Positions 1 to 43,115 of a DNA stretch of 43,115 nt are shown in pieces. Origin of the DNA: Fidelibacterota bacterium (lineage in GTDB: Bacteria > Fidelibacterota > Marinisomatia > Marinisomatales > UBA2128); the NCBI GenBank assembly GCA_046861645.1, contig JBHHUM010000012.1:1-43115 (forward strand), given 5' to 3'. Numbering within the stretch: position 1 is the stretch's first letter; each line of letters starts with the position of its first letter. The notes below the pieces were generated by a model. It saw nothing but the letters and a program-made list of their open reading frames with translations. It made no database searches and was not told where the DNA came from. Position numbers and translations under genes: made by a program.

Positions 1-12
1 AAATATTCAACA

Positions 13-309
13 CCTGTCCCGTACAGTCACATGCTCCTTACCTTGATACACTCCCTGATACAGTCACTCCGTTCCCTACGGGGCCGGCGTTCCTCAATTA
101 TCGGGCAAGCAGGGCAGGTAGCGTTGGCGATCTATTATGATTGCCTGCCTGTCGGCAGATAGGGAGGTTATAGACATTTGACGCCTGACGGAGTCTATCA
201 ATATGAATAGAAAACCCGTAGGCTTACAGTCCCGTACTTCATGTCGGGAGATTGTATGTCTATAAAGGCACTGAACACGGTAAACACGAACTCTGTTGGA
301 GTTCAACAG
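13..309. repeat. Mosaic of short, partly nested palindromic (REP-like) elements
   Basis: TTATAGACAT (168-177) / ATGTCTATAA (256-265) perfect inverted repeat; CCTGCCTGTCGGCAGATAGG near-palindrome (144-163); TCCCG..CGGGA hairpin (230-249); CTGTTG..CAACAG hairpin (293-309); TACAGTCAC duplicated at 22-30 and 59-67; no credible ORF. Confidence 0.6.
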
Positions 310-393
310 GGTGGTGTAAACAACATGTAAATCAGTTTATCTTAGAACATAGCCTTTTTGAATAACTAAACTCAAATCACCACCAAAAAATGA

Positions 394-726
394 ATGAGGA
401 ATAACAAAGTGATAAACAAAGCAGAAGGTTTTGATTTAAAGGAAATGATTGAATACCAGGAAGATGCTGTTGTCAGTAAGATACTTATTAAGAAAGAAAC
501 TGGTAACATCACTCTTTTTGCTTTTGATAAGGGGCAGGAACTTAGTGAACATACCGCTCCGTTTGATGCTCTGGTTCAGCTTCTGGAGGGTAGGGCAGCA
601 ATAACCATTTCAGGTAATATTAATCAGGTAAAAGAGGGCGAAGCCATTGTTCTTCCTGCTAACAAACCCCATGCACTCTCTGCACCGGTACCCTTCAAAA
701 TGATGCTGGTGATGATCCGGGATTAG
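394..726 (+). CDS. Cupin domain protein
   Basis: 110 aa; LFAFDKGQELSEHTAPFDA and PANKPHAL cupin motifs. Confidence 0.9.
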   Translation: MRNNKVINKAEGFDLKEMIEYQEDAVVSKILIKKETGNITLFAFDKGQELSEHTAPFDALVQLLEGRAAITISGNINQVKEGEAIVLPANKPHALSAPVPFKMMLVMIRD

Positions 727-871
727 ACGTTTAGAGATTTTAATCATTCTCTTCCCCTCCTTCTACTTCATCATCCCTCACGGCTTGGTGAGCTTTTTCT
801 TTCATTTTTTTAAGTTTGTGTTGAAACTTCCCACCTCCAATTTGGTAAATAAGAATCACTTAGTGAATTAA

Positions 872-2281
872 TTGATGGATATAAGTAGTAATAGAGAATC
901 CCGGCTGGAGGAATTTAAAGCCAATCCCAAGCGGGCGGTCTGGACACTGGCACTCCCCATGATGGTAGGCTTGGCCATTCAGACCGCTTATATGGTTATT
1001 GATATGATCTTTGTTGGACGTGTAGGGGAGGTAGCCCTGGCAGCTGTACAGTTTGCAGGTCCCCTTATGTTCTTTGGGTTAGGGATTGTATTTGGATTGG
1101 GTACGGGCATAACGGCAGTTATCGCTAATTTTATTGGAGCTGAAGATAAAAGAGGTGCTGATAACAGTGCTGAGCACGGCGTGGCCCTGGGACTAATTTT
1201 AGGGTTTGTTGTTACTGTTGCTGGATTTATATGGGGTAAAGATCTTCTTCTTCTAGCAGGAGCGTCAGATAATACTATTGGTCCAGCGTGGGATTATTTC
1301 AGTATCATTATTGTTGGTTACATGTTTATGGTACTGTCCGTCTTCTTCCGCTCCATCCTGACCGGCGAAGGTAATGTGCGTACACCCGTCATGATTCAAA
1401 TCCTGGGAACAGTGCTGAATATTATCTTAGATCCAATCTTCATGTTTGGACTGAATATGGGTGTAAAAGGAGCTGCTGTAGCTACTGTTGTGAGTCAGAC
1501 GGTCGTTTGTTTTATTTTTATCTTTATGCTCTTTGTGCGGGATAACGCCTATGTCACTTTTGCCATGAAGGATTTTTCATTTTCCAGCACGATCTTAAGG
1601 AAAATATTCATTATCGGTATTCCAGCATCATTTTCCATGGTGCTCATGTCCAGCGGCAACTTCGTTTTTAATAGAATTATTTCGGGGATGTTTACTAATA
1701 TTCCCGAGATGGGCGATCTTGCTGTAGCGGCGTATGGCATAGGTAGTCGTGTAGATCATATTTTTCTCATGCCATCCATCGCGATTGCTACTGGTCTGGT
1801 AACGGTAGTAGGAATGTTTCACGGTGCCCAACGAATGGATCTTGTTCGCCAGGTTATCTATTACGGCATGAGTAGAGCGGCATTAATAGGTGTAATTCTG
1901 GGTGCTATTTTTTATCTCTACGCCAACACTATAATATCGGTCTTTACAAGTGATATGGCAGTAATCAGCTTCGGTGTAGGTTATGTACATATCCTGGTCT
2001 TTGCCTATCCCTTTATCGCCATTAGCATGGCCAGTGGACGTATCCTGCAAGGACTTGGGTTCGGTATGCCGATGCTGGTAATTACATTTTTAAGGGTTTT
2101 TCTGATCAGTGTTTTACTGGCAATTATTTTTATCTATTGGTGGAGTAAGCCCCTGGAATGGATCTGGGTTGCCATGCTGATCTCCATGATCTGTTCTGCG
2201 GCTGTGGCCAGTATTTGGTTACGATGGGGCTTAAGCCGGGTAGAGAAGCACGTTCATAAAGTTGCACCCTCTCCGGCATGA
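872..2281 (+). CDS. MATE family efflux transporter
   Basis: ~12 TM helices; DMIFVG, G(N)xxTP, NIILDPIFMFGLNMGVKGAAVAT motifs. Confidence 0.93.
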   Translation: MMDISSNRESRLEEFKANPKRAVWTLALPMMVGLAIQTAYMVIDMIFVGRVGEVALAAVQFAGPLMFFGLGIVFGLGTGITAVIANFIGAEDKRGADNSAEHGVALGLILGFVVTVAGFIWGKDLLLLAGASDNTIGPAWDYFSIIIVGYMFMVLSVFFRSILTGEGNVRTPVMIQILGTVLNIILDPIFMFGLNMGVKGAAVATVVSQTVVCFIFIFMLFVRDNAYVTFAMKDFSFSSTILRKIFIIGIPASFSMVLMSSGNFVFNRIISGMFTNIPEMGDLAVAAYGIGSRVDHIFLMPSIAIATGLVTVVGMFHGAQRMDLVRQVIYYGMSRAALIGVILGAIFYLYANTIISVFTSDMAVISFGVGYVHILVFAYPFIAISMASGRILQGLGFGMPMLVITFLRVFLISVLLAIIFIYWWSKPLEWIWVAMLISMICSAAVASIWLRWGLSRVEKHVHKVAPSPA

Positions 2282-2745
2282 GCGATAGCAAAAGCCTGCA
2301 GCTGACTTATGCACCAAAAAGTATCTGCTTTGGATGTGGTCCGGCCAATAAAGATGGCTTACAGATCAATAGTTTTGTGGATGAGGAAGAGGTTGTGGCG
2401 ACGTGGTCTGCAAAAAAGTACCACGAAGCGTTTCCCGGAGTACTGAATGGTGGAATTATTGGTACGCTTTTGGATTGTCACTGTAACTGGACCGCTGCTT
2501 ACTACTTAATGCAAGCGTCTGAGGAAAATCAGATTCCATCCACGGTTACAGCGGACTACAGCGTACGGCTGTTGCGGCCGACACCTTCTACTGAACCGGT
2601 ACATCTCCGAGCTTGGCTGGTGGAAATAAAGGGGAGTCGTGCTGTGGTTGAAGGCGATCTTACTTCCGGTGAGAAAGTATGCGCTACCTGTCGGGGTACT
2701 TTTGTTGCCGTGGAGCCAGAGCATCCAGCCTACTTTCGGTGGTAA
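2278..2745 (+). CDS. PaaI family (hotdog-fold) thioesterase
   Basis: CFGCGPAN N-terminus, NGGIIGTLLD motif; ATGA overlap with MATE stop. Confidence 0.88.
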   Translation: MSDSKSLQLTYAPKSICFGCGPANKDGLQINSFVDEEEVVATWSAKKYHEAFPGVLNGGIIGTLLDCHCNWTAAYYLMQASEENQIPSTVTADYSVRLLRPTPSTEPVHLRAWLVEIKGSRAVVEGDLTSGEKVCATCRGTFVAVEPEHPAYFRW

Positions 2746-2780
2746 TATCCGCTAACATCTTATCTTTTTCAAAATGAGAG

Positions 2781-3344
2781 GTGACACTAATGAAGGTAGG
2801 AGTTAATGATTTTGTTCTACGCCAGGTAGCTGGTTCAGGGAAGACCTATACGCTGAAGCTATCATTCGAAGAGATTGCTCGTCATGCAGAAGAACAAATG
2901 GCGGCAGGACATTTTCGAGAAGGTTACCGTGATGGCGTAATAATTGTAGCTGTAGATCAATCCCTGGTGGAAAGTTTTGTCTGTCCATTTGTACGTATTG
3001 ATGTGAATACTGAACTTAAAGCTACCGTGGTTTGCCGCAGGGAGGGTGAAGAACCTTACATTAGGTTAAGAGCCCTTTCCGGGGAATCATTGCCAACCGG
3101 TAAAGTGGAATTAATACTCTACCGCCAGGATGTTCTGGCTGAGAACAATGAACAGTCTACAAATGCAGAATGGGAGCTGATCAGCATGCATGCCCTACCA
3201 GAAGGGGTCGATGAATTACCAATGGGACCGGTAACCATGATGCGCAATCAATTGCGGTTGCCGGGGGGCACTAAAGCGAGCTATTCCTCGGACAAGTGGG
3301 CAGAGGCAGTACACTTCTGGCAGAAATATGCAGCGCTTGAGTAA
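2781..3344 (+). CDS. DUF3228-like conserved protein
   Basis: GYRDG, ILYRQDVL, WELIS, PMGPVTMMRN, GGTK..W motifs recalled for this family; start may be ATG 2790. Confidence 0.65.
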   Translation: MTLMKVGVNDFVLRQVAGSGKTYTLKLSFEEIARHAEEQMAAGHFREGYRDGVIIVAVDQSLVESFVCPFVRIDVNTELKATVVCRREGEEPYIRLRALSGESLPTGKVELILYRQDVLAENNEQSTNAEWELISMHALPEGVDELPMGPVTMMRNQLRLPGGTKASYSSDKWAEAVHFWQKYAALE

Positions 3345-3356
3345 CTGTTTTGCTTA

Positions 3357-4889
3357 TTATTCTGACCGGATTGGGAGGGTAGTAGTAACTCCGGTTTTTG
3401 TATCAATCACCCGGATCAGGTGATTGTTTGTGTCTGCTACATACAATTTTCCTTCCGCGAAGGAAAGTCCACCTGGTTCATCGAAGGTAGCTTCAATACC
3501 ATCCGCTGATCCTTCTTCACCTTTACCAGCAAAAGTATCCGCTGACTTAAGCGTAGGATGGATTACTTTTATTTTGTTATTGTAAGTATCAGCTACAAAT
3601 AGGCGTCCATCAGCCCAGGTTACTCCCAGCGGGTGTTGTAAGCGAACATCTTTCCCATTACCATCTACATCGCCAAACTCAAATAGTCCCCGGCCCACGA
3701 TAGTTTCAACATCTCCCGTATCCAAATTAATCTGTCTGATGCCACTTACTTCACTATCGGCCACGTAAAGAAACTTTCCATCAGTAGCCAGTCCGGAGGG
3801 TTGTGCCAAGGCAGCAGTTTGAGCAGATCCATCAGTAATATTCTCATGACCACTGCCAGCAAAAGGTTGAGTGAAGAGTGTTTGGGGATTAACAGTCCAG
3901 ATCTGGTGGAAACCGGCCATAGCCACATACAAGAGTCCTTTGTAATACAGTATATCCCAAGGGGAGTTAAGAGCTACCTGAGTCCCTTTACCGGAATTAT
4001 TAAACCGACGTGCCTGTTTTCCCGTACCTGCTAAAGTGGAGACCTGCTTATTCGTAAGATTAATTTGACGAATCAGGTGGTTTTCGGTATCGGCGACAAA
4101 AAGATAATTCCCTTGACGAGCTAACCCTTGAGGGTGGTGAAATTGTGCCTTTTGATAAGATCCATCTCGTTTGCCCTGCTCCCCATTACCTATACTTTCA
4201 AGAATATGTCCTGTGGATCGTTCCACGATGAGAATGCGATTATGATTTGAGTCGGAAATGTAGAGTCGATCTGTAAATGGATCGGCAAGTACCTTGCCTG
4301 GAAAGGAGAGCATACCTTCAGCAACTGGTTCATCTTTAAACTGTATTACTCCCTCACGGAGTTTCCCTAATTTTTTGTATTCAGCTACTTTTTCTTTCAA
4401 GAGAGGGTTCAGCGCTTCCCATACTCCTTCACCAGAACGGACACCAAGGATATCTCCTTCGGGATCGATGAGTGCTACCGTAGGCCAGGCCCGTACACCG
4501 TATCGCTTCCAGAGAGTATATTGATGATCATTAACAACGGGATGTTCAATCTCGTAACGGAGAATTGCTTGTCGGATGTTATCTGTTTCCCGTTCTCCAG
4601 GGAACTTGGGAGTATGAATACCAATTACTACCAGTTCTTCAGGATAAGTTTGTTCCAACTTTTTCAAATCGGGCAAAATATGCATACAGTTGATACAGCA
4701 GTAAGTCCAGAAGTCCAATAATACAAACTTTCCCCTGAATTCTTCCATGGTATAGGCACGATCACTGTTGAGCCAATGAGCATAATCTGGGAATTCCGGT
4801 GCTGGGGAGGTTGTCATAGAGGGCTGTCCATTCAATATGAAGACGAAAGATAGTATCAGGAAGAGGGAAAGAGCAAAGTTTCGTTGCAT
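3357..4889 (-). CDS. Secreted thioredoxin-like + NHL-repeat beta-propeller protein (NHLRC2-like)
   Basis: Signal peptide; DFWTYCCINC thioredoxin motif; repeated LY(I/V)AD(S/T)xNHxI NHL blades. Confidence 0.9.
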   Translation of the reverse strand: MQRNFALSLFLILSFVFILNGQPSMTTSPAPEFPDYAHWLNSDRAYTMEEFRGKFVLLDFWTYCCINCMHILPDLKKLEQTYPEELVVIGIHTPKFPGERETDNIRQAILRYEIEHPVVNDHQYTLWKRYGVRAWPTVALIDPEGDILGVRSGEGVWEALNPLLKEKVAEYKKLGKLREGVIQFKDEPVAEGMLSFPGKVLADPFTDRLYISDSNHNRILIVERSTGHILESIGNGEQGKRDGSYQKAQFHHPQGLARQGNYLFVADTENHLIRQINLTNKQVSTLAGTGKQARRFNNSGKGTQVALNSPWDILYYKGLLYVAMAGFHQIWTVNPQTLFTQPFAGSGHENITDGSAQTAALAQPSGLATDGKFLYVADSEVSGIRQINLDTGDVETIVGRGLFEFGDVDGNGKDVRLQHPLGVTWADGRLFVADTYNNKIKVIHPTLKSADTFAGKGEEGSADGIEATFDEPGGLSFAEGKLYVADTNNHLIRVIDTKTGVTTTLPIRSE

Positions 4890-4919
4890 GCGGTGTAGTT
4901 ATTTCGAGGGAGTCAGAGA

Positions 4920-5684
4920 CTACTCGATGTGTTCGTGTATCATAGGCACAAAGCGGACGGGAATGGTTTCCTGGGTGGTCACCTGCCCGGTACGATCTTT
5001 TTTCACTACCAGCAGATCCTGCCCGAAGAATGGTTCCCCAACCGGGAGTACCATCCGCCCTCCCGGTTTGAGTTGCTCAACTAGCTTTTGGGGGATTTGT
5101 TCTGGAGCTGCCGTTACAATGATACGATCAAAGGGGGCATGTTCCTCCCATCCGTGGTATCCATCGCCGATTCGGACTGTAACATTATCATACCCTAAAC
5201 GTTCCAGTCGCTTAGCAGCTTCCTCACCCAACTGTGGGATTATTTCGATGGAATAGACATGATGTACCAGCTTGGAGAGAATTGCTGCCTGATAACCTGA
5301 GCCAGTACCTACTTCCAGAACAGTGTGGTGACTATCTACCTGCATTATTTCGGTCATATAAGCTACAATATAAGGTTGACTGATGGTCTGGCCATTGCCG
5401 ATGGGCAAAGGCCCATCTGAATAAGCCAAGTTCCGCAGGGATTCTTTAACGAACAAATGGCGGGGGACATCCTCCATCGCTTTGATAACTCTTTCGTCGC
5501 TGACTCCTCGATCTATAATTTGATCCTCTATCATAGCTCTCCGCAGGAGTTGGAAGAATTGTGTGTCATCTTGGATAGGTAGGTCTGTAGCATTTATAGT
5601 TAATGCTGACAGAATGATCAATTGCATTAAGATAGAAATATACTTCCACGTCAATTTACTGCCTCTCTCCCAAAGGTAGGACAT
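4920..5684 (-). CDS. pcm: Protein-L-isoaspartate O-methyltransferase with hydrophobic N-terminal extension
   Basis: VPRHLFV, GQTISQP, VLEVGTGSGYQAA, APFDRIIVTAA, LKPGGRMVLPVG, VRFVPM. Confidence 0.95.
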   Translation of the reverse strand: MSYLWERGSKLTWKYISILMQLIILSALTINATDLPIQDDTQFFQLLRRAMIEDQIIDRGVSDERVIKAMEDVPRHLFVKESLRNLAYSDGPLPIGNGQTISQPYIVAYMTEIMQVDSHHTVLEVGTGSGYQAAILSKLVHHVYSIEIIPQLGEEAAKRLERLGYDNVTVRIGDGYHGWEEHAPFDRIIVTAAPEQIPQKLVEQLKPGGRMVLPVGEPFFGQDLLVVKKDRTGQVTTQETIPVRFVPMIHEHIE

Positions 5685-5761
5685 AAAACGTATTTAATCA
5701 AGGGTTGACGAAAAAATCTTTATTGGAAAAATCCTCTGGTTCAGTGAGATTTCCAGTTACC

Positions 5762-6775
5762 ATGACCCGAAAAATGAGATATCCCACCACCCTTTTACTG
5801 ACACTAGTATTAGTTGGCTGTAAGGAAATTGTTGAGGTGCCTGTCCAGATTCTCCCTCTGGGAGGGCCTTTATCTAATCGTGAGAGTGAAGTCTCTGGTC
5901 TAGCCTGGGAGGGTGACCGACTGATTTTAATGCCCGAGAACCCGGAACAATTCCAACAGGGTGAATACGGAAGCCTCTTCTACCTTACCCGGACTGAAAT
6001 TGAACAGGCAGTGGATGGAGAAAGTAATCAGGTTCTATTTCCGAAAACCATTCCCTTTGACGATAGTGGAGTACCGCAATTGATTCCCGGTTATGAAGGA
6101 TTTGAGGCCATTGCTTTCCAAAGTGACGAAGTATTTATGACCGTAGAAGGGAGGAGCGTAGAGGGAATGATGGGTTACCTTGTAAAGGGATCTGTGGAAC
6201 CAGTAACAGGGATTATTCGTCTTGATCGTACCAGTCTTAGAGAGGTTACACCTCAAACGGAAGTGAGCAATATGTCTTACGAATCGTTAACTCTGGTCTG
6301 GCACCGGCTGTTCTTGTTTCATGAAATCAACGGTGAGGAACTTAATCCGAGTCCTCAGGCCTTGGTCTTTGATCTTGATCTGACGAAGATGAACAGGTTT
6401 TCGCTGCCACATCTGGAATATCGTCTGACAGGTGCAACCGATGCTGACAAGGAGGGATGCTTCTGGGTAATAAATTATTTTTGGCCAGGAGATACAGATA
6501 TATTCCCCCAAGTTGACCCCTTAGCCGAACGTTTTGGAGAAGGTATGAGTCATCTGGAGAATGTGGCTGTAGAACGGTTGGTTGAGTTTCAAGTTAAAGG
6601 AGATAAATTAAGAAAGACTATCCGGCCACCAATCTACTTGAAGCTGATTGAGGACGGGGATTCCCGGAATTGGGAAGGTATTGCCAGACTTGATGAAAGG
6701 GGGTTTCTGGTGGTTACAGATAAATATCCTGAAACGATCCTGGCTTTTGTCTCTTATCCTGAGGAAGTGCGATGA
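5762..6775 (+). CDS. Putative lipoprotein, beta-propeller (phytase/esterase-like) fold
   Basis: Lipobox LVGC after hydrophobic stretch; EVSGLAW, FEAIAF, YESLT, WEGIA blade-like motifs; start placed at ATG 5762 (or 5777) rather than TTG 5705. Confidence 0.6.
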   Translation: MTRKMRYPTTLLLTLVLVGCKEIVEVPVQILPLGGPLSNRESEVSGLAWEGDRLILMPENPEQFQQGEYGSLFYLTRTEIEQAVDGESNQVLFPKTIPFDDSGVPQLIPGYEGFEAIAFQSDEVFMTVEGRSVEGMMGYLVKGSVEPVTGIIRLDRTSLREVTPQTEVSNMSYESLTLVWHRLFLFHEINGEELNPSPQALVFDLDLTKMNRFSLPHLEYRLTGATDADKEGCFWVINYFWPGDTDIFPQVDPLAERFGEGMSHLENVAVERLVEFQVKGDKLRKTIRPPIYLKLIEDGDSRNWEGIARLDERGFLVVTDKYPETILAFVSYPEEVR

Positions 6776-8025
6776 ATCCTAGAGCTAATATTCAAAATAT
6801 TATTATCTTGATGATAGTTTTAAGTACTTGGATTTTTACTCAAGATAAATCGTATGTTGTGATGGTTTCGTTTGATGGCTTTCGGTATGATTACACCGAT
6901 TATGCGGTAACTCCTAACTTCGATAGGGTGGCTGAGGAGGGAGTCAAAGCAACCTCGCTACGCCCTATTTTCCCATCCAAAACCTTTCCTAACCATTATG
7001 CCATAGCGACTGGCATGTATGCTGAAAAGCATGGAATTATTGCTAACAGATTTCGGGATCCGGAGTGGAATGAGATCTATTCTCTAGGTGATCGCTCTGC
7101 AGTACAGAATGCCAAGTGGTATGATGGGGAACCGATATGGGTGACGGCAGAGAAACAGGGGGTTAAAACTGCATCTTATTTCTGGGTTGGTTCGGAAGCA
7201 GATATTGGTGGTAGGCGTCCCAGTTACTATTACTACTATGATCAGGATGTTCCTTTCAGTGAGCGAGTCAAACAGATGGTAACTTGGTTGGAGATGCCCC
7301 CTCCAGAACGACCACACCTGATTCTCCTTTACTTCCACGAGCCGGACTGGACCGGTCACACTTATGGCCCTGAAACCAGGGAGGTGCAACAAGCAGTGCA
7401 ACGGGCTGATTCTGTACTGGGTATGATCTTGACAGCACTCGATACCTTGGAGGTAGGGCAAGATGTCAATCTTATCGTCTGTTCTGATCATGGCATGACC
7501 CAGGTTAATTCACAACGGCTGATCTATCTTGAAGACTATATTGATACTACAGACATCCAGTTGTCGGGTCGGGGACCTTTTGCTTTCATAGAAGGGGTGG
7601 CTGGGGGATCTGACTTGGTAACCATTGCCGACCGGCTTCGGGATGTCCATTTGCATCTACGAGTTTTTTTAAAAGATGAATTTCCAGCCCGGTGGCACTA
7701 TCAAGATAACCGTAGAATTCCAGACTTACTGCTTTTGGCTGACGAAGGATGGTATATTGTTTTGAGCCATGACGAAGCAACCCAGCTATGGATGCTGAAG
7801 AATAATCCCGAGGCTACATGGGGTACACACGGCTACGATAATAGGGTAAAAAACATGCATGCAATTTTCTATGCCACCGGTACAAGTTTCAAGAAGGGAT
7901 ATAAAATAAAAACCATTGGTAACATTCATATCTATCCCCTCATAACTGCGATCCTGGATATTAATCCCTATCCGGAGATAGATGGAAATCTTGATTCGGT
8001 ACGGGTTATGTTACGTGGCAACTGA
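6772..8025 (+). CDS. Ectonucleotide pyrophosphatase/phosphodiesterase (alkaline phosphatase superfamily), secreted
   Basis: SFDGFRYDY, PSKTFPNHYAIATG, EPDWTGH, SDHGM, HGYDN motifs. Confidence 0.93.
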   Translation: MNPRANIQNIIILMIVLSTWIFTQDKSYVVMVSFDGFRYDYTDYAVTPNFDRVAEEGVKATSLRPIFPSKTFPNHYAIATGMYAEKHGIIANRFRDPEWNEIYSLGDRSAVQNAKWYDGEPIWVTAEKQGVKTASYFWVGSEADIGGRRPSYYYYYDQDVPFSERVKQMVTWLEMPPPERPHLILLYFHEPDWTGHTYGPETREVQQAVQRADSVLGMILTALDTLEVGQDVNLIVCSDHGMTQVNSQRLIYLEDYIDTTDIQLSGRGPFAFIEGVAGGSDLVTIADRLRDVHLHLRVFLKDEFPARWHYQDNRRIPDLLLLADEGWYIVLSHDEATQLWMLKNNPEATWGTHGYDNRVKNMHAIFYATGTSFKKGYKIKTIGNIHIYPLITAILDINPYPEIDGNLDSVRVMLRGN

Positions 8026-8170
8026 AGCGTTCCTCTTGAACAACATTTGAAATCAAGACTTAATAGTCCTAAATTTACCGCTGCTTTAAGGAATGTGAAT
8101 CTTTCGGTTGAATCTTTCTATTATGTTAATCATTCATATTTTGCATTGAACAGGAGAAAAGGAAATAGAA

Positions 8171-9406
8171 ATGTCTAAAGATAATCAGATAGTCGCGATT
8201 GTAGGTGGGGCTGTAGCGGGGTCGGAGGCTGTTTATCAGTTGACCACCAGGGGAATTCATTGTGTTGTTATTGAGCAGAATGATCTTCCCTATGGGAAAA
8301 TTGAGGATGGCCTGCCCAAATGGCACGAGAAGCAACGCAAAAAAGAGATGGAACTTATTAATAGTCGCATGGATCAGGATTTAGTGGACTTTGTTCCCAA
8401 TATAAAAATCGGCAGGGATTTGTCCATGGATGAACTGGTGAATCTGGGTTGCAGTGCAGTCCTGATGGCCAATGGCGCCTGGAAAGATAGAGGGTTTCCA
8501 GTGAAAGAGATTGAGAAATTCGAAGGTAAAGGGTTTTATTATCAAAATCCCTTCGTTTATTGGTATAATCACCATGAACAGCCCTCCTACAAAGGTGAAC
8601 AAATAGACGTAAAAGATAACTCAGTAGTGGTTGGAGGTGGCCTGGCTTCAATTGATGTGGTAAAGATTCTACAGGTGGAACTTGTATCTCAAGCTCTTAA
8701 AGATAAAGGGTTCGATATCAGTACTATCGAATTAGAGCACAAAGGTATTCCAAAGGTGTTGAGTGAATTGGATCTAACCTGGGATGAACTGGGGCTTCAG
8801 GGGGCTTATCTTCTTTATCGTCGGAATGTACGTAATATGCCCTTAGCTTCCATTCCTGAGGATGCTACTCCAGAGAAGGAGGAGAAGGTACGTCAGACCC
8901 GGGCTAAGATTCTGCAGAATGCCCAGGATAAGTTCTTGTTCCGTTTCAAGGACCAGACACAGCCCATTGATATCCTTGAGGAGGATGGAAAGTTAGTGGG
9001 TTTAAGAATGATCAAGAACGATGTCGTTAATAATAGAGCAGTGCCGAGGGAGGGGACTGAATACGATGTTCGGTGCTCCTTGGTGATAAGTTCTATAGGC
9101 AGCATTCCTGAACCCATTGACGGCATGCCTATGGAATGGAGTACCTATGATATCAAGGATGAAGAAACCGGTGAAATTAATGGTCTCAACAATGTGTTTG
9201 GTGTCGGTAATGCCATTACTGGAAAAGGGAATATTCGCGTTTCCCGCGCCCATGCCAGAGAGGTTGCTACCTATGTGGCGGAGAATCGTCTTCCTGAAAA
9301 TGGGGTTGACGTGGAAGCGGTAAGAGATAAAATTAAGGAGCTCCAGAGAAAGGCTGGCTACGATGGCAACTATTCAGCATGGGTGGTGAGGAATGCCCGG
9401 GAGTAG
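8171..9406 (+). CDS. FAD/NAD(P)-dependent oxidoreductase (adrenodoxin reductase/GltD-like)
   Basis: VAIVGGAVAG FAD-binding motif, VVVGGGLASID second dinucleotide motif, YRR. Confidence 0.75.
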   Translation: MSKDNQIVAIVGGAVAGSEAVYQLTTRGIHCVVIEQNDLPYGKIEDGLPKWHEKQRKKEMELINSRMDQDLVDFVPNIKIGRDLSMDELVNLGCSAVLMANGAWKDRGFPVKEIEKFEGKGFYYQNPFVYWYNHHEQPSYKGEQIDVKDNSVVVGGGLASIDVVKILQVELVSQALKDKGFDISTIELEHKGIPKVLSELDLTWDELGLQGAYLLYRRNVRNMPLASIPEDATPEKEEKVRQTRAKILQNAQDKFLFRFKDQTQPIDILEEDGKLVGLRMIKNDVVNNRAVPREGTEYDVRCSLVISSIGSIPEPIDGMPMEWSTYDIKDEETGEINGLNNVFGVGNAITGKGNIRVSRAHAREVATYVAENRLPENGVDVEAVRDKIKELQRKAGYDGNYSAWVVRNARE

Positions 9407-9536
9407 CGTTTTTCAACTACTGGAAATCTTAGAGGGTTTGCCCTTCCCAATAGACTTTACCAATTGGGTGAAAGAAGTGTTAAATTGATGTGGTATTACA
9501 GGTACATCCTATTATTTTAGGAAGGACAGGTTAGGT

Positions 9537-9815
9537 TTGGCCAGGGTGCGCGGACATATTTCCATCAGGATCGAAAAGTGCAAAGGGTGCGAGCTGTGTG
9601 TAACAGAATGTCCTCAGGATTCATTGGCCATGTCAGGGGATATCAACCTGAAGAGCTATCACTATGCGGTGCTGGTGAAAGATAACTGTACCGGTTGTAC
9701 TAATTGTGCTTTGGTCTGTCCGGAGGCAGTTATTACTGTATATCGGGAAGGTAGAACCAAACCTATCGCCACAGTATCAAACGTACAGGAAGATATTACA
9801 GTAAGTATAGATTAA
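9537..9815 (+). CDS. 2x[4Fe-4S] ferredoxin, delta subunit of 2-oxoacid:ferredoxin oxidoreductase
   Basis: CKGCELCVTECP and CTGCTNCALVCP; first gene of OFOR operon. Confidence 0.92.
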   Translation: MARVRGHISIRIEKCKGCELCVTECPQDSLAMSGDINLKSYHYAVLVKDNCTGCTNCALVCPEAVITVYREGRTKPIATVSNVQEDITVSID

Positions 9816-9824
9816 ATCTTGGGA

Positions 9825-10907
9825 ATGAAACATTTAATGAAAGGTAATGAAGCCCTGGCAGAAGCAGCTATCCGGGCTGGGTTGAAGGGGTACTTTGGTT
9901 ACCCGATCACACCCCAATCGGAATTACTAGAGTATCTGGCCATTAATCTCCCAGAACGAGGGGGCGTCATGGTACAGGCTGAAAGTGAAGTAGCTGCTAT
10001 CAATATGGTATATGGCGCTGCTGGTACGGGAGAGCGTGTTATGACCAGTACCAGTAGTCCGGGCTTTAGCCTGATGCAAGAAGGTATTTCGTATATCGCC
10101 TGTGCGGAATTACCCTGTCTATTGGTAAATGTAGTGCGCGGAGGCCCGGGTTTAGGTACCATACAACCGGCACAGAGCGACTATTTTCAGGCTGTTAAAG
10201 GTGGGGGGCATGGTGACTACAGGATGATCGTATTGGCGCCTAACAGTGTTCAGGAAATGGCTGATTTTGCCTATCTCGGATTTGACCTGGCCGACAAGTA
10301 CAGGATTCCGGTGACGGTTTTAGCTGATGGAGCCCTCGGGCAGATGATGGAAGCAGTCGAATTTCCTGAATATGATCCAGCAAAGAATCGGGTCGATCAC
10401 TCCTCGTGGACTACAGTAGGCCAACCCGATGGTCAGAAGCGACATATCATTACATCTTTGTTCCTCGATCCTGAGGTGATGGAGCAAGTCAATCTAAACT
10501 TACAGGCTAAATACGAGTCTATCCAGAAGCATGAGGTACGATTCGAGACGTTGCTGGTTGAAGATGCAGACTATCTTGTAGTTGCCTATGGCTTGTCCGC
10601 TCGTGTGGCGCACAGAGTTGTTGAACTGGCTCGTGAGGAAGGATTGAAAGTAGGGCTCTTACGTCCACAAACCCTGTTCCCATTTCCATCAGAGGCATTA
10701 AATAAGTTAGCAACTCAGATACAGGAAATACTGGTTGTGGAGATGAACGCGGGTCAAATGGTAGAAGATGTGAAATTAGCAGTAGCCGGGCAGGTACCAG
10801 TGGAATTCTATGGCAGGATGGGGGGCATGATTCCCGATTCTGAAGAGATACTTAATCACATTCGAAGCTTTTATTCAACTTCAAATTTAAGACGGGTAGC
10901 CGGATGA
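9825..10907 (+). CDS. vorB: 2-oxoacid:ferredoxin oxidoreductase alpha subunit (VorB-type)
   Basis: MKGNEALAE, GYPITPQSE, QAESEVAA, TSTSSPG, RGGPGLG, EMNAGQM; start ATG 9825 or TTG 9819. Confidence 0.88.
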   Translation: MKHLMKGNEALAEAAIRAGLKGYFGYPITPQSELLEYLAINLPERGGVMVQAESEVAAINMVYGAAGTGERVMTSTSSPGFSLMQEGISYIACAELPCLLVNVVRGGPGLGTIQPAQSDYFQAVKGGGHGDYRMIVLAPNSVQEMADFAYLGFDLADKYRIPVTVLADGALGQMMEAVEFPEYDPAKNRVDHSSWTTVGQPDGQKRHIITSLFLDPEVMEQVNLNLQAKYESIQKHEVRFETLLVEDADYLVVAYGLSARVAHRVVELAREEGLKVGLLRPQTLFPFPSEALNKLATQIQEILVVEMNAGQMVEDVKLAVAGQVPVEFYGRMGGMIPDSEEILNHIRSFYSTSNLRRVAG

Positions 10908-11701
10908 ATCAGAAAGTATCAGAAGGTATTCAGTGTGAGTTCCTTGATGAGTTGGATGTTGTCTGGGAACGTCCAGATACCCTTTTGGATGTACATATGC
11001 ACTACTGCCCAGGATGTGGACATTCAGTAGTGCATAGATTGCTCATGGAGATTGTTCTGGAGCTTGGGATACGTCAGCGCACGGTGGGGATTGCGCCGGT
11101 GGGTTGTGCAGTCTTGGCTTATGATTATATGGATATAGATATGCAGGAAGCGGCTCATGGCCGAGCTGCAGCCGTGGCTACCGGTATTAAACGTGTCCGC
11201 CCGGATTTGGTGGTTTTTACCTATCAGGGAGATGGTGATCTTGCTGCTATCGGTACGGCAGAAACCATTCATGCTATCAACCGGGGAGAGAAAATTGTTA
11301 TCATCTTCATCAACAATGGGATTTATGGGATGACGGGTGGTCAAATGGCGCCCACCACTCTTCCAGGTGTGGCGACTTCCACCACTCCGGATGGTCGAGA
11401 TGTAAAGATACATGGATATCCGTTAAGAATTGCTGATATGGTGGCTCTGTTGTCTGGAGCCCGGTATGTCACTCGCCAGTCCGTCACTTCAGCAAAAGGT
11501 GTCCGCAAGTTGAAAAAAGCTCTTTTGCAGGCCTTTCAGGATCAATTAAATGATCGGGATGGAACCAGTTTTATTGAAGTGGTTTCTAACTGTCCCTCCG
11601 GCTGGAAAATGACCCCAGTGGAGTCTAATCGCTGGTTGGAAGATTCAGTACTGAAATACTATCCTCTGGGAGATCTGAAGATACCTCCAAAGGATCAATG
11701 A
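10904..11701 (+). CDS. 2-oxoacid:ferredoxin oxidoreductase beta subunit (TPP-binding)
   Basis: YCPGCGH, HGRA, GDGD...NN TPP motif, YGMTGGQ. Confidence 0.92.
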   Translation: MNQKVSEGIQCEFLDELDVVWERPDTLLDVHMHYCPGCGHSVVHRLLMEIVLELGIRQRTVGIAPVGCAVLAYDYMDIDMQEAAHGRAAAVATGIKRVRPDLVVFTYQGDGDLAAIGTAETIHAINRGEKIVIIFINNGIYGMTGGQMAPTTLPGVATSTTPDGRDVKIHGYPLRIADMVALLSGARYVTRQSVTSAKGVRKLKKALLQAFQDQLNDRDGTSFIEVVSNCPSGWKMTPVESNRWLEDSVLKYYPLGDLKIPPKDQ

Positions 11702-11702
11702 G

Positions 11703-12260
11703 ATGAAACATGAGATAAAAGTAGCCGGTTTCGGAGGACAGGGAGTTCTCTCCCTGGGAATGACATTGGCTTATGCAGGAATGGTGGAAGGTAAAGAGGT
11801 TGTGTGGATGCCAAGTTATGGTCCGGAGATGCGTGGTGGTACAGCCAATTGCACGGTTATCCTTTCCGATGAAAGGATCAGTTCACCCATCATCAACCGG
11901 TTCGATTCCGCTATTATATTAAATCAGCCGTCCATGGATAAGTTTGAAAATGCAGTAAAACCTGGGGGGCACCTGCTCTATGAAAGCAATAATGTCGTCA
12001 ATTTTCCCACCCGAAAGGATGTTACCATTACCGATATCCCAGCGGCTTTGGAAGCCATTAAGCTCAAGAACGAAAAAACAATGAATATGATAATTTTAGG
12101 TGCGTTTTTAGAGTTACAATCTATCCTGAATAGTGATTCCATTCTGAAAGCCCTCCGAAAAGTTCTTCCAGAAAAGCGGCATTACCTGATCCCCATCAAC
12201 GAGCAAGCCATTAAGCGAGGCAGAGAACTTGTAAAGCAGTATGTCACCAGCCAGGAGTAA
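11703..12260 (+). CDS. 2-oxoacid:ferredoxin oxidoreductase gamma subunit
   Basis: AGFGGQG, PSYGPEMRGG, NMIILGA. Confidence 0.92.
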   Translation: MKHEIKVAGFGGQGVLSLGMTLAYAGMVEGKEVVWMPSYGPEMRGGTANCTVILSDERISSPIINRFDSAIILNQPSMDKFENAVKPGGHLLYESNNVVNFPTRKDVTITDIPAALEAIKLKNEKTMNMIILGAFLELQSILNSDSILKALRKVLPEKRHYLIPINEQAIKRGRELVKQYVTSQE

Positions 12261-12263
12261 GCC

Positions 12264-12521
12264 ATGACCAATATAAATATTACCAATTTCTCTTCTGCAG
12301 AGGAAATTCTTCAGTATGCCATCAGTGAGGAGCAGGATGCCTACAATTTCTATATGAAGGTGTCTAAGCAGATATCTGATCCAGACCTGAAACGATTTCT
12401 TGTTGATTTGGCAAGGTTTGAACAGGAGCACTACGAGATACTGAAAAGGAAACTGGATGAGTGTCGTGCCAATGAGTTCTGCCTGGGAGGAATCCAGTCT
12501 TCTTTCGAACCTCAAGAGTAA
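12264..12521 (+). CDS. Small rubrerythrin/ferritin-like protein
   Basis: AISEEQDAYNFY ... LARFEQEH half-ferritin diiron pattern. Confidence 0.8.
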   Translation: MTNINITNFSSAEEILQYAISEEQDAYNFYMKVSKQISDPDLKRFLVDLARFEQEHYEILKRKLDECRANEFCLGGIQSSFEPQE

Positions 12522-12559
12522 ACCCTCGGCTGCAGTGGAGTGTAGATCTTATACTATCT

Positions 12560-13132
12560 TTATTGAAGCATAAGAGTATCAGAAATTTTGATATTTGCTC
12601 CGGCGTTAGCCATATCATTTAGGGCTCTCATATCATCTCCAAGATGGAGGTTTACCCCCTGAATACCATCTTTGCATACAGTTACTTCGAGACGAGCTTT
12701 CAAACCATCTAACACAGTGGCTTTTACACAATAATCTGTTGCCAAGCCACAGACAACGATCTCATCTACCGATATGTTTTGAAGTTGCTGCAAAAGGGAA
12801 GTGTTCTCGAAGCCAGAGTAGGCATCTTTCACAAGTGATGTCCCCTTGTTAATAGTCACAGCGGTTTGCGGTAACTGAAGCTCTGGGTGAAATAAAGCTC
12901 CCTCTGTTCCCTGGATACAATGAGGTGGCCAAGGTCCACCTTGTGACTGGAAGCTGCAGTGATCTGGGGGATGCCAATCGCGAGTGGCGAAAATGGGCAG
13001 TTTTAGTGCTGTAAAGCGCTTAATAAGATTGTTGACGACTGGGATAATATGGTCTCCGTGAGTCACAGCCAGAGCGCCACCCGGACAGAAATCATTCTGC
13101 ACGTCAACAATTACCAGGGCCTTTTTGTTCAT
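12560..13132 (-). CDS. pncA: Nicotinamidase/pyrazinamidase
   Basis: VDVQNDFCPGGAL, DWHP, WPPHC, YSGF, GLATDYCV. Confidence 0.95.
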   Translation of the reverse strand: MNKKALVIVDVQNDFCPGGALAVTHGDHIIPVVNNLIKRFTALKLPIFATRDWHPPDHCSFQSQGGPWPPHCIQGTEGALFHPELQLPQTAVTINKGTSLVKDAYSGFENTSLLQQLQNISVDEIVVCGLATDYCVKATVLDGLKARLEVTVCKDGIQGVNLHLGDDMRALNDMANAGANIKISDTLMLQ

Positions 13133-13141
13133 TTGAATCTC

Positions 13142-14365
13142 CTACATCTTGATTTTCTGGAGTCGCTCGTTGGGCAGATATTGCCGGCCTACTTTAGCAC
13201 AGGGAGTTCCTTCTACCATAACCACATCAGCAGTGAAATCGTAACTTCCCGCCATGAGTGCAGACCCCACCCCATAGGCGTCAGCAGGTACTCCTTCTTC
13301 TTCAAACTGCGTGATCCTTTTAGCGTCAAAGCCACCGGATACGACGATTTTCACATGTTGAAACCCCTCTTTATCCAAGGCTCTGCGGACATTCCAGACG
13401 AGTTGTGAGTTAACACCTGTAGGTGGATTCATGCCCATCTGGGGAATGACTGATTTATCCACGATAGTGCTAGAGGTATCCAGGCGGACTCCCCAGAGGC
13501 GCGCACCGAGCTCCTTAGCAACAGACAGGGACGTTTTTACCGAGTCGTTATCAAAGTCTACCAAGGCGATGAGGTTGGTATCTGGGAAGTTTTCATTAAA
13601 TAACTGAGCAGCTTTTACGGTATTACGATGGCAAACGGCAATTAAAGCATGGGGAATAGTCCCGGCGCCAGAAGCGCCCCACCATTCCCCCTGGGCGTCG
13701 GTGGAAACGGCGGTGGCACCGCCGATATTGGCAGCATAGCCATCTCCGCCCTGAACTGACCAATGGTCGAATCTTGCCGGAAAGTAAAGGATCGGTTTTC
13801 CTCTTGCTGCCTCCACAACTTGCCTGACATTTGTTGCGATTCGTGTCCGCCGCCCGAGAACACCCAGATAGATTGTCTCTAAGTGTACGAACTGGTAAAG
13901 AGGACCTTCAATAGTCATGACAGTCTCCCAGGGATTCAGGGTGTCGCCATCGTGGAGCGTGTGAATCGTTAGTTCATCGTGGGTGTCTTCCCACAACTCA
14001 TCCAGGGCGTGTTCGAGGTCGAGTTTCTCCTTTTGAGCCTGCAGCATGTTCTTCCTGTCGTTGAAATAGAGGGAACGGATTTTCTTTTTGAGTGCAATGT
14101 ACTGGTCGAACAGCTTATATGCTTTGTCCTTCTCCTTATAATAGCCAGTACCCAGTTTGAGTATGGCAAGTGATTCGTCGATGCCACACAAGATGGCGTC
14201 TCTCTTCTGAAAGACCTGCATGAGCACAGAGGTCTTTAGGTCTGCATTCTCTAAAGCTACTTTACTCCGCCAGAAATAGACATCGCTGCGGTAGCCCCGG
14301 CGGATTTCATGGACAGGGATGTCGAAAGTCTCTGGTGGCAGGAGTTTGCGGTTGTCAGGTGCCAT
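13142..14365 (-). CDS. pncB: Nicotinate phosphoribosyltransferase (type II PRTase)
   Basis: SDVYF, GTIPHA, LVDFDND, GVRLDT, SGGF, YGVGS; adjacent to pncA. Confidence 0.82.
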   Translation of the reverse strand: MAPDNRKLLPPETFDIPVHEIRRGYRSDVYFWRSKVALENADLKTSVLMQVFQKRDAILCGIDESLAILKLGTGYYKEKDKAYKLFDQYIALKKKIRSLYFNDRKNMLQAQKEKLDLEHALDELWEDTHDELTIHTLHDGDTLNPWETVMTIEGPLYQFVHLETIYLGVLGRRTRIATNVRQVVEAARGKPILYFPARFDHWSVQGGDGYAANIGGATAVSTDAQGEWWGASGAGTIPHALIAVCHRNTVKAAQLFNENFPDTNLIALVDFDNDSVKTSLSVAKELGARLWGVRLDTSSTIVDKSVIPQMGMNPPTGVNSQLVWNVRRALDKEGFQHVKIVVSGGFDAKRITQFEEEGVPADAYGVGSALMAGSYDFTADVVMVEGTPCAKVGRQYLPNERLQKIKM

Positions 14366-14436
14366 CTTTCCTTACCATACTAAATCTACGGAATGATGGT
14401 GGAACTTCTCAACCCCCAGTTGCTGATCTTTAATAC

Positions 14437-15162
14437 TTACAGAATAAATCCTAAAGGACGTTTTATTCCAAAAGCCAGATAGAGCGAGCGGACGTTTGGG
14501 ATATCCTTACTTTGATAAAACTCTTCCTCATAACCCACCGTCAGCAGGAATTCCTTCAGCAGAGGAATGTTCAATTCAGCTGAAAGTTCGTATCGTGTCT
14601 GATTAGCCTCTTCCGGTAAAATGTCACTGACTTGCTTGAAGTACTCAAAGTCCAGGGCAAGAGAACTGCGGCCTATATCAACGTCCCAAAAGAGGCCACC
14701 CTTGAGGTAGGATGTCTTACGGGTATCATTGAGATAATCCGACATGTCGTAGGAGAGGGCTATTTCTGCAGTAAGGTGAGTAGTTGCCTTCTCGAAAATA
14801 AAGCCTCCAAACCCTTGGTTGTAGTGGTAGCGAATTTTAAGATTACTGATACTGTTGTGCCGGAGAGACATGATAGTGAAGCGGTAGAGGCGCGGGACAG
14901 AGGTGAACTTCTGGCTCGATTTGTAACGGGCTGTGGCAATGGTGGCATCTTGAAGGAATAATCCTAACAGTCGCAGATCGTGAAACGTGTTTCCGTGGAT
15001 TCTTTTAATACGGTAGAACCCCATGGCTCCTGATGACGATTCTTCTTGAGCGGCGCCGATGCGGAGGTAGTGAGTCCATGAGGGAGATTGATCAGGCAAG
15101 TTGTGTGCGTTAAGGAAGCCGGCAGTGAGAAGAAACAGTAAAAGGGTGCTGCGAAGCGTCAT
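14437..15162 (-). CDS. Hypothetical secreted protein, probable outer-membrane beta-barrel (DUF481-like)
   Basis: Signal peptide, alternating amphipathic strands, aromatic-rich. Confidence 0.55.
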   Translation of the reverse strand: MTLRSTLLLFLLTAGFLNAHNLPDQSPSWTHYLRIGAAQEESSSGAMGFYRIKRIHGNTFHDLRLLGLFLQDATIATARYKSSQKFTSVPRLYRFTIMSLRHNSISNLKIRYHYNQGFGGFIFEKATTHLTAEIALSYDMSDYLNDTRKTSYLKGGLFWDVDIGRSSLALDFEYFKQVSDILPEEANQTRYELSAELNIPLLKEFLLTVGYEEEFYQSKDIPNVRSLYLAFGIKRPLGFIL

Positions 15163-15947
15163 TGGCGAACCCGGTAACCCCGGTGGAATAGATACGTCCC
15201 TGCCGCTGTAAACAGAGTAGTCATGAGCGTGGCGGCGAAGAGGGAAAGTCCAATAGATGAATCTGCCGCTCCCTCGCCGAGTGTTGAGTAGCGTAGTCCG
15301 TTAATAACATAGTAGATGGGATTGGCCATGGAGAGGGTACGCCAGAGTCCGGGCAGCATATTGATGGAGTAGAAGACACCGCCCAGGAAAATCAGCGGAG
15401 TGATGAAGAAGTTTACCATAGTGGCAATGTTATCCCAGCTTTCAGCTATGATTCCAATAAGCAGTCCAACACTTGAGAAACTCCACGATACCAGCAACAG
15501 GAACAACAGAACGTAGAGTGGATGTTCAACTGGCATCCCTGTAAGGACCATGCCGACGAAAAGTACCATAATACCGTTGATGAAGCCCCTGACAGCTCCT
15601 CCGATGATAAATGATAAAGCCAGCTCGAGATTGCTCAAAGGGGTGATGAGCATGTCCTGCAGTTGTCCCAAAAGTTTCATCTGAAGGATGCTGGAAGCAG
15701 TATTGTTGTAGGCGTTAGTGATGACGTTCATCATGACCAGGCCGGGGATGATGTAAATGGAGTATGGTACATCGTTGATTGCAGAAATCCGTCGCTGCAG
15801 GGTGAAACCGAAGATAATGATATAAAGGGACGAGGAGATCACTCCCGGGAAAACTGTCTGCCTGTAAACCGTGAGGAAGCGGGTGATTTCTCTTGACACC
15901 AGTGTACGGAAGCCGACCCAGTTCATGTGTTGTACGATAGTTGTCAC
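15159..15947 (-). CDS. ABC-2 type transporter permease (YadH-like)
   Basis: REITRF, YIIPGLVMM, PLIFLGGVFYSI, NPIYYVINGLRY. Confidence 0.92.
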   Translation of the reverse strand: MTTIVQHMNWVGFRTLVSREITRFLTVYRQTVFPGVISSSLYIIIFGFTLQRRISAINDVPYSIYIIPGLVMMNVITNAYNNTASSILQMKLLGQLQDMLITPLSNLELALSFIIGGAVRGFINGIMVLFVGMVLTGMPVEHPLYVLLFLLLVSWSFSSVGLLIGIIAESWDNIATMVNFFITPLIFLGGVFYSINMLPGLWRTLSMANPIYYVINGLRYSTLGEGAADSSIGLSLFAATLMTTLFTAAGTYLFHRGYRVRQ

Positions 15948-15960
15948 TGTTTCTTGGCTG

Positions 15961-16002
15961 ATCTACCAGCTACCTCTCATCAGTTACCTCTCACCATTCA
16001 CC
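15961..16002. repeat. Six degenerate tandem heptamers
   Basis: ATCTACC AGCTACC TCTCATC AGTTACC TCTCACC ATTCACC spanning the ABC ATPase stop and the intergenic gap. Confidence 0.7.
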
Positions 16003-16965
16003 ACCCGTCTTCACTTCATTGCGAAGGGCAGGCTCATTTATCGTTTTCCCTGTCAGTTCGATGAAAACATCCTCCAGGCTTGATTTGGTGACCCTTACTT
16101 CATGGATGTGGCATCCATTTGAAGATAGAGTGTCAACAATCCGGGTCAGTTCCTTCTCTGGATTCTCAACAGTAAAGATAACTCTCCCGCCATCAACAGA
16201 CGGCTCGTAAGCAAATGTAAGATCACTCAGATGTTCTTCCATAGATGCTTCCCATCCTGAAACTTGGACCTCTACACACCCCTTACCCAGGGAATGGATG
16301 AGTTCCTCGGGTGTTCCTTCCGAAACAATTTTGCCTTCATCAATGATAGACACCTTCTCGCAAAGCTGTTCGGCTTCTTCAATATAGTGGGTAGTGAGAA
16401 GGATGGTCTTGCCATTGCGGTGCAGTTCCCGGAGGTAATCCCACAACATTCTGCGTAGCTCTACATCTACACCGGCAGTAGGCTCATCAAGAATAAGGAT
16501 CTCCGGATTGTTCACCAGTGATTTGGCAATTTGAAATCTCCTTTTCATCCCTCCTGACAGTTGTCTGATTTTGGAATCCCGTTTTGCTGTCAGACCGAAC
16601 TGCTCTAAAAGCCGTTCAACGGTAGATGCTGCCTCTTTCTGCGTAATTCCATAGTATCCGGCTTGGAAATAGAGGAGTTTTTCGATGGAGAAAAACCAAT
16701 CGCTGGTAAAGTCTTGAGGAGAGACGCCAATCATGGAGCGTGTGTATCGATAGTCCCGAACGATGTCCTTTCCGAAGACCGAAACCGTTCCGCTTTCGTG
16801 TTTGACCAGTCCAGTGATAATGCCAATAGTTGTTGTCTTCCCAGCGCCGTTGGGCCCCAGCAGCCCGTAGAATTCCCCGGGCTTAATGGTAAGATTAATC
16901 CCGCGTAAAGCTTGGACCTTCTCGTAGGATTTGGTGAGATTACGGACTTCTATGGCTGGCGTCAT
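15991..16965 (-). CDS. ABC transporter ATP-binding protein (YadG-like)
   Basis: GPNGAGKTT, LSGGMKRR, ILILDEPT, TTHY. Confidence 0.95.
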   Translation of the reverse strand: MTPAIEVRNLTKSYEKVQALRGINLTIKPGEFYGLLGPNGAGKTTTIGIITGLVKHESGTVSVFGKDIVRDYRYTRSMIGVSPQDFTSDWFFSIEKLLYFQAGYYGITQKEAASTVERLLEQFGLTAKRDSKIRQLSGGMKRRFQIAKSLVNNPEILILDEPTAGVDVELRRMLWDYLRELHRNGKTILLTTHYIEEAEQLCEKVSIIDEGKIVSEGTPEELIHSLGKGCVEVQVSGWEASMEEHLSDLTFAYEPSVDGGRVIFTVENPEKELTRIVDTLSSNGCHIHEVRVTKSSLEDVFIELTGKTINEPALRNEVKTGGEW

Positions 16966-17150
16966 AACGTTTAATTTATGCTTTATTCATGGGGATAGCA
17001 GTTACAATTTAAAAACAACATCAAGAATCCAGCTTCAATCCTGGAGTTTCACATTGCATAAAGTTTGTTGTTGTGCTACATTAAAAAATGAAACTTAATC
17101 ACATTAAAATGTCTCAAAGTGGTGAGATACTATGATTGTAGAGGAAACTC

Positions 17151-17753
17151 GTGATTAAGAGAGCGCTTACTACCCGTCTGCCAACCAGATTCGGTAAGTT
17201 TACACTTTACGCTTATGAGAACAAAGAAAACGATGTGGTGCATCTTGCGTTAGTTAAGGGAGATGTTCATAAGTCTAAGTCTGTTCTGGTCAGAATTCAT
17301 TCAGAGTGTTTGACCGGTGATGTATTTGGCTCTATGCGATGTGACTGTGGTGAACAGCTCGAGGTAGCCTTAAGTGCTATTCAAAAGGAGCATAACGGGA
17401 TTTTAATCTACCTTCGTCAGGAGGGAAGAGGTATTGGGCTGAATAATAAGCTACGAGCCTACCAATTACAAGATGAGGGTCTGGATACGGTGGAAGCTAA
17501 TCTAAAGTTAGGTTTTAATCCTGACCATCGTGTCTATGATGCGGCTGTTACCATCATAGAAGATCTGCAGGTTTCCTCTATCCGGTTGTTGACCAATAAT
17601 CCCAAAAAGTTAGCGGATTTTGATGGGTCTGGAATTCAGCTTGTAGGGAGAGTTCCACTACAGACAAAGCCGAATCACGAAAACTTGAAATACCTGAGGA
17701 CTAAGAGAGATCGCTTGGGCCATATTCTGGATATAACCGATCTGATCACCTAG
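17151..17753 (+). CDS. ribA: GTP cyclohydrolase II
   Basis: RIHSECLTGDVFGSMRCDCG Zn motif, QEGRGIGL, AYQLQD, LLTNNP. Confidence 0.93.
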   Translation: MIKRALTTRLPTRFGKFTLYAYENKENDVVHLALVKGDVHKSKSVLVRIHSECLTGDVFGSMRCDCGEQLEVALSAIQKEHNGILIYLRQEGRGIGLNNKLRAYQLQDEGLDTVEANLKLGFNPDHRVYDAAVTIIEDLQVSSIRLLTNNPKKLADFDGSGIQLVGRVPLQTKPNHENLKYLRTKRDRLGHILDITDLIT

Positions 17754-17777
17754 TCCTGCTAAAAAGGGAGGTGGTCT

Positions 17778-18782
17778 GTGTCAGGCTTCAGTAGATTGTC
17801 GTCTAATATTACAAACAGTTGCTGGGATTCATTACTGAAGCTCGCCCAATGTGTAAAACAGTTTGAGGAAACAGTTCAATTCTGTTCGATCAGTTTTGGC
17901 ACCTCTGGGTCAGTGCAAATTAATAGTTTTCCTCAGTCAAATGCTGATAATCATGATGTTCTATTTTTATTGAATTCCGATTTCATTGACATTCCTGAGG
18001 GCTATGCTTGCTATCGTTTACAAGGATTAAGCAGTATTGTAGAAGTCGTACCAGGTCCCCTTTCGCAACCTATCCGCAGATTCCTGACAACCTATGCCCC
18101 TTATTGCTTTTTGTCCCTCTTGGCCAGACGCTGGCAGCGGTGCGTTACAGTCAGCCACTCTGCTCAATCTTTAGATGGTCGTATTGCGACTGAATCTGGT
18201 GATTCAAAATGGATTGGGAATAAGTCCAATCTTGAGCATGCCCACCGAATGCGTGCCCTCTGTGATGGTGTATTAATTGGTAGGGGGACCCTTAATCGGG
18301 ATAAACCTCAATTAACAGTTCGCCATGTTAAAGGACCTAACCCTGTCAGAATTGTGTTGGGATCGAATATTAACAATATCGATTCCCTTCTCGGAGCAAG
18401 TACAGAGCAAATTCTTATCCTGGGGAGTCATTCATTGAACCAGAATCATCAAATTAGAGTGATGTCTTTTGAACGGACCGATGGGCACATCGCCACGAGC
18501 ACAATTCTTAAGCGACTCTATGAAGAAGGAATATTTTCCGTTTATGTTGAGGGTGGGGCGGAAACAAGCTCTCACTTCCTGCAGGAAAACACAGTCGATG
18601 TTTTACAATTACACGTTGCCCCCAGGATTCTTGGGTCTGGAATAAATACTTTTTCATTGCCACCTATTCACTCTGTTGGGGAAGCTATTCGCTTTGTTCG
18701 GCATACACTGGTAACTTCCGGTGATGGGATCATGTTTATTGGTGATGTAGACCATTCACGAAGCAAAGGGATTGATGCGTAA
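17778..18782 (+). CDS. RibD C-terminal (pyrimidine reductase) domain protein with unrecognised N-terminal domain
   Basis: AQSLDGRIA, SKWI, HRMR, GRGT..D.P.LTVR, VEGG; no HAE/PCxxC deaminase motif. Confidence 0.85.
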   Translation: MSGFSRLSSNITNSCWDSLLKLAQCVKQFEETVQFCSISFGTSGSVQINSFPQSNADNHDVLFLLNSDFIDIPEGYACYRLQGLSSIVEVVPGPLSQPIRRFLTTYAPYCFLSLLARRWQRCVTVSHSAQSLDGRIATESGDSKWIGNKSNLEHAHRMRALCDGVLIGRGTLNRDKPQLTVRHVKGPNPVRIVLGSNINNIDSLLGASTEQILILGSHSLNQNHQIRVMSFERTDGHIATSTILKRLYEEGIFSVYVEGGAETSSHFLQENTVDVLQLHVAPRILGSGINTFSLPPIHSVGEAIRFVRHTLVTSGDGIMFIGDVDHSRSKGIDA

Positions 18783-19749
18783 AGCTAATGCCTTCTGGAT
18801 TAAGGAGATACTACGGGGAGAAATCGTCGAGGAGATACTTCCTCCAGTTAAAAACGGGTGGTGGGAAATAGAAAGTTTATTCAGTGCTGTCAGTACGGGA
18901 ACGGAGAGACTAGTATTTACTGGACGTGTACCTGAAGATTTGTACGAGACGATGAGATGTTCTTATATGGGAGGCAACTTCCCAGTTCCCGTGAAGTACG
19001 GCTACTCTTTAGTAGGTCGGATAGTTGGAAATCCGATGGATGTAATGGGTCGGGTGGTACATCTGCTTCATCCCCATCAGGATCGTGTGGTAGTTCGTAG
19101 TGAGGATGTTTTCATGATTCCCCATGACGTTCCCCCAGCAAGGGCTACTCTCGCCAGTAATCTGGAAACGGCTGTGAATGCTGTCTGGGATGCGCAAATA
19201 TCTATAGGGGAGCAAGCTTTAGTGGTCGGTTTTGGTGCTGTAGGGTCCCTTTTGACCAGGGTCTTGAGTTCAATCCCCGGAGTAAAAGTTGTTGTTGTGG
19301 ATAATGATAGCCACAAAGTGAATTTTGCCCAGAAGATGGGGTTTACCGCTTATGTGAAACTGGAGAGCCCTGGAGACTTCGATCTTTCTTTTCACACCAG
19401 CGGTAGTGAAGAGGGTTTGCAAACAGCCATTGATGCTGTAGGTATAGAAGGCAGGGTAATTGAACTGAGCTGGTTTGGAAACCAAACGGTTTCGCTGGAA
19501 CTGGGTGGAACATTTCATAGTCATCGTAAGAAAATTATCAGTTCACAAGTCTCTCTACTTCCCTCGCGAATGAAATCTCGCTGGGACTTGGTCAGGAGGA
19601 AAAAACTCGTCTTCACCCTCTTAAAGGATAGACGTTTTGATGAGCATATTACAGGTACCATATCTTTTACTGGATTACCCCGGTTTTTTGATAAACTTGG
19701 TGCCAGGCGGGTCGAAGGACTTTCATTTCTTGTGGACTACCAACAGTGA
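18775..19749 (+). CDS. MDR-family (Zn-type alcohol dehydrogenase-like) oxidoreductase
   Basis: SAVSTGTE, PVKYGYSLVG, LHPHQ, ETAVN, VGFGAVG, ELSWFG, ISSQV. Confidence 0.85.
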   Translation: MRKANAFWIKEILRGEIVEEILPPVKNGWWEIESLFSAVSTGTERLVFTGRVPEDLYETMRCSYMGGNFPVPVKYGYSLVGRIVGNPMDVMGRVVHLLHPHQDRVVVRSEDVFMIPHDVPPARATLASNLETAVNAVWDAQISIGEQALVVGFGAVGSLLTRVLSSIPGVKVVVVDNDSHKVNFAQKMGFTAYVKLESPGDFDLSFHTSGSEEGLQTAIDAVGIEGRVIELSWFGNQTVSLELGGTFHSHRKKIISSQVSLLPSRMKSRWDLVRRKKLVFTLLKDRRFDEHITGTISFTGLPRFFDKLGARRVEGLSFLVDYQQ

Positions 19750-19758
19750 AAGGGATCG

Positions 19759-20136
19759 ATGTATAGTATAACAGTCCGGGACCATATTCTTATTGCCCAT
19801 TCACTTGTTGGTGATGTTTTCGGACCTGCCCAGAGTCTTCATGGCGCAACCTACATAGTGGATGTTGAATTTATTACAGATCGTCTGGATGAGAATAACG
19901 TGGTTATTGATATAGGTCGCGCTGCTAAAACCCTCAAGGTGATTTGCAATAAATTAAACTTTAAGAATCTGGATGAGATGGAGCAATTCAAGGGAAAAGT
20001 GACCACAACCGAGTTCCTTGCTGCTTATATCCATGGAGAGATACGGCACAGAATTAAGGATTATTTCCATGGGCAGCTCAAGATTACACTCAGCGAATCT
20101 CACGTGGCCAAGGCAAGTTATCAGGGACAAGTTTGA
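19759..20136 (+). CDS. 6-pyruvoyl-tetrahydropterin synthase/QueD-fold protein, non-canonical (PTPS-IV-like)
   Basis: AHSL..VFGPAQSLHGATY and TTEFLA; lacks the CxxxHGH catalytic motif. Confidence 0.85.
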   Translation: MYSITVRDHILIAHSLVGDVFGPAQSLHGATYIVDVEFITDRLDENNVVIDIGRAAKTLKVICNKLNFKNLDEMEQFKGKVTTTEFLAAYIHGEIRHRIKDYFHGQLKITLSESHVAKASYQGQV

Positions 20137-21212
20137 AAATAAAATTCATTGTTCCCCACATTCATTTACGTGCAACCGGTGGTAACATTTATAACCGACA
20201 GATCATTACCAGACTAGATCAGTACAATAGGATAGAAATCGTTACCAGTCAGGAAGAATGGTGGCGCTTCCCTGCTCAGGAAGCACACCACTTAGCCCCC
20301 CCCTCGGTCATTCTTATAGACAGTCTTCTGATAGCTGAAACAGAGAGGATCAGGCTACTCCGAGAAAGGTTTAAGCGTCAGGCATTTGTTCTTTTACTAC
20401 ACTATTTGTATTGTTTAAATCCCGCATTTAACCGATCTATCAAGTCCCATAATGAGAGAAAATTGCTGAAACTCTTCGATAGTGTCATTGCTACTTCGGA
20501 GTATGCTCGAAAGCGGCTTATTTCACTGAGTGTTTCAGAAAGTGTTATTTCTGTGGTAGAACCGGGCTTGAACGACATGTTCTTCGGACCCATTGCCCAC
20601 CGACTGTCAACTGACCCCATTAAGATGCTCACCGTGGCTAATCTTTTTCCCGAAAAGGGGTTGTACGAATTCATTACGGTAATGGAGGAACTACAGGATC
20701 TTTCCTGGCAGTGGCATCTTGTAGGTGATGACTCCTTAGATTCTGAGTACAGTACCCGCTTTTATCAGCGGTTGGAAGGATCAACCATTCAAAAACGAGT
20801 AAAGCTTTATGGTCCTGTATCTGAAGAACATATCATTGATATTTACGACTCCTGTGACCTGTTTGTTTTACCATCTTTGTTTGACAACTCACCTTTGGTG
20901 ATCAGGGAAGCTTTGAGTCGGGGTTTACCGGTAATAGCTTTTGATGTAGGGGGTATTAAGGAGATTGTATCGGATAATGGTTCTGGATTTCTTGCTCCAG
21001 CTGAAGATTGGGAGTATTTAACTTTGGTTCTGAGAAAACTCATTACTGATAGTAAACTACGCCGGGATACTGGTAGATCAGCTCGTCTTGCCAGCAAGGC
21101 CTTTTCTTCATGGGGTGAGGTTGCGGATAAGTTGCGACAAGTTCTAGAAGATATGGTAGCCAGATCATCCTGCAATGAAAAATCTGAGGTGACGATGTCA
21201 TCACCATTATGA
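20133..21212 (+). CDS. Glycosyltransferase family 4 (GT-B)
   Basis: TGGNIYN, VANLFPEKG, DLFVLPS...EALSRGLPVI, GGIKE. Confidence 0.9.
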   Translation: MKIKFIVPHIHLRATGGNIYNRQIITRLDQYNRIEIVTSQEEWWRFPAQEAHHLAPPSVILIDSLLIAETERIRLLRERFKRQAFVLLLHYLYCLNPAFNRSIKSHNERKLLKLFDSVIATSEYARKRLISLSVSESVISVVEPGLNDMFFGPIAHRLSTDPIKMLTVANLFPEKGLYEFITVMEELQDLSWQWHLVGDDSLDSEYSTRFYQRLEGSTIQKRVKLYGPVSEEHIIDIYDSCDLFVLPSLFDNSPLVIREALSRGLPVIAFDVGGIKEIVSDNGSGFLAPAEDWEYLTLVLRKLITDSKLRRDTGRSARLASKAFSSWGEVADKLRQVLEDMVARSSCNEKSEVTMSSPL

Positions 21213-21213
21213 T

Positions 21214-22821
21214 ATGCCATCCCAGGAGGTTATCAGAGCATTTTTTAATAGAACCTATGCTCGGGATGGAGCGGAAAGCATGCGGGCGTTTGAAGCTTAC
21301 CCCGTATTTTTAGATTATCTTGGAGTAGAGAGGAATAAAAGCCTTTTGGATGTGGGTTGTGGTACAGGGTTTTTACTGAAGGCCGCTTGTGCCCGAGGTG
21401 TTCATGCGTATGGTATTGATCTCTCAGAAGAAGCTGTGAAACTGTCGTCTCTTGTTGCTCCTGAAGCGTCGGTTATTCATGGTGATGCTGAGCGGCTGAA
21501 TTTTGAGACGGGAAGTTTAGATTATATCACCTGCCTGGGGACCCTGGAACATTTCCTTAATATACAACAAGGTCTCAGTGAGATTCACCGGGTAGGTCGG
21601 GAAAATGCCCGTTTCTGTTTTCTGGTGCCGAATTCAGATTCTCCTCTGTGGAAGCTCTCCATGATGACTGGTCTTGTCCCTGATGAGGCCAATGAAAATG
21701 CGTTTTCACTGGGTGAATGGACACAACTCTTTACTACCAACGGATTTGAGATTGAACAGTTGCGCAGAGACAGATGGTTTTCAAGATGGTTGTTGCTGAA
21801 GTTGGGGGTGCCCGGAAAGCACTCCCTGAATAAGTCTTGGGTAAAATACCTCCCTTCCCTTTTACCGTTGCGCTGGACACACCAGTTTGTATTCCTTTTG
21901 AGGAAAAAGCCTAAAGTTATTAGTAAGGGGTATCCGCATGCGGTGTCGTCAAGCAGGATAAATGGAGAGAGTCTTCTTGCCACTTTTTATGACCATCTCT
22001 CAAAATTTATTCTTTTGCGTAATAGAATAAAATACGGTAGTTCTTACTCCAAAGGGGTCATGCATAGGAAATTATTAAGGTTGCCAAAACAATTTGTGGA
22101 AAAGGGTAAAGATCGGTCTGAGTTAGATATTAATGATTACATATTGGAGGTAGCAAATCTTGCCCGGGATTCTAAAGTGTTGGATGCAGGTTGCGGATTC
22201 GGCGGTACTATTTTCCAGTTGTACGAAAGATTATCGGGTCGTTGGGATGGTGTCACCATTAGTTCCGTCCAATGGCGGGTTGCACAGGAGGAAGCCCACC
22301 GGCGCAATATGCAGAACAGCTGCTATTTTTACCTGCAGGATTATGACCACCCGCCTGATAATAATTATGATGCTGTGCTGGCGATAGAGTCTCTCATTTA
22401 CAGTTCTGACATCGCGAAAACCATCTCTTCCTGGTCGCAAGCCATGAAACCAGGGGGAAAGTTAATCGTGGTGGATGATTTTGTTATTGAGGTTGAGAAT
22501 GAAAGAAACAATTTAGAGTTGAAGAAACTCAGACAATATTGGGAACTCAACAATTCTCTTACAGACGAAGACTTCCGAATAACGCTAGATAAAGCCTCTC
22601 TAAAATTGGTTTTTGAAGAAGATCTTACCAGTTGTGTGAAACATCAGAGTCGTATAAAAAACAGTTTACTGGCAGCGATATATCGTTCACTATTACTTCT
22701 GATACCTCTTTCGATTGCACGCTCAGTTCTATCGGCTTACCGGGGAGCATTAATTGTACAGCGTCTTTATGCTCGAGGTGGGATGCAGTACAAGATATAT
22801 GTAGCTGAGAAAAAGTTATAA
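21214..22821 (+). CDS. Tandem two-domain class I SAM-dependent methyltransferase
   Basis: Two SAM-binding motifs: LLDVGCGTG and VLDAGCGFGG, the second followed by KPGG. Confidence 0.85.
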   Translation: MPSQEVIRAFFNRTYARDGAESMRAFEAYPVFLDYLGVERNKSLLDVGCGTGFLLKAACARGVHAYGIDLSEEAVKLSSLVAPEASVIHGDAERLNFETGSLDYITCLGTLEHFLNIQQGLSEIHRVGRENARFCFLVPNSDSPLWKLSMMTGLVPDEANENAFSLGEWTQLFTTNGFEIEQLRRDRWFSRWLLLKLGVPGKHSLNKSWVKYLPSLLPLRWTHQFVFLLRKKPKVISKGYPHAVSSSRINGESLLATFYDHLSKFILLRNRIKYGSSYSKGVMHRKLLRLPKQFVEKGKDRSELDINDYILEVANLARDSKVLDAGCGFGGTIFQLYERLSGRWDGVTISSVQWRVAQEEAHRRNMQNSCYFYLQDYDHPPDNNYDAVLAIESLIYSSDIAKTISSWSQAMKPGGKLIVVDDFVIEVENERNNLELKKLRQYWELNNSLTDEDFRITLDKASLKLVFEEDLTSCVKHQSRIKNSLLAAIYRSLLLLIPLSIARSVLSAYRGALIVQRLYARGGMQYKIYVAEKKL

Positions 22822-22829
22822 AAGGATAT

Positions 22830-23582
22830 TTAGATTTTCTCGGCTCTGACCGCAAGTCCCCCACGGAAATCAAAGGCGTTTAGGCGGCGACCAATTCTAT
22901 CCAGAAACTTGAGAATTATACTCCAGACAACCATAATATCTCCATGAGGGATAAAGGTCCATGGAGTGATGTTGATATTCATAAAACCGGCTTCAGAAAG
23001 AAGTAACTTAATCTCTGTTTGTGTGAGGAATTTATCAGTGCTCAGGTGTTTGGTGTCGAGTCCTATTTTCGGCGCTAAAAAACGGTACCAGATATAGTTT
23101 CCGTTGAGAGTCAGAATCATCCAGCGACCTCTAGACTTGAGTTTTCTGTAAGTGCTTTTAACAAGAGATTCCTTGTCGAGGACATGTTCAAGTGTACCGA
23201 CTGTCAGGGCAACATCCACGGATTCATCTTGAATTCTGGAAAGTGTCTCCCCGTTGTCAATTATAAACGAAAGTCTTTCGTGTTCTAATTGGCCTTTGAC
23301 TCTTCGCTTTGCTTCTTGAATCATTCCTGAGGATAAATCCACACCGATCCCATGTTTAATTAGAGGGGCCAGAGCTCGCAAGTGCTCCCCAGGACCACAA
23401 CCGATATCAAGGACCACGTCGGTTTTCTGCAATCTTGCCCCTCTTTTAATAAGGCTGATCCTGTAATCAAGAAGTTGTTTTGCGTTTCCATGTTGCTCCT
23501 GGTAATGGTTAGAGCAAGCGTCAAAATGAGCCTTGATATCCCTAAGATTATGTATTTGTATAGTATGTAGTGTTCTTGACAT
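22830..23582 (-). CDS. Class I SAM-dependent methyltransferase
   Basis: VLDIGCGPG, GVDLS, LEHV. Confidence 0.9.
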   Translation of the reverse strand: MSRTLHTIQIHNLRDIKAHFDACSNHYQEQHGNAKQLLDYRISLIKRGARLQKTDVVLDIGCGPGEHLRALAPLIKHGIGVDLSSGMIQEAKRRVKGQLEHERLSFIIDNGETLSRIQDESVDVALTVGTLEHVLDKESLVKSTYRKLKSRGRWMILTLNGNYIWYRFLAPKIGLDTKHLSTDKFLTQTEIKLLLSEAGFMNINITPWTFIPHGDIMVVWSIILKFLDRIGRRLNAFDFRGGLAVRAEKI

Positions 23583-23590
23583 CAGTAAAA

Positions 23591-25654
23591 TTACAGGGCA
23601 CTCCTTGATGTGGAGAGGGCAATACCGTTAGGGTAATACTCGGGGAGTGCGCTTTCCGGTATGGAACTGTATCTTTTTGTTAAAATGCGCACCAATAGGG
23701 AATAAAATCCCTCATGTCGGATTGTATTTGTTTCGTTGGGATCCTTAAAGAGACCAGGGATGAAACCGTATTCATGAAAAAGAGAAACTAGAGTACTATC
23801 CCGACTAAGTATATGTATTGGCGTTTGAAACCCGTGTGATTTGTCGGTGATAATAGACGGCTGGTGATCCCCAACAATAACCACGATACTATTATCTGTG
23901 ATCTTATTTGTGATGTAATCATTAATTACTTGAAACTGATAATTAATATGCTGCAGGTAGTTATCGAGATTGACAATTTTCCGTAAACCTATCCGATATT
24001 TAATTCTCTGATTGTATACTCGCTTGGAGCCACTCCAGGTATCTTCTTTCAGATCGTTTAGATTTCTCCAGTTGTCAAGGTAGAGAGGAAGATCCAACCA
24101 GGGAGCATGAGAAGTAACGGTAGTGAAAAGGAAAAACAAAGGGTGAGGGGCATCGACAATAAACCTTTCGTAAGCGGCATTCAGACTGTATTGATCAGGA
24201 ACAATTCCCCATCCAAAACGCATGCCTGTATAGCCTAAATCGTCATAGTAAATCCATCTATGGTAGCCATAAAAGTCTTCGTAAGATGAGAAATCGAAAC
24301 TCCTTCGTTGGCGCTGAACAGTCGGTTGGAGAATTATTGAATGGAAAGACTGCGTCTGTAAGAAATGAACCAGATGTGGGTAATCTGAAAAATGTTTGAG
24401 CAACAGACTGTAGACGGTTTGATTGCTGACTTTTACTCCGCACATTAAAGTCGCCACACTTAGCCAGGATTTACCACCACTGACGGGTGCTTCACTGTAG
24501 TTGGATGTCATAGCCCAACCCATTGTCGCAAACTTATCCTGCCAACGCAACAATTCTTGAGTGTACTGATCCTTTAATTGGGGATGCTCAGCAAGAATCT
24601 TGCCGTAGGCTTCGATCACGAAAACGAAGATATCCGGAGGATCCTTAAGTTTAATGGAAGTATAATCGTATTCGTGAGGAGATCCGGTTCTTGAAATCTG
24701 GAGAAGACCATACAATTCAACTGATTCTTTGATATTGACAACTGTTCGGGGAGCTATCCACTGAATGGTGGGACGTAAGTCAGTTTTATCAAACCAAAAG
24801 GTGAATGATGCCACTATCATCCAACCTCCCATTCCGGAAAGAAGCATGCTGCGGCGGAGGCGAAAATGGGCTAAATGGTATTCCAATACTGAAAAGGCAT
24901 AGAATAGTAAAGTTAGGAAAATGACCACCCACGCTCCGATTTGCAGAATCGAATTAAGTAATTTCCACGACATGATATCCATAATCAGGTATCCGATGTC
25001 ACCCAGGAGGAGTAAATCATCAAAGATCAGAGAAGTTTGTCCAAAAAGGATAATCGATATGGCTTCGTACAACTGGTAGGAGAGAAGCCCGAGATAAAGA
25101 GCTTTACACCCTCGTCCCACCCATGTGAATGAAGATTTAGGTGCTAATGCCCATATTGAGATAATCAACAAAAAATCACCACTCAATCTGAAAATATCCT
25201 GATTTTCTCTTCTGATAAAGTATAGTATTGTGTCGTACCAACCTCGCAGTCCATCTAAGGGAGGGAAGGGGAAAAAAGTGCTGGTTCTAAAGTGAGAGAG
25301 GTAGGGTGGAAAAAAGAGTAAAAAGTTCAGAAACAGTACTGCTATCCAAAATTGACTGATTTTTTTTCGATTATTACGTATATGCCGAAGGAATCTCATG
25401 GCGGCTTGAAATGTATTTCCCAAAGGGGTTACCTTAAATGATGTTGCTGGCGAAAGCCACTTACCTAATAGTGAAAATGCGATGGTTAAGGCTAAGGGAT
25501 TTTGTAGTTGAGTGGCAGAGATCAGAAAGTTATCGATAGCGAATCTGAATCCACCAAAGAGAAGAACATAAAACCCAATCAAGGCGTAGAAGAAGGCCAG
25601 ATAGTGGCTGACTTTGGCTGCTTTATCGCGGCTTAACGGTGACTGAACATCCAT
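23591..25654 (-). CDS. Membrane protein with LtaS/MdoB-like (sulfatase-fold) extracytoplasmic domain
   Basis: Multiple N-terminal TMs; IEAYG, SGGKSWLS, SHAPW, GDHQP motifs; start moved to ATG 25654 to avoid a long overlap with the upstream gene. Confidence 0.75.
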   Translation of the reverse strand: MDVQSPLSRDKAAKVSHYLAFFYALIGFYVLLFGGFRFAIDNFLISATQLQNPLALTIAFSLLGKWLSPATSFKVTPLGNTFQAAMRFLRHIRNNRKKISQFWIAVLFLNFLLFFPPYLSHFRTSTFFPFPPLDGLRGWYDTILYFIRRENQDIFRLSGDFLLIISIWALAPKSSFTWVGRGCKALYLGLLSYQLYEAISIILFGQTSLIFDDLLLLGDIGYLIMDIMSWKLLNSILQIGAWVVIFLTLLFYAFSVLEYHLAHFRLRRSMLLSGMGGWMIVASFTFWFDKTDLRPTIQWIAPRTVVNIKESVELYGLLQISRTGSPHEYDYTSIKLKDPPDIFVFVIEAYGKILAEHPQLKDQYTQELLRWQDKFATMGWAMTSNYSEAPVSGGKSWLSVATLMCGVKVSNQTVYSLLLKHFSDYPHLVHFLQTQSFHSIILQPTVQRQRRSFDFSSYEDFYGYHRWIYYDDLGYTGMRFGWGIVPDQYSLNAAYERFIVDAPHPLFFLFTTVTSHAPWLDLPLYLDNWRNLNDLKEDTWSGSKRVYNQRIKYRIGLRKIVNLDNYLQHINYQFQVINDYITNKITDNSIVVIVGDHQPSIITDKSHGFQTPIHILSRDSTLVSLFHEYGFIPGLFKDPNETNTIRHEGFYSLLVRILTKRYSSIPESALPEYYPNGIALSTSRSAL

Positions 25655-26331
25655 TGGTAATCTCTGGAGAATGAGGTTAGTAACAGAATGACGGCCGCTA
25701 CGGCAGCCGGTGTTGCCATACCGGGGATGGGGAAGAAAGGAATCAACATCAATCCTATGGCAATAACATAGATGACGCGTGCAGCTCCCCATCTGTATTC
25801 GCTTGGTGTGTGGGGAACCAGATGGTTAACAATAACAGTAATATACCGGAGAAGACCCGCAATTACTATCCAGGTTCCTACTAAATTACTGTGAATGAGT
25901 AACAGGGAAAGGATCAGTGTAAAAAAGGAATCAGTTTCCCTGTCAAAATGATCTCCGAAGAGAGTAGTTTGGTGAAGACGTTTCGCTATCCAACCATCCA
26001 CTCCATCAGTAATCAGTAGGAAGATGCAAAACAAAATCACGATGTACCACAGAAGATAGGTGCCTAATACACCCAATCCTAAGACACCAAGCAGCCGAAA
26101 CAAAGTCACGCTGTTAGGTATCCCGAATTTTCTTCCCCATTCACCCTTAGTGTATCCTGATACAATTAGAATAACGAATGAGATTCCACCGGTTAACACT
26201 ACGAGCCAGTGGAGTTTCATTCCTAATTCCAGGAAAGTAGCCAAGATCAGAGATACAGCATGTGAGATCTGCCACCATCTTGGAGAGATGCCACTTTGGG
26301 AGGATGATGACTTTATTAAATCTGGTACCAC
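25633..26331 (-). CDS. CDP-alcohol phosphatidyltransferase family protein
   Basis: PNSVTLFR, DGVDGWIAKR...FGDHFDRETD signature. Confidence 0.9.
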   Translation of the reverse strand: MVPDLIKSSSSQSGISPRWWQISHAVSLILATFLELGMKLHWLVVLTGGISFVILIVSGYTKGEWGRKFGIPNSVTLFRLLGVLGLGVLGTYLLWYIVILFCIFLLITDGVDGWIAKRLHQTTLFGDHFDRETDSFFTLILSLLLIHSNLVGTWIVIAGLLRYITVIVNHLVPHTPSEYRWGAARVIYVIAIGLMLIPFFPIPGMATPAAVAAVILLLTSFSRDYQWMFSHR

Positions 26332-26581
26332 TTATGGGCTCAAGTCAAATTGTTATGTCGGTTTTGGTGTATAGATTATCCGGCTCAATAAAGTGGTTTG
26401 TCTTTTTGCCACTGAAAATGCTCTGGACATTATATTGAATGGCCATGAATTTATTTATGGTAGGGAAATGTAATCCGTAGGTAGAGTTGTGGTGTTTCTT
26501 CATTTTTGCAATGATTTTTATAGTAACTGAAGGAATTTATATCCTCTGCGGGGGAAAATCAGGGCGTTTGTTCTATAAGAC

Positions 26582-26932
26582 TCAGCAAGTGCAGTGGAGA
26601 ATGGCGTTTGTGTGGGGAGGATCTGCTGCCAGTTTCTTGCAGATTTCCTTTGTGAGATCAATGATGAGGGTGACACCTCTCTTCTTGGCTTCGCTATGGA
26701 AGTCGTCCGTGATCGGCAACCGCCCGTAAGCACCACTACCGATGAGAAGAGTTGTACAGTTCCAGGGGATATTCTCCTCAGGTGTCAGTGGAGTGTGTCC
26801 AAACTCTCGTTGACGCTTGCGACTGGCAGTTTTATCTCTTTGTCCGATAGCTCCATTATCAATGACCACATCGAACCGATATTGTTTATTATCAATCTCC
26901 AGTACACCGAAACTTACTAATTCTGCTTTCAT
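26582..26932 (-). CDS. Mth938-like domain protein
   Basis: FGVLEID, LIGSGAYG, C-terminal HCTC; start at ATG 26932 by promoter geometry. Confidence 0.75.
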   Translation of the reverse strand: MKAELVSFGVLEIDNKQYRFDVVIDNGAIGQRDKTASRKRQREFGHTPLTPEENIPWNCTTLLIGSGAYGRLPITDDFHSEAKKRGVTLIIDLTKEICKKLAADPPHTNAILHCTC

Positions 26933-26938
26933 GGTAAG

Positions 26939-26990
26939 AAAATACATCAGCATCAAAGGTTTGTCAAGACCGAGTCGAGTTTTCTATATT
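26939..26990. promoter_or_regulatory. Divergent overlapping sigma70-like promoters
   Basis: Minus: TTGACA-17-TATTTT-6-ATG(26932). Plus: TTGTCA-18-TATATT-7-ATG(26998). The two -35 boxes overlap at 26961-26967. Confidence 0.65.
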
Positions 26991-26997
26991 TGAGCTT

Positions 26998-27864
26998 ATG
27001 AGTGTAGTACTAATTACAGGATGCTCCAGTGGGTTTGGTATGCTGGCGGCTGCCAGGTTGGCTGCAGAAGGTCATAAGGTCTATGCATCCATGAGAAATC
27101 TCGAAAAGAAAGGTGATCTCCTGGCTGAGACTGCTCGACGGGGTGGAGCAGTAGATCTTTTAGAGATAGATGTTACCGATGATATTACCATTACCCTTGG
27201 GATAAAACAGATAGAGCTGGAGCAAGGACAGTTGGATGTACTTATCAATAACGCAGGCTATGCCATCGGAGGATTTTTCGAAGATTTAACCGAAGAAGAA
27301 ATCCGCAATCAGATGGAAACTAATTTTTTCGGTGTACAAAAAGTGACCCGCGCTGCTTTACCCTTGATGCGTAAAACTGCTGCTCAGAGTGAGGTGGGTA
27401 CCAAGATTTTGAATATTTCCAGTGTTTCGGGACGGTCGGCCTTTCCAGGGTTGGGAGCTTACGGAGCTTCCAAGTTTGCTTTGGAGGGGTTCAGTGAAAG
27501 TCTTTATCATGAGTTATTATCTTTTGGTATTCATGTAGTCCTGATTGAGCCTGGTTCATTCAGAACCAAGATTTTCACAGAAAATGCCCACAAGGCGCAA
27601 CAGTCAGATAAGCCCAGCAGTCCCTATTTTCAATATACTAATGCTTTTCGTGAAAGACTCCGAAGAATGATAAAATCTAAAAGTGGAATGGGTGATCCTG
27701 AAGACGTTGCAGCTTTAATTCAAAAAGTGGTTAACACTACAAGACCCCGACTGCGCTATGTAATTGGAGGTCAGTCACGTTTTAGATTGATACTACGTGC
27801 AATTCTACCGGATCATATTTTTTCGGCTCTGATGCGTAAGCGTATGTTTGGGGAAATAGAATAA
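26998..27864 (+). CDS. Short-chain dehydrogenase/reductase
   Basis: TGCSSGFG, NNAG, YGASK, IEPG. Confidence 0.93.
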   Translation: MSVVLITGCSSGFGMLAAARLAAEGHKVYASMRNLEKKGDLLAETARRGGAVDLLEIDVTDDITITLGIKQIELEQGQLDVLINNAGYAIGGFFEDLTEEEIRNQMETNFFGVQKVTRAALPLMRKTAAQSEVGTKILNISSVSGRSAFPGLGAYGASKFALEGFSESLYHELLSFGIHVVLIEPGSFRTKIFTENAHKAQQSDKPSSPYFQYTNAFRERLRRMIKSKSGMGDPEDVAALIQKVVNTTRPRLRYVIGGQSRFRLILRAILPDHIFSALMRKRMFGEIE

Positions 27865-27878
27865 GAATTATTAGATAG

Positions 27879-28247
27879 TCATCCTTCTTCAGGATTAAAA
27901 CCGATTTGGAGGTCAAATGGTGAAGGAAAATCAAATCCTTCCCGGTTAGGGAAGTGAACTAATGTAGAGATATTTCGCCACTGGACCTGTACGGAAGCAC
28001 AGAATTTCTCCCGAGTAACTTTTTCCGGAGGTAGGGGTTTGCCTTCTGAATCTTCTGATATGACCACTTCAAAACTGGGATGTTCTACCCAGAGTCCGAA
28101 TTCGTCATAACCGATGACCTTTGCATAAAATTTTTCCTGGTCGATACCGGCTGTGTTTAGTCCTTTCGCATCTTCCACAACGATCAATACTACATCGTTG
28201 ATAATATCCTCAATCTTCATCATCCTATTGTTATCTGAGAACGACAT
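27879..28247 (-). CDS. Hypothetical protein
   Basis: 122-aa ORF with AAGGA SD, fills the gap; no recognised motif. Confidence 0.7.
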   Translation of the reverse strand: MSFSDNNRMMKIEDIINDVVLIVVEDAKGLNTAGIDQEKFYAKVIGYDEFGLWVEHPSFEVVISEDSEGKPLPPEKVTREKFCASVQVQWRNISTLVHFPNREGFDFPSPFDLQIGFNPEEG

Positions 28248-28459
28248 TTTATCCTTTCTGGTTATTTAAAAGTAATGATTATTCTTTTGTCATCAAAATT
28301 CCTTATGAAACTTATCTGGGGCTATTGTTTCTGCTAAGACTTTGGATATTATTGCACTTGATTAAAAGGAAAGAAAAGATATTTCTCGTAAATTTATATC
28401 TGAAAACAATAAGTATTCTAAACTTTTAAAGGGCAACTATGCAACAATAGAGAGGGTTT

Positions 28460-29065
28460 GTGATGAACAAATTATTGGCTCTTTTAGCTCTTTCGGTCGT
28501 GCTTTATGGTCAGGAGTATGTAGGGAGTCACAAGTGTAAGATATGCCACCGGAAAGCCTCCAGTGGAGCTCAATATTCTGTATGGGAAGAGACCAATCAT
28601 GCTCACGCCTATGAGACGCTGAGGACCGATAAAGCCATAAAGATAGCGAAGGGACAGGGAGTGGAGGGGAATCCCTGGGAAGCGGCGGAATGTGTACGAT
28701 GTCACACAACGGGTTTTGGTAAGGGGGGCTATGAAATCAGGGGAGCCTCTTTCTGGGAGGAGTTAGACAGTCGGGGTAAGCCCACAAAGGGTGTTAAGCG
28801 GATGAGGGGTTTGCAGGGGGTAGGGTGTGAATCGTGTCACGGTCCGGGCAGCCAGTACAAGTCGAAGAAGAAGATGGAAGCTATATTCCGGGGAGAGCTG
28901 GATGGAGAGGAATTGGGAATGCAAGTTCCCACGGAGGAGGTGTGCCGGCAGTGTCATAATTCAGAGGCGACAGGGAAAGGAGAATTCGTTTTTAAAGAGA
29001 GTTATCAGAAAATAGCTCATCCTTACCCGGAGGAATATCGAGCAACTGGTGCAGAAGGAGAATAG
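28460..29065 (+). CDS. Periplasmic tetraheme cytochrome c (c554-like family)
   Basis: Signal peptide; four CxxCH (CKICH, CVRCH, CESCH, CRQCH); YVGS..C and GVGCESCHGPG motifs. Confidence 0.9.
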   Translation: MMNKLLALLALSVVLYGQEYVGSHKCKICHRKASSGAQYSVWEETNHAHAYETLRTDKAIKIAKGQGVEGNPWEAAECVRCHTTGFGKGGYEIRGASFWEELDSRGKPTKGVKRMRGLQGVGCESCHGPGSQYKSKKKMEAIFRGELDGEELGMQVPTEEVCRQCHNSEATGKGEFVFKESYQKIAHPYPEEYRATGAEGE

Positions 29066-29164
29066 AGAGCAAAACCAGCCATAATTCTCTCCTGAGAATA
29101 GTAACATTTAAAGTTCCAACTTTTCAGATTTGATTAATTGAATAGAGTATGAATAAGTTTACTG

Positions 29165-31590
<2,426 letters not shown>

Positions 31591-31619
31591 TACGGAAAAA
31601 CGAATACATCCAATGCTGT

Positions 31620-33095
31620 TCAGGAAAGAAGCTCCTCTAAAGTGTTAAGAACAGTAAAACGCTGATTGTTATTAAGGCGAAAAGTCTTATGGACATAATT
31701 CCCCTCCACGATAGCATATTGGGAGCGGTAGAATTCCTTATTGGCAATGATATGCTGTAGGGCTTGGATGAGTTTTTCGATGTCTTCTTCAGTCGTATAG
31801 AGGGCAAAACTAGCCCGCACCATCCCGCGCTTAAGATGGTAGACTTCTTCGAATTTCTCCAGAGGGATATCTTCGGTAGCTTCCAGGAGATCATCCATAA
31901 TCATTTCCTTGACATAGGGGTGAGCACAGAAACATTCATTTCGGACGGCAATCCCGAAATAATCGTTCAAAATAGCAGCCACTAACCCGTGATCCATTCC
32001 TTTAATGTTGAAGGAGATGGAAGCCAGCCGCCGACAGATATCTGGATCAGTTTCACCGTAGATGTGAATATCAGGATTATTTATCATTCCCTCTAACGCT
32101 AACTGGATTAGCCGTTCTTCTTCCTCCTGTAGGAATTGTATACCGATGCGGTCCAGGACATCTATGGCTGCTGCCAGAGCGATAGCTCCCGGAATATTGG
32201 GGGTGCCCGCCTCTTCCCGGTCGGGGAAGAAATCTTTAGGCTCATAGCGGTCCATGTAAACATCCTGAACCATCCCGCCGCCCACTTCTTCCGGCTCGAT
32301 CTGGCTCAAGAGGTCCTTCCGGGTAATGACTACACCCGGGGAACCGGGGACATAGGTTTTGTGACCGGAGAAAACAAGGGCATCGATATTCTGTGCTGGA
32401 TTTTCTGGTACCATCATTTGAACCGGCATGTGGGCCAGCATTTGCGCGCCATCCACCAACATGAGGGCTCCGTATTTATGGGCTAACTCAGCTGCTTCGT
32501 TGATAGGATTGATGATCCCGGTGACATTACTGACACCCGTTAGGGCAACATAATTCACTTGCCCCTCATTTTCTTGCAATAGCTGCTCCAATGATTCTAG
32601 AGAGATGCAACCCATGTTGCCGTTGATCTCGGTGACAGGAGTGTGTAAAACTTCTGCCATATGTTTGCGGTGCGGTAGGTCATTGGAGTGATGTTCCATG
32701 ATGGAAATGATGGCGATATTTTTATCAGGACGAATATCACGAAATACACGTGCCAGCCGATTAATACCTGCTGTAGTTCCACTACCGGTAAAAAAGGAGG
32801 TATAAATATCTGCGTCTGCGCGTATGAAATCGAGGATCCTGTGATGGGCCCAGTGGTACTCTCGCGTAGCGATCTTGGCGTCGAAGTGGAGCAAGCTGTG
32901 TGTGTTGCCGTAGTGGTGGTAAAAACGTTCCAGCACTTCATAAGCTGTTTCCATCATCAGTGTAGTAGCGGTAGAATCGAGATAGATCCGCCGTTGGGTC
33001 TCGTTATTGGCTAGCGTGTATTCAGTGTCGAGGCCAATAAACCGGTGACGAATCTTATCATAGAGAAAGTCTGTATCTTTATTTGAGGAGTTCAT
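31620..33095 (-). CDS. PLP-dependent class V aminotransferase (cysteine desulfurase-like)
   Basis: YLDSTAT, EHHSN, DGAQ, FSGHK, EAGTP, RNECFCAHPY; start ATG 33095 by promoter geometry. Confidence 0.88.
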   Translation of the reverse strand: MNSSNKDTDFLYDKIRHRFIGLDTEYTLANNETQRRIYLDSTATTLMMETAYEVLERFYHHYGNTHSLLHFDAKIATREYHWAHHRILDFIRADADIYTSFFTGSGTTAGINRLARVFRDIRPDKNIAIISIMEHHSNDLPHRKHMAEVLHTPVTEINGNMGCISLESLEQLLQENEGQVNYVALTGVSNVTGIINPINEAAELAHKYGALMLVDGAQMLAHMPVQMMVPENPAQNIDALVFSGHKTYVPGSPGVVITRKDLLSQIEPEEVGGGMVQDVYMDRYEPKDFFPDREEAGTPNIPGAIALAAAIDVLDRIGIQFLQEEEERLIQLALEGMINNPDIHIYGETDPDICRRLASISFNIKGMDHGLVAAILNDYFGIAVRNECFCAHPYVKEMIMDDLLEATEDIPLEKFEEVYHLKRGMVRASFALYTTEEDIEKLIQALQHIIANKEFYRSQYAIVEGNYVHKTFRLNNNQRFTVLNTLEELLS

Positions 33096-33102
33096 AGGAG
33101 GG

Positions 33103-33131
33103 AATTTAAAGGGATGCGGAGTGAGTGGCAA
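33103..33131 (-). promoter_or_regulatory. Sigma70-like promoter for a leaderless transcript
   Basis: TTGCCA-17-TAAATT-7-ATG(33095); no SD between -10 and ATG. Confidence 0.65.
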
Positions 33132-33140
33132 TCGAAAGGG

Positions 33141-33584
33141 TTAGGGTCTCTGGAAAAGAAGACAACTATTAATCCATTCTTTCTGACTCATTTTGCCATG
33201 CACAAAGTAATCCACTGAGCATTTGGTGTTACTCTTACAGATGACAGGAGGTATCCCTCGACCAGAGCCGTGTAATACAACCACTAACCGTTTTGGCTGT
33301 CGCTGACCATAACTGGTTAGGGTAATCATGGCTTGGAAGCAGTAAATCAGTGCTGCATTTTCCAAATTCCTGCTGGATCGTACTTCCACTTGAAATGTTT
33401 TACCTTCCTGGGGATGAAGATAAAAGTTGGCAGCCAGAAACTTAGGAGCTTCTCGTTCCTGATTGAAATAGTGAGGTGTCATAGCAATGATTTGAGCATC
33501 AGAAAATTTAGGTCGTTCATCTGCACTGGCCAGAACCTGTATCAGGAATATTAAAAAGGTAAGTTTAACGGGTAAGGTAGGCAT
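33141..33584 (-). CDS. Hypothetical secreted protein
   Basis: Signal peptide ending VLASA; overlaps the PAP2 gene end. Confidence 0.65.
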   Translation of the reverse strand: MPTLPVKLTFLIFLIQVLASADERPKFSDAQIIAMTPHYFNQEREAPKFLAANFYLHPQEGKTFQVEVRSSRNLENAALIYCFQAMITLTSYGQRQPKRLVVVLHGSGRGIPPVICKSNTKCSVDYFVHGKMSQKEWINSCLLFQRP

Positions 33585-34416
33585 AGAGATTTTTTAATCC
33601 AAACAGAGCCAGGATTCCGGTTAATGTACCTGTGATAGTATCAATTGTATAATGGAAAGTACAGGCAAAGGTGGCAATCAGAATCAGTATCACTACCATA
33701 GCAAAGAACCATTTCAGTTTTGGGAACCAAAAGGCAGAGTACCAGCCAGCGATGACAGCAGCTGCGGCGTGAGTGCTGGGGAAGGCGGCACCGCCCTGAT
33801 TTACCGCCGTGGAATAGATATAATTCATAATGGGGATAAACAGTACTCCAGAGGGTATAGTTTCACTCCTTAAGTTTATGGGACCTGTTGCCGGAAAAAG
33901 AATACAAATCCAGTAGTGAATAAACATGCTGGTGCAACCTACGAAGAGGTACTCTCCTATTTTTTTGCATTTCATTTTCCAGGCGATAAGAAGTGGAACA
34001 AATACCAACAGGTAATAGCTGAAGTAAGATGCATGCAGGATTTCCAAGCTCCACAGGTTCAGAGATTTAGGGAGGGAAGTGTAAAGTTCACCCGGGAAAA
34101 TGGATAGTTCCCACCTTTGCAGCAATGGGTCCAAGTCCTGAGGGATGACAGTATGACGGAGAAGTCCCACCTCTGGGTAGTACCACACCAGTAACACAAT
34201 GGGATACAGTGTCTTAAGCCAGGTTTTCAGTGAAGGGGAGTTATTATTAGTTATTAGCCAGGCAATTCCTGCAAAGATGGCAGCATGGATTATCAGTAGA
34301 AATGACCAATCAGGTAGTTTCCCAGCTGAAATAAGGATATGCACGGTGATGGTAAGATTATAAACGAGGACAGCTACGTCTACTGGTCGCAGCCTGTTCC
34401 ATCTAGTTACAGCCAT
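33565..34416 (-). CDS. PAP2-superfamily membrane protein (AUR1/inositol-phosphorylceramide-synthase-like)
   Basis: Multi-TM; YFSYY, FPATGP, AFPSTH, HYTID motifs; start at ATG 34416 overlapping the upstream stop. Confidence 0.8.
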   Translation of the reverse strand: MAVTRWNRLRPVDVAVLVYNLTITVHILISAGKLPDWSFLLIIHAAIFAGIAWLITNNNSPSLKTWLKTLYPIVLLVWYYPEVGLLRHTVIPQDLDPLLQRWELSIFPGELYTSLPKSLNLWSLEILHASYFSYYLLVFVPLLIAWKMKCKKIGEYLFVGCTSMFIHYWICILFPATGPINLRSETIPSGVLFIPIMNYIYSTAVNQGGAAFPSTHAAAAVIAGWYSAFWFPKLKWFFAMVVILILIATFACTFHYTIDTITGTLTGILALFGLKNLYAYLTR

Positions 34417-35390
34417 TCCAACTCCCGGTACCACTCTGCTGTTTCTCGAAAGCCATTTTCGATGTTCACTTCTGGAGAGAAACCTAATTCTTCCCGAATT
34501 TTCTTACCATCGCAGATCCAGGCTTGTTGAGCTAATTCGCTATATTTGTGCAGGTTTAGGAATGAGCGTTTACCTGTCAGTTTCTGAATCAAGTGCAGGG
34601 AGGCAACGCCGACAAATGCCAACGCCAAGGGAAGTTTTAGAGGAATGGCCCAGATATCCAAAACTTTAGCCACTTCTTTTTGAATGGCCAACCATGTACG
34701 GACAGGGACACCATCATCCACATAATAGAAACTACCACTAATGGTTGTGCCCTCTGCCATTAATATCATAGCTCTGATGAGGTCGTGGACATGAATGAGC
34801 GTAACGTAACGATCACTCCATCCAAGATTGATCTTCAGGTGTCTCTGCACTATTCTGAAAAAGGTTAGTAGCCCTTTGTCCCGGGGGCCGTAAACGATAG
34901 GAGGTCTAATAGCTACTGTATGAATCTGGGCGCTATAATTGAGGATAGATTTTTCTCCACGATACTTTGAGATGCCGTAGGCAGAAATCGGTTGACTGGG
35001 GTCATTCTCTGTCAAAGGATGATCCGGTACTGTAGGTCCACCGGCAGCGAGAGATGAAACGTAGATCACTTTCTTTACGTCAGGATTGTTATAGATGATA
35101 GCTTCCATCAAATTTTCGCTACCATGATAATTAGTATCATCAAATCCCTGGGCATTCCGAGCAATGACTGCTCCAGCCACATGGAAGATGATATCCTGAT
35201 CGGCAACAACAGTAGCCAGCGAGTCCTTATCCTGTATATCCCCGGTTAAGAGCTGAGCAGGTGAACCGTCCAGCCATCGGAGTTTACTGGTGGGTCGAAC
35301 CAGTGCCGAAACGTCATAATTTGCAGCGACGAGAGCATCCACGAGATGACTGCCGATGAAACCCGACGCACCGGTGACGAGAGCTTTCAT
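34407..35390 (-). CDS. NAD-dependent epimerase/dehydratase (extended SDR; ceramide reductase CerR-like by context)
   Basis: TGASGFIG, SSLAA, YGISK, RPPIVYGPRD. Confidence 0.85.
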   Translation of the reverse strand: MKALVTGASGFIGSHLVDALVAANYDVSALVRPTSKLRWLDGSPAQLLTGDIQDKDSLATVVADQDIIFHVAGAVIARNAQGFDDTNYHGSENLMEAIIYNNPDVKKVIYVSSLAAGGPTVPDHPLTENDPSQPISAYGISKYRGEKSILNYSAQIHTVAIRPPIVYGPRDKGLLTFFRIVQRHLKINLGWSDRYVTLIHVHDLIRAMILMAEGTTISGSFYYVDDGVPVRTWLAIQKEVAKVLDIWAIPLKLPLALAFVGVASLHLIQKLTGKRSFLNLHKYSELAQQAWICDGKKIREELGFSPEVNIENGFRETAEWYRELEWL

Positions 35391-35399
35391 CAGGATAAA

Positions 35400-36512
35400 T
35401 CAGAGGGGTTTTTCGTAAATACGATAGGTCTTATAAAGCTCGCAACCCAGCCGCTCCAGCACACGGCGCATGGGAGTGTTAGATTCCAGGATCCACGACA
35501 TCTCTGCCCATTGGTATCCTTTGGCCATACCTGCCTCAGCGATCTTATAATACATGGCAGCATCCAGCGCCTGGTAACGGTATTCCTTCAGTACACCCAT
35601 GATTACAAACCGGAGCGATTTTATTCTTCGTTTATACCACAGGATCTTGAGGAGTCCCAAGGGAAACAGACGTCCGTTTGCGTGTTTAAGAGCAACGTTT
35701 ATATCGGGGATGCAGACGGTGACTCCTACTGGTTTGTCATTGACTTCAGCCATCAGTACCAGGTCTGGGTCAAGAATCATTTTAAGTTCCTTACCGATAC
35801 GATGAAATTCGTCCCGGGTAAGTGGTACGGCTCCCCAATTTTCTGACCAGGCCTGATTGTGAATAATATGCACGAGATCAACCTCACGTTCAAAGTCTTT
35901 CATATTAACTTTACGGATGTGGATGCCGTGGCGCTTTTCCAGCAATTCCATTGCTCTCTGTAAACGTTCTGGCATGGATTCCGGGCGGGAGATACGATAG
36001 GCATACAGGTCCTGAGCCTTCTTAAAACCATAAGATTCTACAAGTTCTTGGTAATAGGGAGGATTGTAGGTCATCATAATGACTGGTGGGAGGTCAAAGG
36101 CGTTAATAAGTAGACCGCATTCATCATTAATGGTAAAATTCATGGGACCCCGTACCGCTTTCAATCCCTGCTCAACCAACCATTCCTCCGCTCGTTGGAA
36201 AAGAGCATGAGCCACGTCTTTTTCGTTAATACATTCAAAGAAGCCGAAGAAACCTACCCCATCATGGTAAGTTTCCAGATGACGTGAGTATTTAATAGCG
36301 GCGATGCGTCCGACAATGTTGCCAGCTCTTTCGGCTGTAAATAAGCTAGCATCCGAATGCAGGAAAAAGGGATTCTTTTCTCGATTGAGGAATTCCATAC
36401 GATCAATAATCAAAGGAGGTACCCAGTTAGAGTTACCCTTGTAGATTTTCCAGGGAAATTTTACAAAAGCTTTCAGTTCGCTTTTAGTATTGACCTTTCT
36501 GATATTGACCAT
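35400..36512 (-). CDS. Tandem GNAT acyltransferase, YghO/bacterial ceramide synthase (bCerS)-like
   Basis: FVKFPWKIY..WVPPL, NPFF, VGRIAA, GFFGFFEC, RGP, YNPPYY, AWSENWG, SWILESN, YKTYRIY. Confidence 0.8.
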   Translation of the reverse strand: MVNIRKVNTKSELKAFVKFPWKIYKGNSNWVPPLIIDRMEFLNREKNPFFLHSDASLFTAERAGNIVGRIAAIKYSRHLETYHDGVGFFGFFECINEKDVAHALFQRAEEWLVEQGLKAVRGPMNFTINDECGLLINAFDLPPVIMMTYNPPYYQELVESYGFKKAQDLYAYRISRPESMPERLQRAMELLEKRHGIHIRKVNMKDFEREVDLVHIIHNQAWSENWGAVPLTRDEFHRIGKELKMILDPDLVLMAEVNDKPVGVTVCIPDINVALKHANGRLFPLGLLKILWYKRRIKSLRFVIMGVLKEYRYQALDAAMYYKIAEAGMAKGYQWAEMSWILESNTPMRRVLERLGCELYKTYRIYEKPL

Positions 36513-36559
36513 GATCTATAACAGAATATAATGCTTTGTAAGGTGGAGAGGATATAAAA

Positions 36560-36694
36560 AACCAAGCCAGTCATTGAATATCACTTCAGGTGGGGCGATA
36601 ATGGGTGGATGGTTTCCATTTTTTGACCACCAAGAGGACACCACACTTGTTTTCCCCTTGGCAGGGAGGCACCAATAACTTTGGCATGTTAGTT
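36560..36694 (-). ncRNA. Candidate structured RNA (rod with central bubble; 6S-like or 5' leader)
   Basis: Minus-strand ends pair (AACUAA/UUGGUU, GCCA/UGGC, GUUAUUG/CAAUGAC using G-U pairs); inner GGUGG/CCACC and AUGG/CCAU stems; followed by a U-tract. Confidence 0.45.
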
Positions 36695-36733
36695 AACCTT
36701 TGTACTGCTAATCTATAGAAGTTTACTTAAAGG

Positions 36734-37864
36734 TTAAAATGTCATTCGAATGGCATTTTGAATCTTCCGGATAATGAGCAGAGCATCTGCTCCGGTCACG
36801 GTTTCAGTATGACGGAATTTGCCGGTGATATCCGCAGTCATAATACCACGTTCAGAGCAGAGAGCCATGGCACTATAGGCTGGATGAGTACTGGAGACAT
36901 CGCTGAAACGGGACTGTGGTTCACCAAAATATCGTGTTTCCAGTCCAGGATCACTTGATAATACGCCCAGCAACCGGGCTACCGCCATGGCAAAGTCGAG
37001 CCGCTTCACGGTTTCTTCGGGATGGAAGTTACCATCACTGCGCGGTTCCATAACTCCCAGGTTGAGGGCATCACTGATCCAACCCTCTGCCCAATGACCT
37101 TGAACATCAGGAGGGAGAGGTTGATTTTTCTGTGAAGCGGCAGCCACTGGGGAGACAAATTGAGTTCCACCTGAAGAAGCCGAGCGGTTGAAAATTTCTG
37201 TCAATTTCAGTTCCTCAATAAAGAGCGCCGCCAGATCGGCACGAGTGATTTCCAGGACGAGGGCAACTTTATTCCCAGCTGCGGTTCCCGGTTTAGCACG
37301 GTTGATCTTGTCAGCCAGGGCCCACATCTGGTCTGCTTTAAGAGAATAATCACTTTTGAGATCGATAACGTGGCGAAACTGCGCTTCCGCACGGGTAAAG
37401 TCGTAGTTATAAAAATGGGCTTCACCCAGGTAATACTGGGCTCCTTCGTTACGTTTGTCAATATCCAGAGCCCGTTCTAATTCCTTCACCGCTTTTTTAA
37501 ACCACTTTCTATTTTCTTCGCGACGAGCGATCCAGAGACGACCGGCCAAGATATGAACATCTGCATTTTTCTTGCCTAAATTGAGGGCTTTGTCCATATA
37601 TTTCTGACCCAGTTTCAATTCTCCATTGAGCCCGGTGGCGAGACCCAGTCCTGCCCAGCCGAGGGCGAACTTTTTGTCTAAGGCAACGCTACGCTCGAAC
37701 TCTGTGAGAGACGAATTGTAGTTCTGGTCCTCGAGATAACGCATCCCTGCCCGGTAATGAGATTCGGGAGTATCCACATGTGATTGGGATTTAACTTTAG
37801 GCCCGCAATTGATAAATAAAAGAGCTAGAAAAATGATCCCTGTGACAGGTAGATATTTTTTCAT
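36734..37864 (-). CDS. Lipoprotein with TPR repeats and C-terminal S-layer homology (SLH) domains
   Basis: Lipobox LFINC; TPR helices; DVQGHWA..GVM...F.PE..V.R and FSDV..HP...GIM...F....VTG SLH motifs. Confidence 0.85.
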   Translation of the reverse strand: MKKYLPVTGIIFLALLFINCGPKVKSQSHVDTPESHYRAGMRYLEDQNYNSSLTEFERSVALDKKFALGWAGLGLATGLNGELKLGQKYMDKALNLGKKNADVHILAGRLWIARREENRKWFKKAVKELERALDIDKRNEGAQYYLGEAHFYNYDFTRAEAQFRHVIDLKSDYSLKADQMWALADKINRAKPGTAAGNKVALVLEITRADLAALFIEELKLTEIFNRSASSGGTQFVSPVAAASQKNQPLPPDVQGHWAEGWISDALNLGVMEPRSDGNFHPEETVKRLDFAMAVARLLGVLSSDPGLETRYFGEPQSRFSDVSSTHPAYSAMALCSERGIMTADITGKFRHTETVTGADALLIIRKIQNAIRMTF

Positions 37865-38040
37865 CTTGTAATCCTTTTATTTGACGTGTACAGGAATATA
37901 AAGGCTTAAAGGGTGAAAAAAAATACCTTTGAAGCAAAAAAATGATTGTCGTCACAAAATTGGGATTCCTGTTGAATTTCACCGACGATGGAGATATATT
38001 GACAATGATTTATACTACCTTGATTAATCTGGGGGATTAA

Positions 38041-39153
38041 GTGATGACAATGGCGAGGTTTTTTCTATCACTGGTATTATCTACAATTTGCCTGTCAGCG
38101 CAGAGCAGCACCATTACCGTGGAGGGTATGGGAATGTCTGCAGATGCCGCTATTGAAAATGCCAAGCGCAATGCAGTGGAAATGGGTATCGGTACGGTTA
38201 TGTCATCGGAAACCATTGTGAAAAATTCAGTTGTCTTTTCTGATAATATCTTTGCCAAAGCAACAGGATTTGTAAAAACGTTTACTGTTAAGGATAAATA
38301 TCAGGATTCTGACGGTTTGTGGGTAGTAACGATAGATGCGGAGGTGACCGAGATTCTCGATCAAATTCTGCAGGATGAGGTGGCGGTACAGACTCTTTTA
38401 GATGCCATGAACCGTCCTAAGCTTGTCTTTCTTATCCGAGAGGACAACCTGATTGACAACACCCCTACCGATTTTGCTGAGACGAAACTATTGAGCATGT
38501 TTTATGAAAAGGGTTTTGATGTTGTGGACAGACAATTAGTAGCTGCTCTGAAGGGTGACCCTGAGTATGAGGATGCTTTACAGGGAAACGTCGCTGCGGC
38601 TGCACAGATTGCTAACCAGTTAGGTGCAGATTTAGTAGTGATTGGTACAGCAAAAATCTCATCTGGCGGGAAAATTTACAACATGACCTCAGGGCAAGCT
38701 GACATTAATGCCAAAATTGTTCGGGGTGATACCGGAGAAATTCTGGCCATCGTTCCTCAGGCTCGGGGCAAGAAGCCTCATATTTCACCTTCTACGGCGG
38801 GGATCAATGCTGTCAGTGAGGCGGCAGAGAAATTGGGGAATGATATTATCGGACAGCTCATCAGGAAATGGAGCACACAACAAGCCAATGCCATTAATAT
38901 TTTTCTGGTATTGAAGAACGTTGATTTTATGTCGTATATGAATTATGGAGCTTACCTGAAGTCACAGAAGATCCCCGGTATACGAAATGCCTTTGACAAG
39001 GGACTTAACGAGGGCGTGGCAGAGTTTCAGATTCTTTACGAGGGGAAATCACAGAATTTGGCCATGCAGCTTATGCAGATGCAGTCTGATCTGGTGCAGA
39101 TCAAGATTACAGGACTTTCCGGCAATCGCATTTCTGCAGAAGTAGTGCAATAA
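38041..39153 (+). CDS. Secreted protein, FlgT-N/LPP20-like plus CsgG-like domain
   Basis: Signal peptide; AIENAKRNAVE; GFDVVDR and GADLVVIG motifs. Confidence 0.65.
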   Translation: MMTMARFFLSLVLSTICLSAQSSTITVEGMGMSADAAIENAKRNAVEMGIGTVMSSETIVKNSVVFSDNIFAKATGFVKTFTVKDKYQDSDGLWVVTIDAEVTEILDQILQDEVAVQTLLDAMNRPKLVFLIREDNLIDNTPTDFAETKLLSMFYEKGFDVVDRQLVAALKGDPEYEDALQGNVAAAAQIANQLGADLVVIGTAKISSGGKIYNMTSGQADINAKIVRGDTGEILAIVPQARGKKPHISPSTAGINAVSEAAEKLGNDIIGQLIRKWSTQQANAINIFLVLKNVDFMSYMNYGAYLKSQKIPGIRNAFDKGLNEGVAEFQILYEGKSQNLAMQLMQMQSDLVQIKITGLSGNRISAEVVQ

Positions 39154-39171
39154 TTTTAGGAGGATATCACT

Positions 39172-40047
39172 ATGAGATTCTTGCTTGCTTTAATTATGGT
39201 TCTTCACTCTTTCCTCTCTGCTCAATGGGGCTGGGGAGCCAACGATGCCGTTGAGGAAGTGGATAACGGTGCAATGAATTACACTAATGGTTGGGTCACA
39301 GCCACGGGAATTGGAGGGATAAGTCCTCTTGCTCAAAATCCCGGGATGGCAAGGGGCATGGCTGTTCGTGCAGCTAAGGTAGACGCCATGCGTAATCTTT
39401 TGGAGACGGTCTTGGCTGTGACGGTTACATCGGAAACAGCAGTTCGGGGAGCAGCAGTAGAGAATGATGTCATCAAGACTAAAGTAGAGGGGATGGTGAA
39501 GGGAGCCCGGATTAGAGATATAAACGGAGATGGGCGGCATGACACCAATGACTTTAGGTATCTGAGCGACACCTCCATTGAAATTGAGATGGAAGTACAC
39601 ATGTCGGGGATCTCCGAAATTGTGCTTCCGCCAACGGGTTATGCGGAAGCTTCAGTAACTGCTGAGGGTGCACCGCCATCTGCAGAAGTATCTACCCCAG
39701 CCTCCGGATCGACCACCGGTTTGATTGTTGACGCCCGCGGTATTGGCGCTCGTCCGGCGATGTCACCTAAAATTCTCGACCAGAATGGGGGTGTCGTGTA
39801 CGGACCCAGCAGTTTTACCAGAGATTATGCCATTAAATATGGTGTAGCTGGTTATTCCCGGGACATAGAGGCAGCGAAGAGTGATCCAAGAGTGGTGGGC
39901 AATCCCTTAATTGTCAGGGGTGTTGGTGTACAGGGGACAAACGGTACGGATATCGTTGTGGCTAACAGTGATGCAGTTGGCATACAACGGGCTGAAACAG
40001 TGGGGAAAATTCTTTCCAACTGCAAGGTGATGATTATTCTGGATTGA
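39172..40047 (+). CDS. Secreted LPP20-like protein
   Basis: AGGAGG SD; signal peptide; AVRAAKVDAMRNLLE, TGLIVDARG..PAMSPKI. Confidence 0.7.
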   Translation: MRFLLALIMVLHSFLSAQWGWGANDAVEEVDNGAMNYTNGWVTATGIGGISPLAQNPGMARGMAVRAAKVDAMRNLLETVLAVTVTSETAVRGAAVENDVIKTKVEGMVKGARIRDINGDGRHDTNDFRYLSDTSIEIEMEVHMSGISEIVLPPTGYAEASVTAEGAPPSAEVSTPASGSTTGLIVDARGIGARPAMSPKILDQNGGVVYGPSSFTRDYAIKYGVAGYSRDIEAAKSDPRVVGNPLIVRGVGVQGTNGTDIVVANSDAVGIQRAETVGKILSNCKVMIILD

Positions 40048-40197
40048 TTTCAACTAATTGTTTCCAAAGTTAACCACTTGATTCTATGGAAAGGGTAGAA
40101 ATAATAGGGGTCATTAAAACAAAAGCTTATCCAGCTGAGACTCTATGTGGTTACCTTAAAGTGTGAGATACATATTGATAATTAGACAGGAGGTGGA

Positions 40198-40824
40198 ATG
40201 AGACGGCTGATTACGCTACTGATAATACTACCTGGACTGGTCTTAGCACAGGATCAGGTTGAGACCGTGGGTGTTCCAGAAACAGTAGAAAACGGTGTTG
40301 AAGATATTGGTCTTCAACCTGGAGATGAGGCTCCCAAGTTTGCCCTACGTACTACCACCGGAGATTACGAATTGCTGAGCAAATGGTGTGGTGAAAAACT
40401 GTCTCGTCCGGCTTCGCAGCCCATTCGTCATGTGGTTATAGTGAGCTTCTTTGCCACGTGGTGTCAACCGTGCATGAAAGAATTACCTCATTTACAAAAT
40501 TTATACGAAAAGTACCAGGATCAGGATGTCAAATTCTTTCTCATCGATATCACTGAAGCAACCCGTAGTGTGGAGGGTTATGAAGATTCTCCAAAAGCCG
40601 GGCCTTTTCTGGCCAAGAAAGGCATTACTATTCCTACCTTAATAGATGTGTACGGAATGGCCAAGAAGAACTATGGTGCCACTACACTGCCGCGTTTGTT
40701 TGTTGTAGATAAGAGGCGTAAAATTCGCCTTCATAAAGCCGGGTTTCATGAGGGAGAGGATTTTGAAGGAGAGCTGTCCGTCCTGATTGACCAGTTGCTG
40801 GCTGAAAGTATGGAGGAACAGTAG
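40198..40824 (+). CDS. TlpA-family thiol-disulfide oxidoreductase, secreted
   Basis: AGGAGG SD; signal peptide; FFATWCQPCMKELP, cis-Pro LP loop. Confidence 0.9.
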   Translation: MRRLITLLIILPGLVLAQDQVETVGVPETVENGVEDIGLQPGDEAPKFALRTTTGDYELLSKWCGEKLSRPASQPIRHVVIVSFFATWCQPCMKELPHLQNLYEKYQDQDVKFFLIDITEATRSVEGYEDSPKAGPFLAKKGITIPTLIDVYGMAKKNYGATTLPRLFVVDKRRKIRLHKAGFHEGEDFEGELSVLIDQLLAESMEEQ

Positions 40825-40844
40825 TAGTGGCAGTGACAGTAGCA
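40819..40844. repeat. Left hexamer array flanking the four-helix-bundle gene
   Basis: CAGTAG TAGTGG CAGTGA CAGTAG CA; 40822-40834 matches the reverse complement of 41284-41296 at 12/13. Confidence 0.7.
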
Positions 40845-40888
40845 AGAGGTCATAGGTGAATGGTAGTTCCAAGAGCTAAAAGGACAAG

Positions 40889-41272
40889 ATGGCATATGAG
40901 TTAGCCATGGAAATTTTTCATCTTTCCAAATTCTTTCCTGAACAGGAAAAGTATTCCTTAACCAGTCAAATTAGAAACTCGTCAAGATCCGTCTGTTCAA
41001 ACATTGCTGAGGGGTATAGGAAGAGGAGATATCCGAAACATTTTACATCTAAAATGACCGATGCTGATGGAGAAGCGAGTGAAACTCTCGTATGGTTGGA
41101 TTTCGCCAGAGATTGCGGTTACGTCTCAACGAACATCAACAAATCGGTAACGGAAAAGTATGAAGAAGTCGGGAAGATGTTAGGCAGTATGGCAGACAAT
41201 CCAGAGCGTTTCCTCCCGAAAGGTTACAAAGTCTCGGAAGAACTGTTGTCTTACGGCGGTGATATTAAGTGA
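40889..41272 (+). CDS. Four helix bundle protein (23S rRNA intervening-sequence protein family), 5' end degenerate
   Basis: FPEQEKYSLTSQIRNSSRSVCSNIAEGY, GEASET..WL, GY motifs. Confidence 0.9.
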   Translation: MAYELAMEIFHLSKFFPEQEKYSLTSQIRNSSRSVCSNIAEGYRKRRYPKHFTSKMTDADGEASETLVWLDFARDCGYVSTNINKSVTEKYEEVGKMLGSMADNPERFLPKGYKVSEELLSYGGDIK

Positions 41273-41283
41273 GCTGGTTTTGG

Positions 41284-41348
41284 ACTGCCACTGCTATCCT
41301 GGTGAAATACGCTTCGCATTTCACGGGGCAAGCTGCTGCTGCAGACTG
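41284..41348. repeat. Right hexamer array interrupted by a 36-bp hairpin insertion
   Basis: ACTGCC ACTGCT A[41297-41332]CTGCT GCTGCA GACTG; the insert contains GTGAAAT/ATTTCAC stem. Confidence 0.7.
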
Positions 41349-41408
41349 AAGTATGTATCTTGGCGCACACATTATATTCATATAAACAGATAAATTAAGG
41401 AGCTAACT

Positions 41409-42134
41409 ATGGAAAAACCGTGGATTAAACCGATATCGTTTTTGCTGTTGATTTCAATGGCATTATGGCTGCCGGCCAATGCTTTGGCACAGAACGGGGG
41501 AGTTACTGAAACCCTGCATGGGGGAGGGGAACTGGCAATAGCGATTCTAGACCTGGAAGGTCGCGGTATCTCCGAACTGGAAGCCCAGACACTCACCGAT
41601 CGCATGCGTTCCGAGCTAGTCAACACTGGGGCTGTAACTATCGTGGAGCGGAGCCAGATGCAGGAGATTTTAGAGGAGCAGGGCTTTCAGCAGACGGGCT
41701 GTACTTCCGATGAGTGTGCTGTGGAAGTTGGTAAACTGTTGGGTGTGGAGAACATGGTAACCGGCTCTATAGGGAAGATCGGTTCCAGCTATACCCTTGA
41801 CGTCCGCATGTTCAAGGTCGAGACGGGAGCCATCCTGAAGACGGTGAATCGTACTTACCGGGGTGAAGTAGACGGTCTTATTACAGAGATAGAACGGCTG
41901 GCGTGGGATATTGTGGACATGACGCCACCTGCCGGTAGATTTTTGGATGAGACATTACCAGTAGCAGCTGCCCCTGCTGCTGCACCGGCGCCGGAAAAGA
42001 AGAAAAGCAAAGCGCTACTCTGGATTGGTCTCGGACTGGCGGCTGCCGGAGCGGGAGCCTACCTGGCTCTTGGTGCAGGTGAAGAACCGGTGCCAACTAT
42101 TGGTACGCCGCCGGATTTTCCGCCGGTGCCGTAG
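41409..42134 (+). CDS. Secreted CsgG/HfaB-like protein with C-terminal TM and Pro-rich tail
   Basis: AAGGAG SD; signal peptide; IVERSQM.EILEEQGFQQTGC...CAVEVGKLLGV; C-terminal hydrophobic helix and PPDFPPVP. Confidence 0.8.
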   Translation: MEKPWIKPISFLLLISMALWLPANALAQNGGVTETLHGGGELAIAILDLEGRGISELEAQTLTDRMRSELVNTGAVTIVERSQMQEILEEQGFQQTGCTSDECAVEVGKLLGVENMVTGSIGKIGSSYTLDVRMFKVETGAILKTVNRTYRGEVDGLITEIERLAWDIVDMTPPAGRFLDETLPVAAAPAAAPAPEKKKSKALLWIGLGLAAAGAGAYLALGAGEEPVPTIGTPPDFPPVP

Positions 42135-42141
42135 AGAAAAA

Positions 42142-42260
42142 GTCTGAACCTTGATTAATAGGATTAAACGATTAGCATGATTAAAAAAATCCCTGCCCGC
42201 AGTCTTTTCTTGGCGGGAAGAAAATCAGGTAAATCAAGCGAATCAAGGTTCAGACAATAT
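42142..42260. repeat. Palindromic direct repeat, copy 1
   Basis: 15-bp perfect terminal IR GTCTGAACCTTGATT (42142-42156)/AATCAAGGTTCAGAC (42241-42255); 42146-42260 matches 42688-42802 at 113/115. Confidence 0.95.
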
Positions 42261-42280
42261 AAAGGATAAGACGATAAAAA

Positions 42281-42688
42281 TTGAAATACGAAGATATTAC
42301 TAAACGCATCATCGGTGCCGCCATGAAAGTGCATAGTACTTTAGGCAATGGTTTCCAAGAAGTCATTTACCAGCGGGCTATGGCACTTGAAATGCCTTAT
42401 TTTGATCTATCCTTTATTCGTGAAATGGAAATGCCTATTAACTGCAGAGATCAGCAAATTGGAACCAGAAGAGTTGATTTTTTTGTTAAAGAATGTATCC
42501 CAACTGAATTAAAAGCCATTATCAAATTAGAAGACGTACACTTAGCTCAAGCTATGAATTACTTAGAAGCATTCAATTTGGAAGTAGGATTGCTCATTAA
42601 CTTCGGGGCAAAAAGCCTGGAATTTAAGAGGGTACATAATAATAGTTTGGACCCAGATGCTAAGGATTATGATGATGAGAAAAATTAG
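42281..42688 (+). CDS. GxxExxY protein (PD-(D/E)XK nuclease-fold family)
   Basis: IIGAAMKVHSTLGNGFQEVIYQ, RVDFFV...ELKA, QAMNYL, GLLINFG; TTG start. Confidence 0.92.
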   Translation: MKYEDITKRIIGAAMKVHSTLGNGFQEVIYQRAMALEMPYFDLSFIREMEMPINCRDQQIGTRRVDFFVKECIPTELKAIIKLEDVHLAQAMNYLEAFNLEVGLLINFGAKSLEFKRVHNNSLDPDAKDYDDEKN

Positions 42689-42802
42689 AACCCTGATTAA
42701 TAGGATTAAACGATTAGCATGATTAAAAAAATCCCTGCCCGCTGTCTTTTCTTGGCGGGAAGAAAATCAGGTAAATCAAGCGAATCAAGGTTCAGACAAT
42801 AT
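42688..42802. repeat. Palindromic direct repeat, copy 2
   Basis: 542 bp downstream of copy 1; two substitutions; begins inside the GxxExxY stop codon. Confidence 0.95.
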
Positions 42803-42830
42803 TAACAACTACTAATTAAGAAGGCTAATT

Positions 42831-43115
42831 ATGAAAAAATCGCTAATTAATAGAACCTTCAAGGTTTCCAAAACCTTGAAGGTTTTTCTGCTACTCACCG
42901 CCATGAGCCAAATAGGTGTGGCACAGAACTACTCCCTAAGTTTTGATGGAAGTGATGATTATGTGGATTGTGGCAATTCTGCTGATTTCAATGTTGTAGA
43001 TGAGTTAACTATTTCTGTATGGATAAAGCCTAATGAAATAAAAAATGCTTCAATAGTTGATAGGTTACCTTACTCTGGAGACAATGGCTATCGTTTGAAT
43101 ACTAGGAGTGATGGT
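42831..43115 (+). CDS. Secreted LamG/concanavalin-like domain protein (truncated by window end)
   Basis: Open frame MKKSLINRTFKVSKTLKVFLLLTAMSQIGVAQNYSLSFDGSDDYVDCG...LTISVWIKP; not in the ORF track because it has no stop in the window. Confidence 0.85.
   Translation, partial: MKKSLINRTFKVSKTLKVFLLLTAMSQIGVAQNYSLSFDGSDDYVDCGNSADFNVVDELTISVWIKPNEIKNASIVDRLPYSGDNGYRLNTRSDG
42854..42884. repeat. 31-bp double palindrome inside signal-peptide coding sequence
   Basis: AACCTTCAAGGTTT-CCA-AAACCTTGAAGGTT; 14-bp perfect IR, each arm itself self-complementary. Confidence 0.9.

Follow-up and report, generated by a model that had tools for sequence, protein, structure and literature searches.

A likely minimal mobile cassette in a Fidelibacterota genome: a GxxExxY nuclease-fold gene with palindromic repeats specific to its clade

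The window studied here is the whole stretch of 43,115 nucleotides from contig JBHHUM010000012.1, and the genome to which it belongs is referred to as G000. Near its right end, a gene of the GxxExxY family lies between two nearly identical palindromic repeats, and the locus is likely one copy of a minimal, selfish, mobile cassette made up of the GxxExxY gene and clade-specific palindromic repeats. This reading starts from what is directly observed, namely the pairing of gene and repeat with its specificity for protein clades, the presence and absence of the gene at one site, repeats without a gene dispersed through the genome, and units joined head to tail.

Recomputation reproduced the geometry on which the earlier note had based its proposal of a cassette. 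The direct repeats at 42146-42260 and 42688-42802 are identical at 113 of 115 positions, with mismatches at 42151 and 42201, and are spaced 542 bases apart. Copy 1 carries GATT boxes at 42153, 42162, 42170 and 42179, mirrored by AATC at 42188, 42223, 42232 and 42241, and its terminal inverted repeat (42142-42156/42241-42255) is a perfect 15 bp. Beyond this terminal stem, pairing is limited to the GATT/AATC boxes, and the spacers are unpaired. Folded as single-stranded DNA, copy 1 reaches -22.9 kcal/mol (z -5.9), with none of 200 shuffles equally stable; copy 2, which has lost the end of its terminal stem, reaches -13.4 kcal/mol (z -1.8). Because the same 8 bases precede both copies (42134-42141 and 42677-42684), the repeat unit begins further left than the 115-base match, and the left end of copy 2 is one base shorter. 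Copy 2 had been described as starting in the stop codon of the gene; its degenerate terminus does overlap that codon, but the start of the unit has to be moved leftward to the 8-base stretch. The features of the locus are as follows.

41409..42134, + strand: upstream host gene with an LpoB/CsgG-like domain, syntenic in 30 genomes; the element begins 8 bases past its stop codon, and the gene is context outside the cassette
42134..42141, + strand: 8-base A-rich stretch, also found at 42677-42684; site of the head-to-tail junction in contig L001, from an alignment of the window and L001 copies
42142..42256, + strand: repeat copy 1, with a left arm at 42142-42183 (terminus and four GATT boxes) and a right arm at 42223-42256
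42196..42217, + strand: loop of copy 1 with an inner hairpin, between the left and right arms
42281..42688, + strand: GxxExxY gene (TIGR04256, PF13366 PDDEXK_3), 135 aa, TTG start
42645..42676, + strand: degenerate left arm forming the disordered C-terminal tail of the protein, with 3 mismatches to the 15-base terminus, 9-nt box spacing, and predicted pLDDT below 60 for residues 121-135
42677..42684, + strand: second copy of the 8-base stretch, at the 3' end of the gene; assembly graphs branch here, and the gene contigs of runs X6 and X8 stop at 42684
42685..42798, + strand: repeat copy 2, whose degenerate left terminus overlaps the stop codon of the gene

Read directly, the 3' end of the gene (about 42645-42676) is thus a degenerate left arm translated in frame, and the proteins of relatives P0004 and P0005 end in SLNHD and LLNHD, which is the translation of an intact left arm.

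Given that the locus lies 313 bases from a contig end and that the whole stretch is spanned by no single contig in any of the runs compared, one might suspect the duplication of being an assembly artefact. We consider this very improbable, since all four junctions recur in sequencing runs of other studies whose contigs we aligned to the window: the join of the upstream gene with copy 1 is bridged in X5 (record 17) and X8 (record 24), that of copy 1 with the gene in X6 (record 25), that of the gene with copy 2 in X5 (record 19), and that of copy 2 with the downstream sequence in X5 (record 20) and X8 (record 30). The copies are moreover not identical, having unlike left ends and two base differences in their interior, and the same layout occurs in 10 of 83 relatives.

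The enclosed gene is the 135-aa GxxExxY gene that had been proposed, scoring 121.6 bits against TIGR04256 (cut-off 35) and 117.7 bits against PF13366 (cut-off 22 bits). These two families were the only matches in the protein profile search, which returned no GIY-YIG domain (cd10448), and a PDB sequence search yielded nothing significant. An AF2 model was obtained at pLDDT 89.5, falling below 60 for residues 121-135. Its best Foldseek matches are the Cas4 proteins SSO0001 (PDB 4ic1, E 3e-4) and Pcal_0546 (PDB 4r5q, E 4e-3), and the top Foldseek and VIA rows are PD-(D/E)XK nucleases, with VIA Z scores of 7.8 (SSO0001), 6.7 (Pcal_0546) and up to 8 overall. The likeness to Cas4 gives the fold class only in this modelled comparison, the VIA Z scores of the Cas4 matches lying below 8 and being tied with those of restriction enzymes; the protein also differs from both Cas4 proteins in its length (135 versus about 205 aa), at 16-19% identity, and it has no conserved four-cysteine cluster motif and no CRISPR linkage. 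Separately, the cassette of one close relative (L014, 810-1346) lies directly 3' of a cas4 gene. The predicted catalytic residues are E27, D66, E76/K78 and Q90xxxY94; across 66 relatives E27, D66, K78, Q90 and Y94 are invariant and E76 is near-invariant. On the model, then, the core residues are in place for the PD-(D/E)XK fold attributed to the protein earlier, and we regard it as a predicted nuclease whose predicted PD-(D/E)XK site is intact and whose fold resembles that of Cas4 and RecB. The QxxxY motif is typical of RecB-family nucleases, many of which act on single-stranded DNA. We know of no PD-(D/E)XK protein that catalyses strand transfer by itself.

Substitution counts place the clade under purifying selection, with a median pN of 0.20 against saturated pS in 64 pairs and broken genes in 4 of 99 cases. 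The window gene differs from that of L001 at 5 sites, 4 of them amino-acid changes, and two of the changes in the window allele fall at near-invariant positions (C55 for Y, K70 for E), so that this allele may be in early decay. The wider GxxExxY family occurs in 174 of the 301 genomes of the phylum with up to 15 matches each, and PF13366 as a whole has at least 8000 matches. In the part of the literature account available to us, PF13366 is a very large family with function listed as "Unknown" and many horizontal transfers (PMC3424549).

The association of gene and repeat was assessed in 100 close-relative loci (18 from genomes, the best 80 of 584 from metagenomes, and 2 viral), 83 of which have full flanks. 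In 78 of these 83 (metagenome loci being the best 80 of 584) the gene has the terminal motif within 260 nt, and in 65 it has it on both sides; the corresponding figures are 1 in 28 for loci from other clades, 5 of 136 for windows placed 1.1-1.4 kb away, and 67 of 3660 for shuffles. GATT boxes are also carried by 15 of 15 further loci of the phylum at E<=1e-40. Other GxxExxY clades have periodic palindromes of their own, built on different 8-9-nt words. In a tree of 60 proteins (30 drawn at random from the 100 close loci plus all 30 others, both sets having been sampled by protein similarity), the GATT word is confined to one side of a branch with 100/99 support, and labels change 8 times versus 26.6 times when shuffled. 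Comparable periodic palindromes that track the protein clade are therefore found with GxxExxY relatives, a pattern whose absence would have spoken against the cassette as first proposed. The match between word and clade shows co-inheritance of gene and repeat at the level of sequence, for which simple co-inheritance would suffice.

Neighbouring boxes stand 8 or 9 nt apart in 288 of 340 intervals, and 977 of 1185 terminal positions pair over 79 elements. In the terminal stems, G.T oppositions (39) are about as frequent as A.C (43), so no strand-specific selection of the hairpin is shown, and the boxes may be read in duplex DNA too. The commonest arrangement among the 83 close relatives (again with the best 80 of 584 metagenome loci) is left arm-gene-right arm, at 29 of 83, and the layout of the window, a full hairpin-gene-hairpin direct repeat, is a minority at 10 of 83; the direct repeat can therefore not be kept as the defining unit of the cassette. 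With L and R denoting arms and the bar the gene, the layouts LR|R (12), LR|LR (10, the form in the window), L|LR (7), L|L (3) and R|R (2) are those expected from crossover within one arm or one hairpin, and forms with a single duplicated arm account for much of what remains. In 8 of 71 loci, 27-95 bp from the tail of the upstream host gene recur immediately past the right end at roughly 70-98% identity, as is expected when a circle carrying flanking DNA integrates by homology. These loci (L005, L006, L008, L010, L011, L106, L117 and L124), in which the upstream gene is an EcoEI-type hsdR where scanned, may go back to a single event. Runs X1, X6, X8, X10 and X13 also contain a related GxxExxY gene, about 90% identical over 42527-42642, at contig depths of up to 776, followed there by a 20-base linker and an intact left arm.

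The repeats are not restricted to the gene. G000 contains 29 arms in 21 loci (19 arm-bearing loci other than the window copies), compared with 1 arm in a reversed-genome control; besides the window, 9 two-armed gene-less elements of 80-163 bp are present, and gene-less loci of the family number about 9-19. The inner loop of the window copies has no further significant match in G000, so the two copies are duplicates of each other rather than independent insertions. Seven other genomes have at least two exact termini (G003 with 14, G006 with 8, G072 with 6, and others), and in these incomplete assemblies no close-clade gene was found at E<=1e-40. The 29 other GxxExxY loci in G000, G003, G006, G021 and G072 (30 of 37 listed matches) have other words or no clear word, and none of them, in these likewise incomplete assemblies, has a GATT-type word. 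Gene-less copies in genomes where the cognate gene is not found would fit transient visits by a polymorphic cassette, incomplete assemblies, or an unrelated mobiliser. Two broken GxxExxY genes of other clades, each with its own repeat word, were noticed in G000 (G000:C147:94-384 and G000:C10:7000-7297). The window arms score 0.88-0.93 against arms at the same site in G003 and G021 and at most 0.85 against any other G000 arm; kinship with the same-site arms is weakly suggested by these sequence scores, as G003:C35 and G006:C30 arms are similarly close at 0.88-0.90. A hybrid signature of resident and incoming sequence in the two copies was considered and is not claimed, the arm variants being mixed among strains in the run tables.

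At the syntenic site the gene is present in 1 of 30 loci of the order, that of G000. A gene-less element occupies the same junction in the congener G003 and in G021, a member of another family, and the congener G001 has nothing there. In runs X6, X10 and X13, from two studies, gene-bearing and gene-less alleles co-occur in a related strain whose upstream gene is about 92% identical to that of the window. The gene-less contig joins 42135 to 42827 through 166 other letters at depths of 42.8, 84.4 and 136.7 (X6, X10 and X13), while contigs leading into the repeat have depths of 46, 10 and 30, all of these being depths of contigs, which do not give the proportions of cells. Immediately past the upstream stop codon the 166 letters part from the window sequence; they fail to align to the repeat at 85%, and for this reason the gene-less allele is not an exact single-repeat empty site; as a guess, their length would suit a diverged gene-less element such as that of G003 (157 bases plus leader). 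Empty alleles had been predicted, and gene-less ones do exist both among the 30 syntenic loci and within the three runs, but not in the exact single-repeat form that was foreseen. In X10 and X13 the filled allele leaves the window sequence in mid-gene, at 42381, which suggests a truncated or interrupted copy.

Contig L001, 1092 bases long and consisting of cassette only, reads repeat-gene-repeat-gene-repeat at 96% DNA identity to the window, and its two genes are identical over 400 nt. Its back-junction joins the gene end to an intact left terminus at the 8-base stretch, outside the hairpin, and gives a unit of 544 bases (543 in window lettering). In X8, a run of another study, record 27 likewise joins the gene end to an intact arm of the copy-1 type, beside the ordinary join (depths 5.8 and 2.7); taken by itself, this junction could come from an allele whose copy 2 is intact. 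The L001/X8 junction is either a tandem or a circle, between which contigs cannot distinguish. The circles of 542 bp that had been anticipated thus have a counterpart in a real head-to-tail junction, although the unit is 544 bases, is joined at an 8-base microhomology, and may be tandem or circular. L001 is filed in a bin of Candidatus Scalindua rubra, which itself holds one gene-less element of the repeat family; cross-phylum transfer is not accepted as shown, since mis-binning is likely given that the contig is cassette-only and that L001-type repeat variants stand directly behind the host's upstream gene in X10 and X13. No match was found among INPHARED phages, the 7 matching plasmid records are all below 60% identity, and 2 viral contigs matched, so no carrier between cells was identified in these searches. 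With the gene in 1 of 30 syntenic loci, coexisting alleles and a head-to-tail junction, the idea of a recent mobile unit of gene plus repeat is upheld.

Among known systems, the cassette shares several traits with Ssn. In the portion of the Ssn paper available to us, a GIY-YIG nuclease gene is flanked by NTS/SRM repeats on one side in 71% and on both sides in 42% of cases, and the authors liken the gene-repeat layout to a mobile element (PMC11893778). As far as that portion goes, both systems have a small nuclease gene encoding one domain and lying next to palindromic repeats of its own (78 and 65 of 83 for GxxExxY), dispersed gene-less repeat copies, and repeat variants that go with protein variants. 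Unlike the GIY-YIG enzyme of Ssn, the GxxExxY protein is predicted to have a PD-(D/E)XK, Cas4/RecB-like fold; the repeat is 90-115 nt long, with arrays of 8-9-nt-spaced boxes and unpaired spacers, instead of a 20-50-nt hairpin; and the gene is often multi-copy, with tandem and polymorphic states seen and nuclease activity predicted. REP/REPIN sequences with their RAYT, in the sections of PMC5581495 at hand, similarly place one enzyme gene beside cognate palindromes and gene-less hairpin doublets in intergenic space. In those sections, however, RAYTs are mostly single-copy and vertically inherited, whereas the GxxExxY gene is patchy and polymorphic, and it is not an HUH Y1 transposase as RAYT (TnpA-REP) is. 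The two PF01797 (Y1) genes of G000 have other palindromes, with no GATT-family terminus in their 3-kb loci. With bacterial MITEs, as covered by the available part of PMC3184786, the element shares terminal inverted repeats, a length below 200 bp, intergenic placement and arms fused in frame to gene ends; it departs from MITEs as described there in that, at full length, it encodes a protein of nuclease fold and not a transposase, and we identified no cognate transposase. No DDE, HUH or DEDD transposase lies in the element, and 1 of 60 scanned upstream neighbours is one; a short fixed-length target duplication was not found in the window, and the element flanks across relatives are A/T-rich only.

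Integron cassettes consist of a gene and a hairpin attC site moving as a unit with a possible circular form, and in this the GxxExxY cassette is like them. The attC site has an invariant AAC/GTT core at its stem ends; unlike it, the cassette has the core C in only 55 of 79 left termini and one extra base relative to that core. Integrase domains (PF00589) gave five matches in G000, all on other contigs, in a setting where the window contig ends 313 bases downstream, and none among the 60 upstream neighbours. The description of the cassette as neither attC nor IS stands as far as these comparisons go, the core triplet not being invariant and no transposase being encoded in the element. Homing endonuclease genes are nuclease genes sitting in their own target, with gene-less alleles, and normally come without dispersed families of gene-less repeats. 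The cassette is like them in having a nuclease-fold gene in its own presumed target with filled and gene-less alleles coexisting, and unlike them in that its repeats form a dispersed gene-less family. In the literature searched we found no description of a GxxExxY-repeat pairing; supplements to the Ssn paper or to surveys of repeats may list these elements.

The junction that holds the cassette also receives other elements. At 42854-42884, a palindrome that is read in frame in the downstream ORF's leader is a REP from another family. Two of its copies flank a Y1/RAYT gene on G000:C129 (L046), six were found in the genome, and it recurs in several relatives. A four-helix-bundle gene (TIGR02436, 40820-41340) lies between inverted arrays of a 6-7-nt GCAGT-type word. 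Its cassette is at the junction in 5 of 30 syntenic loci versus 1 of 30 for the GxxExxY gene, is absent in G001, and is replaced by other palindromes in G007; although the two cassettes were named together as candidates for an undescribed system, their repeat words and distributions differ, and we treat them as analogous but separate. Across the order, the site just 3' of the LpoB-like gene (L244-L273) is a hot spot for unrelated insertions, among them several palindrome families, an ORF resembling RAYT (L264) and ORFs resembling nucleotidyltransferases (L262, L272). The same site in G003 (L039, G003:C125, about 2280-5110) has three elements, together with a tandem duplication of 348 bp, a second copy of the downstream leader, an ATPase-like gene and a nucleotidyltransferase/HEPN-like pair, the gene names at both sites coming from reading the sequence only.

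An account in which the repeats are MITE- or REP-like and are moved by another enzyme (RAYT, IS transposase) or shuffled by RecA, with GxxExxY a long-term passenger and the direct repeats and tandem arising by ordinary homologous recombination, would profit from the plentiful gene-less repeats in genomes where the cognate gene was not found, from a Y1/RAYT-like ORF beside the cassette in G022 (L040, as read from its sequence), and from the site being a general hot spot for unrelated palindromes. Yet the two Y1 genes of G000 are flanked by their own, different palindromes, the 60 scanned upstream neighbours include a single transposase and no RAYT or integrase, and a passenger is not expected to retain its catalytic residues and a matching word per clade. 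We therefore consider this account unlikely, while a transposase acting in trans on the repeats is possible and compatible with the data. Somewhat less probable again is a host-serving system like Ssn, in which the nuclease would cut incoming repeat-bearing single-stranded DNA or aid defence, the repeats would be targets or autoregulatory operators, and movement would be incidental to the horizontal transfer of defence loci. SsnA does have the same NTS-gene-NTS layout and modulates transformation, according to the available portion of PMC11893778, and among the 60 upstream neighbours scanned against Pfam, out of 88 upstream ORFs, 29 are restriction-modification genes; against this, a PADLOC search gave no match, the neighbours in the window are envelope genes, and the patchy, multi-copy, polymorphic occurrence better suits selfish turnover than a fixed host role.

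The arms might also act in RNA, if the transcript folded to loop out the insert between the stop codon and the start codon of the host genes and the protein bound or cut RNA. In 46 of 75 loci an upstream same-strand stop falls between -10 and +13 relative to the left terminus, and in 17 of 64 an ATG stands at +2/+3 of the right terminus (both counts without a chance control), and 79 of 88 upstream ORFs are co-oriented. The same placement, however, follows from purging of insertions inside genes, G.U is not in excess over A.C on the coding strand (39 versus 43), the spacers are unpaired, and no Rfam family matched at threshold, a single chance match lying far below it, which makes a role in RNA improbable. 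A promoter and terminator scan gave results at chance level. The selfish cassette that nicks its own repeats is the simplest account, as it covers the clade-matched words, the conserved active site, presence and absence, a junction at the hairpin base and crossover-type layouts, and the tail repeats in 8 of 71 loci point to a circle that integrates by homology. The main contrary result is that gene-less repeats persist in genomes where the cognate gene was not found; the gene-less allele not being an exact single-repeat site also speaks against it.

In the mechanism that we propose, the protein would bind the boxes spaced 8-9 nt apart and would nick the DNA where the repeat ends, the nicking would release a small circle of gene plus repeat, and the circle would integrate by single crossover at a homologous repeat to yield the direct repeats of the window; gene-less copies might, as a guess, reach new sites by nicking followed by strand invasion. 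We put the chances at about even that the cassette nuclease nicks its cognate repeats and that a small circle integrates by crossover. Binding and cutting of the repeats by the GxxExxY protein is fairly probable, and the junction represents a circular intermediate, with host recombination completing integration, with slightly better than even probability. A preference of the protein for single-stranded or extruded DNA, by analogy with Ssn and RecB/Cas4-type nucleases, is put forward tentatively. Taken to its furthest extent, the model would make GxxExxY cassettes autonomous mobile elements smaller than IS200, with a bare PD-(D/E)XK nuclease in place of a transposase or recombinase. This nuclease would read the boxes arrayed at 8-9-nt spacing, nick at the base of the hairpin, release a circle of ~0.54 kb, paste it into gene-less copies and also seed those copies; each clade having its own word, the family would constitute a large natural set of sequence-specific nickases, and the locus, with its filled, empty and head-to-tail states in living populations, would be an element caught moving. 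We hold this extended version to be doubtful.

The element is probably mobile now, and what the window contributes is population-level evidence of current turnover. For PF13366, the clade-specific repeat provides a defined candidate substrate, which brings the function within reach of tests with oligonucleotides and two point mutants. Should the protein drive mobility, it would join HUH and GIY-YIG as a third enzyme class maintaining populations of palindromic repeats; it would explain otherwise unexplained periodic intergenic repeats, and it may bear on the reshuffling of restriction-modification operons.
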